A stretch of DNA of 63,856 bases, filler included, from Salisapilia sapeloensis CBS 127946 (GCA_023334545.1; 17 parts of 17 records of this genome joined end to end with filler, not necessarily neighbours in it), one strand, 5' to 3'; positions 1 through 63,856 are shown, counted from the whole stretch's first letter. Translations and numbers: made by a program. Notes: generated from the letters alone by a model not told the origin.

Positions 1-336
1 ATGGGTAGCGCACACTGATGTCATCGTCTGTGTTCCCATGGAACGTTCTCCGCCCTGTCTTTTGTGCTCCTTCAATGCCTGTCCTTCAAGCATTGCCGCA
101 TGTCTCTGTCGCTCATCCTGTGACACATGTCGTCGCACGACTTTCTGACTTCTCCTGATAACGACTTCAACATATTAGCCTCTGGCAATTGGAATGATGA
201 CCCGTGCATCATCACTTCCGCTTCATTTCGTATATATTTGTACGAAACCATCGGGGACAATTGTCATTGTGTCTCATGTAATGATTAGCCCATTACAGAG
301 CTAGGCACTGACTTTGCCAGCGTACTTACCGAGCAA

Positions 337-1567
337 ATGGAAGCCATGTAGTTAAACATGACGAAGGTACTAGATGAAAAAACGTAGCTACTTTTAGAGC
401 GCTAAGGGAATGCATTGAAGCAGAGACATCTAATACCACTGAAGGATTTCCTTTCAAGCATAAAAGTTTCTAATGTATTGACTCGATTGAAGAGTTAATT
501 GTGTTGACAGATCAAAGAGCTCAATATGTTTTATAGAGAGATTGTAAACAGGAAGTAATTGAAATAGTTAAAGAGTATTTTAAAAAATTTCAACTTCAAC
601 AGGGCAATACATTAACGCAACAAGCGAAAGCTCTAGAGGTAAAAAAAACAAGGTCCAACTTCACAATACGAAGGCTTCTTTTAACGCCTATACTAACACT
701 ACCATACCGGATCGTCTTAAGTAGGCCTCCGAGCATTAATCAAAACAACTGCCAGGTCAGATAGCAATAGCTAAAGTCTTTAATGATGAGAAGACAGACT
801 AAAAGCTGCACAGATTGCAAAAGGCAATGAATAAGCCCATCATAGATGCTATCAAATGGACTGGTCAAGTATGCGCTTCAGAGCAAAGCATAGTCCAAGA
901 TAATGTAGCCAACGCGCATTAAAATGCGCTTAATGAGAAGATTTGGAAACTGTGTGAAGAGTAACACGATATAGACAATGAGCTACAGTCATATATTTAT
1001 GACTTTAAATGTAAAGTCCATGCCAAATTCCAAGAGTTAAGCTCCTCAATTAAAAGCGAGACTGTGACAGCACTTAGCGACCAATTCGATGAACAATTGT
1101 AAGACATGCAGGATAACATTGGCAAAGTCTGTTAGCAAATAGCCTATGCAATTTATGATGTCAAGTCCGATTTCGACGAACGCCTTAAGATACTATAGTA
1201 TGATGCTAAACGGTAACCCATGAACGGTAACAGTAAGATTAAATCGGGTATATGCGACCATTCCAGCGCTTACTCTGGCATGAAGACGCGAAAGCAACGT
1301 GGCTCAGAAAAGGAAAACCGAGCTCCTAAGAAAAGCAAACTGGTTTCAAAAGCTACTTTTCCATCTTCTCGGCCATCGTCTTCGCCATCAAAGCCATCTC
1401 TATGCAAGTAAAGTGTTCGTATGCGTGTAAACTAAGCTGACAAAGGCATGAACCTTGACCTTGCTCTAAAAGAGCACCAAGAGCTGAAACAGCTTCGCAT
1501 TAAGGATCGTATTCGTCAATTGAAAGGCTCCAAATTAAATGGAAGAACTAAAGGACGGCGTCGTTAA
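337..1567 (+). pseudogene. Heavily decayed coiled-coil-like ORF of unknown origin (possibly TE-derived)
   Basis: Manual translation gives long protein-like stretches broken by many stops and frameshifts (e.g. NEKIWKLCEE*HDIDNELQSYIYDFKCKVHAKFQELSSSIK; ending LDLALKEHQELKQLRIKDRIRQLKG). No family motif recognised. Confidence 0.3.
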
Positions 1568-1837
1568 TGCAAACGGTTGTTGACGCTTTTACATGACATC
1601 TTTCATTTTAAATTTAAATGGATTTGGACATTCATACCAAACGTGTACATGTTGGGTACTAATGAACTATACGTACGATAGCTTGCTTCATTTCAACCTG
1701 TGCAATGGGTGCAGCATATATATATCAAAGCTACATCAGAGCCTACAGATAAGGCTTCTAATTCCACCAATGTTCAAAATCTAAAGCGTACGCAATGGAG
1801 TCAATGAATGCATATATATAGTTCAAATTTGCTACAT

Positions 1838-3848
1838 TCATTCATCTCCTTTCTCCACGCTTGCCTGCGAAAAGGCCATTCCAATAAGCTCGTCAACGTC
1901 ACGATTGACATTGCCTCGGTGCAATAAATCAACTTGGATATACGTAGGGAGATGCTTGCATACTTCGTCTCTATAGATCGGCTTGCATTGAGTGACATCA
2001 ACGTAGCCCTAGTTTCGATTTAGGAAGCATATCATATGGACAACCTCATTTGTCATCGTGGTCCGGCGGATATTTACGGCTTTAGCTGCCACAGAGAAGT
2101 CGCGCTTGATCAAGCTTGACGATGCAGGTACAGAAAAGGTAATGTTTGCTATCTTTTGTAAACACGTGTACTCACCAAGATCATGCATACGGTGTCAGAA
2201 GTCTATCACAGATTTTCTTGCTCCATGATAACGATCAAGCGGTTAACGGTCGTTCTCCCACCTGGCAAGTTCGGCGGCTATATCTACCTCTAGAGGATCT
2301 TGTGGTCGGGGCGTGTCATCACAGTCCGGATGGCCAAATGTCTACACCAGCTCATCAAGTGTCGAATGTCCGTCATCTTCCTGAGCAGAAGTATTATGTC
2401 TGGGTGGCTGTGATGAGGATGATATCGTCAGGTGTCAAAGACACTCAATTATTTTATGCTTGACTTTCCTGAAATTGATCTCGCAAGCACGGATGGACAT
2501 ATCCTTGCTTTCTGAAGCTTAAATAGAGCGATTGACTTCAAATAAAACTTTCTAAACACTGTCTTTCAGTGTTTAGAGTTAAGGATAAAGGAAAAGTTGC
2601 ATATCCTGTACGTAATCGGTGCTCTGGATGTCCATATAGTCGACATAACGAGTAAGAACTTCGTATCTACTGCTTCATACAATAGTTTCAGACTAAATTT
2701 GACAGCAATTTCAACGTTACGAGCATCAAAGTCATTTATGTCGTCGTGAAGAGTGTGATAGTCTGGTATTGATGAGTCATCTTGTAATAGATTGAGCCGT
2801 AGTGAATATAATTTTAATAAAACTGTGACCTGGTTTGCTGCCTCCTTTTGTGACAAAGTTAATACTTCAGTGACTGGACTCAGCAAGGATGCTACTTGGA
2901 TCTGATCACGATGGTTTACGAGAAGCGGAAACGCTTGCCGTCTTCGTCTTTCACTCATCTCAAGCCATTGTACTAAAGCATTTCAATTATTTAGTATGCT
3001 GCGAATGGCCGTGGTATCAACTAAAAATCTGGTGGCAGTAATTTCTTTCAGATCACCGCGTCGTTCACTTCCTTTAACCTCTCGAGGCTCACGAAAAAGT
3101 GATTTTTGCGTCTCCATTCGCTTGATTGCCTTTGTAGTTTGAATAATCTTAGCTGATACCCCGGTCATTTGTGAGTTTTTGCAGTTACTTCTGTTATTAG
3201 CTACATCAGAGGCAGCTTTTGTTGCTGCTACGAGCATGTATACAGTGCAACACACCCAGCTTAAATGCAGTTCACTTTCCATCATCCATTTCACATCCGG
3301 TCCCTTATATGATAAAGACCCCGAAATCGTCAACAGTCAGTTCAAAATGAATTATAATGGCATCAATCCAGGCTCTAACAGGTCTGCGTATACCCTCGCC
3401 TCGCAAGCCAAACATCGCCTCAAAGTTGCGCGTTCCTAGAAGAACAAATTGGCAATTCCATTCCTTGTCAATTAAATAAACGCGCAGTCCGAGATACTTC
3501 GTTTATCGAGCTTTACACGTCCAGAAGTCTACCATCATTGTAAACGTGTGACTGCCTGTATGTTTTACATTCGCAAGGGTTTAAATAGCCTCTTTTTGTG
3601 GAAGAGTAGAGCTCTGTTACAGCATACACAAGGTCGCGGACTCGATACTGTTCTATCGACTGCTTCTCAGATACAACGCAGTTCAGGATTACCGCATCCG
3701 CAAACTCAACAGCCTTAAAAGGCATGCAGTTGTTCACTACATTTTTTGCCATCAATAGAAGAAGAGTTCGGTCATGGTCTTCCTTGAAAGCGGCAAAATT
3801 TGTGATCGATGTAGTTCAATCATCTATGTTTCGCTTTCGTTTTGACAT
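1838..3848 (-). pseudogene. Fossil hAT-superfamily DNA transposase
   Basis: Minus-strand translation of ~2330-1838 in one frame reads ELARWENDR*...KSVIDF*HRMHDLGEYTCLQKIANITFSVPASSSLIKRDFSVAAKAVNIRRTTMTNEVVHMICFLNRN*GYVDVTQC, matching the hAT C-terminal dimerization domain (S.P.SS...ER.FS). ORF pieces 2566-2958 and 2983-3333 (CCTVYMLVAATKA, TRF) fit the catalytic core; the likely start is MSKRKR at 3848. Many in-frame stops; no TIRs identified. Confidence 0.75.
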
Positions 3849-3940
3849 ATTAGTTGACTGTGAAGAACCTAAATCATGAACAGTTTTTAATTGGTTGTTC
3901 GTTTTAGAGGTACGACCTCTACATAGACGTCGAAATCTGT

Positions 3941-4289
3941 TGTGACGGGAGTAACAACGATAGCCCTTTCAACGTAAGGAAAGCGTAAAACGCGGAGTAT
4001 GAAACTCTTGTACTAAAAGTACGGAAGTAGTGTAAGACACTTGTGCTTTAGAAAGCAAAATGAGAACTGATTGTATTGAGGCTTAATTCGAATACTAGAC
4101 TTCGGGTCTCTATATACCTACTAAATCCTGATGCAATCTCCTTAATCTTCATCTTAGTATGGAAAGGTCTAGGGACCATTCCTGTTCCTTGTACCTTTAT
4201 ATTTGCATCACATGCTTCAATACAAGGACTCACTTCAAGATCCGGAATGTTACCCTAGCTTGGATACATTCATGTAACTTCCCGTTACA
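3941..4289. mobile_element. LTR of a Gypsy-type retrotransposon (family A, copy 1)
   Basis: 349 bp, starts TGTGACGGG and ends CCCGTTACA (TG...CA with short terminal inverted repeat). Aligns along its whole length with 41490-41839 and homology stops exactly at these termini. Flanks TCTGT and TTCGG give no TSD. Confidence 0.75.
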
Positions 4290-4440
4290 TTCGGTCACGG
4301 GCTCTCCGCCAAGGTCTTCTCGACCACGGGATGCAAATCCCAGATACCTTGGAAGGTTGGATAGCGAGAGTGAACGCATGGACTCCCCTCGTAGCACGAG
4401 AGATTCAGCACCCAGTGTGCGTGGTAGTCCTTCGGCTTCA

Positions 4441-4540
4441 NNNNNNNNNNNNNNNNNNNNNNNNNNNNNNNNNNNNNNNNNNNNTTAATTAATTAANNNN
4501 NNNNNNNNNNNNNNNNNNNNNNNNNNNNNNNNNNNNNNNN
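4441..4540. other. Artificial contig linker (first of 16)
   Basis: 44 N + TTAATTAATTAA (stops in all six frames) + 44 N. Identical linkers at 5880-5979, 7043-7142, 8226-8325, 13733-13832, 37204-37303, 38550-38649, 41144-41243, 42440-42539, 44882-44981, 52033-52132, 55038-55137, 56160-56259, 58498-58597, 60023-60122 and 62044-62143. Adjacency across linkers has no biological meaning. Confidence 0.99.
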
Positions 4541-4552
4541 AAAGATTGAGGG

Positions 4553-4684
4553 TGGGGACGGCGCAAGCGCTCGTCCCCGCTACCAAAAATTCTACTGTGG
4601 AGTTACCACGAAGGGCACTCCTGAGCCATTACAGCGCCGGGGTGCAAGGGGCCTGCTCCGGCTCATGCCAACTGCCTCATTCTT
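4553..4684 (-). ncRNA. RNU1: U1 snRNA gene, 5'-truncated (missing the first ~30 nt) by a retrotransposon insertion
   Basis: Minus strand reads AAGAATGAGGCAGTTGGCA, then stem-loop II TGAGCC...CCTTGCACCCC...GGCTCA (U1A-type TTGCAC loop), stem-loop III GGAGTGCC-CTTCGT-GGTAACTCC, Sm site AATTTTTGG, GTAG, and terminal stem-loop IV GGGGACG-A-GCG-CTTG-CGC-CGTCCCC. The order (TTGCAC loop, Sm site, terminal GGGGAC/GTCCCC hairpin) is U1, not U2. It closely parallels human U1 AATTTGTGGTAGTGGGGGACTGCGTTCGCGCTTTCCCC. The 5' ACTTACCTG and the 5' arm of stem I are absent. Confidence 0.88.
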
Positions 4685-4688
4685 TTCA

Positions 4689-5879
4689 TTTTTTTTTTAT
4701 TCACCAGAAGTTAGGTCTATGGTCTAAGCTAGTCTTTCGGAAGGTCTAGGGTCGCTGTAAGCTAGGCTACCATATATGACACCTACTTGGATTTTTTGAG
4801 GGCCCGATCCGTCGTGGGAGGCAGCCCTTGTGGTCTGTACAGACCTGTGGTGCCCATAGTAAGAGAAAGGAAAAAGGAGAAAGGAAAGTTAAGTCTAGAA
4901 GACCACCTCGACACTAGGCCGAGGGGTCTGTTTCCGGAGGCTGGGCATGGCGCTGGAGTCGTCCGGCGTGGGCACGCCACAACCGATGGCTGGAGTGGAC
5001 GCACATCGTCGAGATTTGGCGCTGGAGGGTCCGCGCGTTGGCCTTCTCGATCCCAAGGCTGGAGGTCAGGACCTTCTCGTTTTCTGGTGGCACTGCCCCC
5101 AGTGCACCATAGACGAGAGCCTGTAGCTTGACCCTCCAGCCCAAGGACTCTAAGGAGGTTGCCAGACCACGGTACTTTTCGACCTTGCGATGCCGAGCAC
5201 GACTAAGGTTGGAAGTGCTAGCATCGGGTCCGTCTTGTTCCTCGAACGCAATGACCAAGTCACAGACTGTGGCCACGTGCGTCCGATGGTCCAAGAGGAC
5301 AAGGTCGGGACGGAGGGTGCCTTCCTCAACGTCTGGTACCTGTCGGTCGACCCGGAGCTCGACGCCCGAAGGCGGAAGGGCTCGCTCGATACTCCTTACC
5401 AGCCGCGCCAGCACGGCATTGTGCCGCTGCCTGATGAGATCATCGTTGGCAGGGCAGTGCTGGAGAACGTGCGGCAGGGTCTCGGGACGCTCACACCCAG
5501 GAGACCGGCAGGCAGGCGACCCTCGAAGCTGCTTGCGCTTGAGGGCGGCCCGGGTATCGATTTGGTTCACCCGGGCCCTTAGCGCGAAGGAGTAGTCCGA
5601 GTCCGAGACCCCGGTACCCGTCCGAAGGAAGGCGCTTCCTAGTCCACCGATGGACCGAGCGACCTTGCCTTGGTCCCTCATGGCCACCCACCTGGCCCAG
5701 TGCTGGAGGCGCAGGTGGTGTCGGAGCCCACGGGCCACCGTGGCTCGCGTGAGGGGTGAGGGGGCGTGGGGGACCCGGAGCTCGAAGGGGTCGAGGGCAG
5801 AGTTGGCAGGCGTGCGCTCGGAGGGCCCCGACTCAACAAAGCGCAGCCGCATTGCCCGAAGGTGGCGAGGGATGTCGGT
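4689..5879 (-). mobile_element. 3' end of an RLE-encoding (R2/NeSL/Utopia-like) non-LTR retrotransposon with 3' UTR and poly(A) tail
   Basis: ORF with zinc knuckle and RLE domain (4914-5879), ~215-nt 3' UTR, then AAT plus a 10-A tail (plus-strand T run 4689-4698). Truncated by the contig end at 5879. Confidence 0.9.
4914..5879 (-). CDS. C-terminal part of retrotransposon ORF: CCHC zinc knuckle + restriction-like PD-(D/E)xK endonuclease (5'-partial)
   Basis: Open to the contig edge. Motifs FALRARVN, CRSPGCERPETLPHVLQHC (CCHC), RHN, LRPDLVLLD...D, KVEKY and LVYGALG are the characteristic order in R2/NeSL/Utopia RLE domains. No stops or frameshifts. Confidence 0.92.
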   Translation of the reverse strand, partial: TDIPRHLRAMRLRFVESGPSERTPANSALDPFELRVPHAPSPLTRATVARGLRHHLRLQHWARWVAMRDQGKVARSIGGLGSAFLRTGTGVSDSDYSFALRARVNQIDTRAALKRKQLRGSPACRSPGCERPETLPHVLQHCPANDDLIRQRHNAVLARLVRSIERALPPSGVELRVDRQVPDVEEGTLRPDLVLLDHRTHVATVCDLVIAFEEQDGPDASTSNLSRARHRKVEKYRGLATSLESLGWRVKLQALVYGALGAVPPENEKVLTSSLGIEKANARTLQRQISTMCVHSSHRLWRAHAGRLQRHAQPPETDPSA

Positions 5880-6140
5880 NNNNNNNNNNNNNNNNNNNNN
5901 NNNNNNNNNNNNNNNNNNNNNNNTTAATTAATTAANNNNNNNNNNNNNNNNNNNNNNNNNNNNNNNNNNNNNNNNNNNNGAGACGGCTCGACTGACGGTA
6001 GAGTAGACGGTTCTTCACTGCTCTCGATGTGTCGGCTCTTGTCACAAGTGCCACCGAAAGCTAGATTCTCGAGACTACAGTTATGACAATAGCCTATGCC
6101 TTCGATGCAGCAATATTATGCTGCCTGACGTGTCTGCCTC

Positions 6141-6391
6141 TGTAGTGGGGTCACTACATGATTAGTCCAGTTGGGACTAATTCTGCATCATTTGATTACG
6201 TTATCTTGCTTTGATTTCATTGGCTAAAATTAGGGGTAGTTTTAGTCAAGCACAGGATTCTCCAGACGTGCGGTCAGGAGAATCCCTCTTTTCTTTTCTC
6301 TTTCTTTTCTAACTTTCCAAACAAGTTGACTTTCGATTCTACCCTATTCTACCTACTTCCCCTGCGTGTGCCACGGACTACCCCCGTGACA
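6141..6391. mobile_element. Solo LTR (family B) with 5-bp target-site duplication
   Basis: 251 bp, TGTAGTGGGG...CCCCGTGACA, flanked on both sides by GCCTC (6136-6140 and 6392-6396). Confidence 0.85.
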
Positions 6392-7142
6392 GCCTCAGGA
6401 CACATTAAGAAGGGCAATGAGTAGCTACTCCGAATATGGAATGCAAAGTACAGGAAGTAGCGACAGCGCACGGAGAAGTGTCCACTGTGTGAGCGAAGAT
6501 GGAATGTTGTTTCGTCTCAACTGATGCACTGTAATGCTTGTGAGCGATGGACGTATCCCACATGCAATCAGCTGCTTGGCAACAATCCGAGCACATATAA
6601 AAACTCGTAGACGACTCGAATACTTAGTACATCTGTGCAGTCTGTCGTCCGCAGAAACGTACATGTCTTCTGTCAAGTCCAGATAATACGACAATCACGA
6701 AGCAGGAGGATAGCCTGGAAACACAGAAGTTTTCGTCACTAGCATCAAAGATGCAGTCGATTCGACCGAAGAACGGAGGAAAGTGGGGTGAATTACAGAC
6801 ACAGATGGCACAGGATAAGAAATACGACGTCTGGCAACAGTACTTTCCCGTATATTTCTACGTACCACGTCTTGAGGAGGAGCATCCCAAGCTTATGGCA
6901 CTTGATTCTTCTGGACTACGCTCGCAGTAGCATCGAAAGTTGGCAAGCTTAAAAGTATCAGATGAGTTGATCACCAAAGCCACAAGATACCTCCGTTTCA
7001 AGCGATACTGCAAGGGACCGAGAGCTTCACTTCGGCGTCAGCNNNNNNNNNNNNNNNNNNNNNNNNNNNNNNNNNNNNNNNNNNNNTTAATTAATTAANN
7101 NNNNNNNNNNNNNNNNNNNNNNNNNNNNNNNNNNNNNNNNNN

Positions 7143-8225
7143 GAGACCGAGGGTCCATCGCAAACACCACCTCCTGTACGACAGATACCCAGGTCGACCA
7201 CACCGCCACCGAAGGATCGTCCACGTCCGCCAGGAACTCCAATGTCAGCTCCACCGACACACGCCCGCTCGTCCGCGAAGACCAAACCAGTCGCAAGTCG
7301 GCTTCCGACAGCCACGACGACCGACTCCCGTTCGCACCCGTCGACAAGAACCGCCACGAAGCATCCGCCGCACGCTTCGACCACAGACCGACCGACTCCA
7401 GCGAAGACGTGTCGTTCGTGCCGCTCGTGCCGCTCGTGCCGCTCGTGCCGCCCGCACTAAGTGCCTTCAGATGCCACAGCGAGGACGATACGGCCGTCGA
7501 GCGACCCATCGATTCCTCATACGATGCTTCCGCGCGGGACACTGCCAACGACATCATATCCCGCACAGGAACGTTCATCCACTCGTGCGTCTTGCCTTCT
7601 TCCAACGGCCTCGACAACACTACTTCCGTCGGCAGCGACACCGACGAACTCGCCACCACCAGCTTGCCACGAGCCCATGCCACGGTGAAGGGACGCGATA
7701 CCTCCACCTGGAACGAAGAGCTCTGTAGCGACCGGAATACGTAGTGGATGTGACCGCGAAGCTCGCCGCCGACCGCACTCACATGCTCCGTCGGTGCCAA
7801 CTCCACCAACCCGTCCATCGAAACAACGTCCTTCACCACAACGTCCCGCACACTTGAGTTCGATGTCAAGCCCGATGCGTTGCCGATCCATCCGTCGCCC
7901 GACCAACGATGACTCTCCACCATCTCTGACAGCGCACCGGACGGTCGAGACAGCCAGACGTCTAGCGTCCACGCGTCCGACCACCACGACCCGCTCAATG
8001 AAGCGTCGCCCACCGAGACCGAAGCCACCTCGCCCGCGCCAGCACTCACACGCACCGGACTCGTCAGCGCACTCGACAGCGACGGAGACCGAGGGTCCAT
8101 CGCAAACACCACCTCCTGTACGACAGATACCCAGGTCGACCACACCGCCACCGAAGGATCGTCCACGTCCGCCAGGAACTCCAATGTCAGCTCCACCGAC
8201 ACACGCCCGCTCGTCCGCGAAGACC
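7143..8225. repeat. Contig with exact 141-bp terminal direct repeat (942-bp period): collapsed tandem repeat or circular unit
   Basis: 7143-7283 is identical to 8085-8225. Period 942 = 314 codons. Confidence 0.95.
7143..8225 (-). CDS. Stop-free ORF: 314-aa Ser/Val/Trp-rich repeat module, probably part of a very large repetitive protein
   Basis: The minus-strand frame is open across the whole contig and re-enters itself in frame (SVELTLEFLADVDDPSVAVWSTWVSVVQEVVFAMDPRS at both ends). Contains a (GTS)n microrepeat. No family recognised. Confidence 0.6.
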
Positions 8226-8951
8226 NNNNNNNNNNNNNNNNNNNNNNNNNNNNNNNNNNNNNNNNNNNNTTAATTAATTAANNNNNNNNNNNNNNNNNNN
8301 NNNNNNNNNNNNNNNNNNNNNNNNNAAAACCCCCCCCCCCCCAAAAAAAAAGAACACTGCTGCAAAAAGCTTATTTTAAATGGCAGTCATGCTTGGTGGG
8401 CTAACGATACAACGAAATTGTGGACTAGATTTGTCTATCCAAAGTGATGGATTGTATTAAACCTAACCCTTTTAATTAGTTTTATAAATAAAACTATACT
8501 ACTTTTCTTTATCTTTTTGTATTAGATCGAGGCATAAGCAAATACGCTTTCTTCGGGCATTTCTACATCATTTGAAGCCCGCGAACACTGTTACTCGCTT
8601 GCAATAAAAGAGTTTCAGCTGATGCGATTCATATAACAGCATTTGAGATGGGCTTGTAGGTCAGACGACATCAAATTTTATGTCGGGATCTTTGTGGCCA
8701 CAAAGACAAAGTTGAAGTGTGCATGTGGTTTCGCATACGATACTATGTGTGGGCTGTATAAAGTTGCAAAGGTTTCAGATGAACTGCATCCACATAAAGT
8801 ATTGCATCGTTGTAAATGCCGCCGAATTCTAGGTAGACTCTTCGTTGTATAAAGTCAGCACGTGCACATCAGCACAGTTGTTTTAGTCAGGTTACCATGA
8901 GAATGTGAATGTCTATCCATTCGCAATTTCACCAACTACGACATAAGCAGG

Positions 8952-10357
8952 ATGAACTTAAGCGGAAAATTGACTACTTTGGCTACTATCTGCCTATTCG
9001 TTGTTGTCGCTTCTGACTGCGACTTCAAACGCAGAACGCTTACATCCGACTGCAAAGGTCAATGTGATGGCTATGATGCATGCCTCCCTCTTAAGTCAGA
9101 CGAACGCTATTACCCGCAAGGGTGTAAAAATAACACCGAAAAGGATTGGTACAAACCTGTACACGGTGACTCGGGAGAGTGCCCATCTTCGGATGATTCG
9201 GGTTGTCTGTTCCAGTGTTTTCGTCTCTCCGAAGCTAATAGCTCTACCTTCGACTTGACTGTAGTCGGGTACAACGCAAATGATTCGATGATACCAACTA
9301 CGCCGTGGATCCGGGATACGAGTATCTCTAGCATAGACATTCGTATACCGGATCACATCGACACACTGTAAGTTTATCTCAATTTTGTAACTGCAAGCGA
9401 AACTCATTTTACTTTCGTAGTAAGATTGTTTATCTTTCGACAAGTGGCGTGACTTCTCAAGGCAAAGTGATAATCACGAATGAAACATTTGCATCGGGAA
9501 AAAACCTCAAGTCCATCTATTTCGATCATGTTCGATTCGATTCCGACAGTGAAAGAGTTTACAACAATATGCCCGATTGGAACAAGGTCCTGGCCGATAA
9601 GGACATCCAAAGCTTTACTATGATGGATAGTTATACAGGCGCCATATCGGGAGGTGACTACTGGAGTTCCGTCCGTACCTTGTAAGCCTAAATCAAAGTA
9701 TATGACCACGAAACTTCAGAAAACTAATAATTCGATGCGCAACAGAAACCTGAGTGGTTGTCGATACTTGCTCATGCCATCGAATTTAAATTTGGAAAAC
9801 GCTCGCACTGTGTATGCAAAGTTATGTCTGCTATTGTATCGGAGCACTTATGTAAACATGTTACCGCAGAAATTTATCACGTACAAACAAGGCGATCCCG
9901 CAAGCTCTTGTCACAGCGAAGAAACTCGAAACATTGTACGCATTATCGCTACATTCGATGAAAATGGAACTGACAAGCATATCTGAATGGGTAGTATAGA
10001 ATCATGACGGATTCACCAGCCTATTACCGAAACGTGACACCTGAACTGTTCGCAGTATTGAACAAGGTGAATGTAACGATGGGTGACGACTGGACAAGCA
10101 CTGATTTCGATTGCGATGACGGCCACATGGAAACTATTGAGGGTACCTCATATCAAGTATGCGTTTTAGATGGAGGCATGTCGGGCGGAACTATCGCAGC
10201 GATTGTCGTGCCGATCTGTGTTGTCGTTATTGCAATTGCGGGCTTCATCTTTTATCGACGCCGACAAAAGAAGCGAATGCAAGAGGAACATTATAACGGC
10301 ACCATGATCGTGGGCAATGACCTCACTGAACCATTGCCGAATGAACAAAGAGCATAG
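8952..10357 (+). CDS. Intron-containing single-pass membrane protein (signal peptide, Cys-rich N-terminus, short cytoplasmic tail)
   Basis: Signal peptide MNLSGKLTTLATICLFVVVAS; Cys-rich region. Introns 9368-9420 and 9682-9745 keep the frame, and two more are likely near 9810-9870 and 9935-9995. C-terminal TM IAAIVVPICVVVIAIAGFIFY followed by RRRQKKR. Confidence 0.75.
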
Positions 10358-11665
10358 AGCATCCTTTCTTTCTACAAACGTGTTCTACAATCAAGTAGCG
10401 AATTCATATATACCTTTAATCAATTGCCAACTCATGCTGTCCCGGTGTAAAGCTACAACCACTTGTTTTCTAGGCTTTTAAAGAAAAACCTCTAATTCGT
10501 TTTGTCGAGCAATCCGAACTTACAAAAAATTTAGCGATGGTGTTTTGTTTAAACACTGGCTACTGCAAAAGTAATTTACTAGGCTGTGTTTCAAGTTTCA
10601 AACGGAAATGCACATTATAGCGTATTAAGTCCACTCAGAATGATCGTCGACGCATAGTATATAATATTAAAATCATGCCGACTATCTGCTGCGTGCAATC
10701 ACATAATTCTTTTGCTTCAATACTCACGGAAACGTATTTGACAGCATCTACTAAACCAACTCTCATTATTTTATTATTAACGTAAAATTATCGCGCACAA
10801 ACAGGCTACTGGCTTGAACACAGCATAGACAAAGCTATCATTATAGCATCTTTCGACTTCTACCGCTGTTGAGTTGCATTTTGTCTTCTGGTTCATAATA
10901 CGGCTTTAAAAGACTTTCACATTTAACATTCTCGATGTATCTCACTCTCCTCCCCTCTAGCTAACTGCAACTCAGGATGTTTTATTACTTTCGTACGTAA
11001 AAGTAGTTCTTTTTATCATTTGAGTTTTACCATCGACTCTCATGAAGCCATGCTGCTCTTCTTATTATCTACAGGTACTTCTTGAATAATATCACTCATC
11101 TCCAAACGTACGCACCTAGAATGTATTCACGCGGTTTATCCTCTCTATCCAATCTTTTCTCTATCTAGCTCCCTGCTATTTCTGTCAAACTTGATTAAGC
11201 ATGCCATATCGCCTTTGCACTTCATATCAAGTTATGATCGTTGAATGACGAAATCAACTAGTGGCAAGTTGCAAAACCCACGCTGTAGGCATCAATTGAG
11301 ATGCTTGTTCTCCTGAGAGGGTGCGAACTTGACGACAAGTTTCAAGTAGGTATCCATTTCCAGATGAAAGACAAGAAACTTAGATATCATCCGCTAATAC
11401 CTTCAGTAGTCCAGACTTTAACTTGCCAAGCAAGTAATATATCCATGTTGTATTTGCATTTAGCCTATACATGGTCAAAGCAATGTCTATTATTGTATGT
11501 CCGAATGCAGCCTCGTGGGCCGATTAGGAAGCGGTGCCTTATAAGCCGGCTCTCTGCACCCATTTTAGCGCAGTCGTCGGACTCGAGAACGTTTGTTTCG
11601 ACTGTAATGCATTATAATGATGTCAAAGAGAGGCTGTTATTCACTCAATCCAGATAGAAGGATAA

Positions 11666-13123
11666 CTAAAGGGAATGCACTGACCCGTATATGCCCCTAC
11701 GAACACTAGAACTGCCAGGAGCAGCTCGGTGGCTGACTTCACTATCATGCTGGTATGAGTTGATGATCAGCGACGTATACTGGTCAATGTCAGGCATGGC
11801 GTCTTCAGACCAATTCTGCGAATGCTTGCCGCCAAATCTTCCCTGGTGGAACGAGAAGGATTCTTGAATGGAAGGGCGACGGTTCTTGTTCATGTTTTCC
11901 GTAGGCGTCGACAATGTCTTCCACGATCCAGTTGAATTAGCTCTTGACAATTTGCTCCCGCCCGTCACGAAATAGTACTGACTACGCACAAGTGCTGTCA
12001 GCTCTTCCTCAATCTGCAGCAGCCTTGCCTCGAGGTCAACATCATTCGCGTCCAGTCCAAACGGACACTCAATCTCCATTGCCACTTGATCCGCCGCGAA
12101 CAAGAAGATCGCCCACATGAATACCCACAGAGGTGTATAGAATTCAGATCCAGGGACGATGACGAGAGTGTAGAAACACAAGTAGCCGACAATGAGCAAT
12201 TGGATAAACTGGATGTAGTTGAACGGAATCGGAATGTTGGCTATGTTGTCCACCGTTGTGAACATGTTTGGTAGCTGGGCGATCTTCCCATGCATGGCAC
12301 TAGCTGCTGGGGCAGTCAGATGTCCACGTTGAGCAGCAACCTCCACCAGCCTCTTTAGCCACAGTTCGACGATGGTTGCCCGAAGTTTGTGAGGTGCACG
12401 ATCGGCATCCCAACTGAGTGGATTGATGGCATGTTTTGGTGTTTCTACGCCACAAGCCAACAGCTCCTGATACTCACTCTCCGGAAGCATACCGGATTCT
12501 CTCATCTTTTTAATTCCGTCCGTGCCACGACATTCATGAAAGACAATAGCCACATACAGAAAAGTTAGTCGGCGCAATTCGGTGAAGAACGTACACTTCT
12601 CCAGAAGTTGCAATGGCACATTGTCTGATGTCAGTGGTTCCTCTTCACTAAATTTTGGAGACGATGACTTGTCAGTGTCTTCTGAAGGCGATGCCAGGTG
12701 ATGATCCTTAAGCACAGCAGGCGCGGATTCTTGCTTCTCCGTCTTCCTTCCTGGTGTCTCGGATACGTCTCCAAAGGCCGTAGCAGTGCTTACATAGCTA
12801 CAGCCGGATGCGACTAGTCCTCGCGCAGCTTCAGCCAGTGATCCCAATGCGACAATACCAGATCTCCATTGCTGGAAAGCGGAGTTGAGACGAAAGGACA
12901 TGATGAGACCGACGAACGTGTTAAAAACAGTCAAAGTGTCGGAGAAAGCCACGGATTCAGACGTCGTGGTCAGGAACGGAGAGTAGTTGTTAATAGCCGC
13001 GACGACGAGGGCAAGGAGAGCCATGAGGAAGGCTCGAACTGGAGCAGGGCCATTGAGAGCAGAGCCGTGCCATCTCAGTAAAATTTCCCAAAGCCACAAT
13101 CGATCGGAGCTGTAGTAGATCAT
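11666..13123 (-). CDS. Bestrophin-family (UPF0187-like) anion channel
   Basis: Motifs FRLNSAFQQW, IPIPFNY and EIECPFGLDANDVDL; 485 aa with TM segments. Confidence 0.9.
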   Translation of the reverse strand: MIYYSSDRLWLWEILLRWHGSALNGPAPVRAFLMALLALVVAAINNYSPFLTTTSESVAFSDTLTVFNTFVGLIMSFRLNSAFQQWRSGIVALGSLAEAARGLVASGCSYVSTATAFGDVSETPGRKTEKQESAPAVLKDHHLASPSEDTDKSSSPKFSEEEPLTSDNVPLQLLEKCTFFTELRRLTFLYVAIVFHECRGTDGIKKMRESGMLPESEYQELLACGVETPKHAINPLSWDADRAPHKLRATIVELWLKRLVEVAAQRGHLTAPAASAMHGKIAQLPNMFTTVDNIANIPIPFNYIQFIQLLIVGYLCFYTLVIVPGSEFYTPLWVFMWAIFLFAADQVAMEIECPFGLDANDVDLEARLLQIEEELTALVRSQYYFVTGGSKLSRANSTGSWKTLSTPTENMNKNRRPSIQESFSFHQGRFGGKHSQNWSEDAMPDIDQYTSLIINSYQHDSEVSHRAAPGSSSVRRGIYGSVHSL

Positions 13124-13567
13124 GGATGCTCGACTCTTCGTACGTCCGTCGCAAATGCAAGAATGAGATCGCTCAAGATGCTATTTTGGTCTGCAGTCTG
13201 GAGGATCCCTAAACTTTTTTAAACGTCTGACCAGATGCGCTAGCGTTTATGGAGCAGCGTCTATACGTTTGATGTATCCAAGCTAATTTTTGGCAAACGG
13301 CACTCCGAGTGCGTATGAGCCGCCGTGTACAGAAAGTTTTACCATGGGCGGGCACTTCTGCTTCTACTTCTCCAGCCAAGCAGACGTCCGGCGAGACTCA
13401 TCACCTGATAAGCCGTTTCAAGATACTAGGCGCTGGCACGATGCTCCAAATTTTCTAGATTACCATCTGAGTGGAAACCTACACAATAGATACATCTTTT
13501 GTCCGAGAGAATTAAATAGTCACGATGACAACACAAGTGTGGTCTTATAGGCTCAAGTTAATCGGTC

Positions 13568-13732
13568 TTAAGCATTGTTTCCATTGATGGGCTGGTAACC
13601 TTCACGACGCTGGCGGACGATCTTGAAAATCACGTACGCGACGACCACGACCGTGTCGATGGCAATGACCACCAGCAGAACGTAGAGCCACAGGAACGGA
13701 ATCACCATCGGCTCCGACGGGCGCGGCAGGCC
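13568..13732 (-). CDS. 3' end of a gene encoding a C-terminal TM anchor (5'-partial)
   Basis: GLPRPSEPMVIPFLWLYVLLVVIAIDTVVVVAYVIFKIVRQRREGYQPINGNNA* runs from the contig edge. Confidence 0.65.
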   Translation of the reverse strand, partial: GLPRPSEPMVIPFLWLYVLLVVIAIDTVVVVAYVIFKIVRQRREGYQPINGNNA

Positions 13733-13832
13733 NNNNNNNNNNNNNNNNNNNNNNNNNNNNNNNNNNNNNNNNNNNNTTAATTAATTAANNNNNNNNNNNN
13801 NNNNNNNNNNNNNNNNNNNNNNNNNNNNNNNN

Positions 13833-14090
13833 GATGGTCAAGTCCAGGTGCTCATAGTTCGGAAGTGGAAGCGTGTGGAGCTCGAGTCCTTGTATCTGCT
13901 TCGCCAGCATCCGGAACTTGCCTCGAGCATCATAGTACGTGTCGGAGAAGAGTCCCTCAGCCGTGGCATTCGCTGTGGGCGAAGGTGGGAGGTGGACATC
14001 CAACGGCGCAAATCCGTGCTGCACACGCAGTACTAGTGAGAGTATACCGACCGCAAAGGCGAATATCCATGGCATTGATGAGACCGACAT
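13833..14090 (-). CDS. DUF2817 / M14-like metallopeptidase-family protein, N-terminus (3'-partial)
   Basis: Signal or anchor WIFAFAVGILSLVL, then FSDTYYDARGKF...GLELHTLPL...LDLTI, typical of the DUF2817 N-terminus. Confidence 0.6.
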
Positions 14091-14305
14091 GGCCTTTGGA
14101 GGGAAGAGATCAAAATGAAGTGGCGAAAAAGGGAACGGATATGACCGCCACGCACTTGAAGTTGCGTATGTGTCTCTTACGAGAAATACCTGATACCACT
14201 AATAATAAAATTGGTTGGACATCGCTACCAGCTTTGTACTCTGCCTGGTCACATCCATCTTCATCCTCTTCACGACCTTGTACAGTTGAACGACCGGAAT
14301 ACACT

Positions 14306-15811
14306 ATGGATACTGCGAAGATTGAGAATGTGACTACTACGGATGAATCGATGTATATTCCAACAGAGACGGTGGAAAACGCCGCTGGTACTGCCAATGA
14401 GCAGCAAGAGCAGGTAGAAGATAATGATCGTACGGAAGATGAGCAGCCTGATCATCGTGATACACCTGCAGCAACGACGGAAGACAATAGAAGTGGTCAA
14501 CCACTGTCAGATCTAGATGTGGCAGCTCAATATGCCGATCAGGAGATGCAGTCCATGATGCAGCAATTGGAGAGCACGACTGTAAAGGCACCTTTTAATC
14601 CACCACAAATCGAAGAAGCGGATGAAGACGAGTCGTCCGAGTCGGAAGATGAGTCTAAGGACGAAGAAGAACAAATTGGTGAGGATCAAGCTGCTTTACG
14701 AGAAGAGATAGAGGAAGGGATGGCCAAGGACAGTTCAAAGACAACTAGTCCGTTGCGTACTCCGAATGAGGTTTCGAGTGTTCCTGTGCAAGAACCGGAT
14801 GTGGATCAGTTGACAGCCGAGACATCCATTGCACCTTGTGGAGAGATCTTAAACATCAGTCGCATCGGATTAAACGCGACAATCAAAACCACGTCAGCCA
14901 TGTCGAAGCCGTTGGACGAAGGCAGCATCCTGTGCTTTGAAGATCGAAGCGTCCTAGGATGTGTAGATGAACTCTTTGGTCCGATTGCCATGCCGCTATA
15001 CCTCGTACGTTTCGCTGATGCTTCCAAGATACCCGCACAAGCAACGAATGGAATGCCAGTGTTCTACGCAACAGACAAGGCGCAATACGTTGTGCCAGAG
15101 CATCTTCATTCGAAAGGTACCGACGCCTCTAACATCTATGACGAAGAGACAGAAGAGGTCGAGTACTCGGACGATGAACAAGAACGAGCTGCTAAGCGTA
15201 GCAGTCGGAAGCGAAGTAGACAACCTCGTCAAGAGCAGACGGAGTTTATTGGTCCAGCGACTAATCCGCACCCACAGGCTTCACGATCCCAAAAGTCTCC
15301 ACCACGTCGTGGTGTCTACTCTGCTGAGCCATCGAAGCAACGTACGGCGGTGGGAGGACCGACAAAATACACGCAGCCGTCGTGGAATGCACCAGCGAGA
15401 GGTCAGCAAGCGTACCATGCTTCTCCAATGCAGCAGCGATCTGGTGAACGAGGCAGAGGCTATCCTCCTCGTCACCAGGATCAACCGCCGCAGCAGTATC
15501 CTCAGCCAATGTATCAGCAAGCTCATATGCCGATGCATCCACCGATGCCTCCTCATAGCCAGTATGCGCCTCCGATGTATGCGCCTCCGCAGCAGCCGTA
15601 TCAGCAGCCTGGCAATCCGTACCAGCCTCCGATGCAGTACTACCAGGCTCCTCCACAACAGCCACCGAGAGGCATGCCACCAAGGCAGCAGTATCCAGGA
15701 GGTGGCTATGCACCAAGTCCGCAGCCGCCAGGAGCATACCCTCCGTCGCAGCAGTACCAGTACCAACCGCCGAGACAGCCACCAAGACAGCAGTACCCCC
15801 GTGGATGGTAG
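14306..15811 (+). CDS. NAF1: H/ACA RNP assembly factor NAF1 (Gar1/Naf1 domain)
   Basis: Acidic N-terminus; PLDEGSILCFEDRSVLGCVDELFGPIAMPLYLVRF; KGTDASNIYDEE...EYSDDEQE; Pro/Gln/Tyr-rich tail. Start placed at MDTAKIE because the upstream ORF extension overlaps the divergent gene. Confidence 0.93.
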   Translation: MDTAKIENVTTTDESMYIPTETVENAAGTANEQQEQVEDNDRTEDEQPDHRDTPAATTEDNRSGQPLSDLDVAAQYADQEMQSMMQQLESTTVKAPFNPPQIEEADEDESSESEDESKDEEEQIGEDQAALREEIEEGMAKDSSKTTSPLRTPNEVSSVPVQEPDVDQLTAETSIAPCGEILNISRIGLNATIKTTSAMSKPLDEGSILCFEDRSVLGCVDELFGPIAMPLYLVRFADASKIPAQATNGMPVFYATDKAQYVVPEHLHSKGTDASNIYDEETEEVEYSDDEQERAAKRSSRKRSRQPRQEQTEFIGPATNPHPQASRSQKSPPRRGVYSAEPSKQRTAVGGPTKYTQPSWNAPARGQQAYHASPMQQRSGERGRGYPPRHQDQPPQQYPQPMYQQAHMPMHPPMPPHSQYAPPMYAPPQQPYQQPGNPYQPPMQYYQAPPQQPPRGMPPRQQYPGGGYAPSPQPPGAYPPSQQYQYQPPRQPPRQQYPRGW

Positions 15812-16517
15812 ATAAGGTGTACATATATCTTTGGAATAGACGCGAGGATGAATGATTTGCTTTTAGGATAATAAAATGGATCTTGACTGGAAGATGATTT
15901 TTTGTGTAATTATAGAGAGATAGCTAGAGGATACATGCGCATTTAAATGCTTTAAATGGGATGCAGGATGCGTCCTCTTACCATTGACAAGACACTTGGA
16001 CAGAATGATTAGGTAGCATTTTGTCCAGCTTATCAGTAGTAAGATTTACATGGATACTGTTGAGGTAAAGCATAAGGATTCCTTGACTTGAAAGAAACCT
16101 CAGTTGCCAATGCAAAAGTACTCAATTAGTACATACCTCAAAGTAGCTCCCGTCTTGTTTTCTTGAGGAGCACGCAGGTCATAGGATGACTCGAATGATA
16201 TACAACGCATTGCTGCGTACTGGCGTCTCAAAAGCATTAAAGCATACATTTTAATGGCATCTAGCAAGAATCCACTTTGCTACTAGCTACGTATGTCAGC
16301 GTGCATGCGCTCAAAACACTACCGGCTATCGAGAGAAGACAGCCGTGACCTCAATGCACAATTACATACAGGTGTCCCATTTTTACTTGCTTTCACTATG
16401 TCATGTGGTCCGCTTCTGACGCTCGAGAGGCACGACGGAAAGTCAGACCGCATATTCGCTCGATAACTCGTACACTGACGTCGTGTGCTTCGAGCGAAAC
16501 CACACTGGCGCACCAAT

Positions 16518-17931
16518 ATGCACTTGCCACACATTCTCCTCGCGATTTCCTCCATCTACCTTCCATCTGCATACGGTACGCTCCTGCAATACTCTAACAA
16601 TAGAGACTTGACATGACATTCATGATAAATATTTTATAGGCGTGACCTCCTGTGATGAGTGCACGGATGGGTCGACGTGCATTATCCAAGACTTGTCGTC
16701 CACCTTCTCTGGTGGAGGTAATAAACTCCGGATGAAAGTCTGCAACTTTGACAGTGACAAGGCCGATTTCCGATTCAGTGTCGCCCCCAGCGTTTCGTGT
16801 GGTGACGAAGACATCAATATGCCGTCCGTCGACTCTGCTGAAGCCGTAGGCGACTGTGATGAAGCTGCATGTGAAGTGGTTGTGACGTTCGACGATCCTA
16901 TCGACTGGGCACTCGCATTAAACCCAAGTGGAGAGGGTGCATCTCCTCGTTTGCTACAGGCTAAAGTCGGCGATGGCGATGCTGTCGTCCAAATCGCCCA
17001 TACTTACGCAGAGAATGCAGGAGCTGAAGTATCAGCATCTGAAGACGAAGAGCTGTCGATCTGTGCCGTGGAAGCGAAGATCAAGGGGAGTAAATTGTCG
17101 TTTAACAGCAAATGCAATGCCGTCGCGAGCTGCCAAGGATCCAACGACACGTCTTCTTGCTCTGGAGATTCACTGTTAGGAGACTGGACTTCAATCAAAG
17201 ACGTCGAGTGCGATAAAGAGGCATGTAAAGGCGTCATAGCGATTGGCAACGGCATGCCGTGTGATGCGTATCAAGGCGATAACTCGAAGCTCGTGGCTGC
17301 TGTTACCGTAGCGGATAGTGTTCAGTCCAACTTTGCGCCCGTCGCTCAATTGGTCAAGCCAAGCACCAACATCTTGTCGGTGGAAGGCATGGACGTTGGC
17401 TCCTCTAGCTTTGTCTTGGAAACAGACGCGTCTTGTCCTGCCGCTGACGTACGAGTGAATGTGTCGACCTCCGACGGACAAGCTCTGGAGGTGGACGGTC
17501 AAGACGATAACTATGGTGTCTTGAATGTGACGCTTGCATCGCCTTTGGATGAAAAATACGTTGATCAGGAGCTGTCTTATGTCGTTGCACAGTGCGGCGT
17601 TGACGGCACAGCAGTGCAGGCTCTTGTAGGCGAGGACATGGTTATTGGTGAAGGCAACAGCAGTAGCTTGGAGGGAGATCGATCGGTCTCGTCTCATCTC
17701 ATCTCGAATAACTCGAAAGACTCGAGTGCATCTGCGACGCAGGAGTCTGACTCGAACGCTGGTTTATCTGGAGGCGTGTATGTCGGCATTGCCATCGGTG
17801 TCGTTGCGCTCATTGGATTTATCTTTGAATGTCTTCGTCATAAACGACAGCATCCACGAGCAAATTCGCAAGAAGCAATTCCTGCAACAGCAAACTCGTC
17901 GGAGATACCGGAAGGACATTATGCTATCTAG
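16518..17931 (+). CDS. Secreted/type I membrane Cys-containing protein of unknown function; join(16518..16575,16640..17931)
   Basis: Signal-peptide exon MHLPHILLAISSIYLPSAYG; GT-AG intron 16576-16639 keeps the frame; C-terminal TM GVYVGIAIGVVALIGFIF followed by RHKRQH. Confidence 0.8.
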
Positions 17932-18059
17932 TATGTAGCGAGAACCATGCAGTCACGAATGGCAATTGTTTTTTTGGCGTGACACTTTGTTCTTAACGAG
18001 GGAAAAGCAATGAATAAATATACCTACATGCTATGGATAAAGTTGCATTTGAAATTCGA

Positions 18060-20427
18060 TTAGGACGAGCGTTGCCGCGTTTGTCGAATACGTCTTGCAC
18101 GAAGTTTTGCTAGTTCTTTCTTCAAAGCATACTTCTTTGGCCCTGATAAGGAAGGGTTTTCGAGCTGATCAGCGATGTCATCGATCTGGCTATTGAGGAT
18201 GGAGAGACTGGATGATGAGCTGTCCTGGTTTAGTGATAGGTGTCCGCTTTCCACAGTAGGTTCATGCTCAGGTGGACGCAATTGTTCGGTATCGATGGTT
18301 GCCATGCTTTCTTGTACGTAAGACTTTGGAGGATGAAGGTTAGTATCGATTGGTAACTTGGTTTTGAGGTACTGCAGGATGGCTTGACTACCCTGTGCGA
18401 TAACAGCGCCTCGAACGGTCTTTTGTGGATTACCATTGATATAGATGGCGCGCAAGTTGGGACACAATGCTAATTCGCAAGGGATTGATGTCAGGTTGTT
18501 GTTTTCGATCGACAAGGAGGTAAGTTGTGGGCTGTCGTGGATATCACCGACGGATCGAAGCTTGTTGTCCGAGATACTCGCAACAGACAGGTGCTTCATG
18601 CAGTGCCATGGAAATGTGTCTAGAGTATCGATTTTGTTGTACGAAAGCAATAGACTTTCTAAAGACTCGAGTTGATGGATGCTTGATGGCATTTTAACAA
18701 GCTGATTGTTGCGTAGGTCAAGCTCCTATAAATGGTAACTTTAGTAAAACTTCGCTATGAGCCTCATGTAGCTATATGTTACCTTAAGAGACGAGCTTTT
18801 AATGCGATTACCGCCGATAAACTTGTTGACTTCTTCACTAGAAAGCTTGTTTTTTCTCAATTGCAGCACTTGGAGTTTCGGCAAAGTATCGATTGAGAAG
18901 CCAACACTCGAAATTGAATTGTTTTCCGCTTTTAATGTCTACAAACAAAACCTTTAGTAAATATACTGCATTAAAGTCGCTAAGACGTAGAGCTTACAAT
19001 AAGTGAGGTCAAATTGGAGACTTCCAAAGGCAGGGCTTTAAGTAGATTGTCCGAGACATCCAAGTGGAACAGAGGTGTGCTAACGGCAATATCATCCGAA
19101 GGTAGTGAAAATATCTGATGAGGAAGTTCATGTAGCTGCTGGCTGCACAGAGCCAACTTTCCAGAACTCGCTGTATCTCGAAGTAGACGATGCAAGTCAT
19201 TCGCAGCGAACGAGTTTGATAGTTCGCCTGGAGTGTCTGGTCGAGCGTGCTGTTGACGAGCAATTGCTAGTTCGTCCATTTCTTCTTCCAGTACATCCGT
19301 TTCTCCTACCGGTGGCGAACCTCTTGTTCGTAGATACTTTTTCAAAGCTTGGCATCCAGAGGACACGATGCCTCGTCGAATTGATCGCAACGGGTTGCCA
19401 TCGACTGAAAGATGCTGAAGGTGCTTCAAGTAACCCAGTCCAGGCGGTAGATCGGACAGATCATTATTGCTTACGTCCAATGTCTTCATGTGTACGAGCC
19501 GAGCTGCATCACCGGGCAAAGCTTTTATTTTGTTGTCACGCAGGTCGAGCACTGTTAGTCCTTGCTTTACCTGGAGGAGAGATAGAGCATCAACAGTAGT
19601 TAAGTTATTGAATCCCAAGAACAATTGGTCGAGAACGCTACTCTGTGGTAGCAGAGGAAAGCTAGCTAATCGGTTTTGCCTTAAATCCAGGTAAGTCACT
19701 TTCGTAAGATGCGTAAGAGCACTTCCGACGTCTTCGATTTGATTCTTACTCATGTCCAGTGTCTGAAGACGATCGAATGCAGTCCAGCTGGGTAAACACT
19801 TTAGTCTGTTGGAGCTTGCCGTAAGTGTGTGAAGCTTTGATAGGCTACTCATACTCTCCGGCAGCTCTTGTAGTAAGTTGCTGTCAATGCGAAGGGCTTC
19901 TAACTGAGTCATTCCACCGATCGAGTCGGGAAGTACAGATATCTGGTTATTACTCAAGCAAAGTTCCTTCAGTGCTACAAGCTGCCCAACACGTTCAGAT
20001 ATTTCACCTTGTAGTTTGTTACTGCTAACATCCAGGAAGACCAGATCTGACAAATCGTACAGTCCATCTGGAAGGTTAGAGATTTCATTCTGGTGGAGTT
20101 TGAGACTTTGTAAAGTAGCTATCTCTCCAATTTCATCCGAAATGCTTTGGATGTTGTTATGGCTCATATCGATCTTTATCAAGTCAACGCATTCCCACTT
20201 CTTTTCATCCTACAAGCCACAGTAAAGCATTATATCCAAACATTAGCGATGTACTATTAACAGTTTAAATATACTTTTTCTAAATGCTCTTCCAAGTGAT
20301 ATACTTGAGATGGAAATTCATCAAGTCTTCGATTCGGAAGGTTGAGTACACCAGTACGCCTTGCTTGTCGAAAAGCTCGTGTGCTCTGGTCACGACTCGG
20401 TGCCAATACAATATCCTGCCTCCTCAT
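18060..20427 (-). CDS. LRRC40-like leucine-rich repeat protein, paralog A (spliced)
   Basis: Exon 1 MRRQDIV...RQARRTGVLNLPNRRLDEFP; LRR exons in ORFs 18980-20182 and 18060-18692; LRRC40-type block LPPGLGYLKHL..L.VDGNPLRSIRR...LKKYLRTR. Confidence 0.85.
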
Positions 20428-20565
20428 TTCCAATTGCCGTCTCCAGTCGTCGTAAACGTCTACTCACTCGTCATGAAACGAACAAACTCAGACGTACGTA
20501 AATTGCAATATTCATCCTTGTTACAAGGTATTCGCGATCGTCTCATGCCTAACTACCGACACGAC

Positions 20566-23176
20566 TTACGCTTCCGACTGAAGCTGCTTGACCTGTCGAT
20601 TCCGCTGTGATCGTGCTTTCATCAAGTCCTTTTTGATCAACGCTTTCTTAGCGTCCGAGACCGAAAAGTCTTCCAACTGACGTTCCAAAGTAGCAATCTT
20701 ATCGTCCAGTTCTTTCACTACTTGCTCCACAGCATCAGCATCTGCTCCAGTTACCTTGGTCATTTTCTTATCTGGAGATGCAGACCATGGGAAGACAGTT
20801 GATGTTGGTTCCTGGTATCGTCGGATACGTTTCGGAATGGTATCTTCAAACGCATCTCTTGGACGTACAGCTCGTACGCCAGACGACGACCGACTTCTTC
20901 CAGATGATGAGCTGGATGCCTCTGATCGACTGCTCGTCGACGCTGCAACACTCTCCGTCTCCATGGTTTCTGTCGGTCCTTTTGGAGCTTCCGTCTTCTC
21001 TTCCTGTTCACTCGGCTCCTCCTGTGGCTGCATGCTTTCGTCTGTAGTTGTCGTCTGTTGTTCTGGCAGTCGACTACGAAGGTAGGCAAGGATAGCATCA
21101 GAGCCTTGTTGGATAATCTCTGGTCGAATGGCACGTTGAGGATTTCCAGTCACCATTAACGCTCGCAGCTGCGGACATTGTGCCAGTTCTGGTGGAATCT
21201 GTCGTAAGCTGTTGTTTTCAACCGAAAGAGACGTGAGGGAAGGAAGCGTATGCACGTCTCCAACGGATTCCAGTGCATTGTTCGAGACGTTCAGAATGGA
21301 CAAGTGCGCCATCTCTTTCCACTGGATGCCGTCCAACGCCATGATCTTGTTGGAAGCCAAAATGAGTGTATGTAGCTTCGTGAGTTTCGTTATAGACGTT
21401 GGTATCGCTGTCAAGGCATTATGACTGATATCTAGCTCTTCCAACGGACAAGAGACAGTAGATAAAAAGGCATCTAATGCATCTGTCGTCAAAGCATTCT
21501 TGCTCAGCTGTAGTCGACGTAAATGAGGTAACTTCGCGACGGAAGCATCTAAGGCCTCTAATCCACAGTCTTCTGCCACAAGTGTCCGAAGTTCCTGTAA
21601 GTCTCCAATTTCCGACGGCAACGACGTCAATTGGTTTTTTGACAAATCCAAATGCTTGAGTTTCGCCATAAAATCGTATTTACCTCGTGTCATCAATTCA
21701 CTCGGTAGCTCTTGTAGCTGCATGTCAGTTAACTGTAATTCGCCACTTGCTGCAGCATCTCGGAACAATGTCTCGTTCTTCGACAGGTCCAATTCTCCTT
21801 TCCTCTGTTTCATCTGAACTTCCATGTCATCCATCTCTGCTTCCAATGTGTCCACACCTTCAGGTGGTGGTCCTCTCGTCCGCAAGTACTTTAGTAAAGG
21901 AACCGTGCCGGCCTGTACAATCGCTCGACGAATACTTCGCATTGGATTCCCATCGACTAGTAAGTGATTCAGTTGCTTCAAGTAGCCTAGACCAGGAGGT
22001 AGGGTCTGTAGGTCGTTGTTGGACAAGTCGAGTGTCTTGAGGTGGACGAGATGCGCGACTTTGTCTGGCACTTCATATAGCTTATTGTCACGGACGGTTA
22101 GAATCGTCAAAGTCGTTTGAGCACGTAGTAAGGAAGACACATCGAGTGTACGCAACAAATTTGCTCCTAGCGACAGCTCATCTAGACTGTTCGGAGCTTC
22201 TGGAAGGAGTGGGAACTTGTCCAATCGATTTTGATTCAGGTCCAAGACACGAAGAGACTGCATTTGTGCGAAAATGGTACCCGTAGAGACAATTCGATTG
22301 CCCTTCAGATTAAGACTTGTTACTTTCACAAGCTGTTGGAAGGTAGAAGGCAGTTCTCGAAGCTGATTCGAGTGTATCGACAGCGTACGTAGATTCGTGA
22401 GGTCACCTGCGTACACATTGTTAGGCAGTTTTTACGTAGTACGGATATATTCTTCCTACCAATGGCGGATGGTAGTTGAGTAAGGCGGTTGGAATCCAAT
22501 TGAAGCGACTCCAAGGACGTTAGCTGTCCAATGGATTCAGGTAGTGCGGTCAAATTGTTATGGCTTAGGTCCAAATCTCGAAGTTTTGTCAGTTGGCAAA
22601 CTTCAGACGGTAGTTCCCCATGCAATAGATTGCTATGATCGTACGAGGTGAGAGATGTATTTATAAGCGTGTTAAGAATGGAGTACATACTGGCTGAGAT
22701 CGATAGAAGTCAGATTCTGGAGAGACCAGAAGCTTGTCGGAAGGTCATAAAGCTTGTTGTGGCGTACATTCAGTGTTGATAGGAACTCAAGCGTACTGAT
22801 GTTGGATGATAGTTCCTCCATTTCGTTTAAACTACACACCAAAGGAGATGAATAACCATTCGAATGCTTTTGACAGTGGTGATGAAGTCTACCTCAAGTC
22901 TAATTTCTTCAGAGGTTCACATTCCCAGCTCCGTTCATCCTATGCATGCCATATTCGTATAAATAGACGCAAATGTCTTATAAAATGCACTCGACGTACT
23001 TCTTCTAGCGTCTCATGCAGTCTGAGAACGTCCTCTGGAAAGCGTTTAAGCTCTCGGTTGGACATGTTTAGCTGCCCAGTCTGTCGAGCCTTCTTGAATA
23101 ACTGCTTATTCCCATTCGCCTTAGCATTGCTGCCACGCTGCTGACGCATACGCTCTCGATGCTGTGCAAAGCTCAT
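20566..23176 (-). CDS. LRRC40-like leucine-rich repeat protein, paralog B (spliced)
   Basis: Exon 1 MSFAQHRE...KKARQTGQLNMSNRELKRFP; LRR exons in ORFs 22326-22688 and 20566-22416; same conserved GNPMRSIRR...KYLRTR and GNPQRAIR blocks. Confidence 0.85.
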
Positions 23177-23310
23177 ACCGAAGTCTTCTGGCGGGGTTTT
23201 CAAGTTTTCAAAAGTGTCTCTTAATACAACACTCTTTTATTACAAAAATGTCAATCAAAACAAACGATGTTTCTGGTCACCCGATTCCTACTCGCCATCC
23301 ACACTCGATC

Positions 23311-24231
23311 ATGTCCTTCCGGTCTGCCTTTCCCTTTCCTGCTAAAGTGAACTGGTTTCCAGGGCACATGGCGCAGGCTCGACGGCAGATGCAAGCTCAG
23401 TTGGAGTCTGTGGATGTCGTTGTCGAAGTCAGAGACGCTCGACTGCCATGGAGCTCTGCGAATCCTGCTATCGATCAAGTCTTGGGCAGCACGAAGCCTC
23501 GATTGGTCGTGTTTAATAAGAGCGACTTGGCAAATCCCAATATGCAGCAACGTGTACAGACTAGACTGAAGCGGTCGAATGCAGATTGCATATTCTCGAC
23601 AGCGACCAAGCGCAAGAAGGTTCATGCGATATTGGAATGGTGCAATAAGCATAGTGACGCGCAGTTCACCAAGACAGCAGGGACCGTCGTCATGGTTGCT
23701 GGAATCCCAAATGTCGGCAAGTCGTCCATTATTAATGAATTCAGACGACTTTCACCAACGAACAAGATCTCGAAAGGCAAAGTTCGCGCAGCAGTGGGAC
23801 CCACGCCTGGCGTCACCGTCCGTACGGATACGATCAAGGTGAATGACAAGCCTGCAGTGTACGTCGTGGATACTCCAGGTGTCATGCTGCCGAATATCCC
23901 GACTGCCGAACGAGGTATGAACCTCGCGCTGACGGGTGCGATTAAGGACGACGTCATTGGCGTCGAGTTACTAGCTGACTATCTGCTCTTCAAGCTGAAT
24001 CAAATGGGATCTAAGCGATACGTGGACGTACTGAAGCTCAAGGAGCCCATTGACGACATCGAGTACGTCTTTCGTCAAGTTCGAAAGGAGAGTGGTGGCG
24101 TTGGCAAGTCAGAGGACACGCAGCGACAATTGGCGGCTGAGTATCTGCTCCAGCAGTTTCGTAGCGGAAGTTTCGGACAGTTCACGCTGGATCCAGTGCC
24201 GAATCCGGAGGAAGAGTTAGTTCTCCCATAG
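23311..24231 (+). CDS. MTG1: Mitochondrial ribosome-associated GTPase 1 (RbgA/YlqF circularly permuted GTPase)
   Basis: NWFPGHM, EVRDARLP, NKSDL (G4), GIPNVGKSS (G1), DTPG (G3). Confidence 0.93.
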   Translation: MSFRSAFPFPAKVNWFPGHMAQARRQMQAQLESVDVVVEVRDARLPWSSANPAIDQVLGSTKPRLVVFNKSDLANPNMQQRVQTRLKRSNADCIFSTATKRKKVHAILEWCNKHSDAQFTKTAGTVVMVAGIPNVGKSSIINEFRRLSPTNKISKGKVRAAVGPTPGVTVRTDTIKVNDKPAVYVVDTPGVMLPNIPTAERGMNLALTGAIKDDVIGVELLADYLLFKLNQMGSKRYVDVLKLKEPIDDIEYVFRQVRKESGGVGKSEDTQRQLAAEYLLQQFRSGSFGQFTLDPVPNPEEELVLP

Positions 24232-24372
24232 AGTAAGAAAGAGTAGATGTACGTAATAGGTACTTGGTATGGCTATTATTATCCTCCTCCCATGAAACGT
24301 GTCACTGCGCTTGAAGACACTGGAGAGTCTCCTCACTTGTTGTGACTGCCTTTTGCGGTATTTCTTACTCAC

Positions 24373-27188
24373 ATGAATTGGGCATCCGAATCGTCGAGCA
24401 CCAAGATGACCAAGGTCTTACCGAATATGACTTCCGACCAACTAGAGACTGCCATCCCAATATCTCCGCCAATTGACCAGAACGCTAGCTGCAATAGTTC
24501 TGTGAAGCAAGCTTACAACAATTCACCGACGAAGAGTCGAACGGACGAGAAATTGAACATGAAGCTTAAGTTTTTCTCCGGTCGCAGTCCCAAACGCTCG
24601 GAGGCATCGCAGTTGGAAAAGCATGAAGATGTTAGCATTTCTTTTTTCACACTCCAGTTTTCCGATACTCTCCTCGAAACTCGCTATCTTGCTACCCGAG
24701 TGGAAAAGTATGCGACTAGATTGAAATTTGGAGGTGGCTTTACGGCCTTCTTTATCCCTTTGCTACTGATCATGCGAGTCTGTCTACACGCTCGAAGTAG
24801 TAGTTCCGAGTGGGCTCAAATGCCACTAGCTGTCATCTTTCCAGGTACTCAAGTCTCATATCAATGGATGTCATCGGATACTAATAGGACTATGTAGGAA
24901 TCACGACGATGATGGGATTGCTCACCATCTTCTTTCGATCGCAACTTCAAGCGAGAATGAAAGTACTTGCTTTGGTCTGTTTAGTTGGTCAAGTATGTGC
25001 TTTATTGGATGTGACGGCGGCAGGGACGTACGTGAATGAGCGGAACATTTGGGTCCAATTCATCTTTTCCCTCGGCGTCGCTAGCTGTACAGGTCTTCCG
25101 TTCGTTGAATCAATCGCAGTGCTGTCAAGTTCAGGCTTCTTTCTTATCATCATTGCTTGGGTGTGCTACGCTATCGCTCCTGCCGGCCCTTCGGAACCTT
25201 TAAGCACACCTGGGACGATTACTGCTGCCATACTTCTCTACTCTATTCTACTTGCATTCCTTGTATGGAACTGGGAGTACGAAGAGCGAAGAGATTTCGT
25301 GCTGTCAGACCGATTGGCACAAGATAATGTCATGGTGCACATGACAATGGAAATGACTGGGTGGTTTAGTGGAGGCGTAGCCAGTACTCAAGACAACAAC
25401 AACGTTATTACTGGTGTTCTCAGTGCGAATTGCCACATAGATCCGAGCGACGTGACGGTGAATGAAGAGCTTGGTGAAGGAACTTTTGGCTGCGTGTATG
25501 CCGCAATTTGGAAAGAGACTTTGGTCGCCGTGAAAAAGATTACTTTACAAGGCGATTTGAAAGCAATCACGACTAGCTTTGGTGCTGAAGCTAGTGTAAT
25601 GGCTCAACTGCGTCATCCGAATGTAGTTATGTTCATGGGCGTGATGGTCCATCCAGACTTTGTAGGTCTCGTCATGGAGCTTTGTCCGAAAGGAAATATG
25701 TACACTGCAATTCATGCCTCTACTTACAATCTGGACTGGTCTTTATTGATGCGAATGTTACTGGACTCGGCACGTGGTATGCACTTCCTCCACACCAGCC
25801 ACCCACCGATCTTGCATCGCGACCTCAAGTCCATGAATTTGCTCATTGACTCCGACTGGCGATGTAAAGTCTCGGACTTTGGCTTGTCCAAATTGAAAGC
25901 ATTCCGAGATGAAGTTGATAACGTCGCAACAAATGGTAAACGGTCTTTCGTAGGATCAAGCGTTTGGATTGCTCCAGAAATTTTCGCGGGGGAAATGCAT
26001 ACGGAGAAAGCTGACGTCTACAGCTTTGGTGTGATCTTATTTGAAGGACTAAGCTCGAGCATGCCGTATAAAGTGATTGCCATTGATGCCGTGCCCTTCG
26101 TTGTGCAGTCGGGTAAGCGTCCAACGGACTTCCACCAGTTAGACACACCTGCAGATGAGGGATTTAAAAGCTTACATGATCTCATGGTCGCCTGCTGGAA
26201 CGGTAATAAAGACCTTCGTCCATCTTTTGCGATCGTCATATCGACGATCCAGAACGCCCTCGTGCACTATGTAGGTCAAAGCAAGTGGGACAGTCATATC
26301 ATCTATCCAGATCGAAGGTTATCAAAGAGCACTGTTGAGTCCTCTGAAGACGATGGGCTTTCAATTAAGCAAGACGACCTTCTTGTCGAGGATTCTATCG
26401 GTCGTGGCGTCTTTGGTGTTGTCTACAAAGGACTTTACTTTGGAACTCCAGTTGCCATCAAGAAGCTTCACGTGAGTGGTGTTCCACAGAACACGCTGAT
26501 CGAGTTTGATAAAGAGTGCAACATCATGAAAGGCCTTCATCATCCGAATATCGTCCTCTTCATGGGTTATTGCTCGAAGCCACCTACCTTGTTACTTGTG
26601 ACGGAACTTTTGGAAAATGGTAGTTTCTTTGACATTTACCATAAGTCATCTCCTCCTGACACGACCGCTGGGCGATTACAGCTTGTGTATAACATGGCGT
26701 TCGACATGTCCAAAGGACTCGCGTATCTTCATAACCACAATCCAAGCGTTATTCATCGCGATCTGAAGTCCCAAAACATCCTTTTGGATGACAAGATGCG
26801 GACGAAGATTGGGGACTTTGGCTTGTCCAAATTCCGAGACGTAGGCAAGACGCTATCGATTTGTGGAAGTCCTCTCTGGGTGGCGCCAGAAGTGCTTCGT
26901 GGCGAGAAGTACGGCTGTGCATGCGACGTCTACAGCTTTTCAATCATCGTGTGGGAAGCGTTGGCATGGGACGAACCGTACCCGAGCATGGGATCAAGCG
27001 ACATAATGAACGGTGTAGCAGGTGGATTTCTACGACCGAAGGTACCAGAGTTGACTCCTCATGAGCTGGCAGCTCTCTTGGAAGAATGTTGGATGAGGAA
27101 GCAGAATGAACGGCCGACATTTAATGAGATCATACCTCGTTTGGAGGCGATGATGAACGATTTCATGGTCCGTGAACACTTGAAATAG
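24373..27188 (+). CDS. Six-TM-anchored protein with two tandem TKL kinase domains; join(24373..24844,24898..27188)
   Basis: GT-AG intron 24845-24897 joins the two ORFs in frame (920 aa). Kinase 1: GEGTFG, VAVK, HRDLKSMN, DFG, APE. Kinase 2: GRGVFG, VAIK, HRDLKSQN, DFG, APE. Six hydrophobic segments precede them. Confidence 0.9.
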
Positions 27189-27257
27189 AGATAGCGAATA
27201 GAACCTCTATGGAATAAATTGACTTGTATTTTCTCGCTGTTCAGTCTACGCGTAAAG

Positions 27258-28307
27258 CTAACTTTGGCTGGAAAGGTGGACCTGAAATGCTCTGTAGTGA
27301 TGGTTGAGCGACTTGATCAAGTGTAGATGGTAGACGCTTTGTAAGGCACCGCGAACTGGATTATGTTTGAAGAAAAATACTCTTCTAGCGCGACTGTGCA
27401 CCAGTGCCATTGCACACATGATACAAGGCTCTCGGTCGAGATATATGTCGTACCCTGTGCACAGGTACGATTCTTCTTTCGTCGTTCGATGTCCATCCAC
27501 GTTCTCCGAAGCCATTTCATTCGTCTCCCATTCTCGTAGACGTTTCCCACTAGGTGTTGTATTCGACAGTCCTAAATCGCGAACTCTGTCTCGATGCGCA
27601 ACGGCATCAATGGCAATCATAATGGGATGGTATATCTCTTTTAAAGCGTACGCGTCTGAGTTGCGCCTCGAAAATGAATCGCCTACAAGACTACCTTCAC
27701 TAGCTGAATGTTGTGGATCAACTATGAGGCACCCTAAAGCGCATTTGCAGATGGAAAAAACATCCTTTTGCTCCGCATCAAGCTGCTTTCCATAGTCTAC
27801 TGCCTGCTGCATCCACCGATGAATGTGCACTGCTTCGTCCGCTTCAATTGGCTCAACATTTGGTTCTGGCTCGACACTCGCGTGAAAAACCAATGGCCAT
27901 TGCTTTGTATGCATTTCAAATAACTCTCGCGTTCTCGGTGGACGTTTTAGGACTTCCACTGTCGTGATATTCGCATCCAGTTGTGAAGCTACATCATCCT
28001 TTTGCTCCTGTGTCAAATTTACTGCGCCCATCGAACCCACTGTTGTTTTAACTAGTGCCACTAGTGTTTTTGGAGCAGTAGAATGTTTTTTCATTCGCTT
28101 TAAATGACCATATCCTTGCTCAGCCATGGTTCCAAAGCGTTGCGTCAGTAGCTTCATGGCAATCGATCCCTTCGCTGCAGGTATTTCCAATGCATAAAAT
28201 GGTATTTGTTCCTCATAATCTATATCGGAGGAAGTTCCATCGGTCTCGATTTCTTCAATCGCAGCTAATAAAGCGGTAGAAGTGTCCTCGCCATCCATCC
28301 GAGCCAT
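27258..28307 (-). CDS. ADAT3: tRNA adenosine-34 deaminase non-catalytic subunit Tad3
   Basis: HPIM in place of the catalytic HAE; YLCTGYDIYLDREPCIMCAMALVHSR; LNHHY. Confidence 0.92.
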   Translation of the reverse strand: MARMDGEDTSTALLAAIEEIETDGTSSDIDYEEQIPFYALEIPAAKGSIAMKLLTQRFGTMAEQGYGHLKRMKKHSTAPKTLVALVKTTVGSMGAVNLTQEQKDDVASQLDANITTVEVLKRPPRTRELFEMHTKQWPLVFHASVEPEPNVEPIEADEAVHIHRWMQQAVDYGKQLDAEQKDVFSICKCALGCLIVDPQHSASEGSLVGDSFSRRNSDAYALKEIYHPIMIAIDAVAHRDRVRDLGLSNTTPSGKRLREWETNEMASENVDGHRTTKEESYLCTGYDIYLDREPCIMCAMALVHSRARRVFFFKHNPVRGALQSVYHLHLIKSLNHHYRAFQVHLSSQS

Positions 28308-28429
28308 CGGTGTCGATTATTGTGTTAATTCGTGTTCTGTTTCTATTGAATGCCACCAAGTGTAGGTCCATGGACCTGCACTCTGCTATCGGGATAATGC
28401 GATGGAGATAGAGGTCAAAGCACGTTATA

Positions 28430-29534
28430 TTAATTAGTCAGGGCACGAGGTTCTAGCTCTTCCACGTCCTCATTTTCTTCGTAGGTGGGTTTGCCAGTAG
28501 ACAGTGACGGTGCTTCCGTCATTTTCTTGTATTGGAGTAGGACAGGGTACATTTTATCCACTGCTTCATGCAAGTTGGTCGTCGATCTGGCACCGCAGAT
28601 GACCATTTTACCGGACACAAAGATGAGCAGTGTCACTTTTGGTTCCATAAGTTTGTAAATGAGTCCAGGAAACAGCTCTGGTTCGTACTATGAAAAGTTA
28701 TAGCTGAGTATGAGATTTCTAGGGTCATTCAAAGATAGGCTGAGCAACGTACGCTGCAAAATCGAGGTTGGTCGTTTAGGATACCTTCGAGTCGGACGGG
28801 GAAGTGAATGTCACATGTGGCCATCATATTGCGAACCTTGAAGTCGTCAAACTTGGCTGGGAAGTTCAGTTTCTAATGCCGATGGCATGAGTCCAATGCA
28901 TCGAAATAGCAAATGTAAAGGGTATATACCTGAATGACTCGAGTAAATTTACGTCCAGCAAGACGGCACTTCTCTTCTGTATTTGCGCCAGTGATGACAA
29001 GCTAGAGATCATAGGATGGAGAGAGGTATCGCTGTCAGAACGCTATTTGGCTATATCGAACCGAAATTAGCGACATACCTTACCAGAGGAAAAGATCAAG
29101 GCTGTCGTCTTCGGATCTCTCAACCGCATAACAACTGCAGAGAATCGCTATCCCACAAACACTCGTTATGTATCCACATGCGCTTTTAGCTAGCGTATAA
29201 ACGACATACCTTGGGATTGTACTCTGCATTTCGTGCGTGCAAAGCGATTACTTTCAAATCCAATTGCGTCTTCAAGTCCACTGTTCCAACAACATTCCTA
29301 TCACCACGAGACGATCTATGTTACCCCATGTCTGTGTCTGTAGAAGCTAACATCAAAGCATTTATACATCGTTTTGATGTTCACATCCGGCTTATCAGTC
29401 CAATCCTCTTCCAATTGTATTTCCTGCTCTCCCGTCGCTTGCAGTTCGCTGCTCTCCTTATTCACAACCACCAACTGCCGGTCTCGCGCCCCACTGCCGC
29501 TACGAGGCCGCTGTCCGTGCGCTCTCGTCGCCAT
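28430..29534 (-). CDS. TBP: TATA-box-binding protein or TBP-related factor (five introns)
   Basis: Spliced translation: [29 protein letters not shown] / [23 protein letters not shown] / [24 protein letters not shown] / [30 protein letters not shown] / [34 protein letters not shown]. Confidence 0.92.
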
Positions 29535-29688
29535 CAGTCTTAAATCGTCCACTTTTTGTCGGAAGTTTGTGATAAGGATCAAATATAAGTGGCAATGTAT
29601 AACTTTTCGGAACCAAAGCAGATAAGTATTGTATCAATCCCATCTCCTGCGTCTAGACCGGTAGTTTAACTATTGTACCAGCAATTCG

Positions 29689-31527
29689 ATGAGTGAAGAA
29701 AGAGGTGGAGTACCACCAGTAGCTATGGTATCGACCGACCCGGATGAGACACAAGTGAAGTCTCGTCGAGGTAGTGGGAAACGACTGACAGATCGACAGC
29801 GAGTGGAGATCATACAATTGGCAGAGGCAGGCGAGATTGCCAAGAGACAGATTGCAAGACAGTACGGAGTTAGTGAGTCGGCCATTCGGGGATTGCTGGG
29901 TAATAAGCAGGAGATTTTACAACGTTATTATGAAGCCCCAGAGGACGTTCGAGACCAACGACAGCGAGGGAAGAAGAAGCGGATGGAAAAGGATGCAACC
30001 ATATACACACCAACCGTCCACCTACAGAATGCCAAGGTTGTGGAGAATGAAGTGAATGAGGCTATTGTGATGGAATCAGATAACGCGAATGGCCTCCCTC
30101 CGTCCGACCTGCTCTCGATCATGGACCAAATCTCCCCTCGTTTAGATCAGTTCATAAAGTCTGGACTTGACACGTCCACAAGTCAAGAAGATGCGCAACT
30201 TGCTGGTCCACCTGAATGTGTTTCTTATAGTGACTGGGAAAGCTTCGCGGATACTTTAGTCACCATCCGTCGTGCTCTTCATCAGTACCCAGAGTTAGGC
30301 TTCCAAGAGTATCATACGCAAGCATTCATCTACAATATCTGTCATAAAATCCTACACATCCCGACGACCAACATGACTGCGTTAGCAGAAACCGGACTAG
30401 TCATTGACGTTCATGCTGGCAACGCTGCTGCTGCTAGCAATAGCATTGAAAACTCGACGGTCCCGACCTTGGCTTTCCGCGCCGACATGGACGGACTGCC
30501 GATCGTCGAAGAGAACACGCGCCTGCGTCACTGTTCTCTCCATCGTCAGAAAGATGATAAGACACCGGTAGCAGCTCACATGTGTGGACACGATGGACAT
30601 ATGACCATGGTCCTCGGTCTCTGTGCACTCGTCGTTCGGCACGCGCATCTCCTTCCACCTTCCTCTTTCGTCCGGTTCTTCTTTCAGCCAGCAGAAGAGG
30701 ACCCGGGTGGAGCAGAGCCTATGATTGAACAAGGGTGCTTGGATAACGTTGATGAAGTATACGGTCTCCACAATGCTCCGTTCCCATTAGGAAGTGTGCA
30801 TGTGCAGCCAGGACCGATGATGGCGCATGAAGTCGAGTTTTGGATTGATATCACAGGCGTTGGTGGCCATGGATCCGCTCCACACAGCTGCGTCGATCCA
30901 GTTCTGACAGGCTCTGCAATCGTTCAGAACCTCCAGTCTATCGTTAGTCGATCCATCTCTCCCATTTCTACTGCCGTCGTGTCAGTCACTTGTTTCAATG
31001 CAGGCGTATCGAATAACGTGATACCGGAGACTGCCAAGTTGGGCGGTACCATTCGTGTCTTTGATCTAGCTCTTGCTGATCATATCAAGACCAAGGTGGA
31101 AAGCATTGTCAAGTCCACTTGTGAAGCGTATGGAGCAAAAGGAAATGTTCGCTTCAAGGTAGGATATGACCCAGTGCTGAATCCCGAGGAGGAGACTCGG
31201 ATGGTCCAGCAAGTGGCGAGAGAAGAGGAAGTGGAAGTGAGTGAAAAAGGGTTGCCTCTTATGGCAGCCGAAGACTTTTCATATTTCATACAGAAACGAA
31301 AAGGATGTTTCTTCCTTTTGGGTACCAAGGAAAGTGGTGATACAGACAAGGTTCGGTCCTTGCACTCGGATAGCTTTGACTTTAACGATTGTGCAACTCC
31401 TGTTGGTATTCGAATGTTCCTAGGTATCCTCCAGAAGCGAATGCAATGTCAACTGTATCATACAGGCGATATGCAAGCATTTGAACGGGCGATGCAGCAT
31501 GTAGTCATGAGCACTGCTTCGGTCTAA
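29689..31527 (+). CDS. M20D amidohydrolase with an N-terminal CENP-B/Psq-type helix-turn-helix
   Basis: One 612-aa ORF. N-terminal RLTDRQRVEIIQLAE...RQIARQYGVSESAIRGLL; M20D motifs HQYPELGFQE, FRADMDGLP, HMCGHDGH, FQPAEE, GGHGSAPH, AEDFSYF and LHS..FD. Confidence 0.9.
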   Translation: MSEERGGVPPVAMVSTDPDETQVKSRRGSGKRLTDRQRVEIIQLAEAGEIAKRQIARQYGVSESAIRGLLGNKQEILQRYYEAPEDVRDQRQRGKKKRMEKDATIYTPTVHLQNAKVVENEVNEAIVMESDNANGLPPSDLLSIMDQISPRLDQFIKSGLDTSTSQEDAQLAGPPECVSYSDWESFADTLVTIRRALHQYPELGFQEYHTQAFIYNICHKILHIPTTNMTALAETGLVIDVHAGNAAAASNSIENSTVPTLAFRADMDGLPIVEENTRLRHCSLHRQKDDKTPVAAHMCGHDGHMTMVLGLCALVVRHAHLLPPSSFVRFFFQPAEEDPGGAEPMIEQGCLDNVDEVYGLHNAPFPLGSVHVQPGPMMAHEVEFWIDITGVGGHGSAPHSCVDPVLTGSAIVQNLQSIVSRSISPISTAVVSVTCFNAGVSNNVIPETAKLGGTIRVFDLALADHIKTKVESIVKSTCEAYGAKGNVRFKVGYDPVLNPEEETRMVQQVAREEEVEVSEKGLPLMAAEDFSYFIQKRKGCFFLLGTKESGDTDKVRSLHSDSFDFNDCATPVGIRMFLGILQKRMQCQLYHTGDMQAFERAMQHVVMSTASV

Positions 31528-31615
31528 TTACAGCCAATACCAGTCGATTTTACAATATGATGCGGATTTTGATTGGTTTTTAAATTTGACACGAAAATGG
31601 ACACAACTCGTAAAA

Positions 31616-32629
31616 ATGGAGGATAGACAGGTTGAGAATGGTACAGACGAGCTAGATCGAAAGAGGAAGAGAGTTGAGGATGAGAAGAGTGCAGACGAAA
31701 CGAATCAATCATCGAAGAAGATGCAGAAGCGGTCTGACTACTTGTCGTGGGATGATTACTTTATGAGTGTGGCATTCCTCAGTGCCATGCGCTCAAAAGG
31801 TGTCTTTATAGACCTATATGGCTCTGTAGACGATAACTTAATTAGGGTATTATGTGTTGGATAGACCCGTCCACTCAAGTTGGAGCATGGTATAGCTTGA
31901 AATGATTGCTGACATGGTCAATAGTTCCTTATACTGTGATTCTTTATGACAGTATCGTGAGTCCGGAGAAGAAGATCGTTGGTATCGGTTACAATGGCTT
32001 TCCAAACGGCTGCAACGATGATGAGTTGCCATGGGCACGCTCCAGTGAGGACGCAAATCCACTTGATACCAAATATCCCGTACATCTTTCATACATGTTA
32101 ATCCTCAATATATCCACCGTCGAATATGATATCAGTATGTGTGTCATGCAGAGATGAATGCTATCTTGAACAAGAACTCCACTGATGTCAAAGGCTGCAC
32201 GGTACGCTTTCTTTCTTCATCTCACCTAAAAACTCTCTGAAGCATTTTCAACCATAGATCTATGTCGCCCTCTTTCCTTGCAACGAGTGCGCCAAGCTCA
32301 TCATCCAGGTACACAACTAGCAGTTACCGACAGCAAAACCTATTTACAGACCTCGTTGTAGAGTGGAATTGCACACGTTGTGTACTACTCGAACAAGTAT
32401 AATGACGAGTATGTTCTCCTATTTGATATTACATAACACACTCTCACCTTTCTGCTTGTGCAGTTGGAAATTTGTGGCATCTAGGAAGCTACTCGACATG
32501 GCAGGAGTACGTCCGTTATCCATTCTACCTCCCACAATCTCATGATAAGCATAGGTCACGTACACTGAGCACAAATTAAATACCTCCAGCCTCGTCATTA
32601 ACTTTGACGCGACCACATCTCAAAGCTAA
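31616..32629 (+). CDS. DCTD: dCMP deaminase (multi-exon)
   Basis: [20 protein letters not shown] / DPSTQVGA / IGYNGFP / [12 protein letters not shown] / [13 protein letters not shown] / [10 protein letters not shown]. Confidence 0.92.
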
Positions 32630-32860
32630 AATCATCAGATACATGCACCAACTAATGGTAGTGTATTATTTCTTTCCACACGGTTGGACCCTCCAATACA
32701 AGAAGGTTACAATCTCAAAAATGAAAAAGAGCAAAAATCTATTGAAAGTGTAGACACCCACTTTCAATACCAAACATCCTTGTCTCCCATCGTTTGGCTA
32801 GCTTCCAACATGTATGCGTGTGCCTTGCCACACATTGTTTCATCCGCTCGACTTATCCAC

Positions 32861-34189
32861 TTAAGCCGTAACATCTTCAGCCTGGAGCCACTCTTCCACG
32901 ACGTTTGCGTCAATCGTCGAAGCAGAGAAGTCAAAGTCATCTCCACCAACCTCAAGGACCTTGACACCGTACTCTTCGTCGATGATCGTAATGTACGTCA
33001 CAGGACTGTCGTACGGACGTTTACCGAACGTGTCGATACCTGCGTTGTTGCCTTCGTAGAAGTAGAAGTGCGTCGCAACCTTGGACGTATCCCTCTCGAT
33101 GACTTCAGCAATGTCGAGTTCACCACAGCCACCGTTCGGGCCCATGCCACGGCAGTTGCAAGCGTATTGGTTCGAGCGAACGACCTGGCCGTTGAGCATC
33201 CAGATGGCCGGGACGTTCGGGGACGCACCTTCCGGCATGTCGACCTTCGTCACGAACATCTTTTTGTTGCCACCCCAGCCAGAGTAGGCTGTGCCATCCG
33301 GGTCGTAGTAACCCTGGCAGTGGACGCCTTCGCCACACTTGTCCGCCGTCATGATGTGAACTTCAGCGCCAGTAGTTTCGTACGAAAGGAAGCCGCTTGG
33401 GTCTGTCGCAGCCTCGAGCCATCCACCGAACTGCGTCGGTGCATCAGCAAGTTCACATCCGTCTCGAGCGGCGAAACCTTCCGGAGATCCGGCACCACGG
33501 TAGTTAATGTTGTTGTTGTTGAGGAAGACCATGTTTTCGGTAGAGCCTTCCTTGTCGAAGGACGAGACCTTGGTCCACTCGCCGCTGGAGCCATCAAAGA
33601 CAGCAATGTTGTAGATGGTCATGGGGCCACGGAAGGCGACCGTCTGGTCATCGTCGAGAGGAGAGATGTTTCCACCCGTTTGGTGGTCCTCCTTGGCGCA
33701 GGTCGCGACATCCGTCACCATCTTGTACGAGCCAGGGCCACCGGCAGCGTCACCCTGGTACGAGAAGGCGCGGACAATATTACCGGCAGAGGACTGCGCA
33801 GCACCGCCGTTGGACTGAGCAGGGGCGTCCGTCGGCTCTGGCGGAGTACCGTAGCCATCCTCGGAAGGAGCAGCTCCACCGACGTCGTAGTCGTTGGAGT
33901 CTGCAGGAGCATCGTCATTCGGCTGCTCAGACGTAGCAGGCGTCGGCTCCTCTCCAGTAGCATCGCCTTCAGTGTCATCCTCTTCAGGGACTTCGGCCGG
34001 ACCATCCGTCGGAGCGTCCGTGGCAGGAGCGTCAGTCGGGGCAACCGGGGCAGGAGTGGCACTGTCAGGAGCTTCAGAAGTAGCAGGGGTTGGCTCGAAT
34101 CCAGGGTCACAGTCATCGTGAGCCACGGTGACCGAGGCCAGGATAGCGACCGAGAGGAGGGTCGCACGAACGATGGAAGAGAGCTTCAT
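32861..34189 (-). CDS. Secreted Tos1/PGA52-like (DUF2401/DUF2403) putative glucan-active cell-wall protein
   Basis: Signal peptide MKLSSIVRATLLSVAILASVTVA; Pro/Ala/Thr/Glu-rich linker; ISPLDDDQTVAFRGPM.IYNIAVF; PAIWMLNGQVVRSNQYACNCRGMG...GCGELDIAE. Confidence 0.88.
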   Translation of the reverse strand: MKLSSIVRATLLSVAILASVTVAHDDCDPGFEPTPATSEAPDSATPAPVAPTDAPATDAPTDGPAEVPEEDDTEGDATGEEPTPATSEQPNDDAPADSNDYDVGGAAPSEDGYGTPPEPTDAPAQSNGGAAQSSAGNIVRAFSYQGDAAGGPGSYKMVTDVATCAKEDHQTGGNISPLDDDQTVAFRGPMTIYNIAVFDGSSGEWTKVSSFDKEGSTENMVFLNNNNINYRGAGSPEGFAARDGCELADAPTQFGGWLEAATDPSGFLSYETTGAEVHIMTADKCGEGVHCQGYYDPDGTAYSGWGGNKKMFVTKVDMPEGASPNVPAIWMLNGQVVRSNQYACNCRGMGPNGGCGELDIAEVIERDTSKVATHFYFYEGNNAGIDTFGKRPYDSPVTYITIIDEEYGVKVLEVGGDDFDFSASTIDANVVEEWLQAEDVTA

Positions 34190-35150
34190 TGTAGCTTGCA
34201 AAGTCTTCTACGGTGTGCTTGACGGTGCAAAAGGAGGAGTGGCAGGCGTTGCTGCTTCTCATTGCGCGTAACAACGGCACGACAGAGTACCTGCTGTCAA
34301 TAGTCATCTGCCGGTAGATCCTATTCCCAGTATGCCGCCTCGTACCGATTCGTACTCGCGTCACAATCGAACGATTGGGGTTCGATCCTCTTGCGAATGC
34401 GAAATAGAATTCTCATGATTTTTATCCGGCATTCACAAGCGGAGTAAATACCCATGCTCGCCAATAGTGTTGGGTGGAAGTCGAACGGATACGAGTTGAA
34501 TCGAGATTAATCCTGTGACATCTATCAGAAGTCCATCACCTGGGGGGACCAACGCAAGTCATTTGAAATGAAACGGCTTTCCAAGATGAAAGACATTCTT
34601 TACGGTGCAAAGCTCGATTGACGAAGTGCATGCCGTGGAGTCAACATGACGTGCAGACGCGATTCTTGAAGTTTGTGAGCATTTTGGGTGCGTTTGGACA
34701 GTAGCGATATGCGCCTACCGCAACACGAGCTTTATACGTTCTTTCGCGTCGATTTGACCAATTCGGTTTCCATTCAATCATGATGATCAAGACGAAAAGG
34801 TAGAAAGACGGCTCTTCATCGCGATGAACCGATGTCAAATTCATTCAAAGTAACGAGACCAGATTTCAAGGTGTGGTGCAATGTAGTATACATAGTGAAC
34901 AATAGCCGAATGCCAAACAATCGTGTTGATACTTCGCTACCAGCAAGCATCTAACGAAACAAGCTTTGATCTATATGCTGGTATCGACTGGAAATCCGAT
35001 CAGACGGCGTAGCTCATCTGAGGCGTATCGCACTACCCAATGCCAGCCGGGTCGACCTTGACTGGCTTTCGGATGCACCTCACTTGGCAGCTACAGGAGG
35101 CTCCATTCCTGCATGAGAATGCATCGTGGACCGGTCTTACCACCGTCTCC

Positions 35151-35765
35151 TCAAAAGCTCATGTTCTTATGGGCATCCACATCTTCTTGACTATACTTGA
35201 GCGTGTCTTTCAGGCCCAGGAGTGAGCAAATAATTTTAAATTTCGCTCGAATGTGCAGCAATCGTTGCATCATGTCTTCGTCAATCTTATTCTGTGGTTC
35301 ATAAGATGTCAGTTCCATCTCTATCGACATCATTGGCTGTATTGTACCTCTAGTTCATAAGACTGCACTAGTTTGCCAAAGTTGGTGATGGCTTTCTTTG
35401 CACGGTCGCTAGGATAGATTGCAATTAGTTTAGGAACATGATAGTAATCAGGATATAGTCTACTTGATAGCGCTGGCTGTTTGCTCATTGGCAAGCATTT
35501 GCTGCCAGACATGGAAGCAACCTTGGTAAAAGCCAATTTCACTGCCAATCTCCAGTCCTTTTGTGATACTAAGTATAAAAATGAGTCGACATGAGCATTG
35601 AGAACCAACCATAAAGAGTAAAGCCTAGTTGCCGTACCCAAGTGCTTTGCCTTCTTCCACACCCATTTCTCTGCCCTGGTCGATGCCCATCTCTTCTCCT
35701 TCGGCAAGCGCTTCCTCCTCCCAGTTGCTGATAGCATCGAACGCATCCTCGATACTCATTGCCAT
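35151..35765 (-). CDS. LTO1: LTO1/ORAOV1 homolog (Yae1-N domain), three introns; missed by the ORF track
   Basis: Spliced: MAMSIEDAFDAISNWEEEALAEGEEMGIDQGREMGVEEGKALG / YHKGLEIGSEIGFYQGCFHVW / RAKKAI / DMMQRLLHIRAKFKIICSLLG. Confidence 0.8.
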
Positions 35766-37303
35766 GACTGCGTTTAATGGTGTGTGAGTTCCAAGTTTCA
35801 GCCTATAGAAAAACCTAATTAAAGCCTAGCATCCTTTCAAGATATGGACAGCCTAGCAGAGATATAAAGCTCACCCTTGGATCACCAGCTCTAGGGTATG
35901 GTTAAAAAGCCATTCTAAGCGGTTACTCGGTATTGCCATTCCCGTTTAAATTAACCGACTACCGGGTATTCTAAGCGAAAAAGAAAGAGCATTGGCATCC
36001 GTACTGGTCTCCCGTATGTGCCCAACAATATATGAGTGTAGACGGCTACGCATATCTGCAGCACGTGTGCTGCATAGCTTTCCGTCCACATGAATCCCTC
36101 GCAATATCACCGACGTCCACTTTTTCGTATGTATATCTCCAATCGTCCCACCTTATGGCTCGCATATCTTCACTCCGTGCATCTTGTTCAGTTCATTTCG
36201 GTCGTCGAAACGTCAATTGTCAGCTGCCTTTGTATGTCGACTCCTTCAAATTGCCTTGCTAGTTTTGTTAAATGCAAGACATTTCAGTCATATTTCGAGC
36301 TCCCTCCGGTTGACCGGCACACGTTGGCGAAGAAGTGACCTCCAGGAAGACCTGGCCTCCCCGGAGATCTTGCACGTTGAGCGCGGGTTGCTGGTTGTCG
36401 GTTGCGCGCGTTGTGGGAGATCGGAGAATGGGCAGTTTTGTTCAAGGCTTGAAAGTAAGAGCGGATGTAACATTAAGCTAGAAAGATAGCCGAAAGGTCC
36501 AAGAGGATTACGATGGATATGTGCAGATAAAGAAGAGAAGATAACAAATAACTGAGAAATACACTGTCCAACACGAAAAGCCTTTAGACTGCAGTCAAGT
36601 TCCTTTTCTATCCATTATCCTTCAAAATATACCGTGAATCCGATAAGATTACCTTACTGCTACCGTTCCGAGAACTACTCAGCAGAGTCCTCTTCGTATT
36701 CTATTTCTCGGTAATTCATTTTTGACAGCCTAAAATATACAGTTTAGAGGTCTGACGATGCATTGAACCGCCGTAGGGAAGTTTGGGTAGAATCAACAAC
36801 ATCTCGTTGCTTCTAGGTACGAGGATAGTATTTTCTAGTTAATAGACGCGCTCTCTTCATGCTTAAAAATGCGTAAAATTAACGAAGGTTTATTACTTTT
36901 TACAAGCTCCATAGTCTAAAGGTGTTTATAGCCCCTTTCCAGTCAAGATGGCCTGAACTACCCAGAGTAATTTAAAGACTCAGACAGAATACGTTCTAAT
37001 CTTGCACTCATGCTTCGACGTAAAGACATCTTAATTACGTTTTCTTATTTAATACCTGATGAGTGACGATTCGAAAGTGCGAGTCAACAGAAGAAAAAAG
37101 TCGAAGCGCCCGAAAGCTTGACGCTTCACAGGTCTTGACCGGAAACTAGCAATTGGATACGAAGTTGAATTGTAAGGGTTTCCTAGCGTTCTTAGAACTA
37201 AAANNNNNNNNNNNNNNNNNNNNNNNNNNNNNNNNNNNNNNNNNNNNTTAATTAATTAANNNNNNNNNNNNNNNNNNNNNNNNNNNNNNNNNNNNNNNNN
37301 NNN

Positions 37304-38126
37304 GTCAACGGACGCTTCTCCGGCGTCGACGACTTGAATGACGTCGGAGTCGCCGAACCGCTCGATGCGCGCGTCACCTCCGGCGTAGAAGCGTCGTCGC
37401 TGTCGTTCTCGTCCTCTGCGTTCGCCTCCACGAGCGGATCGATGACCTTCTTCCAATCCGACAGAGTCCACGTCGAGTCCGCGTCGAAGGGCACGCCGTT
37501 CAGCGTGTAAAGAGGCGTGCCGGACATGCCTCGAGTGCAAGTGTACTTCCACGAAAGACGAGCCGCATGGTCCGCGAACGTACCTCCGTATCCGTTCATA
37601 CCCTCTTCCCACTGCTTCCGACTGAGCTCCGGGAACGTCTGACTCGCCAGCTCAAACAGTTTGTCCGACACTTGCACCGGAGACAGCTCCTTGGTCGCCT
37701 CGTTCCAGAACATGTCCTGGTTGTTGTACATGGTCTCCACCCACTGGTCGAACGCGCCGTCTCCAAGTGCAGACGTGATCGTGTACGTCGCTTCTGCGGC
37801 CGCGAATGCGTGCTGGTGATACGGCAGCGGGAAGAGTACGAACTGGATGCGGAGCTGGTCTTCCGCGTAGTGTCCGGCCAGGCTGCGGAGTCCGGGGAAC
37901 GCCGCCTTGCTGTCTGGGCAGAGCTACAGAAGATTGCAAGTCAGTCAGATGGTACGAGATGACGCGAAGAAGACAACGAGAGACACACCAGGTCAATGTA
38001 CGCTTCCAGCTGGACCCCGGCACTCGCTCGGCCGCCAGCGTACGAAAAGCCCACGGGTCTGTTCGGCACGGGAACGCTCGAGGCCGTGGCAACCAGCGTG
38101 GTCAACAAGAGCAGCGCGAACATCAT
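37304..38126 (-). CDS. Secreted DsbA-like thioredoxin-fold protein (CxxS), 3'-partial; intron 37924-37988
   Basis: Signal peptide MMFALLLLTTLVATASS; LEAYIDL/LCPDSK; FPLPYHQHAF; RGMSGTPLYTLNG (cis-Pro loop). Confidence 0.85.
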
Positions 38127-38324
38127 GCTGCTTCTCTCGGAACAACTCTGCAAGTGAGCTCTGCCGCCACTCGTCCAGGTTCCCATCTCCTGCTCCGCGA
38201 TCCGAAAAGAACCACTTGACAAAATTCAAACGCGCTTCCCATTCGCCAAAACTCATCGTCGATCAACGCAGCAGCCAATCAACGGACTTTATAGGAACTT
38301 CTACCTACAACCGCCTATAGACAA

Positions 38325-38549
38325 CTACAGAGCAGTGCGCTGGCCTAGAGCTGCGTCTCCTTCTTCCTCTTCCTCGCTGACCTCTTCCTCGTCACTGCTG
38401 TCGCTCATCCCAGTCGCAGCCGTCTCCTCGTCGCTCCCGTGGATAATCACCTCGTGCTCACCACTCTTCGCGTGCCGACCGCGAACGCACATGGCCGTCA
38501 CACAAGCCACCAAGACACTGCACGCGATGGCAATCACAATAGACACCCA
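38325..38549 (-). CDS. 3' end of a gene with C-terminal TM and acidic tail (5'-partial)
   Basis: WVSIVIAIACSVLVACVTAMCVRGRHAK...SDSSDEEEVSEEEEE...* runs from the contig edge. Confidence 0.65.
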   Translation of the reverse strand, partial: WVSIVIAIACSVLVACVTAMCVRGRHAKSGEHEVIIHGSDEETAATGMSDSSDEEEVSEEEEEGDAALGQRTAL

Positions 38550-38737
38550 NNNNNNNNNNNNNNNNNNNNNNNNNNNNNNNNNNNNNNNNNNNNTTAATTA
38601 ATTAANNNNNNNNNNNNNNNNNNNNNNNNNNNNNNNNNNNNNNNNNNNNAGTGATTGCCGCCGTATCGTCTCCACCTGAAGATTTGACACAGCGTCTTCA
38701 TGTCATTTCCACATTAGCACGCATATAAGACTCAGTC

Positions 38738-40276
38738 ATGACGACGCCATGGACTGCCGACGCATATGAAGACTTTTCACTCTCAGACGCAAAGAAGGAT
38801 GATTGCAAGCGCATCGCGATGATACTCGTCCATGAAGCGCTCCGACATTATCAAAAGTTTGATCAAACAGAACCCCGGAATTTTGATGCTAAGCGTTGGA
38901 AACCGATCAAGACAGCGAACAATGTAACCATGTACCGTGAGCGGCATCCATCCCGGCGCGTCGTGAAAGATTCGTACACTGATAGTGCTGGCTGGCAAGT
39001 TCCGGGTCTGATCGTCGGCAATGGGACCATCTCGAAAAATATCGACGATGTCTTGTTCGGTCTTGCATACGGTGACGAGGCGTCACTTCTGCAAGGGTTG
39101 AGTCAGTTCGATTCCCCAGTGACGAATGCTCAGATTCTTTCGACGATTGAAAAGCCGAGTCTGGAGCATCCGTATCGGTGCACTGTTCTCCAATGGCATG
39201 CTGCTAGTCCGAGTCCGGCACTCCGAGGGGTGGTCAAAGACCGAGATGGCGTTTACGTTCGAGCGACTGGAATTCTCCAGCTCGATGGGGGCGAGCGCAT
39301 TGGATACAATCTCATGCACTCGCTTGACTTGCCGACCACTCCTCCTCTCGAAGAGCAGGGCATCATACGATCTCGTATTTCGTCTTGTGTTCTCTTCAAG
39401 CCCACTTCGGACCAATCGGTTGAAGTGTTCGTCAAGGGATACTATGAAGTAATCGGAATCAACATTCTCGACTCCATCGCTGTCGTCCACTTGGCGACTG
39501 CACTCATGGATACGTGGGCATCGGTCGAGTGTGCGAAGAAGAAGAAGCTTTCGTGGCTCCTTCAGAGGAAAAACGCGGATAAGAAGGATGTCATGAGCTC
39601 TATTGGTATCGGTGAAGCCGATAGCAAGTCGGCGTGTCGATCCTGCAAAAAGCGGTTTGGCCCCTTGCGCAAGGCTTATGGCTGTGACTTGTGTGAGTCG
39701 CTCGTCTGCCGGAAATGCGTTCTTGCGGTCGAGCTGTTGGACGTCATCCCCAAGTTGAAGGTTACGACCAAGAAGGTTCGCCTCTGCTCCACTTGCGACC
39801 AATTTACGATGCAAGTGAATTCATACAAAGTTGCCCAGCAAGAAATTCTAGCTGGAAGGTACGAAGGAGATGGTAATGGATCCACTGTCGTTGAACCAAC
39901 CAGGATTGAGCAGCTTGCGGAAGGGACAAGTGCTCTGACAGGAAAGGATTCTTGTGCTGGCGAAGTGTACGAATTTGGATCAGGTCAACGTAGTCCTTCG
40001 ACAGAAGGCTCACTCAGTGCCTTTGCCAAGCTGACATCGTCTACCGATGCTTCTCAGACTTTTAAGTCGAAAAGAAAATCTTCTGATGAAGGCTCAGACG
40101 AAAAAGAACCTGAAAATGGCGAAGAGGAATTGGACACAATGGTTGAGAAAATATGGAGAAATAGCATTTCGGAGCTTGATTTGAAGGATCAAGAGCGTGA
40201 TCGGCAACTAGCATGGCTAAAGATGACTGAGATGAGACTTCGGCAGGATGAGTCGGCCGATGTAGGGTCCAAGTAA
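38738..40276 (+). CDS. Oomycete-type START-like + FYVE zinc-finger protein
   Basis: WKPIKTANNVTMYRE, RDGVYVRATG, GERIGYNLMHSLD (START-like); CRSCKKRFG...CDLC...VCRKC...LCSTC (FYVE-like). Confidence 0.82.
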   Translation: MTTPWTADAYEDFSLSDAKKDDCKRIAMILVHEALRHYQKFDQTEPRNFDAKRWKPIKTANNVTMYRERHPSRRVVKDSYTDSAGWQVPGLIVGNGTISKNIDDVLFGLAYGDEASLLQGLSQFDSPVTNAQILSTIEKPSLEHPYRCTVLQWHAASPSPALRGVVKDRDGVYVRATGILQLDGGERIGYNLMHSLDLPTTPPLEEQGIIRSRISSCVLFKPTSDQSVEVFVKGYYEVIGINILDSIAVVHLATALMDTWASVECAKKKKLSWLLQRKNADKKDVMSSIGIGEADSKSACRSCKKRFGPLRKAYGCDLCESLVCRKCVLAVELLDVIPKLKVTTKKVRLCSTCDQFTMQVNSYKVAQQEILAGRYEGDGNGSTVVEPTRIEQLAEGTSALTGKDSCAGEVYEFGSGQRSPSTEGSLSAFAKLTSSTDASQTFKSKRKSSDEGSDEKEPENGEEELDTMVEKIWRNSISELDLKDQERDRQLAWLKMTEMRLRQDESADVGSK

Positions 40277-41243
40277 AAAGAAAGCATGCTGCTTAAATTT
40301 TGAAGAGCCTAAATTCCATAAAAGCTTGCATCCGTTGGCCGTACACTTTATTGGAAAGGATTCAATATTGCGACACTTTCATTTGTACTGCTTGTTAGTT
40401 ATTTGTCAAACTTATTTGGCGCTTCAATTCGAGTCCGCAGGCACTTAACTGCCAGGATCTTGATTAAAACTTGAATTTTCTTTGACATCTGAACGAAATT
40501 GTGTCCTAGTCTGAGAGACAAGTTGGAGGAGCTTCCGTATGAAAGCTGATGGAGTGACGTCAAGTTCCTGTGAAGTTGATTATTGATTACAACCCCTTAC
40601 ATCCTTCAAGACGTCCCGTCATCTCCTTTCGAGTAGTCCTCATCAATGACTTATATCGTCAACTGATCCATAGCCTCGTGAACACAATACATTGATCCAT
40701 CCATTGTCTTGAACTGCCACTTTTAGTTAATCGATAAAGTGCTGTTCACTCTCTTTTGGATCACCGCCCTCAAACAATTCCATCATGGTACTTTCGCACT
40801 CAGATTCAGGATGTGGATAATTGCTTTGTAATGCTTCCTTCGTAAGCTTGTTATAACGACAAAGCTATCCGCTGGGACTGTTAAATGCCTCCGTCAAGAA
40901 CACCAATGCCAGTGTTCACTTACGAGGTTCATCAGCTTATTCTTTGCCTGCATATTCCAAAAGTGCCACTCGGTCAATAAAATTTAACTGTATCCATCCT
41001 GTTGACAAGCCACCGATGATGTGTGTACTGGATTATAAATTCAAACGACTGCCTCGGGCGCAATCTTCATTCAAAAGATCGTGACGAGCACGTAATGATG
41101 CGCATGATCTTGGGAGGCCCAACAGTCACCATCACGGCAGATGNNNNNNNNNNNNNNNNNNNNNNNNNNNNNNNNNNNNNNNNNNNNTTAATTAATTAAN
41201 NNNNNNNNNNNNNNNNNNNNNNNNNNNNNNNNNNNNNNNNNNN

Positions 41244-41489
41244 CGGACGTCCTGGACGCATTTTCGATCAATGCATCTTCGCTCTCGGTCTCGGAACCTT
41301 CGTCCGGACTGCAGAGATCGACCACCTCATCAGGATCGCCTTGGTCGTCTGGCTCGCTATCTGAGTCGACCGTGATGACCTCGGTCTCGGTCGACCTGGC
41401 CGGCATGTGCCTCTCCAAGTAGTCATATAGAGACGACTTGGTTTGCGACGTTTGCTCGATGGCCGCCTTGTACTTCCCAGGTGTGATGC
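41244..41489 (-). CDS. Acidic ORF fragment cut by an LTR at one end and the contig edge at the other
   Basis: ITPGKYKAAIEQ...EVITVDSDSEPDD...EVVDLCSPDE... is open up to the LTR terminus at 41490. Confidence 0.45.
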
Positions 41490-41839
41490 TGTGACGGGTG
41501 TCACAACGATAGCCCTTTAAATGTAAGGGAAGCGTAAAACGCGGAGTACGAAACTCCTGTACTAAAAGTACGGAAGTAGTGTAAGACACTCGTGCTTTAG
41601 AAAGCAAAATGAGAACTGATTGTATTGAGGCTTAATCCGAATACTAGACTTAACGTTTCTATATACCTACTACATCCTAATACGATCTCCTTAAACTTCA
41701 TCTTAGTATGGAAAGGTCTAACGACCATTCCTGTTCCTTGTAACTTTGTGTTAGCATCATATGCTCCAATACAAGGACCCACTTCAAGATCCGGAATGTT
41801 ACCCCAGCTTGGGATACATTCATGTAACTTCCCGTTACA
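41490..41839. mobile_element. LTR of a Gypsy-type retrotransposon (family A, copy 2)
   Basis: 350 bp, TGTGACGGG...CCCGTTACA, homologous to 3941-4289. Flanks GATGC and CTTAT give no TSD. Confidence 0.75.
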
Positions 41840-42029
41840 CTTATAGTCCTTTCTGGACATCTAACAGGATCTATGTCGTCTATCGATGATCTACCTAAGA
41901 ACAGACTCAATTAGCTCATGATCGAATTCGCCATCAACAACTCATGCACCCCAGATCCTACCCTCAACTACCCTTGCCTGTAATAGAGTTACCGCTCTAT
42001 TCCTAACCAACCGGTCAACACCGAGTTCT

Positions 42030-42439
42030 GTGACTCCAAGTTTGTATGTCAAAGAGTATGACTAGGAAAATATATGGTCAACAGCAGTGAGTCAGACTTT
42101 GTATGTCAACATATACGACTTGGAAAATATATGGTCAATATCACTTACTCCACCTTTGTATGTCAACATATACGACTCGGAAATTATATGCTTAAGAGAG
42201 GTGACTCCAAGTTTGTATGTCTACATATATGACTGGGATAATATACGATCAACAGCAGTGACTCAGACTTTGTATATCAACATACACGACTAGGATAATA
42301 TGTGGTCAATATCAGTGACTTCAAAATTGTATGTCAACATATATCACTAGGATAATATATGCCTCACACACGTGACTCCAAGTTTGTATGCCTACGTATA
42401 TGACTGGGATAATCTATGGTCCTCATGAGTGACTCCAAG
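42030..42439. repeat. 57-bp AT-rich degenerate tandem repeat (7+ units) with a 3-mer (171-bp) higher-order pattern
   Basis: Units start at 42030, 42087, 42144, 42201, 42258, 42315, 42372 and 42429; consensus GTGACTCCAAGTTTGTATGTCAACATATATGACTAGGATAATATATGGTCAA. Runs off the contig end. Confidence 0.93.
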
Positions 42440-42779
42440 NNNNNNNNNNNNNNNNNNNNNNNNNNNNNNNNNNNNNNNNNNNNTTAATTAATTAANNNNN
42501 NNNNNNNNNNNNNNNNNNNNNNNNNNNNNNNNNNNNNNNCATCACCCTCCTGCCTCCAAAAGCGTCTCGCCCAAGTTTCCACCCATCCTCGAAACCCTCA
42601 CGGAATCGGCGATGCGCTACTCGCTTAGAAACGAATGACGCTACGCACAACGAACACAAAGAGCTTTGAACTGAACGAATGGTGGGTTGTATTGACACGG
42701 AAAGAAGCACTATACACAACAAGCACTTCCGCTACGCAATCTAGTATGTTTGCACGGAATTTATACTAGTAGAGAAATC

Positions 42780-44147
42780 TTAGAGACCAAAGAGACCCTG
42801 GTTGTCGATGATGAAGCCGAAGAGCGAGCCAGACGCAATGCCCAAAAAGAGGAAAAAGACACTGATCGACCCGCCGGTCTCACGGTCCTTGGGTTCTAGC
42901 AGTCGAGGCGCCTTGCCGACCGTCACCGTCGACAGCAAGCCATTCGACAGACCGAGCGTGACGTTGAGAATGATCAAGTACGCGACCGCGCCCATGTCAC
43001 CGACTCCGAACCCGTACAGCGACGTGCCGGCAATCCCGACGAGGAACAGCGGAATGTACGCGATGCGGACGACGGTCAAGGTCAGCGCCACAAGCATGCT
43101 CAGCGCACCGTACACCGCAGGCGTCGCGAGCATACGGCCGAAGAAGTCGCCATAGTTGTAGCTACCGATGATGCCAGGAGTGCAGAACCAGTTCTTGATG
43201 TCCTCGTTCGCCTCGCTGGCGAAATCTGTCGTAAAGTTGCGAGCGGCGGCGCACCCAAAGCCAGGGTACGTCGACAGCGACACGAAGAAGACGAGCCACT
43301 CGGCGATGCATGGGACCCAGATCACCTTGAAGACGCGACCCAAGTTGCTCATCCGGTCGCCAAAGCTCATCTCGTTCAGCTTGTTCACGTTCGTGTCGTT
43401 CTCGTTGCGGTCCATCAGGAACTTGACGCACGGCAAAGCGATCACGCGGCGGTACAGGAAGACGGCGCCGATGAGCACGCAGATCAGGAGCGAAAAGAAG
43501 AGGTAGAAGGCCACCTCCGTCGACTTTTTTTCCTGGGAAATGCCGCCGACGATCAGACGCAGGATCGTCGACAGCGTCACGTTCATGACGCCAGCGAGAC
43601 CGTTGCCGATCTGCACCGCGTTCGTGAACTTTTCAATGTGGAACAGAGCAGCGAGCTGGTAGAACGTCGCCTCCGTCAGCGTGTTACAGAAGCCGATGAC
43701 GGCGAAGCAGATCAGCACCAGCACACCGCCAGTGTTCTCGTTCGAGAAGCCGATGGCACTGAAGATCATGATGAGCGCCGCGGACACCATGAAGCAGCCG
43801 TACCCGATGTACATGCGCTTCTCCTGGCTGATCATCTTGTCCAGGCCGAAGAAGAGCTGCAGACCGACGCCCAGGACCATTGGCCACGACGTCACCAGCG
43901 TCGTTAGGAACGAAAAGTCCAGGTCCGTGTCGGCGAACACCACCAAGTAGTAGTCCTGCGCTGTCAGGCAAGAGTAGTACGCCCACAGCACGGAGCCGTT
44001 CAGGAACATGAGGCTCCAGTAGATGAACCGCTCGTTCTTCTTGAGGTCCTGCCAGATCTCGTCCGGCATGCCGTCGTGCCCATTCTCGAGCTCGTCCTCG
44101 AGCACGAGCTTGTCCTTGGTTGTGTCCGGCGACTGGGTGGTCGACAT
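42780..44147 (-). CDS. Equilibrative nucleoside transporter (ENT/SLC29)
   Basis: About 11 TM segments; LNGSVLWAYY, QIGNGLAG, FFVSLSTYPG, YNYGDFFGR, LSNGLLST. Start at MSTTQS (455 aa). Confidence 0.92.
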   Translation of the reverse strand: MSTTQSPDTTKDKLVLEDELENGHDGMPDEIWQDLKKNERFIYWSLMFLNGSVLWAYYSCLTAQDYYLVVFADTDLDFSFLTTLVTSWPMVLGVGLQLFFGLDKMISQEKRMYIGYGCFMVSAALIMIFSAIGFSNENTGGVLVLICFAVIGFCNTLTEATFYQLAALFHIEKFTNAVQIGNGLAGVMNVTLSTILRLIVGGISQEKKSTEVAFYLFFSLLICVLIGAVFLYRRVIALPCVKFLMDRNENDTNVNKLNEMSFGDRMSNLGRVFKVIWVPCIAEWLVFFVSLSTYPGFGCAAARNFTTDFASEANEDIKNWFCTPGIIGSYNYGDFFGRMLATPAVYGALSMLVALTLTVVRIAYIPLFLVGIAGTSLYGFGVGDMGAVAYLIILNVTLGLSNGLLSTVTVGKAPRLLEPKDRETGGSISVFFLFLGIASGSLFGFIIDNQGLFGL

Positions 44148-44981
44148 CGTCACTGCTCTATCGCGCTCTCCGAGGCAAATCGCCAAATGGGAGACCAAAG
44201 GACGGCGAGCAACAAAGCGATGGAGTCGGACAACCCTGCTGGGCACGCCAGCTGGTGTATGTCGGTCACATATCTCGGGGATGCTTTGCTCGCAAGGTCT
44301 CAAGCCATACTTTTGGTCTGTGGAAAGTTGGCGTCGAGACGAGGGTGGACGAAGCTCCAGGAGCGAGGGTGCCGTCCGGAAGCTCCGTCATCGCCACGGA
44401 AACACGGGTCGCGTCCGCCTAGACACAGGATGCGGGATGGCAGCGTTCTCAGATCGGGACGGACCGTGGGATGCACTTCGTCCCACGTTTTCATCTTCCG
44501 TAAATACGAATACCTTCTTGGCTGGATTTCTATTCACCCGCTTCGACGGGACATCGTGCTCGTCCTCGGTAGCTTGGTCAAGGCACCAGATGCATCTGCC
44601 AGGGACACTTTAATTGCTAGGTATCTCGGAACCGAAGTTAACGCTACCTTCGCCAGCAGGACGAGCTTCCGCTGGAAATCCCGGCTCTATGCACGTGGAC
44701 CGATCTGAGTTCTGGCTGTCAGACCCTGGATCGGGGTTCCGATTTCGTGGATTCGCATCACCCGACCTGGTCGATCAAGTACCTTGTCGATGCCACGTGT
44801 GGACGCTCGTACCGTCGGCACCGTAGAGCGACTCACTTCCTCCATCCTCTTGTCCATACACAACGTCGATCCTACACTTCCNNNNNNNNNNNNNNNNNNN
44901 NNNNNNNNNNNNNNNNNNNNNNNNNTTAATTAATTAANNNNNNNNNNNNNNNNNNNNNNNNNNNNNNNNNNNNNNNNNNNN

Positions 44982-45088
<107 letters not shown>

Positions 45089-45187
45089 TATGTCTGTCGT
45101 CTACTTTTGCATCGCCAACGTGTTTTCAAATCAGTGGTGGTATATTGGCTGCATCCATTTCCAAGTGGCATATCGCCCATCTTATAC

Positions 45188-45708
45188 TTATTCTTCGTGG
45201 TACTTTGCCTTGAGGAAATCTTTCTTCATCGAGTGGAAACGCAAGAGCATCCAGTAGATGGTGAACGTCAGCGCACTGATCCACCAGTTCCGCTCGACGC
45301 GCCAGCGTGTTGCTTTCTTCTGCAAGTCTGCACCGAAGTGGCCCTCGACTTTCTGCTCTTCATTCATCGCGTATCGCTTCTGCAAGTCATACGTTTGGGC
45401 TACAAGATGTATAAGCTCCTGCATCATTCTTACGATAATGAAATGATAACGTACCACAGAGCACAGCGAACGAAATGAGTGTGATCATCGCAAAGATACG
45501 TAATGTGCCGATGCGGAGGTTGAATACAAAGTCGCCGAGACGAACGATGCCATTGTTAATGGCCATACCAGGGAACGGAACGGTCATGAGCACGAGCCTG
45601 AGATGGTAAAAATGAGCAATCGAATGCGAGTTCTAGGGATTAAAACACATACAGCACGGTGGCTGGCGGCAGTAGGATGTACGTCATGGTGGCCCACGCA
45701 GTTGCCAT
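45188..45708 (-). CDS. BAP29/BAP31-like ER membrane protein (two introns)
   Basis: Spliced: MATAWATMTYILLPPATVL / LVLMTVPFP...LISFAVLC / AQTYDLQKRY...RWRVERNWWISALTFTIYWMLLRF (ERN motif). Confidence 0.75.
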
Positions 45709-46030
45709 CTTGATTGTCGACTAGAATGTACTTGTGTCTTCCGGCGCGAATCGAATTGTGACAAAATTTAGAATGAAGATCTTCTTGTTGGATCCGATAA
45801 GGTTTCTCGAAGGTGCGCCTACGTTTCCAACGTATCCTCTTGTCTGTTTCACAGCATATTCTCGCGGCCACCGTAGTTGATCGACTATAAATGGATTTCT
45901 TAAAGGCATACATTCATATGCAGGTGCGCAGATGCGCAGTGGATTTTCATGTAGCCCTTGGATGGTGGTATCCAACGCTTCAAGATCCGACTACCTGCTC
46001 GAATGCAAATCAGTCGATAAGGTTGCAACA

Positions 46031-46294
46031 ATGGCGTTGCTCCAGGAGTTAATGCAGCCAGGGAGTACTGCGTTTGTGGTGGCGTTAAATGTCGTCCTCG
46101 TCGCGCTCTTCATCACCATGTTCACAGTGGTCTATACGCAGCTGGAGGAGACGTACCACCTCTATATCATGGCCTTCCTTACTATCGGTCTTGGGGTCTC
46201 GATCAACGTTTTCATGTACGAGGTCAAGCATCAAGGTCCGATCGCAAGTACGAGCGACCGTCAGAAGGAAACGGAGCGAGCCAAGACGGATTAG
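46031..46294 (+). CDS. PKR1: V-ATPase assembly factor Pkr1-like
   Basis: MALLQELMQPGST...LNVVLVALFITMF...HLYIMAFLTIGLGVSINVFMYE; two-TM small ER protein pattern. Confidence 0.75.
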   Translation: MALLQELMQPGSTAFVVALNVVLVALFITMFTVVYTQLEETYHLYIMAFLTIGLGVSINVFMYEVKHQGPIASTSDRQKETERAKTD

Positions 46295-46324
46295 AAAGAA
46301 TAAAACTAGTGCGTTCAAATTGAA

Positions 46325-46894
46325 TTATAACTCGTCTTCATTCGCCATGCCCATTGTGCTTTTGCAACAGGATAGAGCGATATTCCGACCGTAGGGAATG
46401 TACGACAAGGTGTACCAGATGAGTGCGAGGAACTGGCCAGCGACAGTGAACATGACTAGTAACGCTCGGAAGTGGAAGTTGTCCACGAGACATAGCACAA
46501 GCGTCGTGACCATTAATGCCAAGTACAAAATGGCCGATCCACGCCGTTTCTGACGAAACATAGTCTCGAACTGCTTCATCGGTCCGACGAAAAACATGGT
46601 CGAGGCTAGTGACAGGACATTTCCTAAGGAATACGCCATGGCGAATGGGAATGGATTGCCAGTAGCAAGCTTAAAGAGTCTCAAGGTCGATCCGAGCGAC
46701 AGAATGAGTCCAAGTAGGAAGCACGTGCCGCATCCGATGAGTCGTTCTTGGTAGGACAAATCAGCACATAACGGCGTCGCATCCTGTGCAGCATTCCCAT
46801 TGGGCTCATACTGCTGTTTCTGACGCTGCAGTGGTTCCTCCCCTGCCTCTGGATCTAGCAACCGTTCCTTTTGCTGCTTAATCGAGTCCCACAT
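46325..46894 (-). CDS. SFT2: Vesicle transport protein SFT2 (Got1/Sft2 family)
   Basis: LSYQERLIG, FAMAYSLGN, GPMKQFETMF...R, ALIWYTLSYIPYGR. Confidence 0.92.
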   Translation of the reverse strand: MWDSIKQQKERLLDPEAGEEPLQRQKQQYEPNGNAAQDATPLCADLSYQERLIGCGTCFLLGLILSLGSTLRLFKLATGNPFPFAMAYSLGNVLSLASTMFFVGPMKQFETMFRQKRRGSAILYLALMVTTLVLCLVDNFHFRALLVMFTVAGQFLALIWYTLSYIPYGRNIALSCCKSTMGMANEDEL

Positions 46895-47022
46895 CGTGCT
46901 ACTCGTGTAAAATCTTTTGTTTCATAAAAAAGAAAATCTGAGTCGACGTGTTGTCTGATTCCAAATTGTTTGGTGCTCCATACAAAGACAGTAGGAAGCG
47001 GCAGGCCAGCAAGACTCGACTC

Positions 47023-50000
47023 ATGTCGCTCTTGGAGGCGCAATTCGCGTGCTTTGATGACAATGCCATTACCAGTACGAGTAACGGGAGTACAGGTAGA
47101 CTTGAGAAGGTTGCATACCCTGCGAATGCACCTCTACTAGACGCCAAGAACTTTATAAAAGGTACTCGATTGGCATCTTGTGGATAGGATGATAGGATGG
47201 TTTATTGAGGCAATTGTACAATAGTGCGTGGAGCTGAGTGTACTGGATCTGGTCACTTTTTCTTCCAAACGGAAGCTCTACAAGGACGCTTCATCAGGTA
47301 CTAGTCGTATACACTTTTGTCTAATGCATGACACTCACACACCTTTTAGTTGGCGGATCGTTGGTCATGCAGTTGCTTTGAAAGAATGGAGTTTCCATTC
47401 ATCCTTGTCGGACAACGTTGTCCGTTTAGAATTCCAGTCGCCAGTCGCTCCGAACGGAGTCTTCGTGAGCGAAACGTGGGATGCCAACGCCGTGCTCGTG
47501 TCCGTCGTCACGCAGGCAGGCTGTATCCATCGGTACACGTACTCGCTCCCATCTACACCATCCTCTTCCTTCTTGTCCACATCCTGTCGTCAATCGGACA
47601 AGGATCGCCATGACATCACGAACTCGCTCTCTCCTTCCGAGACCGTCACAAACGCTCTTTGGATCAACGAGTACAATCTCGTCGTCACCAGTGACACTGG
47701 TCGTCTCTTTGGCATCAACTTTGGTGTCCCGCCGATCTCCTCGACGTTGTCACAGATCCAAGAGTTCGCATTCACGGAAACGTCCTCTGCCAAGCGTGTG
47801 TGGAGCAGTTTCCTATGGGGTTCTTCTGACGACACGTCTTCTAGTTCATCTACTAGTCGTATCATTGCCATGTCATGTTTTCCTCTTCAAACACCTTTTA
47901 ACGACGACGAAAGTGGCTTTGTACATGCTCAACCTAGCGACAGTGACGACTTGTGCGTCCTCACACTGTCCAGTGACTTAGTCTTGAAAGCATACTCATA
48001 CACGCACCAGTGCTGTCTCGGAAGACAGCCTCTGCATCAGACACTCAGTTCCTCTGGCTCCGATTTTTTCATGGATGAATTTACGACCGTTTCTGTCGGT
48101 CAAATGGAAGCACTGCCGCCGACATCTAGTGACAACATCCGTCTCCTCCTCCATCTCAATACGTCCCATCCGCTCGTATCTCGTCAGATCTTCTTGCTTA
48201 AAGGAGAAGTCGATCCATCATCTATGCTCTCGACCTCTAGTGCCATGCAAGTGAACGTCGCCCGTGTCCTCGGCGTCTCTCCATCGACGGACGAACGACT
48301 CAAACTGGTCGATTTCCAAGTGCATGATAAGAACCTGTATTCGATCTGGCAAACACCTTCCGGTACGGATTTCATCTTCTTCCATCCGTCGGTGCTGTCC
48401 AGGACTGGTCCTCGGATCGTCGAAGCAACCCTCGTGTCGGACATGCGACATCGGATGCAGCAAGAAGCACAGCACGACTTGGAACTCGCGTTGGACATTG
48501 GAGAAGACGCCATGTCCTCTATCGATGACTACTTTTGTCGTCGTATCCTCCTACCGAACCGCTTCAGTCGCAAGGAACTGTATCTAGCTCTTCACGACTA
48601 CGAGTCGTCTCTCTACAACTCTCACCTCGACTCGTTCTTCCAACGCTCTCACGTCGATGATGCGCAAGTCAAGGACATTCTCCAGACGATCGTACAGGAA
48701 CAGACGAACCACGCGATGAAAGCACTTGGACAAAAGGTCCATCCGCACGAAAAGCAACAACTGCACATTCGTACGTATCAGGACCTCTTGCATCGCTTGC
48801 ACCACTACTGGAGCAAAGAGAGTGCTCCTCTCGGCATCGTCGCACACCCGTCTGCGCCGTACGTTGCCATCATCCGGTACAATCGCCAGAGTCTCGTCTC
48901 CAATCGTCTCCAGCTCCAGTCGTCGATGGACACCGACGAGGTCGTAGCGTTGCACACGGAGGTGTTACCACGCATGGATGCCATCCAGAGCACACCTCTG
49001 CGTCTCCTCGTCACACGTCGCTTTGCCGAACTCTCGAGTGACGACAAGAGTGAAAGCACACTAGCTAGTGCTCTCCACTGCATCCATTTGTCTCTCCAGA
49101 CGTCTGATAAGGACGCGACGAAGAGTATGTTAGCCTTGTACCAGTCTATCGGACAAGCAGATGACGAGACACAGGTCAAGACCTTGTCGAGCATCATCGA
49201 TAACACATCTGCGTCGAGTATCGAGACACCTCCGTCCAAGGCGCAAGTATCTTCGATGCACATCGGTCGAGAGATGGCGCAGTGGCTGTCGGAACTAACG
49301 AAACAAGAGGTGGAAGCAGGCAGTCGCCACGCTCTGCGCTGTCTTCTGCTCATGGCACAAATCGTCGAGATGAAACCAACGTACCTACCGTCCATCCTTC
49401 AGATCGAAAACAACCTCCTACCGCGTGCTGTCAAGAGCTACGAGAGGTGGCAAGTAGCATCAGCACTCGCGTCTTCCAGTCTCTTGGACGACTTCCTCCT
49501 AGAGCTTTCTGCCGATGAGAACATCACGTCCTACCCTTCGCTCGTCCAACGTGCCATCCAGGAACTCGTATCCTGCGGCACGACGCTTGTAACGTACTTG
49601 GAGAAACAGCAGTCGCACGTCTTCCTCCGGCAGCTCGCATCTCTCCATGCCCCGACGCAAGGCGCGTATCGTCAATGGATTGCCGAGTGTCTGTCTCGAC
49701 AAGGCAAGGTGCTGTCGAGTAAGAGCAAGCCTAGCAAAAGCGACAAGGATCGAGCGGACTGGTGCTTCACGCAAGCCATCTCGAACTATCGTGTAGCTCT
49801 TCTATCTTCCAGTGACCACTCGTGTCTCGACCATGCTCTCTCGCTTCTAAAAGAGACGCTCCCGACGTCCTTCCACCCGTCCTTCCTTCAACTCTTGTGG
49901 GAATTGTCAGCGCACTTTGATGCAGATGAAGGTGTTTGGTTGAATCTATTCAAGTATAGCGTCGAGGCAGATCGTCTAGAGGATGCACACTTGGCACTCT

Positions 50001-51229
50001 GCCATATCCTTCGTCTAGATGACTCGGAACGGATGTGGAAGACAGGGAAGGAAGCGTGCCATTACCTCGTCAAGGAAGCATGTAGTCGTAGCTATCAAAA
50101 GTTCGTTTGTGAAACAAAGTGGGGAGAGCTAGAGGATGAGGTGGAGCTCCAGTTGAGATGGCAAGCAGCACACGCGACGCTTGTAGACAAGGGACTCGTA
50201 TCGGATACCGGCGTTCGACACTTTTACCTCCTCCAAGCCTTCTACTCTAGTCGAGGAGCGACGAAGAATGCTGCGACGGCCATGTACTCTCTTGCCTATC
50301 GTCTCTCCACGACACAGCAATTGGCCATGGAAGGCGTGCAAAAGAGCTTGTACGTCCAGGCGAATGCGTTGCTCCGATGCAAGGAGATGCTACAGCAGCT
50401 CCCAAAAACTGCTCGTGGCATTGAAGAAGTCATCGCACCATCGGTGGATCATGTCATCGTCGTGTCTATGGATGACATGGAAAAAGAAGTGAGTGTCCTA
50501 AAAGGTAAGATTCGACTACTGCAGCTCGGTTTCCAAGAGAAATTGGTGCTTGTCGCTGTCGGACCGGAGGAAGTCGTGAGTCTCTTGGCACAAGTCGCTT
50601 TCAAGTGTACGATCGTAAGTGGCAGTGATGAGCGACGACAAAAGGAGAGTGTCAAGGCCGTGGAATTGGCGGTGGACATCACTCGGAAGCATCAGCTCGA
50701 CTTTGGTAGACTCACTCATCCATTAGCACTTGCATGCATGAGCTACGTCCAGGAGACTGGCACGAAAGGACTCTCGTGGTCGCTTCTGGAACGATACTTG
50801 TCGTCCGTCGATGATGTGAAGCAGTGTATCATCGCGGCAGAAACCATCTTGAGCTACCCAACATTCAAGATTGAGCTGCCAGACTTTGTCTACGAGCCGC
50901 TGATCGCCAAGGACTCGGGGCACCCAAGTAAACTCTTGCAGATGTACCTGTCAAATGGTATGGTGCTCCAGGCACTCGATGTGTGTGATCGAATGGTGCC
51001 GGATAGTATGAACCGAAAGGACTTGCCGTACCTTCCGTACGACTTGCTGGATGTGACACTTAATGCTGCGGAGGAAGCGCTGGCGAGTCGACGAGCTGCG
51101 TCGAGTGACAGCGAAAGGAGACTCCAGGACGGTGTAAGCAAGGTTCGGTCGAAGCTGACGGCGTATTTCGAGTTTATACTGGCGATGGAAGAAGCGAATG
51201 CAAGTGATGGCATGGCACTTGTGGAATGA
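47023..51229 (+). CDS. NUP160: Nucleoporin Nup120/Nup160 (two short 5' introns)
   Basis: About 1350 aa. Spliced N-terminus MSLLEAQF.../...GRFISWRIVGHAVALKEWS; C-terminal WLNLFKYSVEADRLEDAHLAL and FYLLQAFYSSRG...AATAMYSLAYRL match the Nup160 pattern. Confidence 0.75.
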
Positions 51230-51603
51230 AAAGGTAGATGGAGATCAAACAAGTATTTTCATTTACGTCTTTACTATGTACTTTGTATTGGAAACTCAGG
51301 ATTCCGAGTGGCTTCATTTTATAGCTGCTCCGTTTAGATATTGCAACTTTTTTCAGCCGAACGAGACCTAAAAAGGTGCATCATCGTTTCCTACTTGTCT
51401 TGCTACGCTACGAACAAATTCGATTATGGAGATACTGGCAGCGTGCTCGAGGTAGTGGATCGATGCCTGCCAATGCCTTTTCAACCAATTAACACCGGTT
51501 TAGTTAACAAGATGTAGAGCTTTACACTTGATAAGTGTATTCTTCGTTATAAACGTTTCGAACGAATTTGAACTGTTAAAAATCAATCTGATAATTGACC
51601 GAC

Positions 51604-52032
51604 ATGAAGAGCGCCATGAGGAGCTTGAGGTCTCGTAAGCGAATGCATGGAGATACCTCGACTGCAATCGTGCAATCCAGCTCGATCACAACGGAGAGTT
51701 CACCTGATGTTAAGAAAAAGAAGAAAACGGCCTCTAAGAAGAATGCTAAAGGAACGAATGTGGTCATGTTGACAGCACCAGAGTCGGTGGACACAACGAC
51801 GGAAAAGGTTCTATTTGAGTACGAACACTTGCGTCCTGCGCGTCTCATCAAGAGGTACAAGCGCTTCCTTGCCGATGTCGTGCTTTTACGTCCGAATGAA
51901 GACGAAGCACTGGATGACCAAGTGATCACCGTCTATTGTCCAAACACGGGGCCCATGGTCGGCTTGCTCGACACCCCGAACGCCCGCGTCCAACTCTCCA
52001 GGAGCAACGACACCAAACGCAAGTACGCGTAT
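51604..52032 (+). CDS. sfsA: SfsA (sugar fermentation stimulation) family nuclease with Lys-rich N-terminal extension (3'-partial)
   Basis: [14 protein letters not shown]...[13 protein letters not shown]...[15 protein letters not shown] is the SfsA N-terminal signature. Confidence 0.9.
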
Positions 52033-52132
52033 NNNNNNNNNNNNNNNNNNNNNNNNNNNNNNNNNNNNNNNNNNNNTTAATTAATTAANNNNNNNNNNNN
52101 NNNNNNNNNNNNNNNNNNNNNNNNNNNNNNNN

Positions 52133-52279
52133 AATCGATAAATCGCTCATAGTATCTGGTTTGTCGGCGCCAAAAATCGACACCTTTTGATCATCTTCCA
52201 TCCCACTTGTACTGTTATCTTCTTCCGCCATCGTCGTGACCATTAAGAGCACGACTGTCAGGAAGAGCGTGTGATGCAT
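52133..52279 (-). CDS. Possible 5' end of a secreted protein (3'-partial)
   Basis: MHHTLFLTVVLLMVTTMAEEDNSTSG... is signal-peptide-like and open to the contig edge. Confidence 0.4.
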
Positions 52280-53363
52280 GATCCTCTTGGCGTGCTTGTA
52301 GAGAAGTGAAAATGGAATGGAAGCAGGAAGCAGGAAGAGAAAACAAGTTTCGAACTTGTGTTATCGTCGGCCATGCCTTCCCTGACTTACGATGTACTCG
52401 TGCATTCCATTTCTTTGAGAAGTACATTCAGGATGCCCTCGGCTTATCCGAGTAAGAAGAGTACCAAACCAATATTTCCCAAATTCTATTAGTTCCCCTA
52501 TCCTATTGAAACGACTTTGCCACAACTAGAAGCTGTCTCGTCTAGTGTTTTTTACAAAGAATTTATAAACTTATTTATATTTTATTTATTATTAACCTCT
52601 GTGGAAACCTACTGGACTATCCTGTCTAAAGACAGGTGAGTCTCGTCCAGTGCACCCGACTAGAGGAAGCCGTAAAGTTGTGCAAACTGCAGTGCTGACA
52701 TCTTACTGAACCATCTATGCACACGGATGAAAATGAAGCGTCATTGAAGTAGACTACACTTTGAATACGTCGACATGCCTGTAGACATACACGTTCGCTT
52801 ATAGAATGAATGGAAGTGCCTGTACAACGGGAACACTCGTGTTCTTCGCGTACACCCGCTTTTCAAGCCACTGAGTATGAAAGGGTCTTGGAGTTTAGTG
52901 GACGCGAAGAAGTAATTCATGAAGCTTGTATAGGCTGCTACTACATGTGTCGATTGACGTGACCAAAAACAGGAGTTGGGAGCATGATGTCTTGACCGAG
53001 ACCTACAAGCTTTGTGGTTGAACACGAGCCTCTAATTAGCCAAAGAGATGTGTCTCTTTGTTCAGTGACAGCTTTCATAAAGTAGATTGTTGTAGTGTTC
53101 CTCGTGAGCTTGCCTTTCATTTTATTTGGCAGGCTGACGAGTCGAATGCACTGCCTATTTATAAACAAAACGCTTCATTGAGCACCACACATCAGCGGAG
53201 ATCAGTCTTTGGACATTTGACTCGTTGAAGATGCAACTTGAAGGAGTGCGTTCAGTAACGGATTGCTGTCAGCACACTAAACTGCTTTCAGCTCTTGGCT
53301 CCCATCTGAATCCTATCTTCATTCTCCGTCTTGCTCTCGAGCTCGCAGGATTCCACTTTAACC

Positions 53364-55025
53364 ATGAAATTCGTCACGTCTGCAATCGTGGGTGCGTTGC
53401 TGAGCTCACTTGTATCTTCTGATGAGACTCCAGCGGTAACACTCGCTAACGGCACATACTACGGTGTCCACCAGCCGACGTACGATCAAGACCTGTTCCT
53501 TGGGATGCCATTCGCTCAACCTCCTGTCGGCGATTTGCGGTTTCGGAACCCAGCACCGCTCAACGAAACTTGGCCCGAGCCCAGAGCTGCTACTGAATAT
53601 TCGCCCGAGTGCTACGGCTACGGAAGTGACCAATGGGTAATTGGTAACGTCGTGTCGGAAGACTGCTTGACACTGAACGTCATCCGCCCGAGTGGCGTCG
53701 AGACCGGTGCCAACCTTCCTGTGGCAGTGTGGATTCACGGAGGTGGGTTCGTCATGGGCGGATCGATGGATCCTAGATACAACATGTCTTTCATGGTCGA
53801 CCAGTCTGTCCAAATGGACAAGCCGATGATCGGTGTGAGCATCAACTACCGCTTACAAGCCTTTGGTTACATTTGGGGAAGCGAGGTAGAGAAGGCTGGC
53901 GTCGCTAACTTGGCGCTGAAAGACCAGCGTCTAGCACTCCACTGGGTTCAAGAGAACATCGCATCCTTCGGGGGTGACCCCAGCAAAGTGACCGTCTTTG
54001 GTGAGAGCGCTGGTGCTTTCAGTGTAGGATACCAATTAATAGCGTATGGTGGACGTGATGATAATCTCTTCCGCGCAGCTATCATGGAGTCTGGAGCTGC
54101 AGCAAGTGGTGAAGCTTCTTATACGTCAGCCTCCGAATGGGACGCCTACTTCAACAACATTACGGACGCTGCGAACTGCAGCTCAGCTGACGATGCACTT
54201 GACTGCCTTCGGCAAGTGCCGATTGATGCTCTAAATGACATTCTGAATAGCTCTGTCACCGCTGAAGCACAATTCGGTGCTCAGATCGATAATGACTTTG
54301 TACAGGATGCTGGTGTTAACCTCTTGGACAACGGTCAGTTTGTCCATGTTCCCATTATGCAAGGCGCAAACCACGATGAAGGTGCTTCCTTTGGACCCAA
54401 AGGCATCAACACGACGGAGCAGTTTATCGACTTCCTTATGACATCTGGAAATGATGCGGTGCAGGCTGCCATTCTGACTGAAATGTATCCTGACATTCCC
54501 GAAATTGGTATCCCTGGTACACTGGATGGACGACCAGTCGGAACTCCATACGGAGATATGTACAAGCGATCCTGTGCTTATGTCGGGGACAAAATGATGC
54601 ACGCCCCTCGTCGATACACAGCGAAGACGTGGGCCGCGAACAACGTTACGAACTACAACTATGATTGGAATGTACGAGTGAACAACTTTAGCGAATATCA
54701 AGGCGCTGGACACTTCCAAGAAGTAGCCTTTGTCTTTTACAACATCGACGGCGTCGGGTACCAAAACGCCGTGGCTAAGAATCCTTTTGAAGGCATGCCA
54801 GAGACGTATGAGCAGCTCGCTCGCATGATGTCTCGCATGTGGATCAGTTTCTTTGCGGATATGACGCCCAACAACAACGGTGTATCCGCGGTGGAGTGGC
54901 CGGAGTACACGACAGAAGATCCGCAAATGATCTTCTTCGATACCAACGTGACTGATTTGGCCTACACTGACTACGATGTGTACCGTGCTGAAGCCATCGA
55001 CTACATCTTTGATACTCTGCACTAG
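53364..55025 (+). CDS. Secreted type-B carboxylesterase/lipase (fungal-lipase-like), intronless
   Basis: Signal peptide; FAQPPVGDLRF, SEDCLTLN, WIHGGG, GESAG (catalytic Ser), GANHDEG (Glu), GHFQEV (His). Confidence 0.95.
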   Translation: MKFVTSAIVGALLSSLVSSDETPAVTLANGTYYGVHQPTYDQDLFLGMPFAQPPVGDLRFRNPAPLNETWPEPRAATEYSPECYGYGSDQWVIGNVVSEDCLTLNVIRPSGVETGANLPVAVWIHGGGFVMGGSMDPRYNMSFMVDQSVQMDKPMIGVSINYRLQAFGYIWGSEVEKAGVANLALKDQRLALHWVQENIASFGGDPSKVTVFGESAGAFSVGYQLIAYGGRDDNLFRAAIMESGAAASGEASYTSASEWDAYFNNITDAANCSSADDALDCLRQVPIDALNDILNSSVTAEAQFGAQIDNDFVQDAGVNLLDNGQFVHVPIMQGANHDEGASFGPKGINTTEQFIDFLMTSGNDAVQAAILTEMYPDIPEIGIPGTLDGRPVGTPYGDMYKRSCAYVGDKMMHAPRRYTAKTWAANNVTNYNYDWNVRVNNFSEYQGAGHFQEVAFVFYNIDGVGYQNAVAKNPFEGMPETYEQLARMMSRMWISFFADMTPNNNGVSAVEWPEYTTEDPQMIFFDTNVTDLAYTDYDVYRAEAIDYIFDTLH

Positions 55026-57365
55026 ATATGTCGACTGNNNNNNNNNNNNNNNNNNNNNNNNNNNNNNNNNNNNNNNNNNNNTTAATTAATTAANNNNNNN
55101 NNNNNNNNNNNNNNNNNNNNNNNNNNNNNNNNNNNNNAGATTGTGATAGCAGTCTGTCGCCTGAGATTCAATGAGTTAGCTTTTGTAGAAGGTAAAAGAT
55201 GGTGTTCGTCGTGACGATGGAGCGATCTGTTTGCTCACTGTCAACTTAGTAGCGTCAGCGTACAGAGACGATTGGTGACTCGTTCCCTTCAAGCTGAAAT
55301 TATTGATGCATAAGTTTATCTCACCTTCTTGAGTGCTGATTGCAAGATTAAACGACTTTACACTTACATGTATCAAAACCATGAAGAAGTCGATTGAGAG
55401 GCGCTCAAGCACCACACACAAGCTTATGAGCTATTAGTTTAGCTCCACATTCAATCGCTGTGCTGAGACGAAGAAAGGCACACATCCATCGAACGATCCA
55501 CCGATTTGAAACGCTCTGGGTTTCTACTGGGATGTGAATTGTCATGAATGGATGAAATTTTCGTTTTAAGCGTCTTCCAAGAAAGGAAGCAGTTTGCAAA
55601 TCACTCAAATACTCTTTAGTGCTCACGTTAAATTTGTAGACCTTTCATAGACCTTCGTGGTTTCCTTCTCGTGGAGCTATCTATGTCGATGATATGACCT
55701 GGTGTGAACGGCTAAGAGCTTGTCAGAAAAATGCTATATAGTATCTTAGGTGTAGATTACCAGTCGATATCTTCCATTTGCTTTTTCTGTGGTGAATGCA
55801 TGCTGTATCTGAGTACGGAAGCAGTGGGATGAGAGCTTGTAAATCTGATGTGAATGCTAATGTTAACAAGTACACGACGGCCTGCTTATCTCCCGACCAC
55901 ATAAGCGGGTAATGTCCTTTCTCTTGATGCGATGAGTCAGCTGTTTTACAGTCGAAATGCCTAGCATTGAATTGAAAAGCGAGGGCAGCTTCATTATGCT
56001 TGGTCTCTTTATATTGTTAAGGTCGTACAGGTATATGCCTGTGCATGGTGCTAAGCTCTTTCTAGCGTGTGCGTGTTTAAGGTAACCGGCAAGTTGGATG
56101 AAGTGATAGGATGATCAAACTATCTGATGACAGACGAGACGTACGGGCGATCAATGATGNNNNNNNNNNNNNNNNNNNNNNNNNNNNNNNNNNNNNNNNN
56201 NNNTTAATTAATTAANNNNNNNNNNNNNNNNNNNNNNNNNNNNNNNNNNNNNNNNNNNNTCAAGTTTCCGAGCCAATGAGAAGGTCCTCAGGTGGAGGTG
56301 GTCGAGGTAGTGACGACAAGTTCCATACGATGATTGAAAACGTGTGGAGGGGTAGCATTTCCGAGCTTTCTCTTAACAATAATGAGCGTGGTCGGCAACT
56401 AGCGTAGCTGAAAATGACAGAGCAGAGACTTCGACATGACGGCCCAACTTTGTAAGCTGAACAGAGAGGCGAATTGTGATGCTTCAATGCAGTTACGTCG
56501 TACTAAATTTGAATGCATTGGAAATAGTCTTTGAGTAAGTGGTATCTTTCGTCTACCTGCTTTGGATTTATATTCTTTATAAATACAATTGCTCTTAGTA
56601 GTTCGAACTACGGTTTCTTAATCCTTTTGATAAGGTTATTGACACCTTGTCTACTGGCGATCTACGCTTTCACGACCATACTAGACGGGTTCGTTCACTG
56701 ACTCTGCTCCTACTTTGTCGTAATCGAAAGATATCTGCTCACGACCTCTCACCTCGTCACCCAACACGTCCATCGTGATGCGTCCCGCCTTCATTTTAGG
56801 AAGTAGACCCATGGTTAGCTGTAAAGCTTTGACAGTCTATTTGAGCTTATACGAGCAATTTAACACAATCTCGGTCAATGAAATCTTTCCGGATATAAGT
56901 GCTCAATGTGAAAAGCTAAGATTGTACTCAGATAGCAGCAGCCGGTAGTGGACGACCAGTACTCTTTCAATCACCCGGAATATTTGAAAGTCAGTCGAAT
57001 GGGTGCAGACATGCTTAAGGATCTCAAGCACAGACTATATTTAGCAGTTATGCATGCTCCAGATCAAAGTGATATCTGCATTGCTCGAAATATGCTTATC
57101 GGTGCTGCCAGCCACATACCAAATAACTCTACAATACAAAGTTGGCGCGAACAAGAAACACGAGTAAACCTTCATTTCAAGTATCGAATTTCTTGGTAAT
57201 AAATGCATCCAAGTACGTCCGAAATGTCACGACAAATCGAACTCTCCAGCAATATCACATTTTCACAACAATTTCATTTTTAAGCTTAAGCTAGCATGAG
57301 ACAAAATTGAGCTTAGCCTTGGACCCTTTCTGCGCATATTGTTGTCTTGGACAAAGTTTCATGCC

Positions 57366-58403
57366 TTACAATGAGGAAGCAGAGTCATTCGATGCAGTCG
57401 AGACTATCGGGGCTTGACCTTGGCTGACAAAGTATCCGTTGTTCCACAACAGCCTGAAGTGTTCGGGGAAGAAGTCCCCTGCGCGAGGTCCAATTAAGCT
57501 GTCATTGCTTTGACCAGTGCACTCTCCGTCGCTCTCACCTGGTATCTTGGCATAGACAAAGAATTCGAGGTTATCAAATCCAGTGTCAGTAGTGGGTGGA
57601 TGACCGATACCACCAAAGTCGGCATTGCACCATTCCGTGCTGGGCGGGTTCTGATTAAAGTTTCGGGAAGTATCAACGATACACCCAACATCGTTCACAT
57701 CCCCACCAGATTTTGTGTACGCTTCCTTGAAGTTTGAGCAACTAACGCTCATTTCGGAGTTTGGACGGTAGTTATCGCTGTTCAGCATGATACCTTTGAT
57801 GTTCCTGTTGGAGATATCAGATAGCTTTTTGACAACCTTTGCAACTTGGTCAGTCTGCTCACCGCCTGTGAGCGTCCAGTACCCAACATCCGAGTAAATA
57901 TCAGCATTCGGATTGGATGCCAGAATCTCCATACCAGCGACCATATTTTCTTCATAGTTGTTCTCTGCTGCACACGATGCAGAAGCAAGTAGTCCAACAG
58001 CATCAGGCTCATACACGTACAAGACCGGACGGTCACCAACAGCGTCAACAAGTTGCTGAATGAAGTTCAAGTAGTCTGCCTGGTTCTTGTTGCTTCCGTT
58101 GTTTGAGAAGTCTGCATCGCAGTCCTTGTTTGGCAGCCCATAGACGATGATAGTTAGCCTCTGGGATGTATCAGAACAAGCGCTAATGAGCTCATTGAGA
58201 CTAGCCGTGTAATCAGAGTTGTCAGTGTACCACATCGAGACACCTTGTGCAGCAACAGTTTTCAAAGCCGTTGCCATCTCCGGGTATTGAGTCATAGCTT
58301 TAGAGTACGAGTGTGGCATGTATGAACAGAACTCTTCGCCGGAAACAATAGACACGCTGAGCGCTGCCATTGCTAACAGTGCAGTTTTAAACTCTCGTAG
58401 CAT
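57366..58403 (-). CDS. Secreted glycoside hydrolase family 6 (cellulase-like), catalytic domain only
   Basis: Signal peptide; YGLPNKDC, YEPD (catalytic acid), DTSRN, WCN, KIPGESDG.C, AGDFF. Confidence 0.92.
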   Translation of the reverse strand: MLREFKTALLAMAALSVSIVSGEEFCSYMPHSYSKAMTQYPEMATALKTVAAQGVSMWYTDNSDYTASLNELISACSDTSQRLTIIVYGLPNKDCDADFSNNGSNKNQADYLNFIQQLVDAVGDRPVLYVYEPDAVGLLASASCAAENNYEENMVAGMEILASNPNADIYSDVGYWTLTGGEQTDQVAKVVKKLSDISNRNIKGIMLNSDNYRPNSEMSVSCSNFKEAYTKSGGDVNDVGCIVDTSRNFNQNPPSTEWCNADFGGIGHPPTTDTGFDNLEFFVYAKIPGESDGECTGQSNDSLIGPRAGDFFPEHFRLLWNNGYFVSQGQAPIVSTASNDSASSL

Positions 58404-58597
58404 ACTTCAGTTGGTTGTAGGTTTCTGGATGTGCTTGATCCGGCGCAAAATGGAAAATGAACATGGCATGAAGATTTGATGAGCTGCAACGTTTAAANNN
58501 NNNNNNNNNNNNNNNNNNNNNNNNNNNNNNNNNNNNNNNNNTTAATTAATTAANNNNNNNNNNNNNNNNNNNNNNNNNNNNNNNNNNNNNNNNNNNN

Positions 58598-59344
58598 AAA
58601 GCTAGCCTCCAGTACGTATATGACCATTATCGAAATGACTACGACTGGTTCTACAAGGCAGATGATGATGCATATGTCATCGTCGACAACGTTCGTGCGT
58701 ACGTTCGTCGCCCAGAGATGGTCATGCGACACAAGACGGAGCCGATCCAAGTCGGGCATCGGTTCAACTTGACGCAGGATCTAACAGAGTTCTACATTGT
58801 GGATCCGAATCTAGAGAAAGAGTTCCTGTCGCGATGGGATCGATGGGTATTCAACTCGGGCGGACCTGGATATGCCATGAACAAGCTCTACTTGACCCGC
58901 TTTGTTGAGCGCATGAACGACAAGACCTGTCTGTCCGACAAGATGAGCCGCATGCTTCCGGACGATGCCTCCATCTCGTTCTGTATGATGTGGGAAAGTG
59001 TCTACCCGTGGGACACGAGAGACTACAAAGGGAGGGAGCGCTGGCACTGGGATAAACCGCATAACATGTACATGCTCAGTGGCGACAGAATGAAGCCGTG
59101 GGCGAACGTGTATCATCAAAACCTCGGCGGGATTCGCAACAAGGAAGACTGCTGTGCGCCGGACTCTGTCGCCTTCCACTACATCCGACCGCACCTCATG
59201 TACCACATCGAGCGAGAACTCTACTTTTGTCGTGCAAGTGAAGACATTCAGACGCTCGAGCAGTACAACAGTCGCTACGGCTTGTCACTCGGGAAGAATG
59301 TGACAGTGTACCAGCAGAATCCACAGAGGAAAAAGAAAAATTAA
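58598..59344 (+). CDS. GT31 core-1 beta-1,3-galactosyltransferase-like protein (5'-partial)
   Basis: Open from the contig edge: YDWFYKADDDAYVIVDN (DDD motif), FNSGGPGYAM, DDASISFCM, RDYKGRERWH, DCCAPDSVAFHYI. Confidence 0.88.
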   Translation, partial: KASLQYVYDHYRNDYDWFYKADDDAYVIVDNVRAYVRRPEMVMRHKTEPIQVGHRFNLTQDLTEFYIVDPNLEKEFLSRWDRWVFNSGGPGYAMNKLYLTRFVERMNDKTCLSDKMSRMLPDDASISFCMMWESVYPWDTRDYKGRERWHWDKPHNMYMLSGDRMKPWANVYHQNLGGIRNKEDCCAPDSVAFHYIRPHLMYHIERELYFCRASEDIQTLEQYNSRYGLSLGKNVTVYQQNPQRKKKN

Positions 59345-59380
59345 TTTGCTCTACTAATTCACTAGTATCTATCTACCGAT

Positions 59381-60022
59381 CTACTGTTTAATCATCCGCA
59401 GGGATGATGCCGAGCACGATTTAGGTATCGCGAAGGAGGTTGATGGAGTCCCATCGAGGCCCGTCCTTCTCTTGCCCATTAACAGAGCTGTGACACCAGC
59501 GATAAAGAGTTCTCGACTGAGGACGTCATACATGCTTTGCTCAGTGTACACAAGCGACACAATCTTATCAGCTAGGTTTGTTGGCTTCCGTGCGCTCATG
59601 GTATCCATCCAGCCCATAATTAAACACAGCAATCGTACGACTTCTATCGGCATGGCATGCTGCGTCGACAGGACAAAGGTCCGAAGCACTTGGTCTTCTG
59701 TACTAACTACATGCTTCGAGTTGCTCGTGTCTATCCCAACGACGATTGTCTATCCACAAGTACTTCTAACAAATCACAGCTTCTCTCGTCAAGTCCAGCA
59801 GCATATCAAGCTTTGTAACAGGGTACGACAGCAAGGTCTTTACATGTCAATGCTCCATCGTATCTAAACCAGTGAGAAGACTGCTTTGGAGTGTGGACAC
59901 CATGTCGGTCTGACGATAGAATTGGCTCTGAGAGAAAGCTAAACCAAGGATATGGTACGCTACATCGCGGACGTTCTTACTCCATTTACTCCACTTGGCA
60001 GCGACAGGAAGCTGCTGCAGTT
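59381..60022 (-). pseudogene. Possible disrupted exportin-5-like gene fragment
   Basis: WSKWSKNVRDVAYHILGLAFSQSQFYRQ...LDTMEH*HVK and, after a frameshift, LIMGWMDTMSARK...ELFIAGVTALL. Resembles the XPO5 C-terminal region (YH.LG..FY, MEHRHL) with a premature TGA. Confidence 0.4.
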
Positions 60023-62167
60023 NNNNNNNNNNNNNNNNNNNNNNNNNNNNNNNNNNNNNNNNNNNNTTAATTAATTAANNNNNNNNNNNNNNNNNNNNNN
60101 NNNNNNNNNNNNNNNNNNNNNNACGAAATCACGAAAGAAACAAGTTCTTGGCGAATACTCCCGTACTTGAGCTCGAAGAACCCGCATTCTTGCGCATTTT
60201 CTTTTTCTTTTCTTCTGTCTTAGTTTTTTATTCATAAAAGTATATGCTTCAAGTTCGCTGTCCACGACTATAAAAAAGATGACAAACATCAGAGTAGACT
60301 TCTTTTGCATTGGGTTAGATCACGAGTAGCAGGAGGGAATAGTGCGCTTCAAACTTTAGCGGATTAGCATAGGACGCGATCGTGAACTCGCATGTGATTT
60401 CCAATAAAGTGCTATAATCGCAGCTACCTCAGAATCAAGTACATTTATTTTCTATTCTACTCGTTGAATGCATCCTTCACATCGTAAGTAACTCGACGTC
60501 AATGTACCTCACTTCTCATTCATTCATGAATGAATGTATCCTTCTGGGATCGTGCAAATGTCGATTTGGAACAAAAGGGAGATCTTTATATCTATACATT
60601 TACCTTTGGAGCAAAAAGATTGTATATGCGAGCCATTTGCCCTATCACGGAGATATACCGTTACACTCGAGAGCGTAGTGATGAATACGTAGCATAGCAC
60701 TCTCGTCATTTAGACAAGAATGGAGTCAAGCCCGGCGCTCTAATGACAACTGCATAAACGAATGCCGCGGAAGTAGAGATGAACAACGCGACAAATTGCG
60801 ATACTAGTTGGCTCTCAAGCCTTAGCATCTTGCTGCATTCCCTTCAAGGCACATCATGACCGCCATTTGCTCAACGAGGGCACTTTAATCTACTGTAGCC
60901 TTATATGGTCAGAGTATTTCACCTCATTGCTGTAGCTCTCACCACGAGCTTGCTCCCTTTATTTTTAGATGAACCAGAGATCTCTTTCCTTATTCATATG
61001 CCATCGGACTGCTTGATGAAAATCATCACGAACCGATAGTCAGCCTGGAAACTCTATGTTCCCAAGTTTCCACTAGAGCTCAGTGACCTATGAAAGGTTT
61101 CTTTCATAAGCTCTTCTTAACCTTCGCCCGTTCTATCGCGCCAATCTCATGACTGACTGTGTGATCAAGCACTTCCTCACGCTAGCTCTATTCCAAGACA
61201 CCCTCTCTTTGTAACAAATGCTTCCCGTCTTTTTCTTTACATCAAAAAATCATCTCTCGAGTTATGATCGTCTGCTTTTTATGTACGAACAAACGGGGCT
61301 CATTGTCGTCTTCCTGCCCGTTGGACCGCATACGTTGTTCGATTCTGCACAGATTAGTCACCGCAAAAGTCTCATCGCTCGAGATCAGGGAAAACTCGTT
61401 TTGTTCCTGAGCATTGATTCAAATTTGCCTGATGTTCCTGCAAAAAGTTGCTTCGAGTTGGGCGCATTTCCTCGCACTGATCGTATCCTTAGCAACCGAC
61501 AATCTTAGCGTTTTCCGTCATTAAGCTTTATTATGCTTCATCCATTCTGCAGTCTATATGCTTTTCTTACAGTATGGAGTTATGGCTTCACTAATGAGTG
61601 CCGTCCAAGTTTCCATCGGTAGTCATTTATTTTTCAAATGCGAATTTTCGCGGATGGTTTCCACTACGCATAAGGTTGCATTTGCTCTATTTATTATCCT
61701 TCCCAGTCTTCTCTATATTCCATCACATCAAATATGTTTCCTATATACAACATCGTGTAGACGAAACTCCCGACGACAATACTTGAAGACAGAAATTAGC
61801 ACTCTATCAATGCCACCTTCTTCTAAGCAACCAACTGCGTCTTATATATGTCCCATCGAGTCTGATGTGACGGCCAGACGCTGGCGTAGATCTATGCTCA
61901 ACCTGTCGATCGAGTAACGATGAGCAAGCTGTTTTTGCCTGTTCCTGCAAAACAACTGGACGTTGGTCGAGCTTTGGATACTGGTTGTGCGCGCCAGTCC
62001 GATTGCTTTTCATTTTCCAACTTGCTTCAGCAGTGACACCTCGNNNNNNNNNNNNNNNNNNNNNNNNNNNNNNNNNNNNNNNNNNNNTTAATTAATTAAN
62101 NNNNNNNNNNNNNNNNNNNNNNNNNNNNNNNNNNNNNNNNNNNTCTTTATATCACTTGTAATCTCCG

Positions 62168-63724
62168 TCACTTGAGCTTCGGGATGGAGCTAGTGCCGTT
62201 CTTCATGAAGGTGTCGAGGAAAGAATTGCCGCCGGCCGGAGGACCCTTGGGTGTCGGCCGTCTGCCGCGACCTGCCCCTCCTCGACCTCGACCTCGACCT
62301 CGGGTCATAGGACGCAAGCCTCGCCCCACGCCAGAGCTCTTCTGCAGCATCTGCGTCACCTGCCGCAAGTCCGGAGACGCCTTCGCTTTCCGGCTCGGTG
62401 GCCGAGGAGGCGTCTTCTGCACCTCGGACAGACCGTCCTCCGCCTGGCTCTGCTCTTCTTTCTCTTGATCATTCTCAGCTCTCTCCGACCGAAGCTCCAA
62501 GCCCTCCCGAACGCTCTTTCCATCCTTCTTCTCCCTCGAAGCCACACTGGCGTCCTGCATCTTGTTCATACGAGACACTCGATCGGCCTTGGTAATCGCC
62601 TGCTGGATCGCACTCATCTTGGGCTTCCGACCGCGTTTCGCGCCCGATGAAGACGAAGAGGGTGCACCAGTCGTAGCTCCAGAAGAAGACGATGCACCTG
62701 TTGTGGCTCCAGAAGAAGTGGACGGAAGCGTCTCGGTATCCGCCTTCCGAGGGCGACCTCTCTTCTTCCCTCCGACATTCCCACCTGCCACGCCTCCGCC
62801 TCGACCCTTCTTCACCAGCTTCCGTGGCACCTCCTCCTTCCGAGCGTCTCCTCCGTCGCTCATGTACGGCATCTCCTCCTCCGCCTCCGCCTCGGCGTCC
62901 AAGTCGCGAGAAAAGTCAAAGCTCACCGCCTCCTGCGACACCCTCCGAAGACGCTTCAGACGCCGCGCCCGATCTCGCGCCTCCAGACTCTTCCGCCCTC
63001 CGCCCTCCTCCTCCGAAGACAGTGCCAGGTCCGGAACCGCCATCGGCTGCATCTCCACCGGACCCGCTCCCTCCTTCAGACCCTCCCCGTTCTCCGTCAG
63101 CTGACCCAATAGCTCCTGGAGCTTGTCCGTGTTCGACACGCGACGCTCCTGCCTCGACACCGATGCCTCCTCCGCGTCCATCTCCGAAAGCAGCTTCCGC
63201 GTCTTTTGCTTCAGCCACTCCCGCTGCTTCCGACGTTCCGACACCGACTCGCTCTCCCTCTCCATCTTGGCCAATCGACGCTCCGCCTCCTCCGCCCTCC
63301 GGCGCCACTCGCTCTCCTTGCTCTCCGCGCCGCTGCTCGCCACCTCTTGCGCCCGACGCTCCGCCGCACTCGCTCGCCGCTCTGCACTCTCCAGCTGACG
63401 GATCATGTCCTGGTACTCTTCTCGCAGCTCTCGGAACACGCGGTCTTCCTCGAACGACCCGACCAACTGATGCATCTGGAGCTCGTACCGGTCCCACTCC
63501 AGCGCACACCGCTCCCGGACAAACTCCTCTTCGTCTAGGATGAGTTGCAGTCGCTGCATCTCTGGGTCCTCCCACACCTCCCGACCGTCCTCCACCCGAT
63601 GCACCCACCCAGCCTCGATCATCTCTCTGCTCACAAAGTCGTACGCGACCTGCTTCCGGCCGATTGCTTGGCGTCGTGCGCGATGGCACTCTGTGCTTTT
63701 CGACCACTTCAACCAGCGGGACAC
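62168..63724 (-). CDS. Orphan 518-aa coiled-coil protein with AT-hook and RG-repeat motifs
   Basis: Intronless GC-rich ORF with an E/R-rich coiled coil, KKRGRPRK (AT-hook consensus), KRGRKPK and RGRGRGRGGAGRGRR. Confidence 0.65.
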   Translation of the reverse strand: MSRWLKWSKSTECHRARRQAIGRKQVAYDFVSREMIEAGWVHRVEDGREVWEDPEMQRLQLILDEEEFVRERCALEWDRYELQMHQLVGSFEEDRVFRELREEYQDMIRQLESAERRASAAERRAQEVASSGAESKESEWRRRAEEAERRLAKMERESESVSERRKQREWLKQKTRKLLSEMDAEEASVSRQERRVSNTDKLQELLGQLTENGEGLKEGAGPVEMQPMAVPDLALSSEEEGGGRKSLEARDRARRLKRLRRVSQEAVSFDFSRDLDAEAEAEEEMPYMSDGGDARKEEVPRKLVKKGRGGGVAGGNVGGKKRGRPRKADTETLPSTSSGATTGASSSSGATTGAPSSSSSGAKRGRKPKMSAIQQAITKADRVSRMNKMQDASVASREKKDGKSVREGLELRSERAENDQEKEEQSQAEDGLSEVQKTPPRPPSRKAKASPDLRQVTQMLQKSSGVGRGLRPMTRGRGRGRGGAGRGRRPTPKGPPAGGNSFLDTFMKNGTSSIPKLK

Positions 63725-63856
63725 ATCGACTCAAAATCGCACCCCAGGCGACCCAAGACTTGTGATCAAGTCGAATCCACGTTCAAATCTCCCGCCAAAG
63801 CCGCATCGAGCAGAAAATCAAGGCAGGAGCGGCCATTTCGAGTAGAGAGATGTGAA

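Follow-up and report, generated by a model that had tools for sequence, protein, structure and literature searches.

A Utopia-like retrotransposon family that probably integrates into the stem-loop 1 loop of the U1 snRNA gene in an oomycete

Introduction

In the oomycete Salisapilia sapeloensis CBS 127946 (GCA_023334545.1), the 3′ end of a retrotransposon without long terminal repeats (a non-LTR element) lies directly against a U1 small nuclear RNA (snRNA) gene that lacks its 5′ part, which raises the question of whether the element arrived there by chance or belongs to a family for which the U1 gene is a fixed target. The locus is part of a window of 63,856 nucleotides, filler included, in which 17 parts of 17 records of this genome are joined end to end. 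It was noticed in an earlier sequence-only reading, which proposed a site-specific family inserted in loop I of U1, possibly a Utopia relative that had switched target.

Site-specific retrotransposons with a restriction-like endonuclease (RLE), such as R2, are a model for target-primed reverse transcription, and RLE elements are under development for gene insertion at safe multicopy sites. Little is nevertheless understood of how new targets are acquired, since a lineage usually stays with a single target over very long periods. Among elements specialized on snRNA genes, those reported are confined to U2 (Keno and Utopia), U1 (Dada-U1) and U6 (Dada-U6) (PMC4640811).

In this study, the anatomy of the element, its exact junction with U1, its copies in the reads of the organism and the insertion sites of its relatives were analyzed.

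Structure of the element and position of the junction

Five parts follow one another on the minus strand from 5879 to 4541: an open reading frame (ORF), a 3′ untranslated region (UTR), an A-rich tail, U1 and the flank downstream of the U1 gene. The ORF part comprises the C-terminal 321 codons of the element (4917–5879, minus strand), in which translation and alignment distinguish a linker, a CCHC zinc knuckle and an RLE; the stop codon occupies 4914–4916, and the frame is open up to the edge of the piece at 5879, within the linker. The knuckle (5454–5510, minus strand) was located by alignment at C124/C129/H137/C142 of the translated piece and reads CRSPGC..ETLPHVLQHC; C124, H137 and C142 are invariant in an alignment with 16 relatives, and the C129 column is not. 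It is followed by RHN, RPD, D, FE and K..KY, and the endonuclease core (RPD with P191-D192, D207, FE and K232..KY236; 5172–5309, minus strand) was assigned from invariant columns and from alignment to the RLE of the R2 protein 9nl3. The element keeps 30 of the 30 invariant columns of the alignment with the 16 relatives, and a profile of the C-terminal alignment matches the linker/CCHC/RLE region of R2 in the PDB (9nl3, 9dou and 9nl2 with E ∼1e-23; 8gh6 with E 2e-5). In Pfam, the ORF gave a weak zf-RVT match alone (E 0.075), and no Pfam RLE model fired. Judged by these motifs, the predicted protein is a PD-D-E-K restriction-like endonuclease with a CCHC knuckle, as is characteristic of RLE-type non-LTR elements (the R2/NeSL/Utopia group).

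The 3′ UTR (4702–4913, minus strand, by sequence reading) is 212 nt long and ends in CTGGTG, after which comes AATAAA; comparison of its fold with shuffled sequence revealed no excess structure (z +0.41). Its last stretch (4702–4720, minus strand) reads ...AGACCTAACTTCTGGTG ahead of AATAAA, and the CTGGTG is identical to U1 nt 13–18, an identity that may be due to chance or may be a relic of an ancestral nt-11 junction. The A-rich tail, AATAAAAAAAAAATGAAAAG (4682–4701, minus strand), has 20 nt beginning with AATAAA, and its length and sequence vary among copies.

The tail is followed by a U1 gene fragment of 129 nt (4553–4681, minus strand), identified by Rfam, by sequence identity and from contigs, which spans nt 32 to about nt 160–164 of U1 and thus holds the 3′ half of the stem-loop 1 (SL1) loop and stem, SL2, SL3, the Sm site and SL4. 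The 12 nt after it (4541–4552, minus strand) open the sequence that flanks the U1 gene on its downstream side, as read from a contig of the same organism. The Rfam U1 model matched 4553–4718 with 49.8 bits (E 4e-11); since the matched stretch begins with 31 nt that are not U1, this score stays below the gathering threshold of 69.5. A U2 or U11 match was absent from the Rfam scan. The UUGCAC loop of SL2, the Sm site AAUUUUUGG and SL4 are all present, and the fragment is 84–85% identical to the U1 of Globisporangium splendens and Pythium brassicum. An intact G. splendens U1 copy scored 88.9 bits in Rfam, above the threshold; in the organism of the window, the intact U1 copy carries ACUUACCUG on its 5′ side, and the 5′ end TACTTACCTG was recovered from contigs. 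By sequence and predicted structure, the target gene is U1.

The position of the break was fixed from contigs of the same organism (in a DNA run, a 20-kb single-copy contig with a depth of 43, and contigs of two possibly-RNA runs), which past 4681 read the reverse complement of TACTTACCTGACTGGTGCCCGACTGTGCTC, the true 5′ end of U1; the first retained base is therefore nt 32. The Rfam consensus structure, aligned via the Globisporangium U1, gives an SL1 loop of ten bases, GCUCAAUGAG, and the break falls inside it, at GCUC|AAUGAG, between nt 31 and nt 32.

The sequence-only reading had placed a CCHC and PD-(D/E)xK ORF, a 3′ UTR, a tail and U1 on one strand, with U1 rather than U2 as the target and the junction in loop I, and these points were borne out by the motifs and profile match, by the Rfam result and by the contigs with the intact U1 5′ end, respectively. 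Two of its lengths needed slight correction: the U1 part was rightly identified and measures 129 rather than ∼132 nt, and the 5′ loss is real and amounts to 31 nt where ∼30 had been given.

Copies of the junction in the reads of the organism

Copies were assessed at the level of contigs and with rough depths, in one genome for both the family and the nt 31/32 site. In the DNA run, the element body has a depth of 247 against about 42–43 for a 20-kb single-copy contig, which corresponds to ∼6 copies. The 3′ part of U1 together with 566 nt of downstream sequence forms a single contig of 707 nt with a depth of 267 (∼6×); since this contig runs unbranched from 4681, intact and interrupted U1 copies have a common downstream flank.

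Contigs that bridge the 3′ UTR and U1 carry at least three forms of the tail, all of which lead into U1 at nt 32: the form of the window (depth 42), a form shorter by 8 nt with a T>C substitution at 4697 (depth 96) and a form with at least 16 additional A (depth 17), with approximately one third of the U1 depth falling outside these junctions. Variable tails at one fixed position are the pattern left by independent target-primed reverse transcription events. Every contig path out of the 3′ UTR passes through an A-tail into the same U1 position; among contigs leaving the 3′ UTR in the DNA run of the same organism, no flank other than the U1 position was found. The ∼6× body and the three or more tails at one U1 position, in copies that all share their flanks in this one genome, lend some support to the proposal of a site-specific U1-targeting family.

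A multi-copy element contig (run X1) differs from the window at 4743, 4749, 4755 and 5738, i.e. at four of ∼1180 positions, and the copy in the window is therefore a minority variant or derives from another isolate. The intact 5′ half of U1 (corresponding to 4652–4727 of the window) was seen in one contig path alone, with the single-copy depth of 43. By contrast, junctions interrupted by the element reach a combined depth of at least 138, with 267 for the 3′ part of U1. It would follow that the element interrupts the majority of the U1 copies of this sequence type here.

Related elements and their targets

The closest proteins are Utopia-like, with 42–46% identity over the C-terminal region, and two very large protein libraries contained no protein more than 46% identical. 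The best full-length relatives have 1500–2300 residues in the order RNase H (RVT_3), reverse transcriptase (RT; RVT_1), CCHC and RLE, with archaeal-type RNase H upstream of RT present in the clade members P0003, P0011, P0017 and P0019; published oomycete Utopia elements have the same RNase H–RT–CCHC–RLE architecture (PMC4640811).

In a tree of 110 rows, built on the C-terminal region rather than on RT and from sequences other than the Repbase references, the element falls within a clade of 27 rows (SH-aLRT 99), outside which lie the R2-like and arthropod rows; the support of the clade is 88/96 in the tree of the labelled subset. The element occupies its own long branch, for which the tree gives no supported sister. 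Monophyly of the U1-associated members with the window element was neither shown nor rejected (AU p 0.096; 0.43 without P0011). By its C-terminal sequence, the element is placed with the U2-flanked oomycete Utopia-like elements, which come from G. splendens, Aphanomyces stellatus and soil contigs. Insertion at U2 nt 38/39, which defines Utopia, does not apply here, where the flank is U1; the name Utopia-like rather than Utopia proper is therefore used, pending an RT tree.

The insertion sites of the relatives were obtained by fetching the DNA around clade members and scanning it for snRNA; the names of species were taken from PMC8308905 and PMC10190603. Contigs L003 and L004 end ahead of their 3′ junctions, and the flank survey covered members other than P0006 and P0021. 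Each labelled member of the clade occupies a fixed site in a gene of the snRNA type (U1, U2, U3 or U5).

Four loci join U1 between nt 10 and nt 11: tandem element–U1 units of G. splendens P0003 (L001 2489–3001 and 8367–8831), a contig from soil that belongs to this family (L006 380–600), P. brassicum P0002 (L059 3860–4060) and a second G. splendens family, P0011 (L061 9980–10200), in whose array an intact U1 is followed by an element, by U1 from nt 11 and by the next element. This junction lies directly 3′ of ACUUACCU, the sequence that pairs with the 5′ splice site, and reads ...ACACG|ACTGGTG or ...TATTT|GACTGGTG, with no A-tail. U1 nt 10/11, used by three Utopia-like families, is a second site in U1 that seems not to have been described before.

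The U2-flanked members, P0001 (L002), G. splendens P0007 (L063) and Aphanomyces stellatus P0022 (L065), join U2 at UCUGUUCU (nt 39), the classical Utopia junction at nt 38/39, and P0007 has an intact U2 upstream. A U5 gene flanks P0005 (L060 3227–3339 and 7240–7330), a member from the assembly of Lagenidium giganteum ARSEF 373, for which contaminant scaffolds have been reported (PMC10190603). Here an intact U5 lies upstream, the 3′ U5 fragment begins right after loop I (CUUUUACUAAAG), the break reads ...TTAAAAAAAG|ATTGCCGTGG and the unit is tandemly repeated; from these flanks, P0005 is a candidate U5-targeting family. Two further members lie at U3, namely P0019 (L064 4938–5152 and 6–55; Rfam U3 42.3 bits, above threshold) and P0018 (L066 6400–6590 and 579–637; identified by blastn only). 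The U3 fragment starts just 5′ of box A in both (GGAUCAUUUCUAUAGU; GGATCATTTCTATAGT), with U3 sequence upstream of the element as well, and both are candidates for families that target U3. The organism behind L064 is AT-rich.

Two loci are less clear. Tandem copies of P0017 (L062 3880–4000 and 9618–9727) both have behind them an identical stretch of 110 nt, which contains an Sm-like site, AATTTCTG, and ends in a hairpin. Rfam gave no match to this stretch, even with a cutoff of E 10; a guessed identity as U4 is unsupported, and a divergent snRNA may have contributed the stretch as its 3′ part. In L005, a weak U2-like match (929–997; 74% over 70 nt, from ∼U2 nt 34) adjoins an ORF match that ends at query residue 183, and this may be an internally deleted Utopia copy.

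Fixed snRNA-type sites are thus the norm in the clade, and the target has changed several times; for example, P0022 (U2) pairs with P0018 (U3) in the labelled-subset tree with support of 99/97. The position in a clade with SH-aLRT 99 and the U1, U2, U3 and U5 sites of its members together support the earlier suggestion of a Utopia relative with a switched target.

On the upstream side, relatives with enough flank have an intact snRNA gene abutting the 5′ end of the element and a 5′-truncated copy at the 3′ end, often in tandem arrays (L061 3656–4001 and 10030–10375, L063 2465–3001 and L060 3227–4001). A 5′ snRNA fragment ahead of the element was not seen in any relative examined, and published oomycete Utopia elements likewise have an intact U2 gene upstream, no 5′ fragment and tandem arrays (PMC4640811). 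The expectation that a 5′ fragment of U1 would be fused to the 5′ end of the window element is thus probably wrong. In G. splendens, the spacer between U1 and the ORF is ∼130–185 nt long, differs between the two families and repeats within each array, and it is therefore read as the 5′ end of the element. This arrangement suggests that, with each insertion, the portion of the snRNA gene lying 3′ of the nick would be duplicated and a working gene left at the head of the array.

Integration mechanism and alternative explanations

We consider it likely, with good though not full confidence, that the piece is the 3′ end of an RLE non-LTR retrotransposon of the oomycete Utopia-like branch, whose family integrates specifically in the SL1 loop of U1 between nt 31 and nt 32. 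By homology with R2 and Utopia, the element protein would bind the DNA of the U1 gene, and its PD-D-E-K endonuclease would nick the antisense strand opposite GCUC|AAUGAG. The freed ...CATT-3′ end could then pair with the A-tail of the element RNA and prime reverse transcription, the product being the element, its A-tail and U1 from nt 32 in one orientation. The cleavage, the priming and the activity of the protein are inferred from these homologies, as is, from the relatives, an upstream architecture in which an intact U1 would head an array of element and truncated-U1 units. The duplicated part of the gene might arise by a distant second-strand cut or by the copying of a transcript begun at the snRNA promoter.

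The strongest rival holds that one chance insertion in a U1 gene was amplified within a U1 array, through tandem duplication, unequal crossing-over or gene conversion, with no specificity for loop I. Such a history would fit the copies in that they all have a common U1 fragment and at least 566 nt of flank (one contig at ∼6×) and are near-identical, with four of ∼1180 positions differing from the window; moreover, the relatives associated with U1 are inserted at nt 10/11 and not at nt 31/32. Slippage, which also alters the length of A-tracts, might account for part of the variation in the tails. However, the three tails at one junction include the presence or absence of 8 nt together with a substitution, as well as a much longer A-run. 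Furthermore, the labelled clade members without exception occupy fixed positions in snRNA-type genes, and in these relatives arrays headed by an intact snRNA gene are the normal product of repeated insertion. A chance origin is accordingly judged unlikely.

It might also be argued that the true junction is at U1 nt 11–12, the element ending in ...ACCTAACTT, the CTGGTG being U1 nt 13–18 and the 5′ arm of stem I having later been replaced by the A-rich stretch. The Rfam global alignment does pair AGACCUAACUU-CUGGUG with U1 nt 1–17, the CTGGTG lies just upstream of the tail, and relatives join U1 at nt 10/11. Nevertheless, chance would place some 6-mer of U1 nt 1–31 near the tail in approximately one case in five (a rough estimate rather than a computed value), the A-rich stretch begins with AATAAA and varies among copies as a poly(A) tail does, and the segment between that stretch and AATGAGG is unlike U1 nt 19–31, which leaves this explanation very improbable.

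Scarcely any credence is given to a template-switch chimera or retro-pseudogene, in which the reverse transcriptase would begin copying U1 snRNA and, on reaching nt 32, switch to the element RNA at its tail: LINE reverse transcriptases do make snRNA chimeras (SINEU heads; PMC4494074) and the protein-bound loop I is a possible stall site, but the U1 part runs unbroken into the downstream flank of the intact gene for at least 566 nt, whereas copied RNA would stop at the RNA 3′ end, and relatives show the same architecture at their fixed sites, where intact genes lie upstream. The hallmarks of such chimeras, unrelated flanks around an RNA copy that stops where the mature snRNA does, are absent here.

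Beyond specific integration at nt 31/32, a wider reading can be offered tentatively, with slightly less than even confidence. The oomycete Utopia clade, rather than specializing on U2, would be a radiation that has switched repeatedly among precise positions in snRNA-type genes of Pol II (two in U1, and others in U2, U3 and U5). An intact gene would be left on the 5′ side by each insertion, perhaps for use of its promoter, and the window family would add loop I of U1 to this series. If this reading is true, homologous proteins with different DNA targets may show how target recognition works in such enzymes and how it changes. In any case, one clade of proteins with ∼40–45% identity occupies precise sites in four small-RNA genes, two of them in U1, which provides a comparative series for mapping the parts of the protein that read the target and adds to the snRNA-gene parasites published so far (U2, U1 for Dada and U6 for Dada). 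A further question concerns the host, namely how a low-copy essential gene such as U1 is tolerated with most of its copies seemingly interrupted.

Comparison with known systems

The nearest known system is Utopia of oomycetes, which targets U2 (Kojima and Jurka, 2015; PMC4640811). Utopia has the same linker–CCHC–RLE module, forms a supported clade with the window element and, like it, has a precise 3′ boundary inside a spliceosomal snRNA gene in the same orientation. However, the window element targets the SL1 loop of U1 (nt 31/32) instead of U2, has 42–46% identity to Utopia over the C-terminal region, lies on a long separate branch and has AATAAA in an A-rich tail, a feature missing from the 3′ ends of the relatives read here. 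The two G. splendens families (P0003 and P0011) and P. brassicum P0002 have in common with it the clade, the target gene, the orientation and an oomycete host; they differ in their junction at nt 10/11 and in the absence of an A-tail, and a search for publications on these U1-associated families found none.

More distant systems resemble the element in part. R2, an element of 28S rDNA with Myb and zinc-finger motifs in its N-terminus, has a homologous linker/CCHC/RLE region and presumably shares the mode of integration, target-primed reverse transcription at one set position of an RNA gene present in many copies, but it has another target and belongs to another clade. Keno, of the Tx1 clade, is also a non-LTR element in a spliceosomal snRNA gene; unlike the window element, it has an apurinic-type endonuclease, is found in animals only and targets U2 (PMC4640811). 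Dada-U1, in the U1 genes of fish (PMC3706591; PMC8869645), is the sole published U1-targeting transposon family that was found; it is a DDE-type DNA transposon with target-site duplications of 6–7 bp, and its protein and mechanism are unrelated to those of the window element.

The searchable literature, later reviews included and Repbase and Dfam lying outside the search, yielded no non-LTR element that targets U1, U3 or U5, which agrees with the earlier statement that no RLE family with a U1 target was known. Against this background, the locus looks, from its sequence, like an element of the Utopia type for which both the target gene and the site within it are new.
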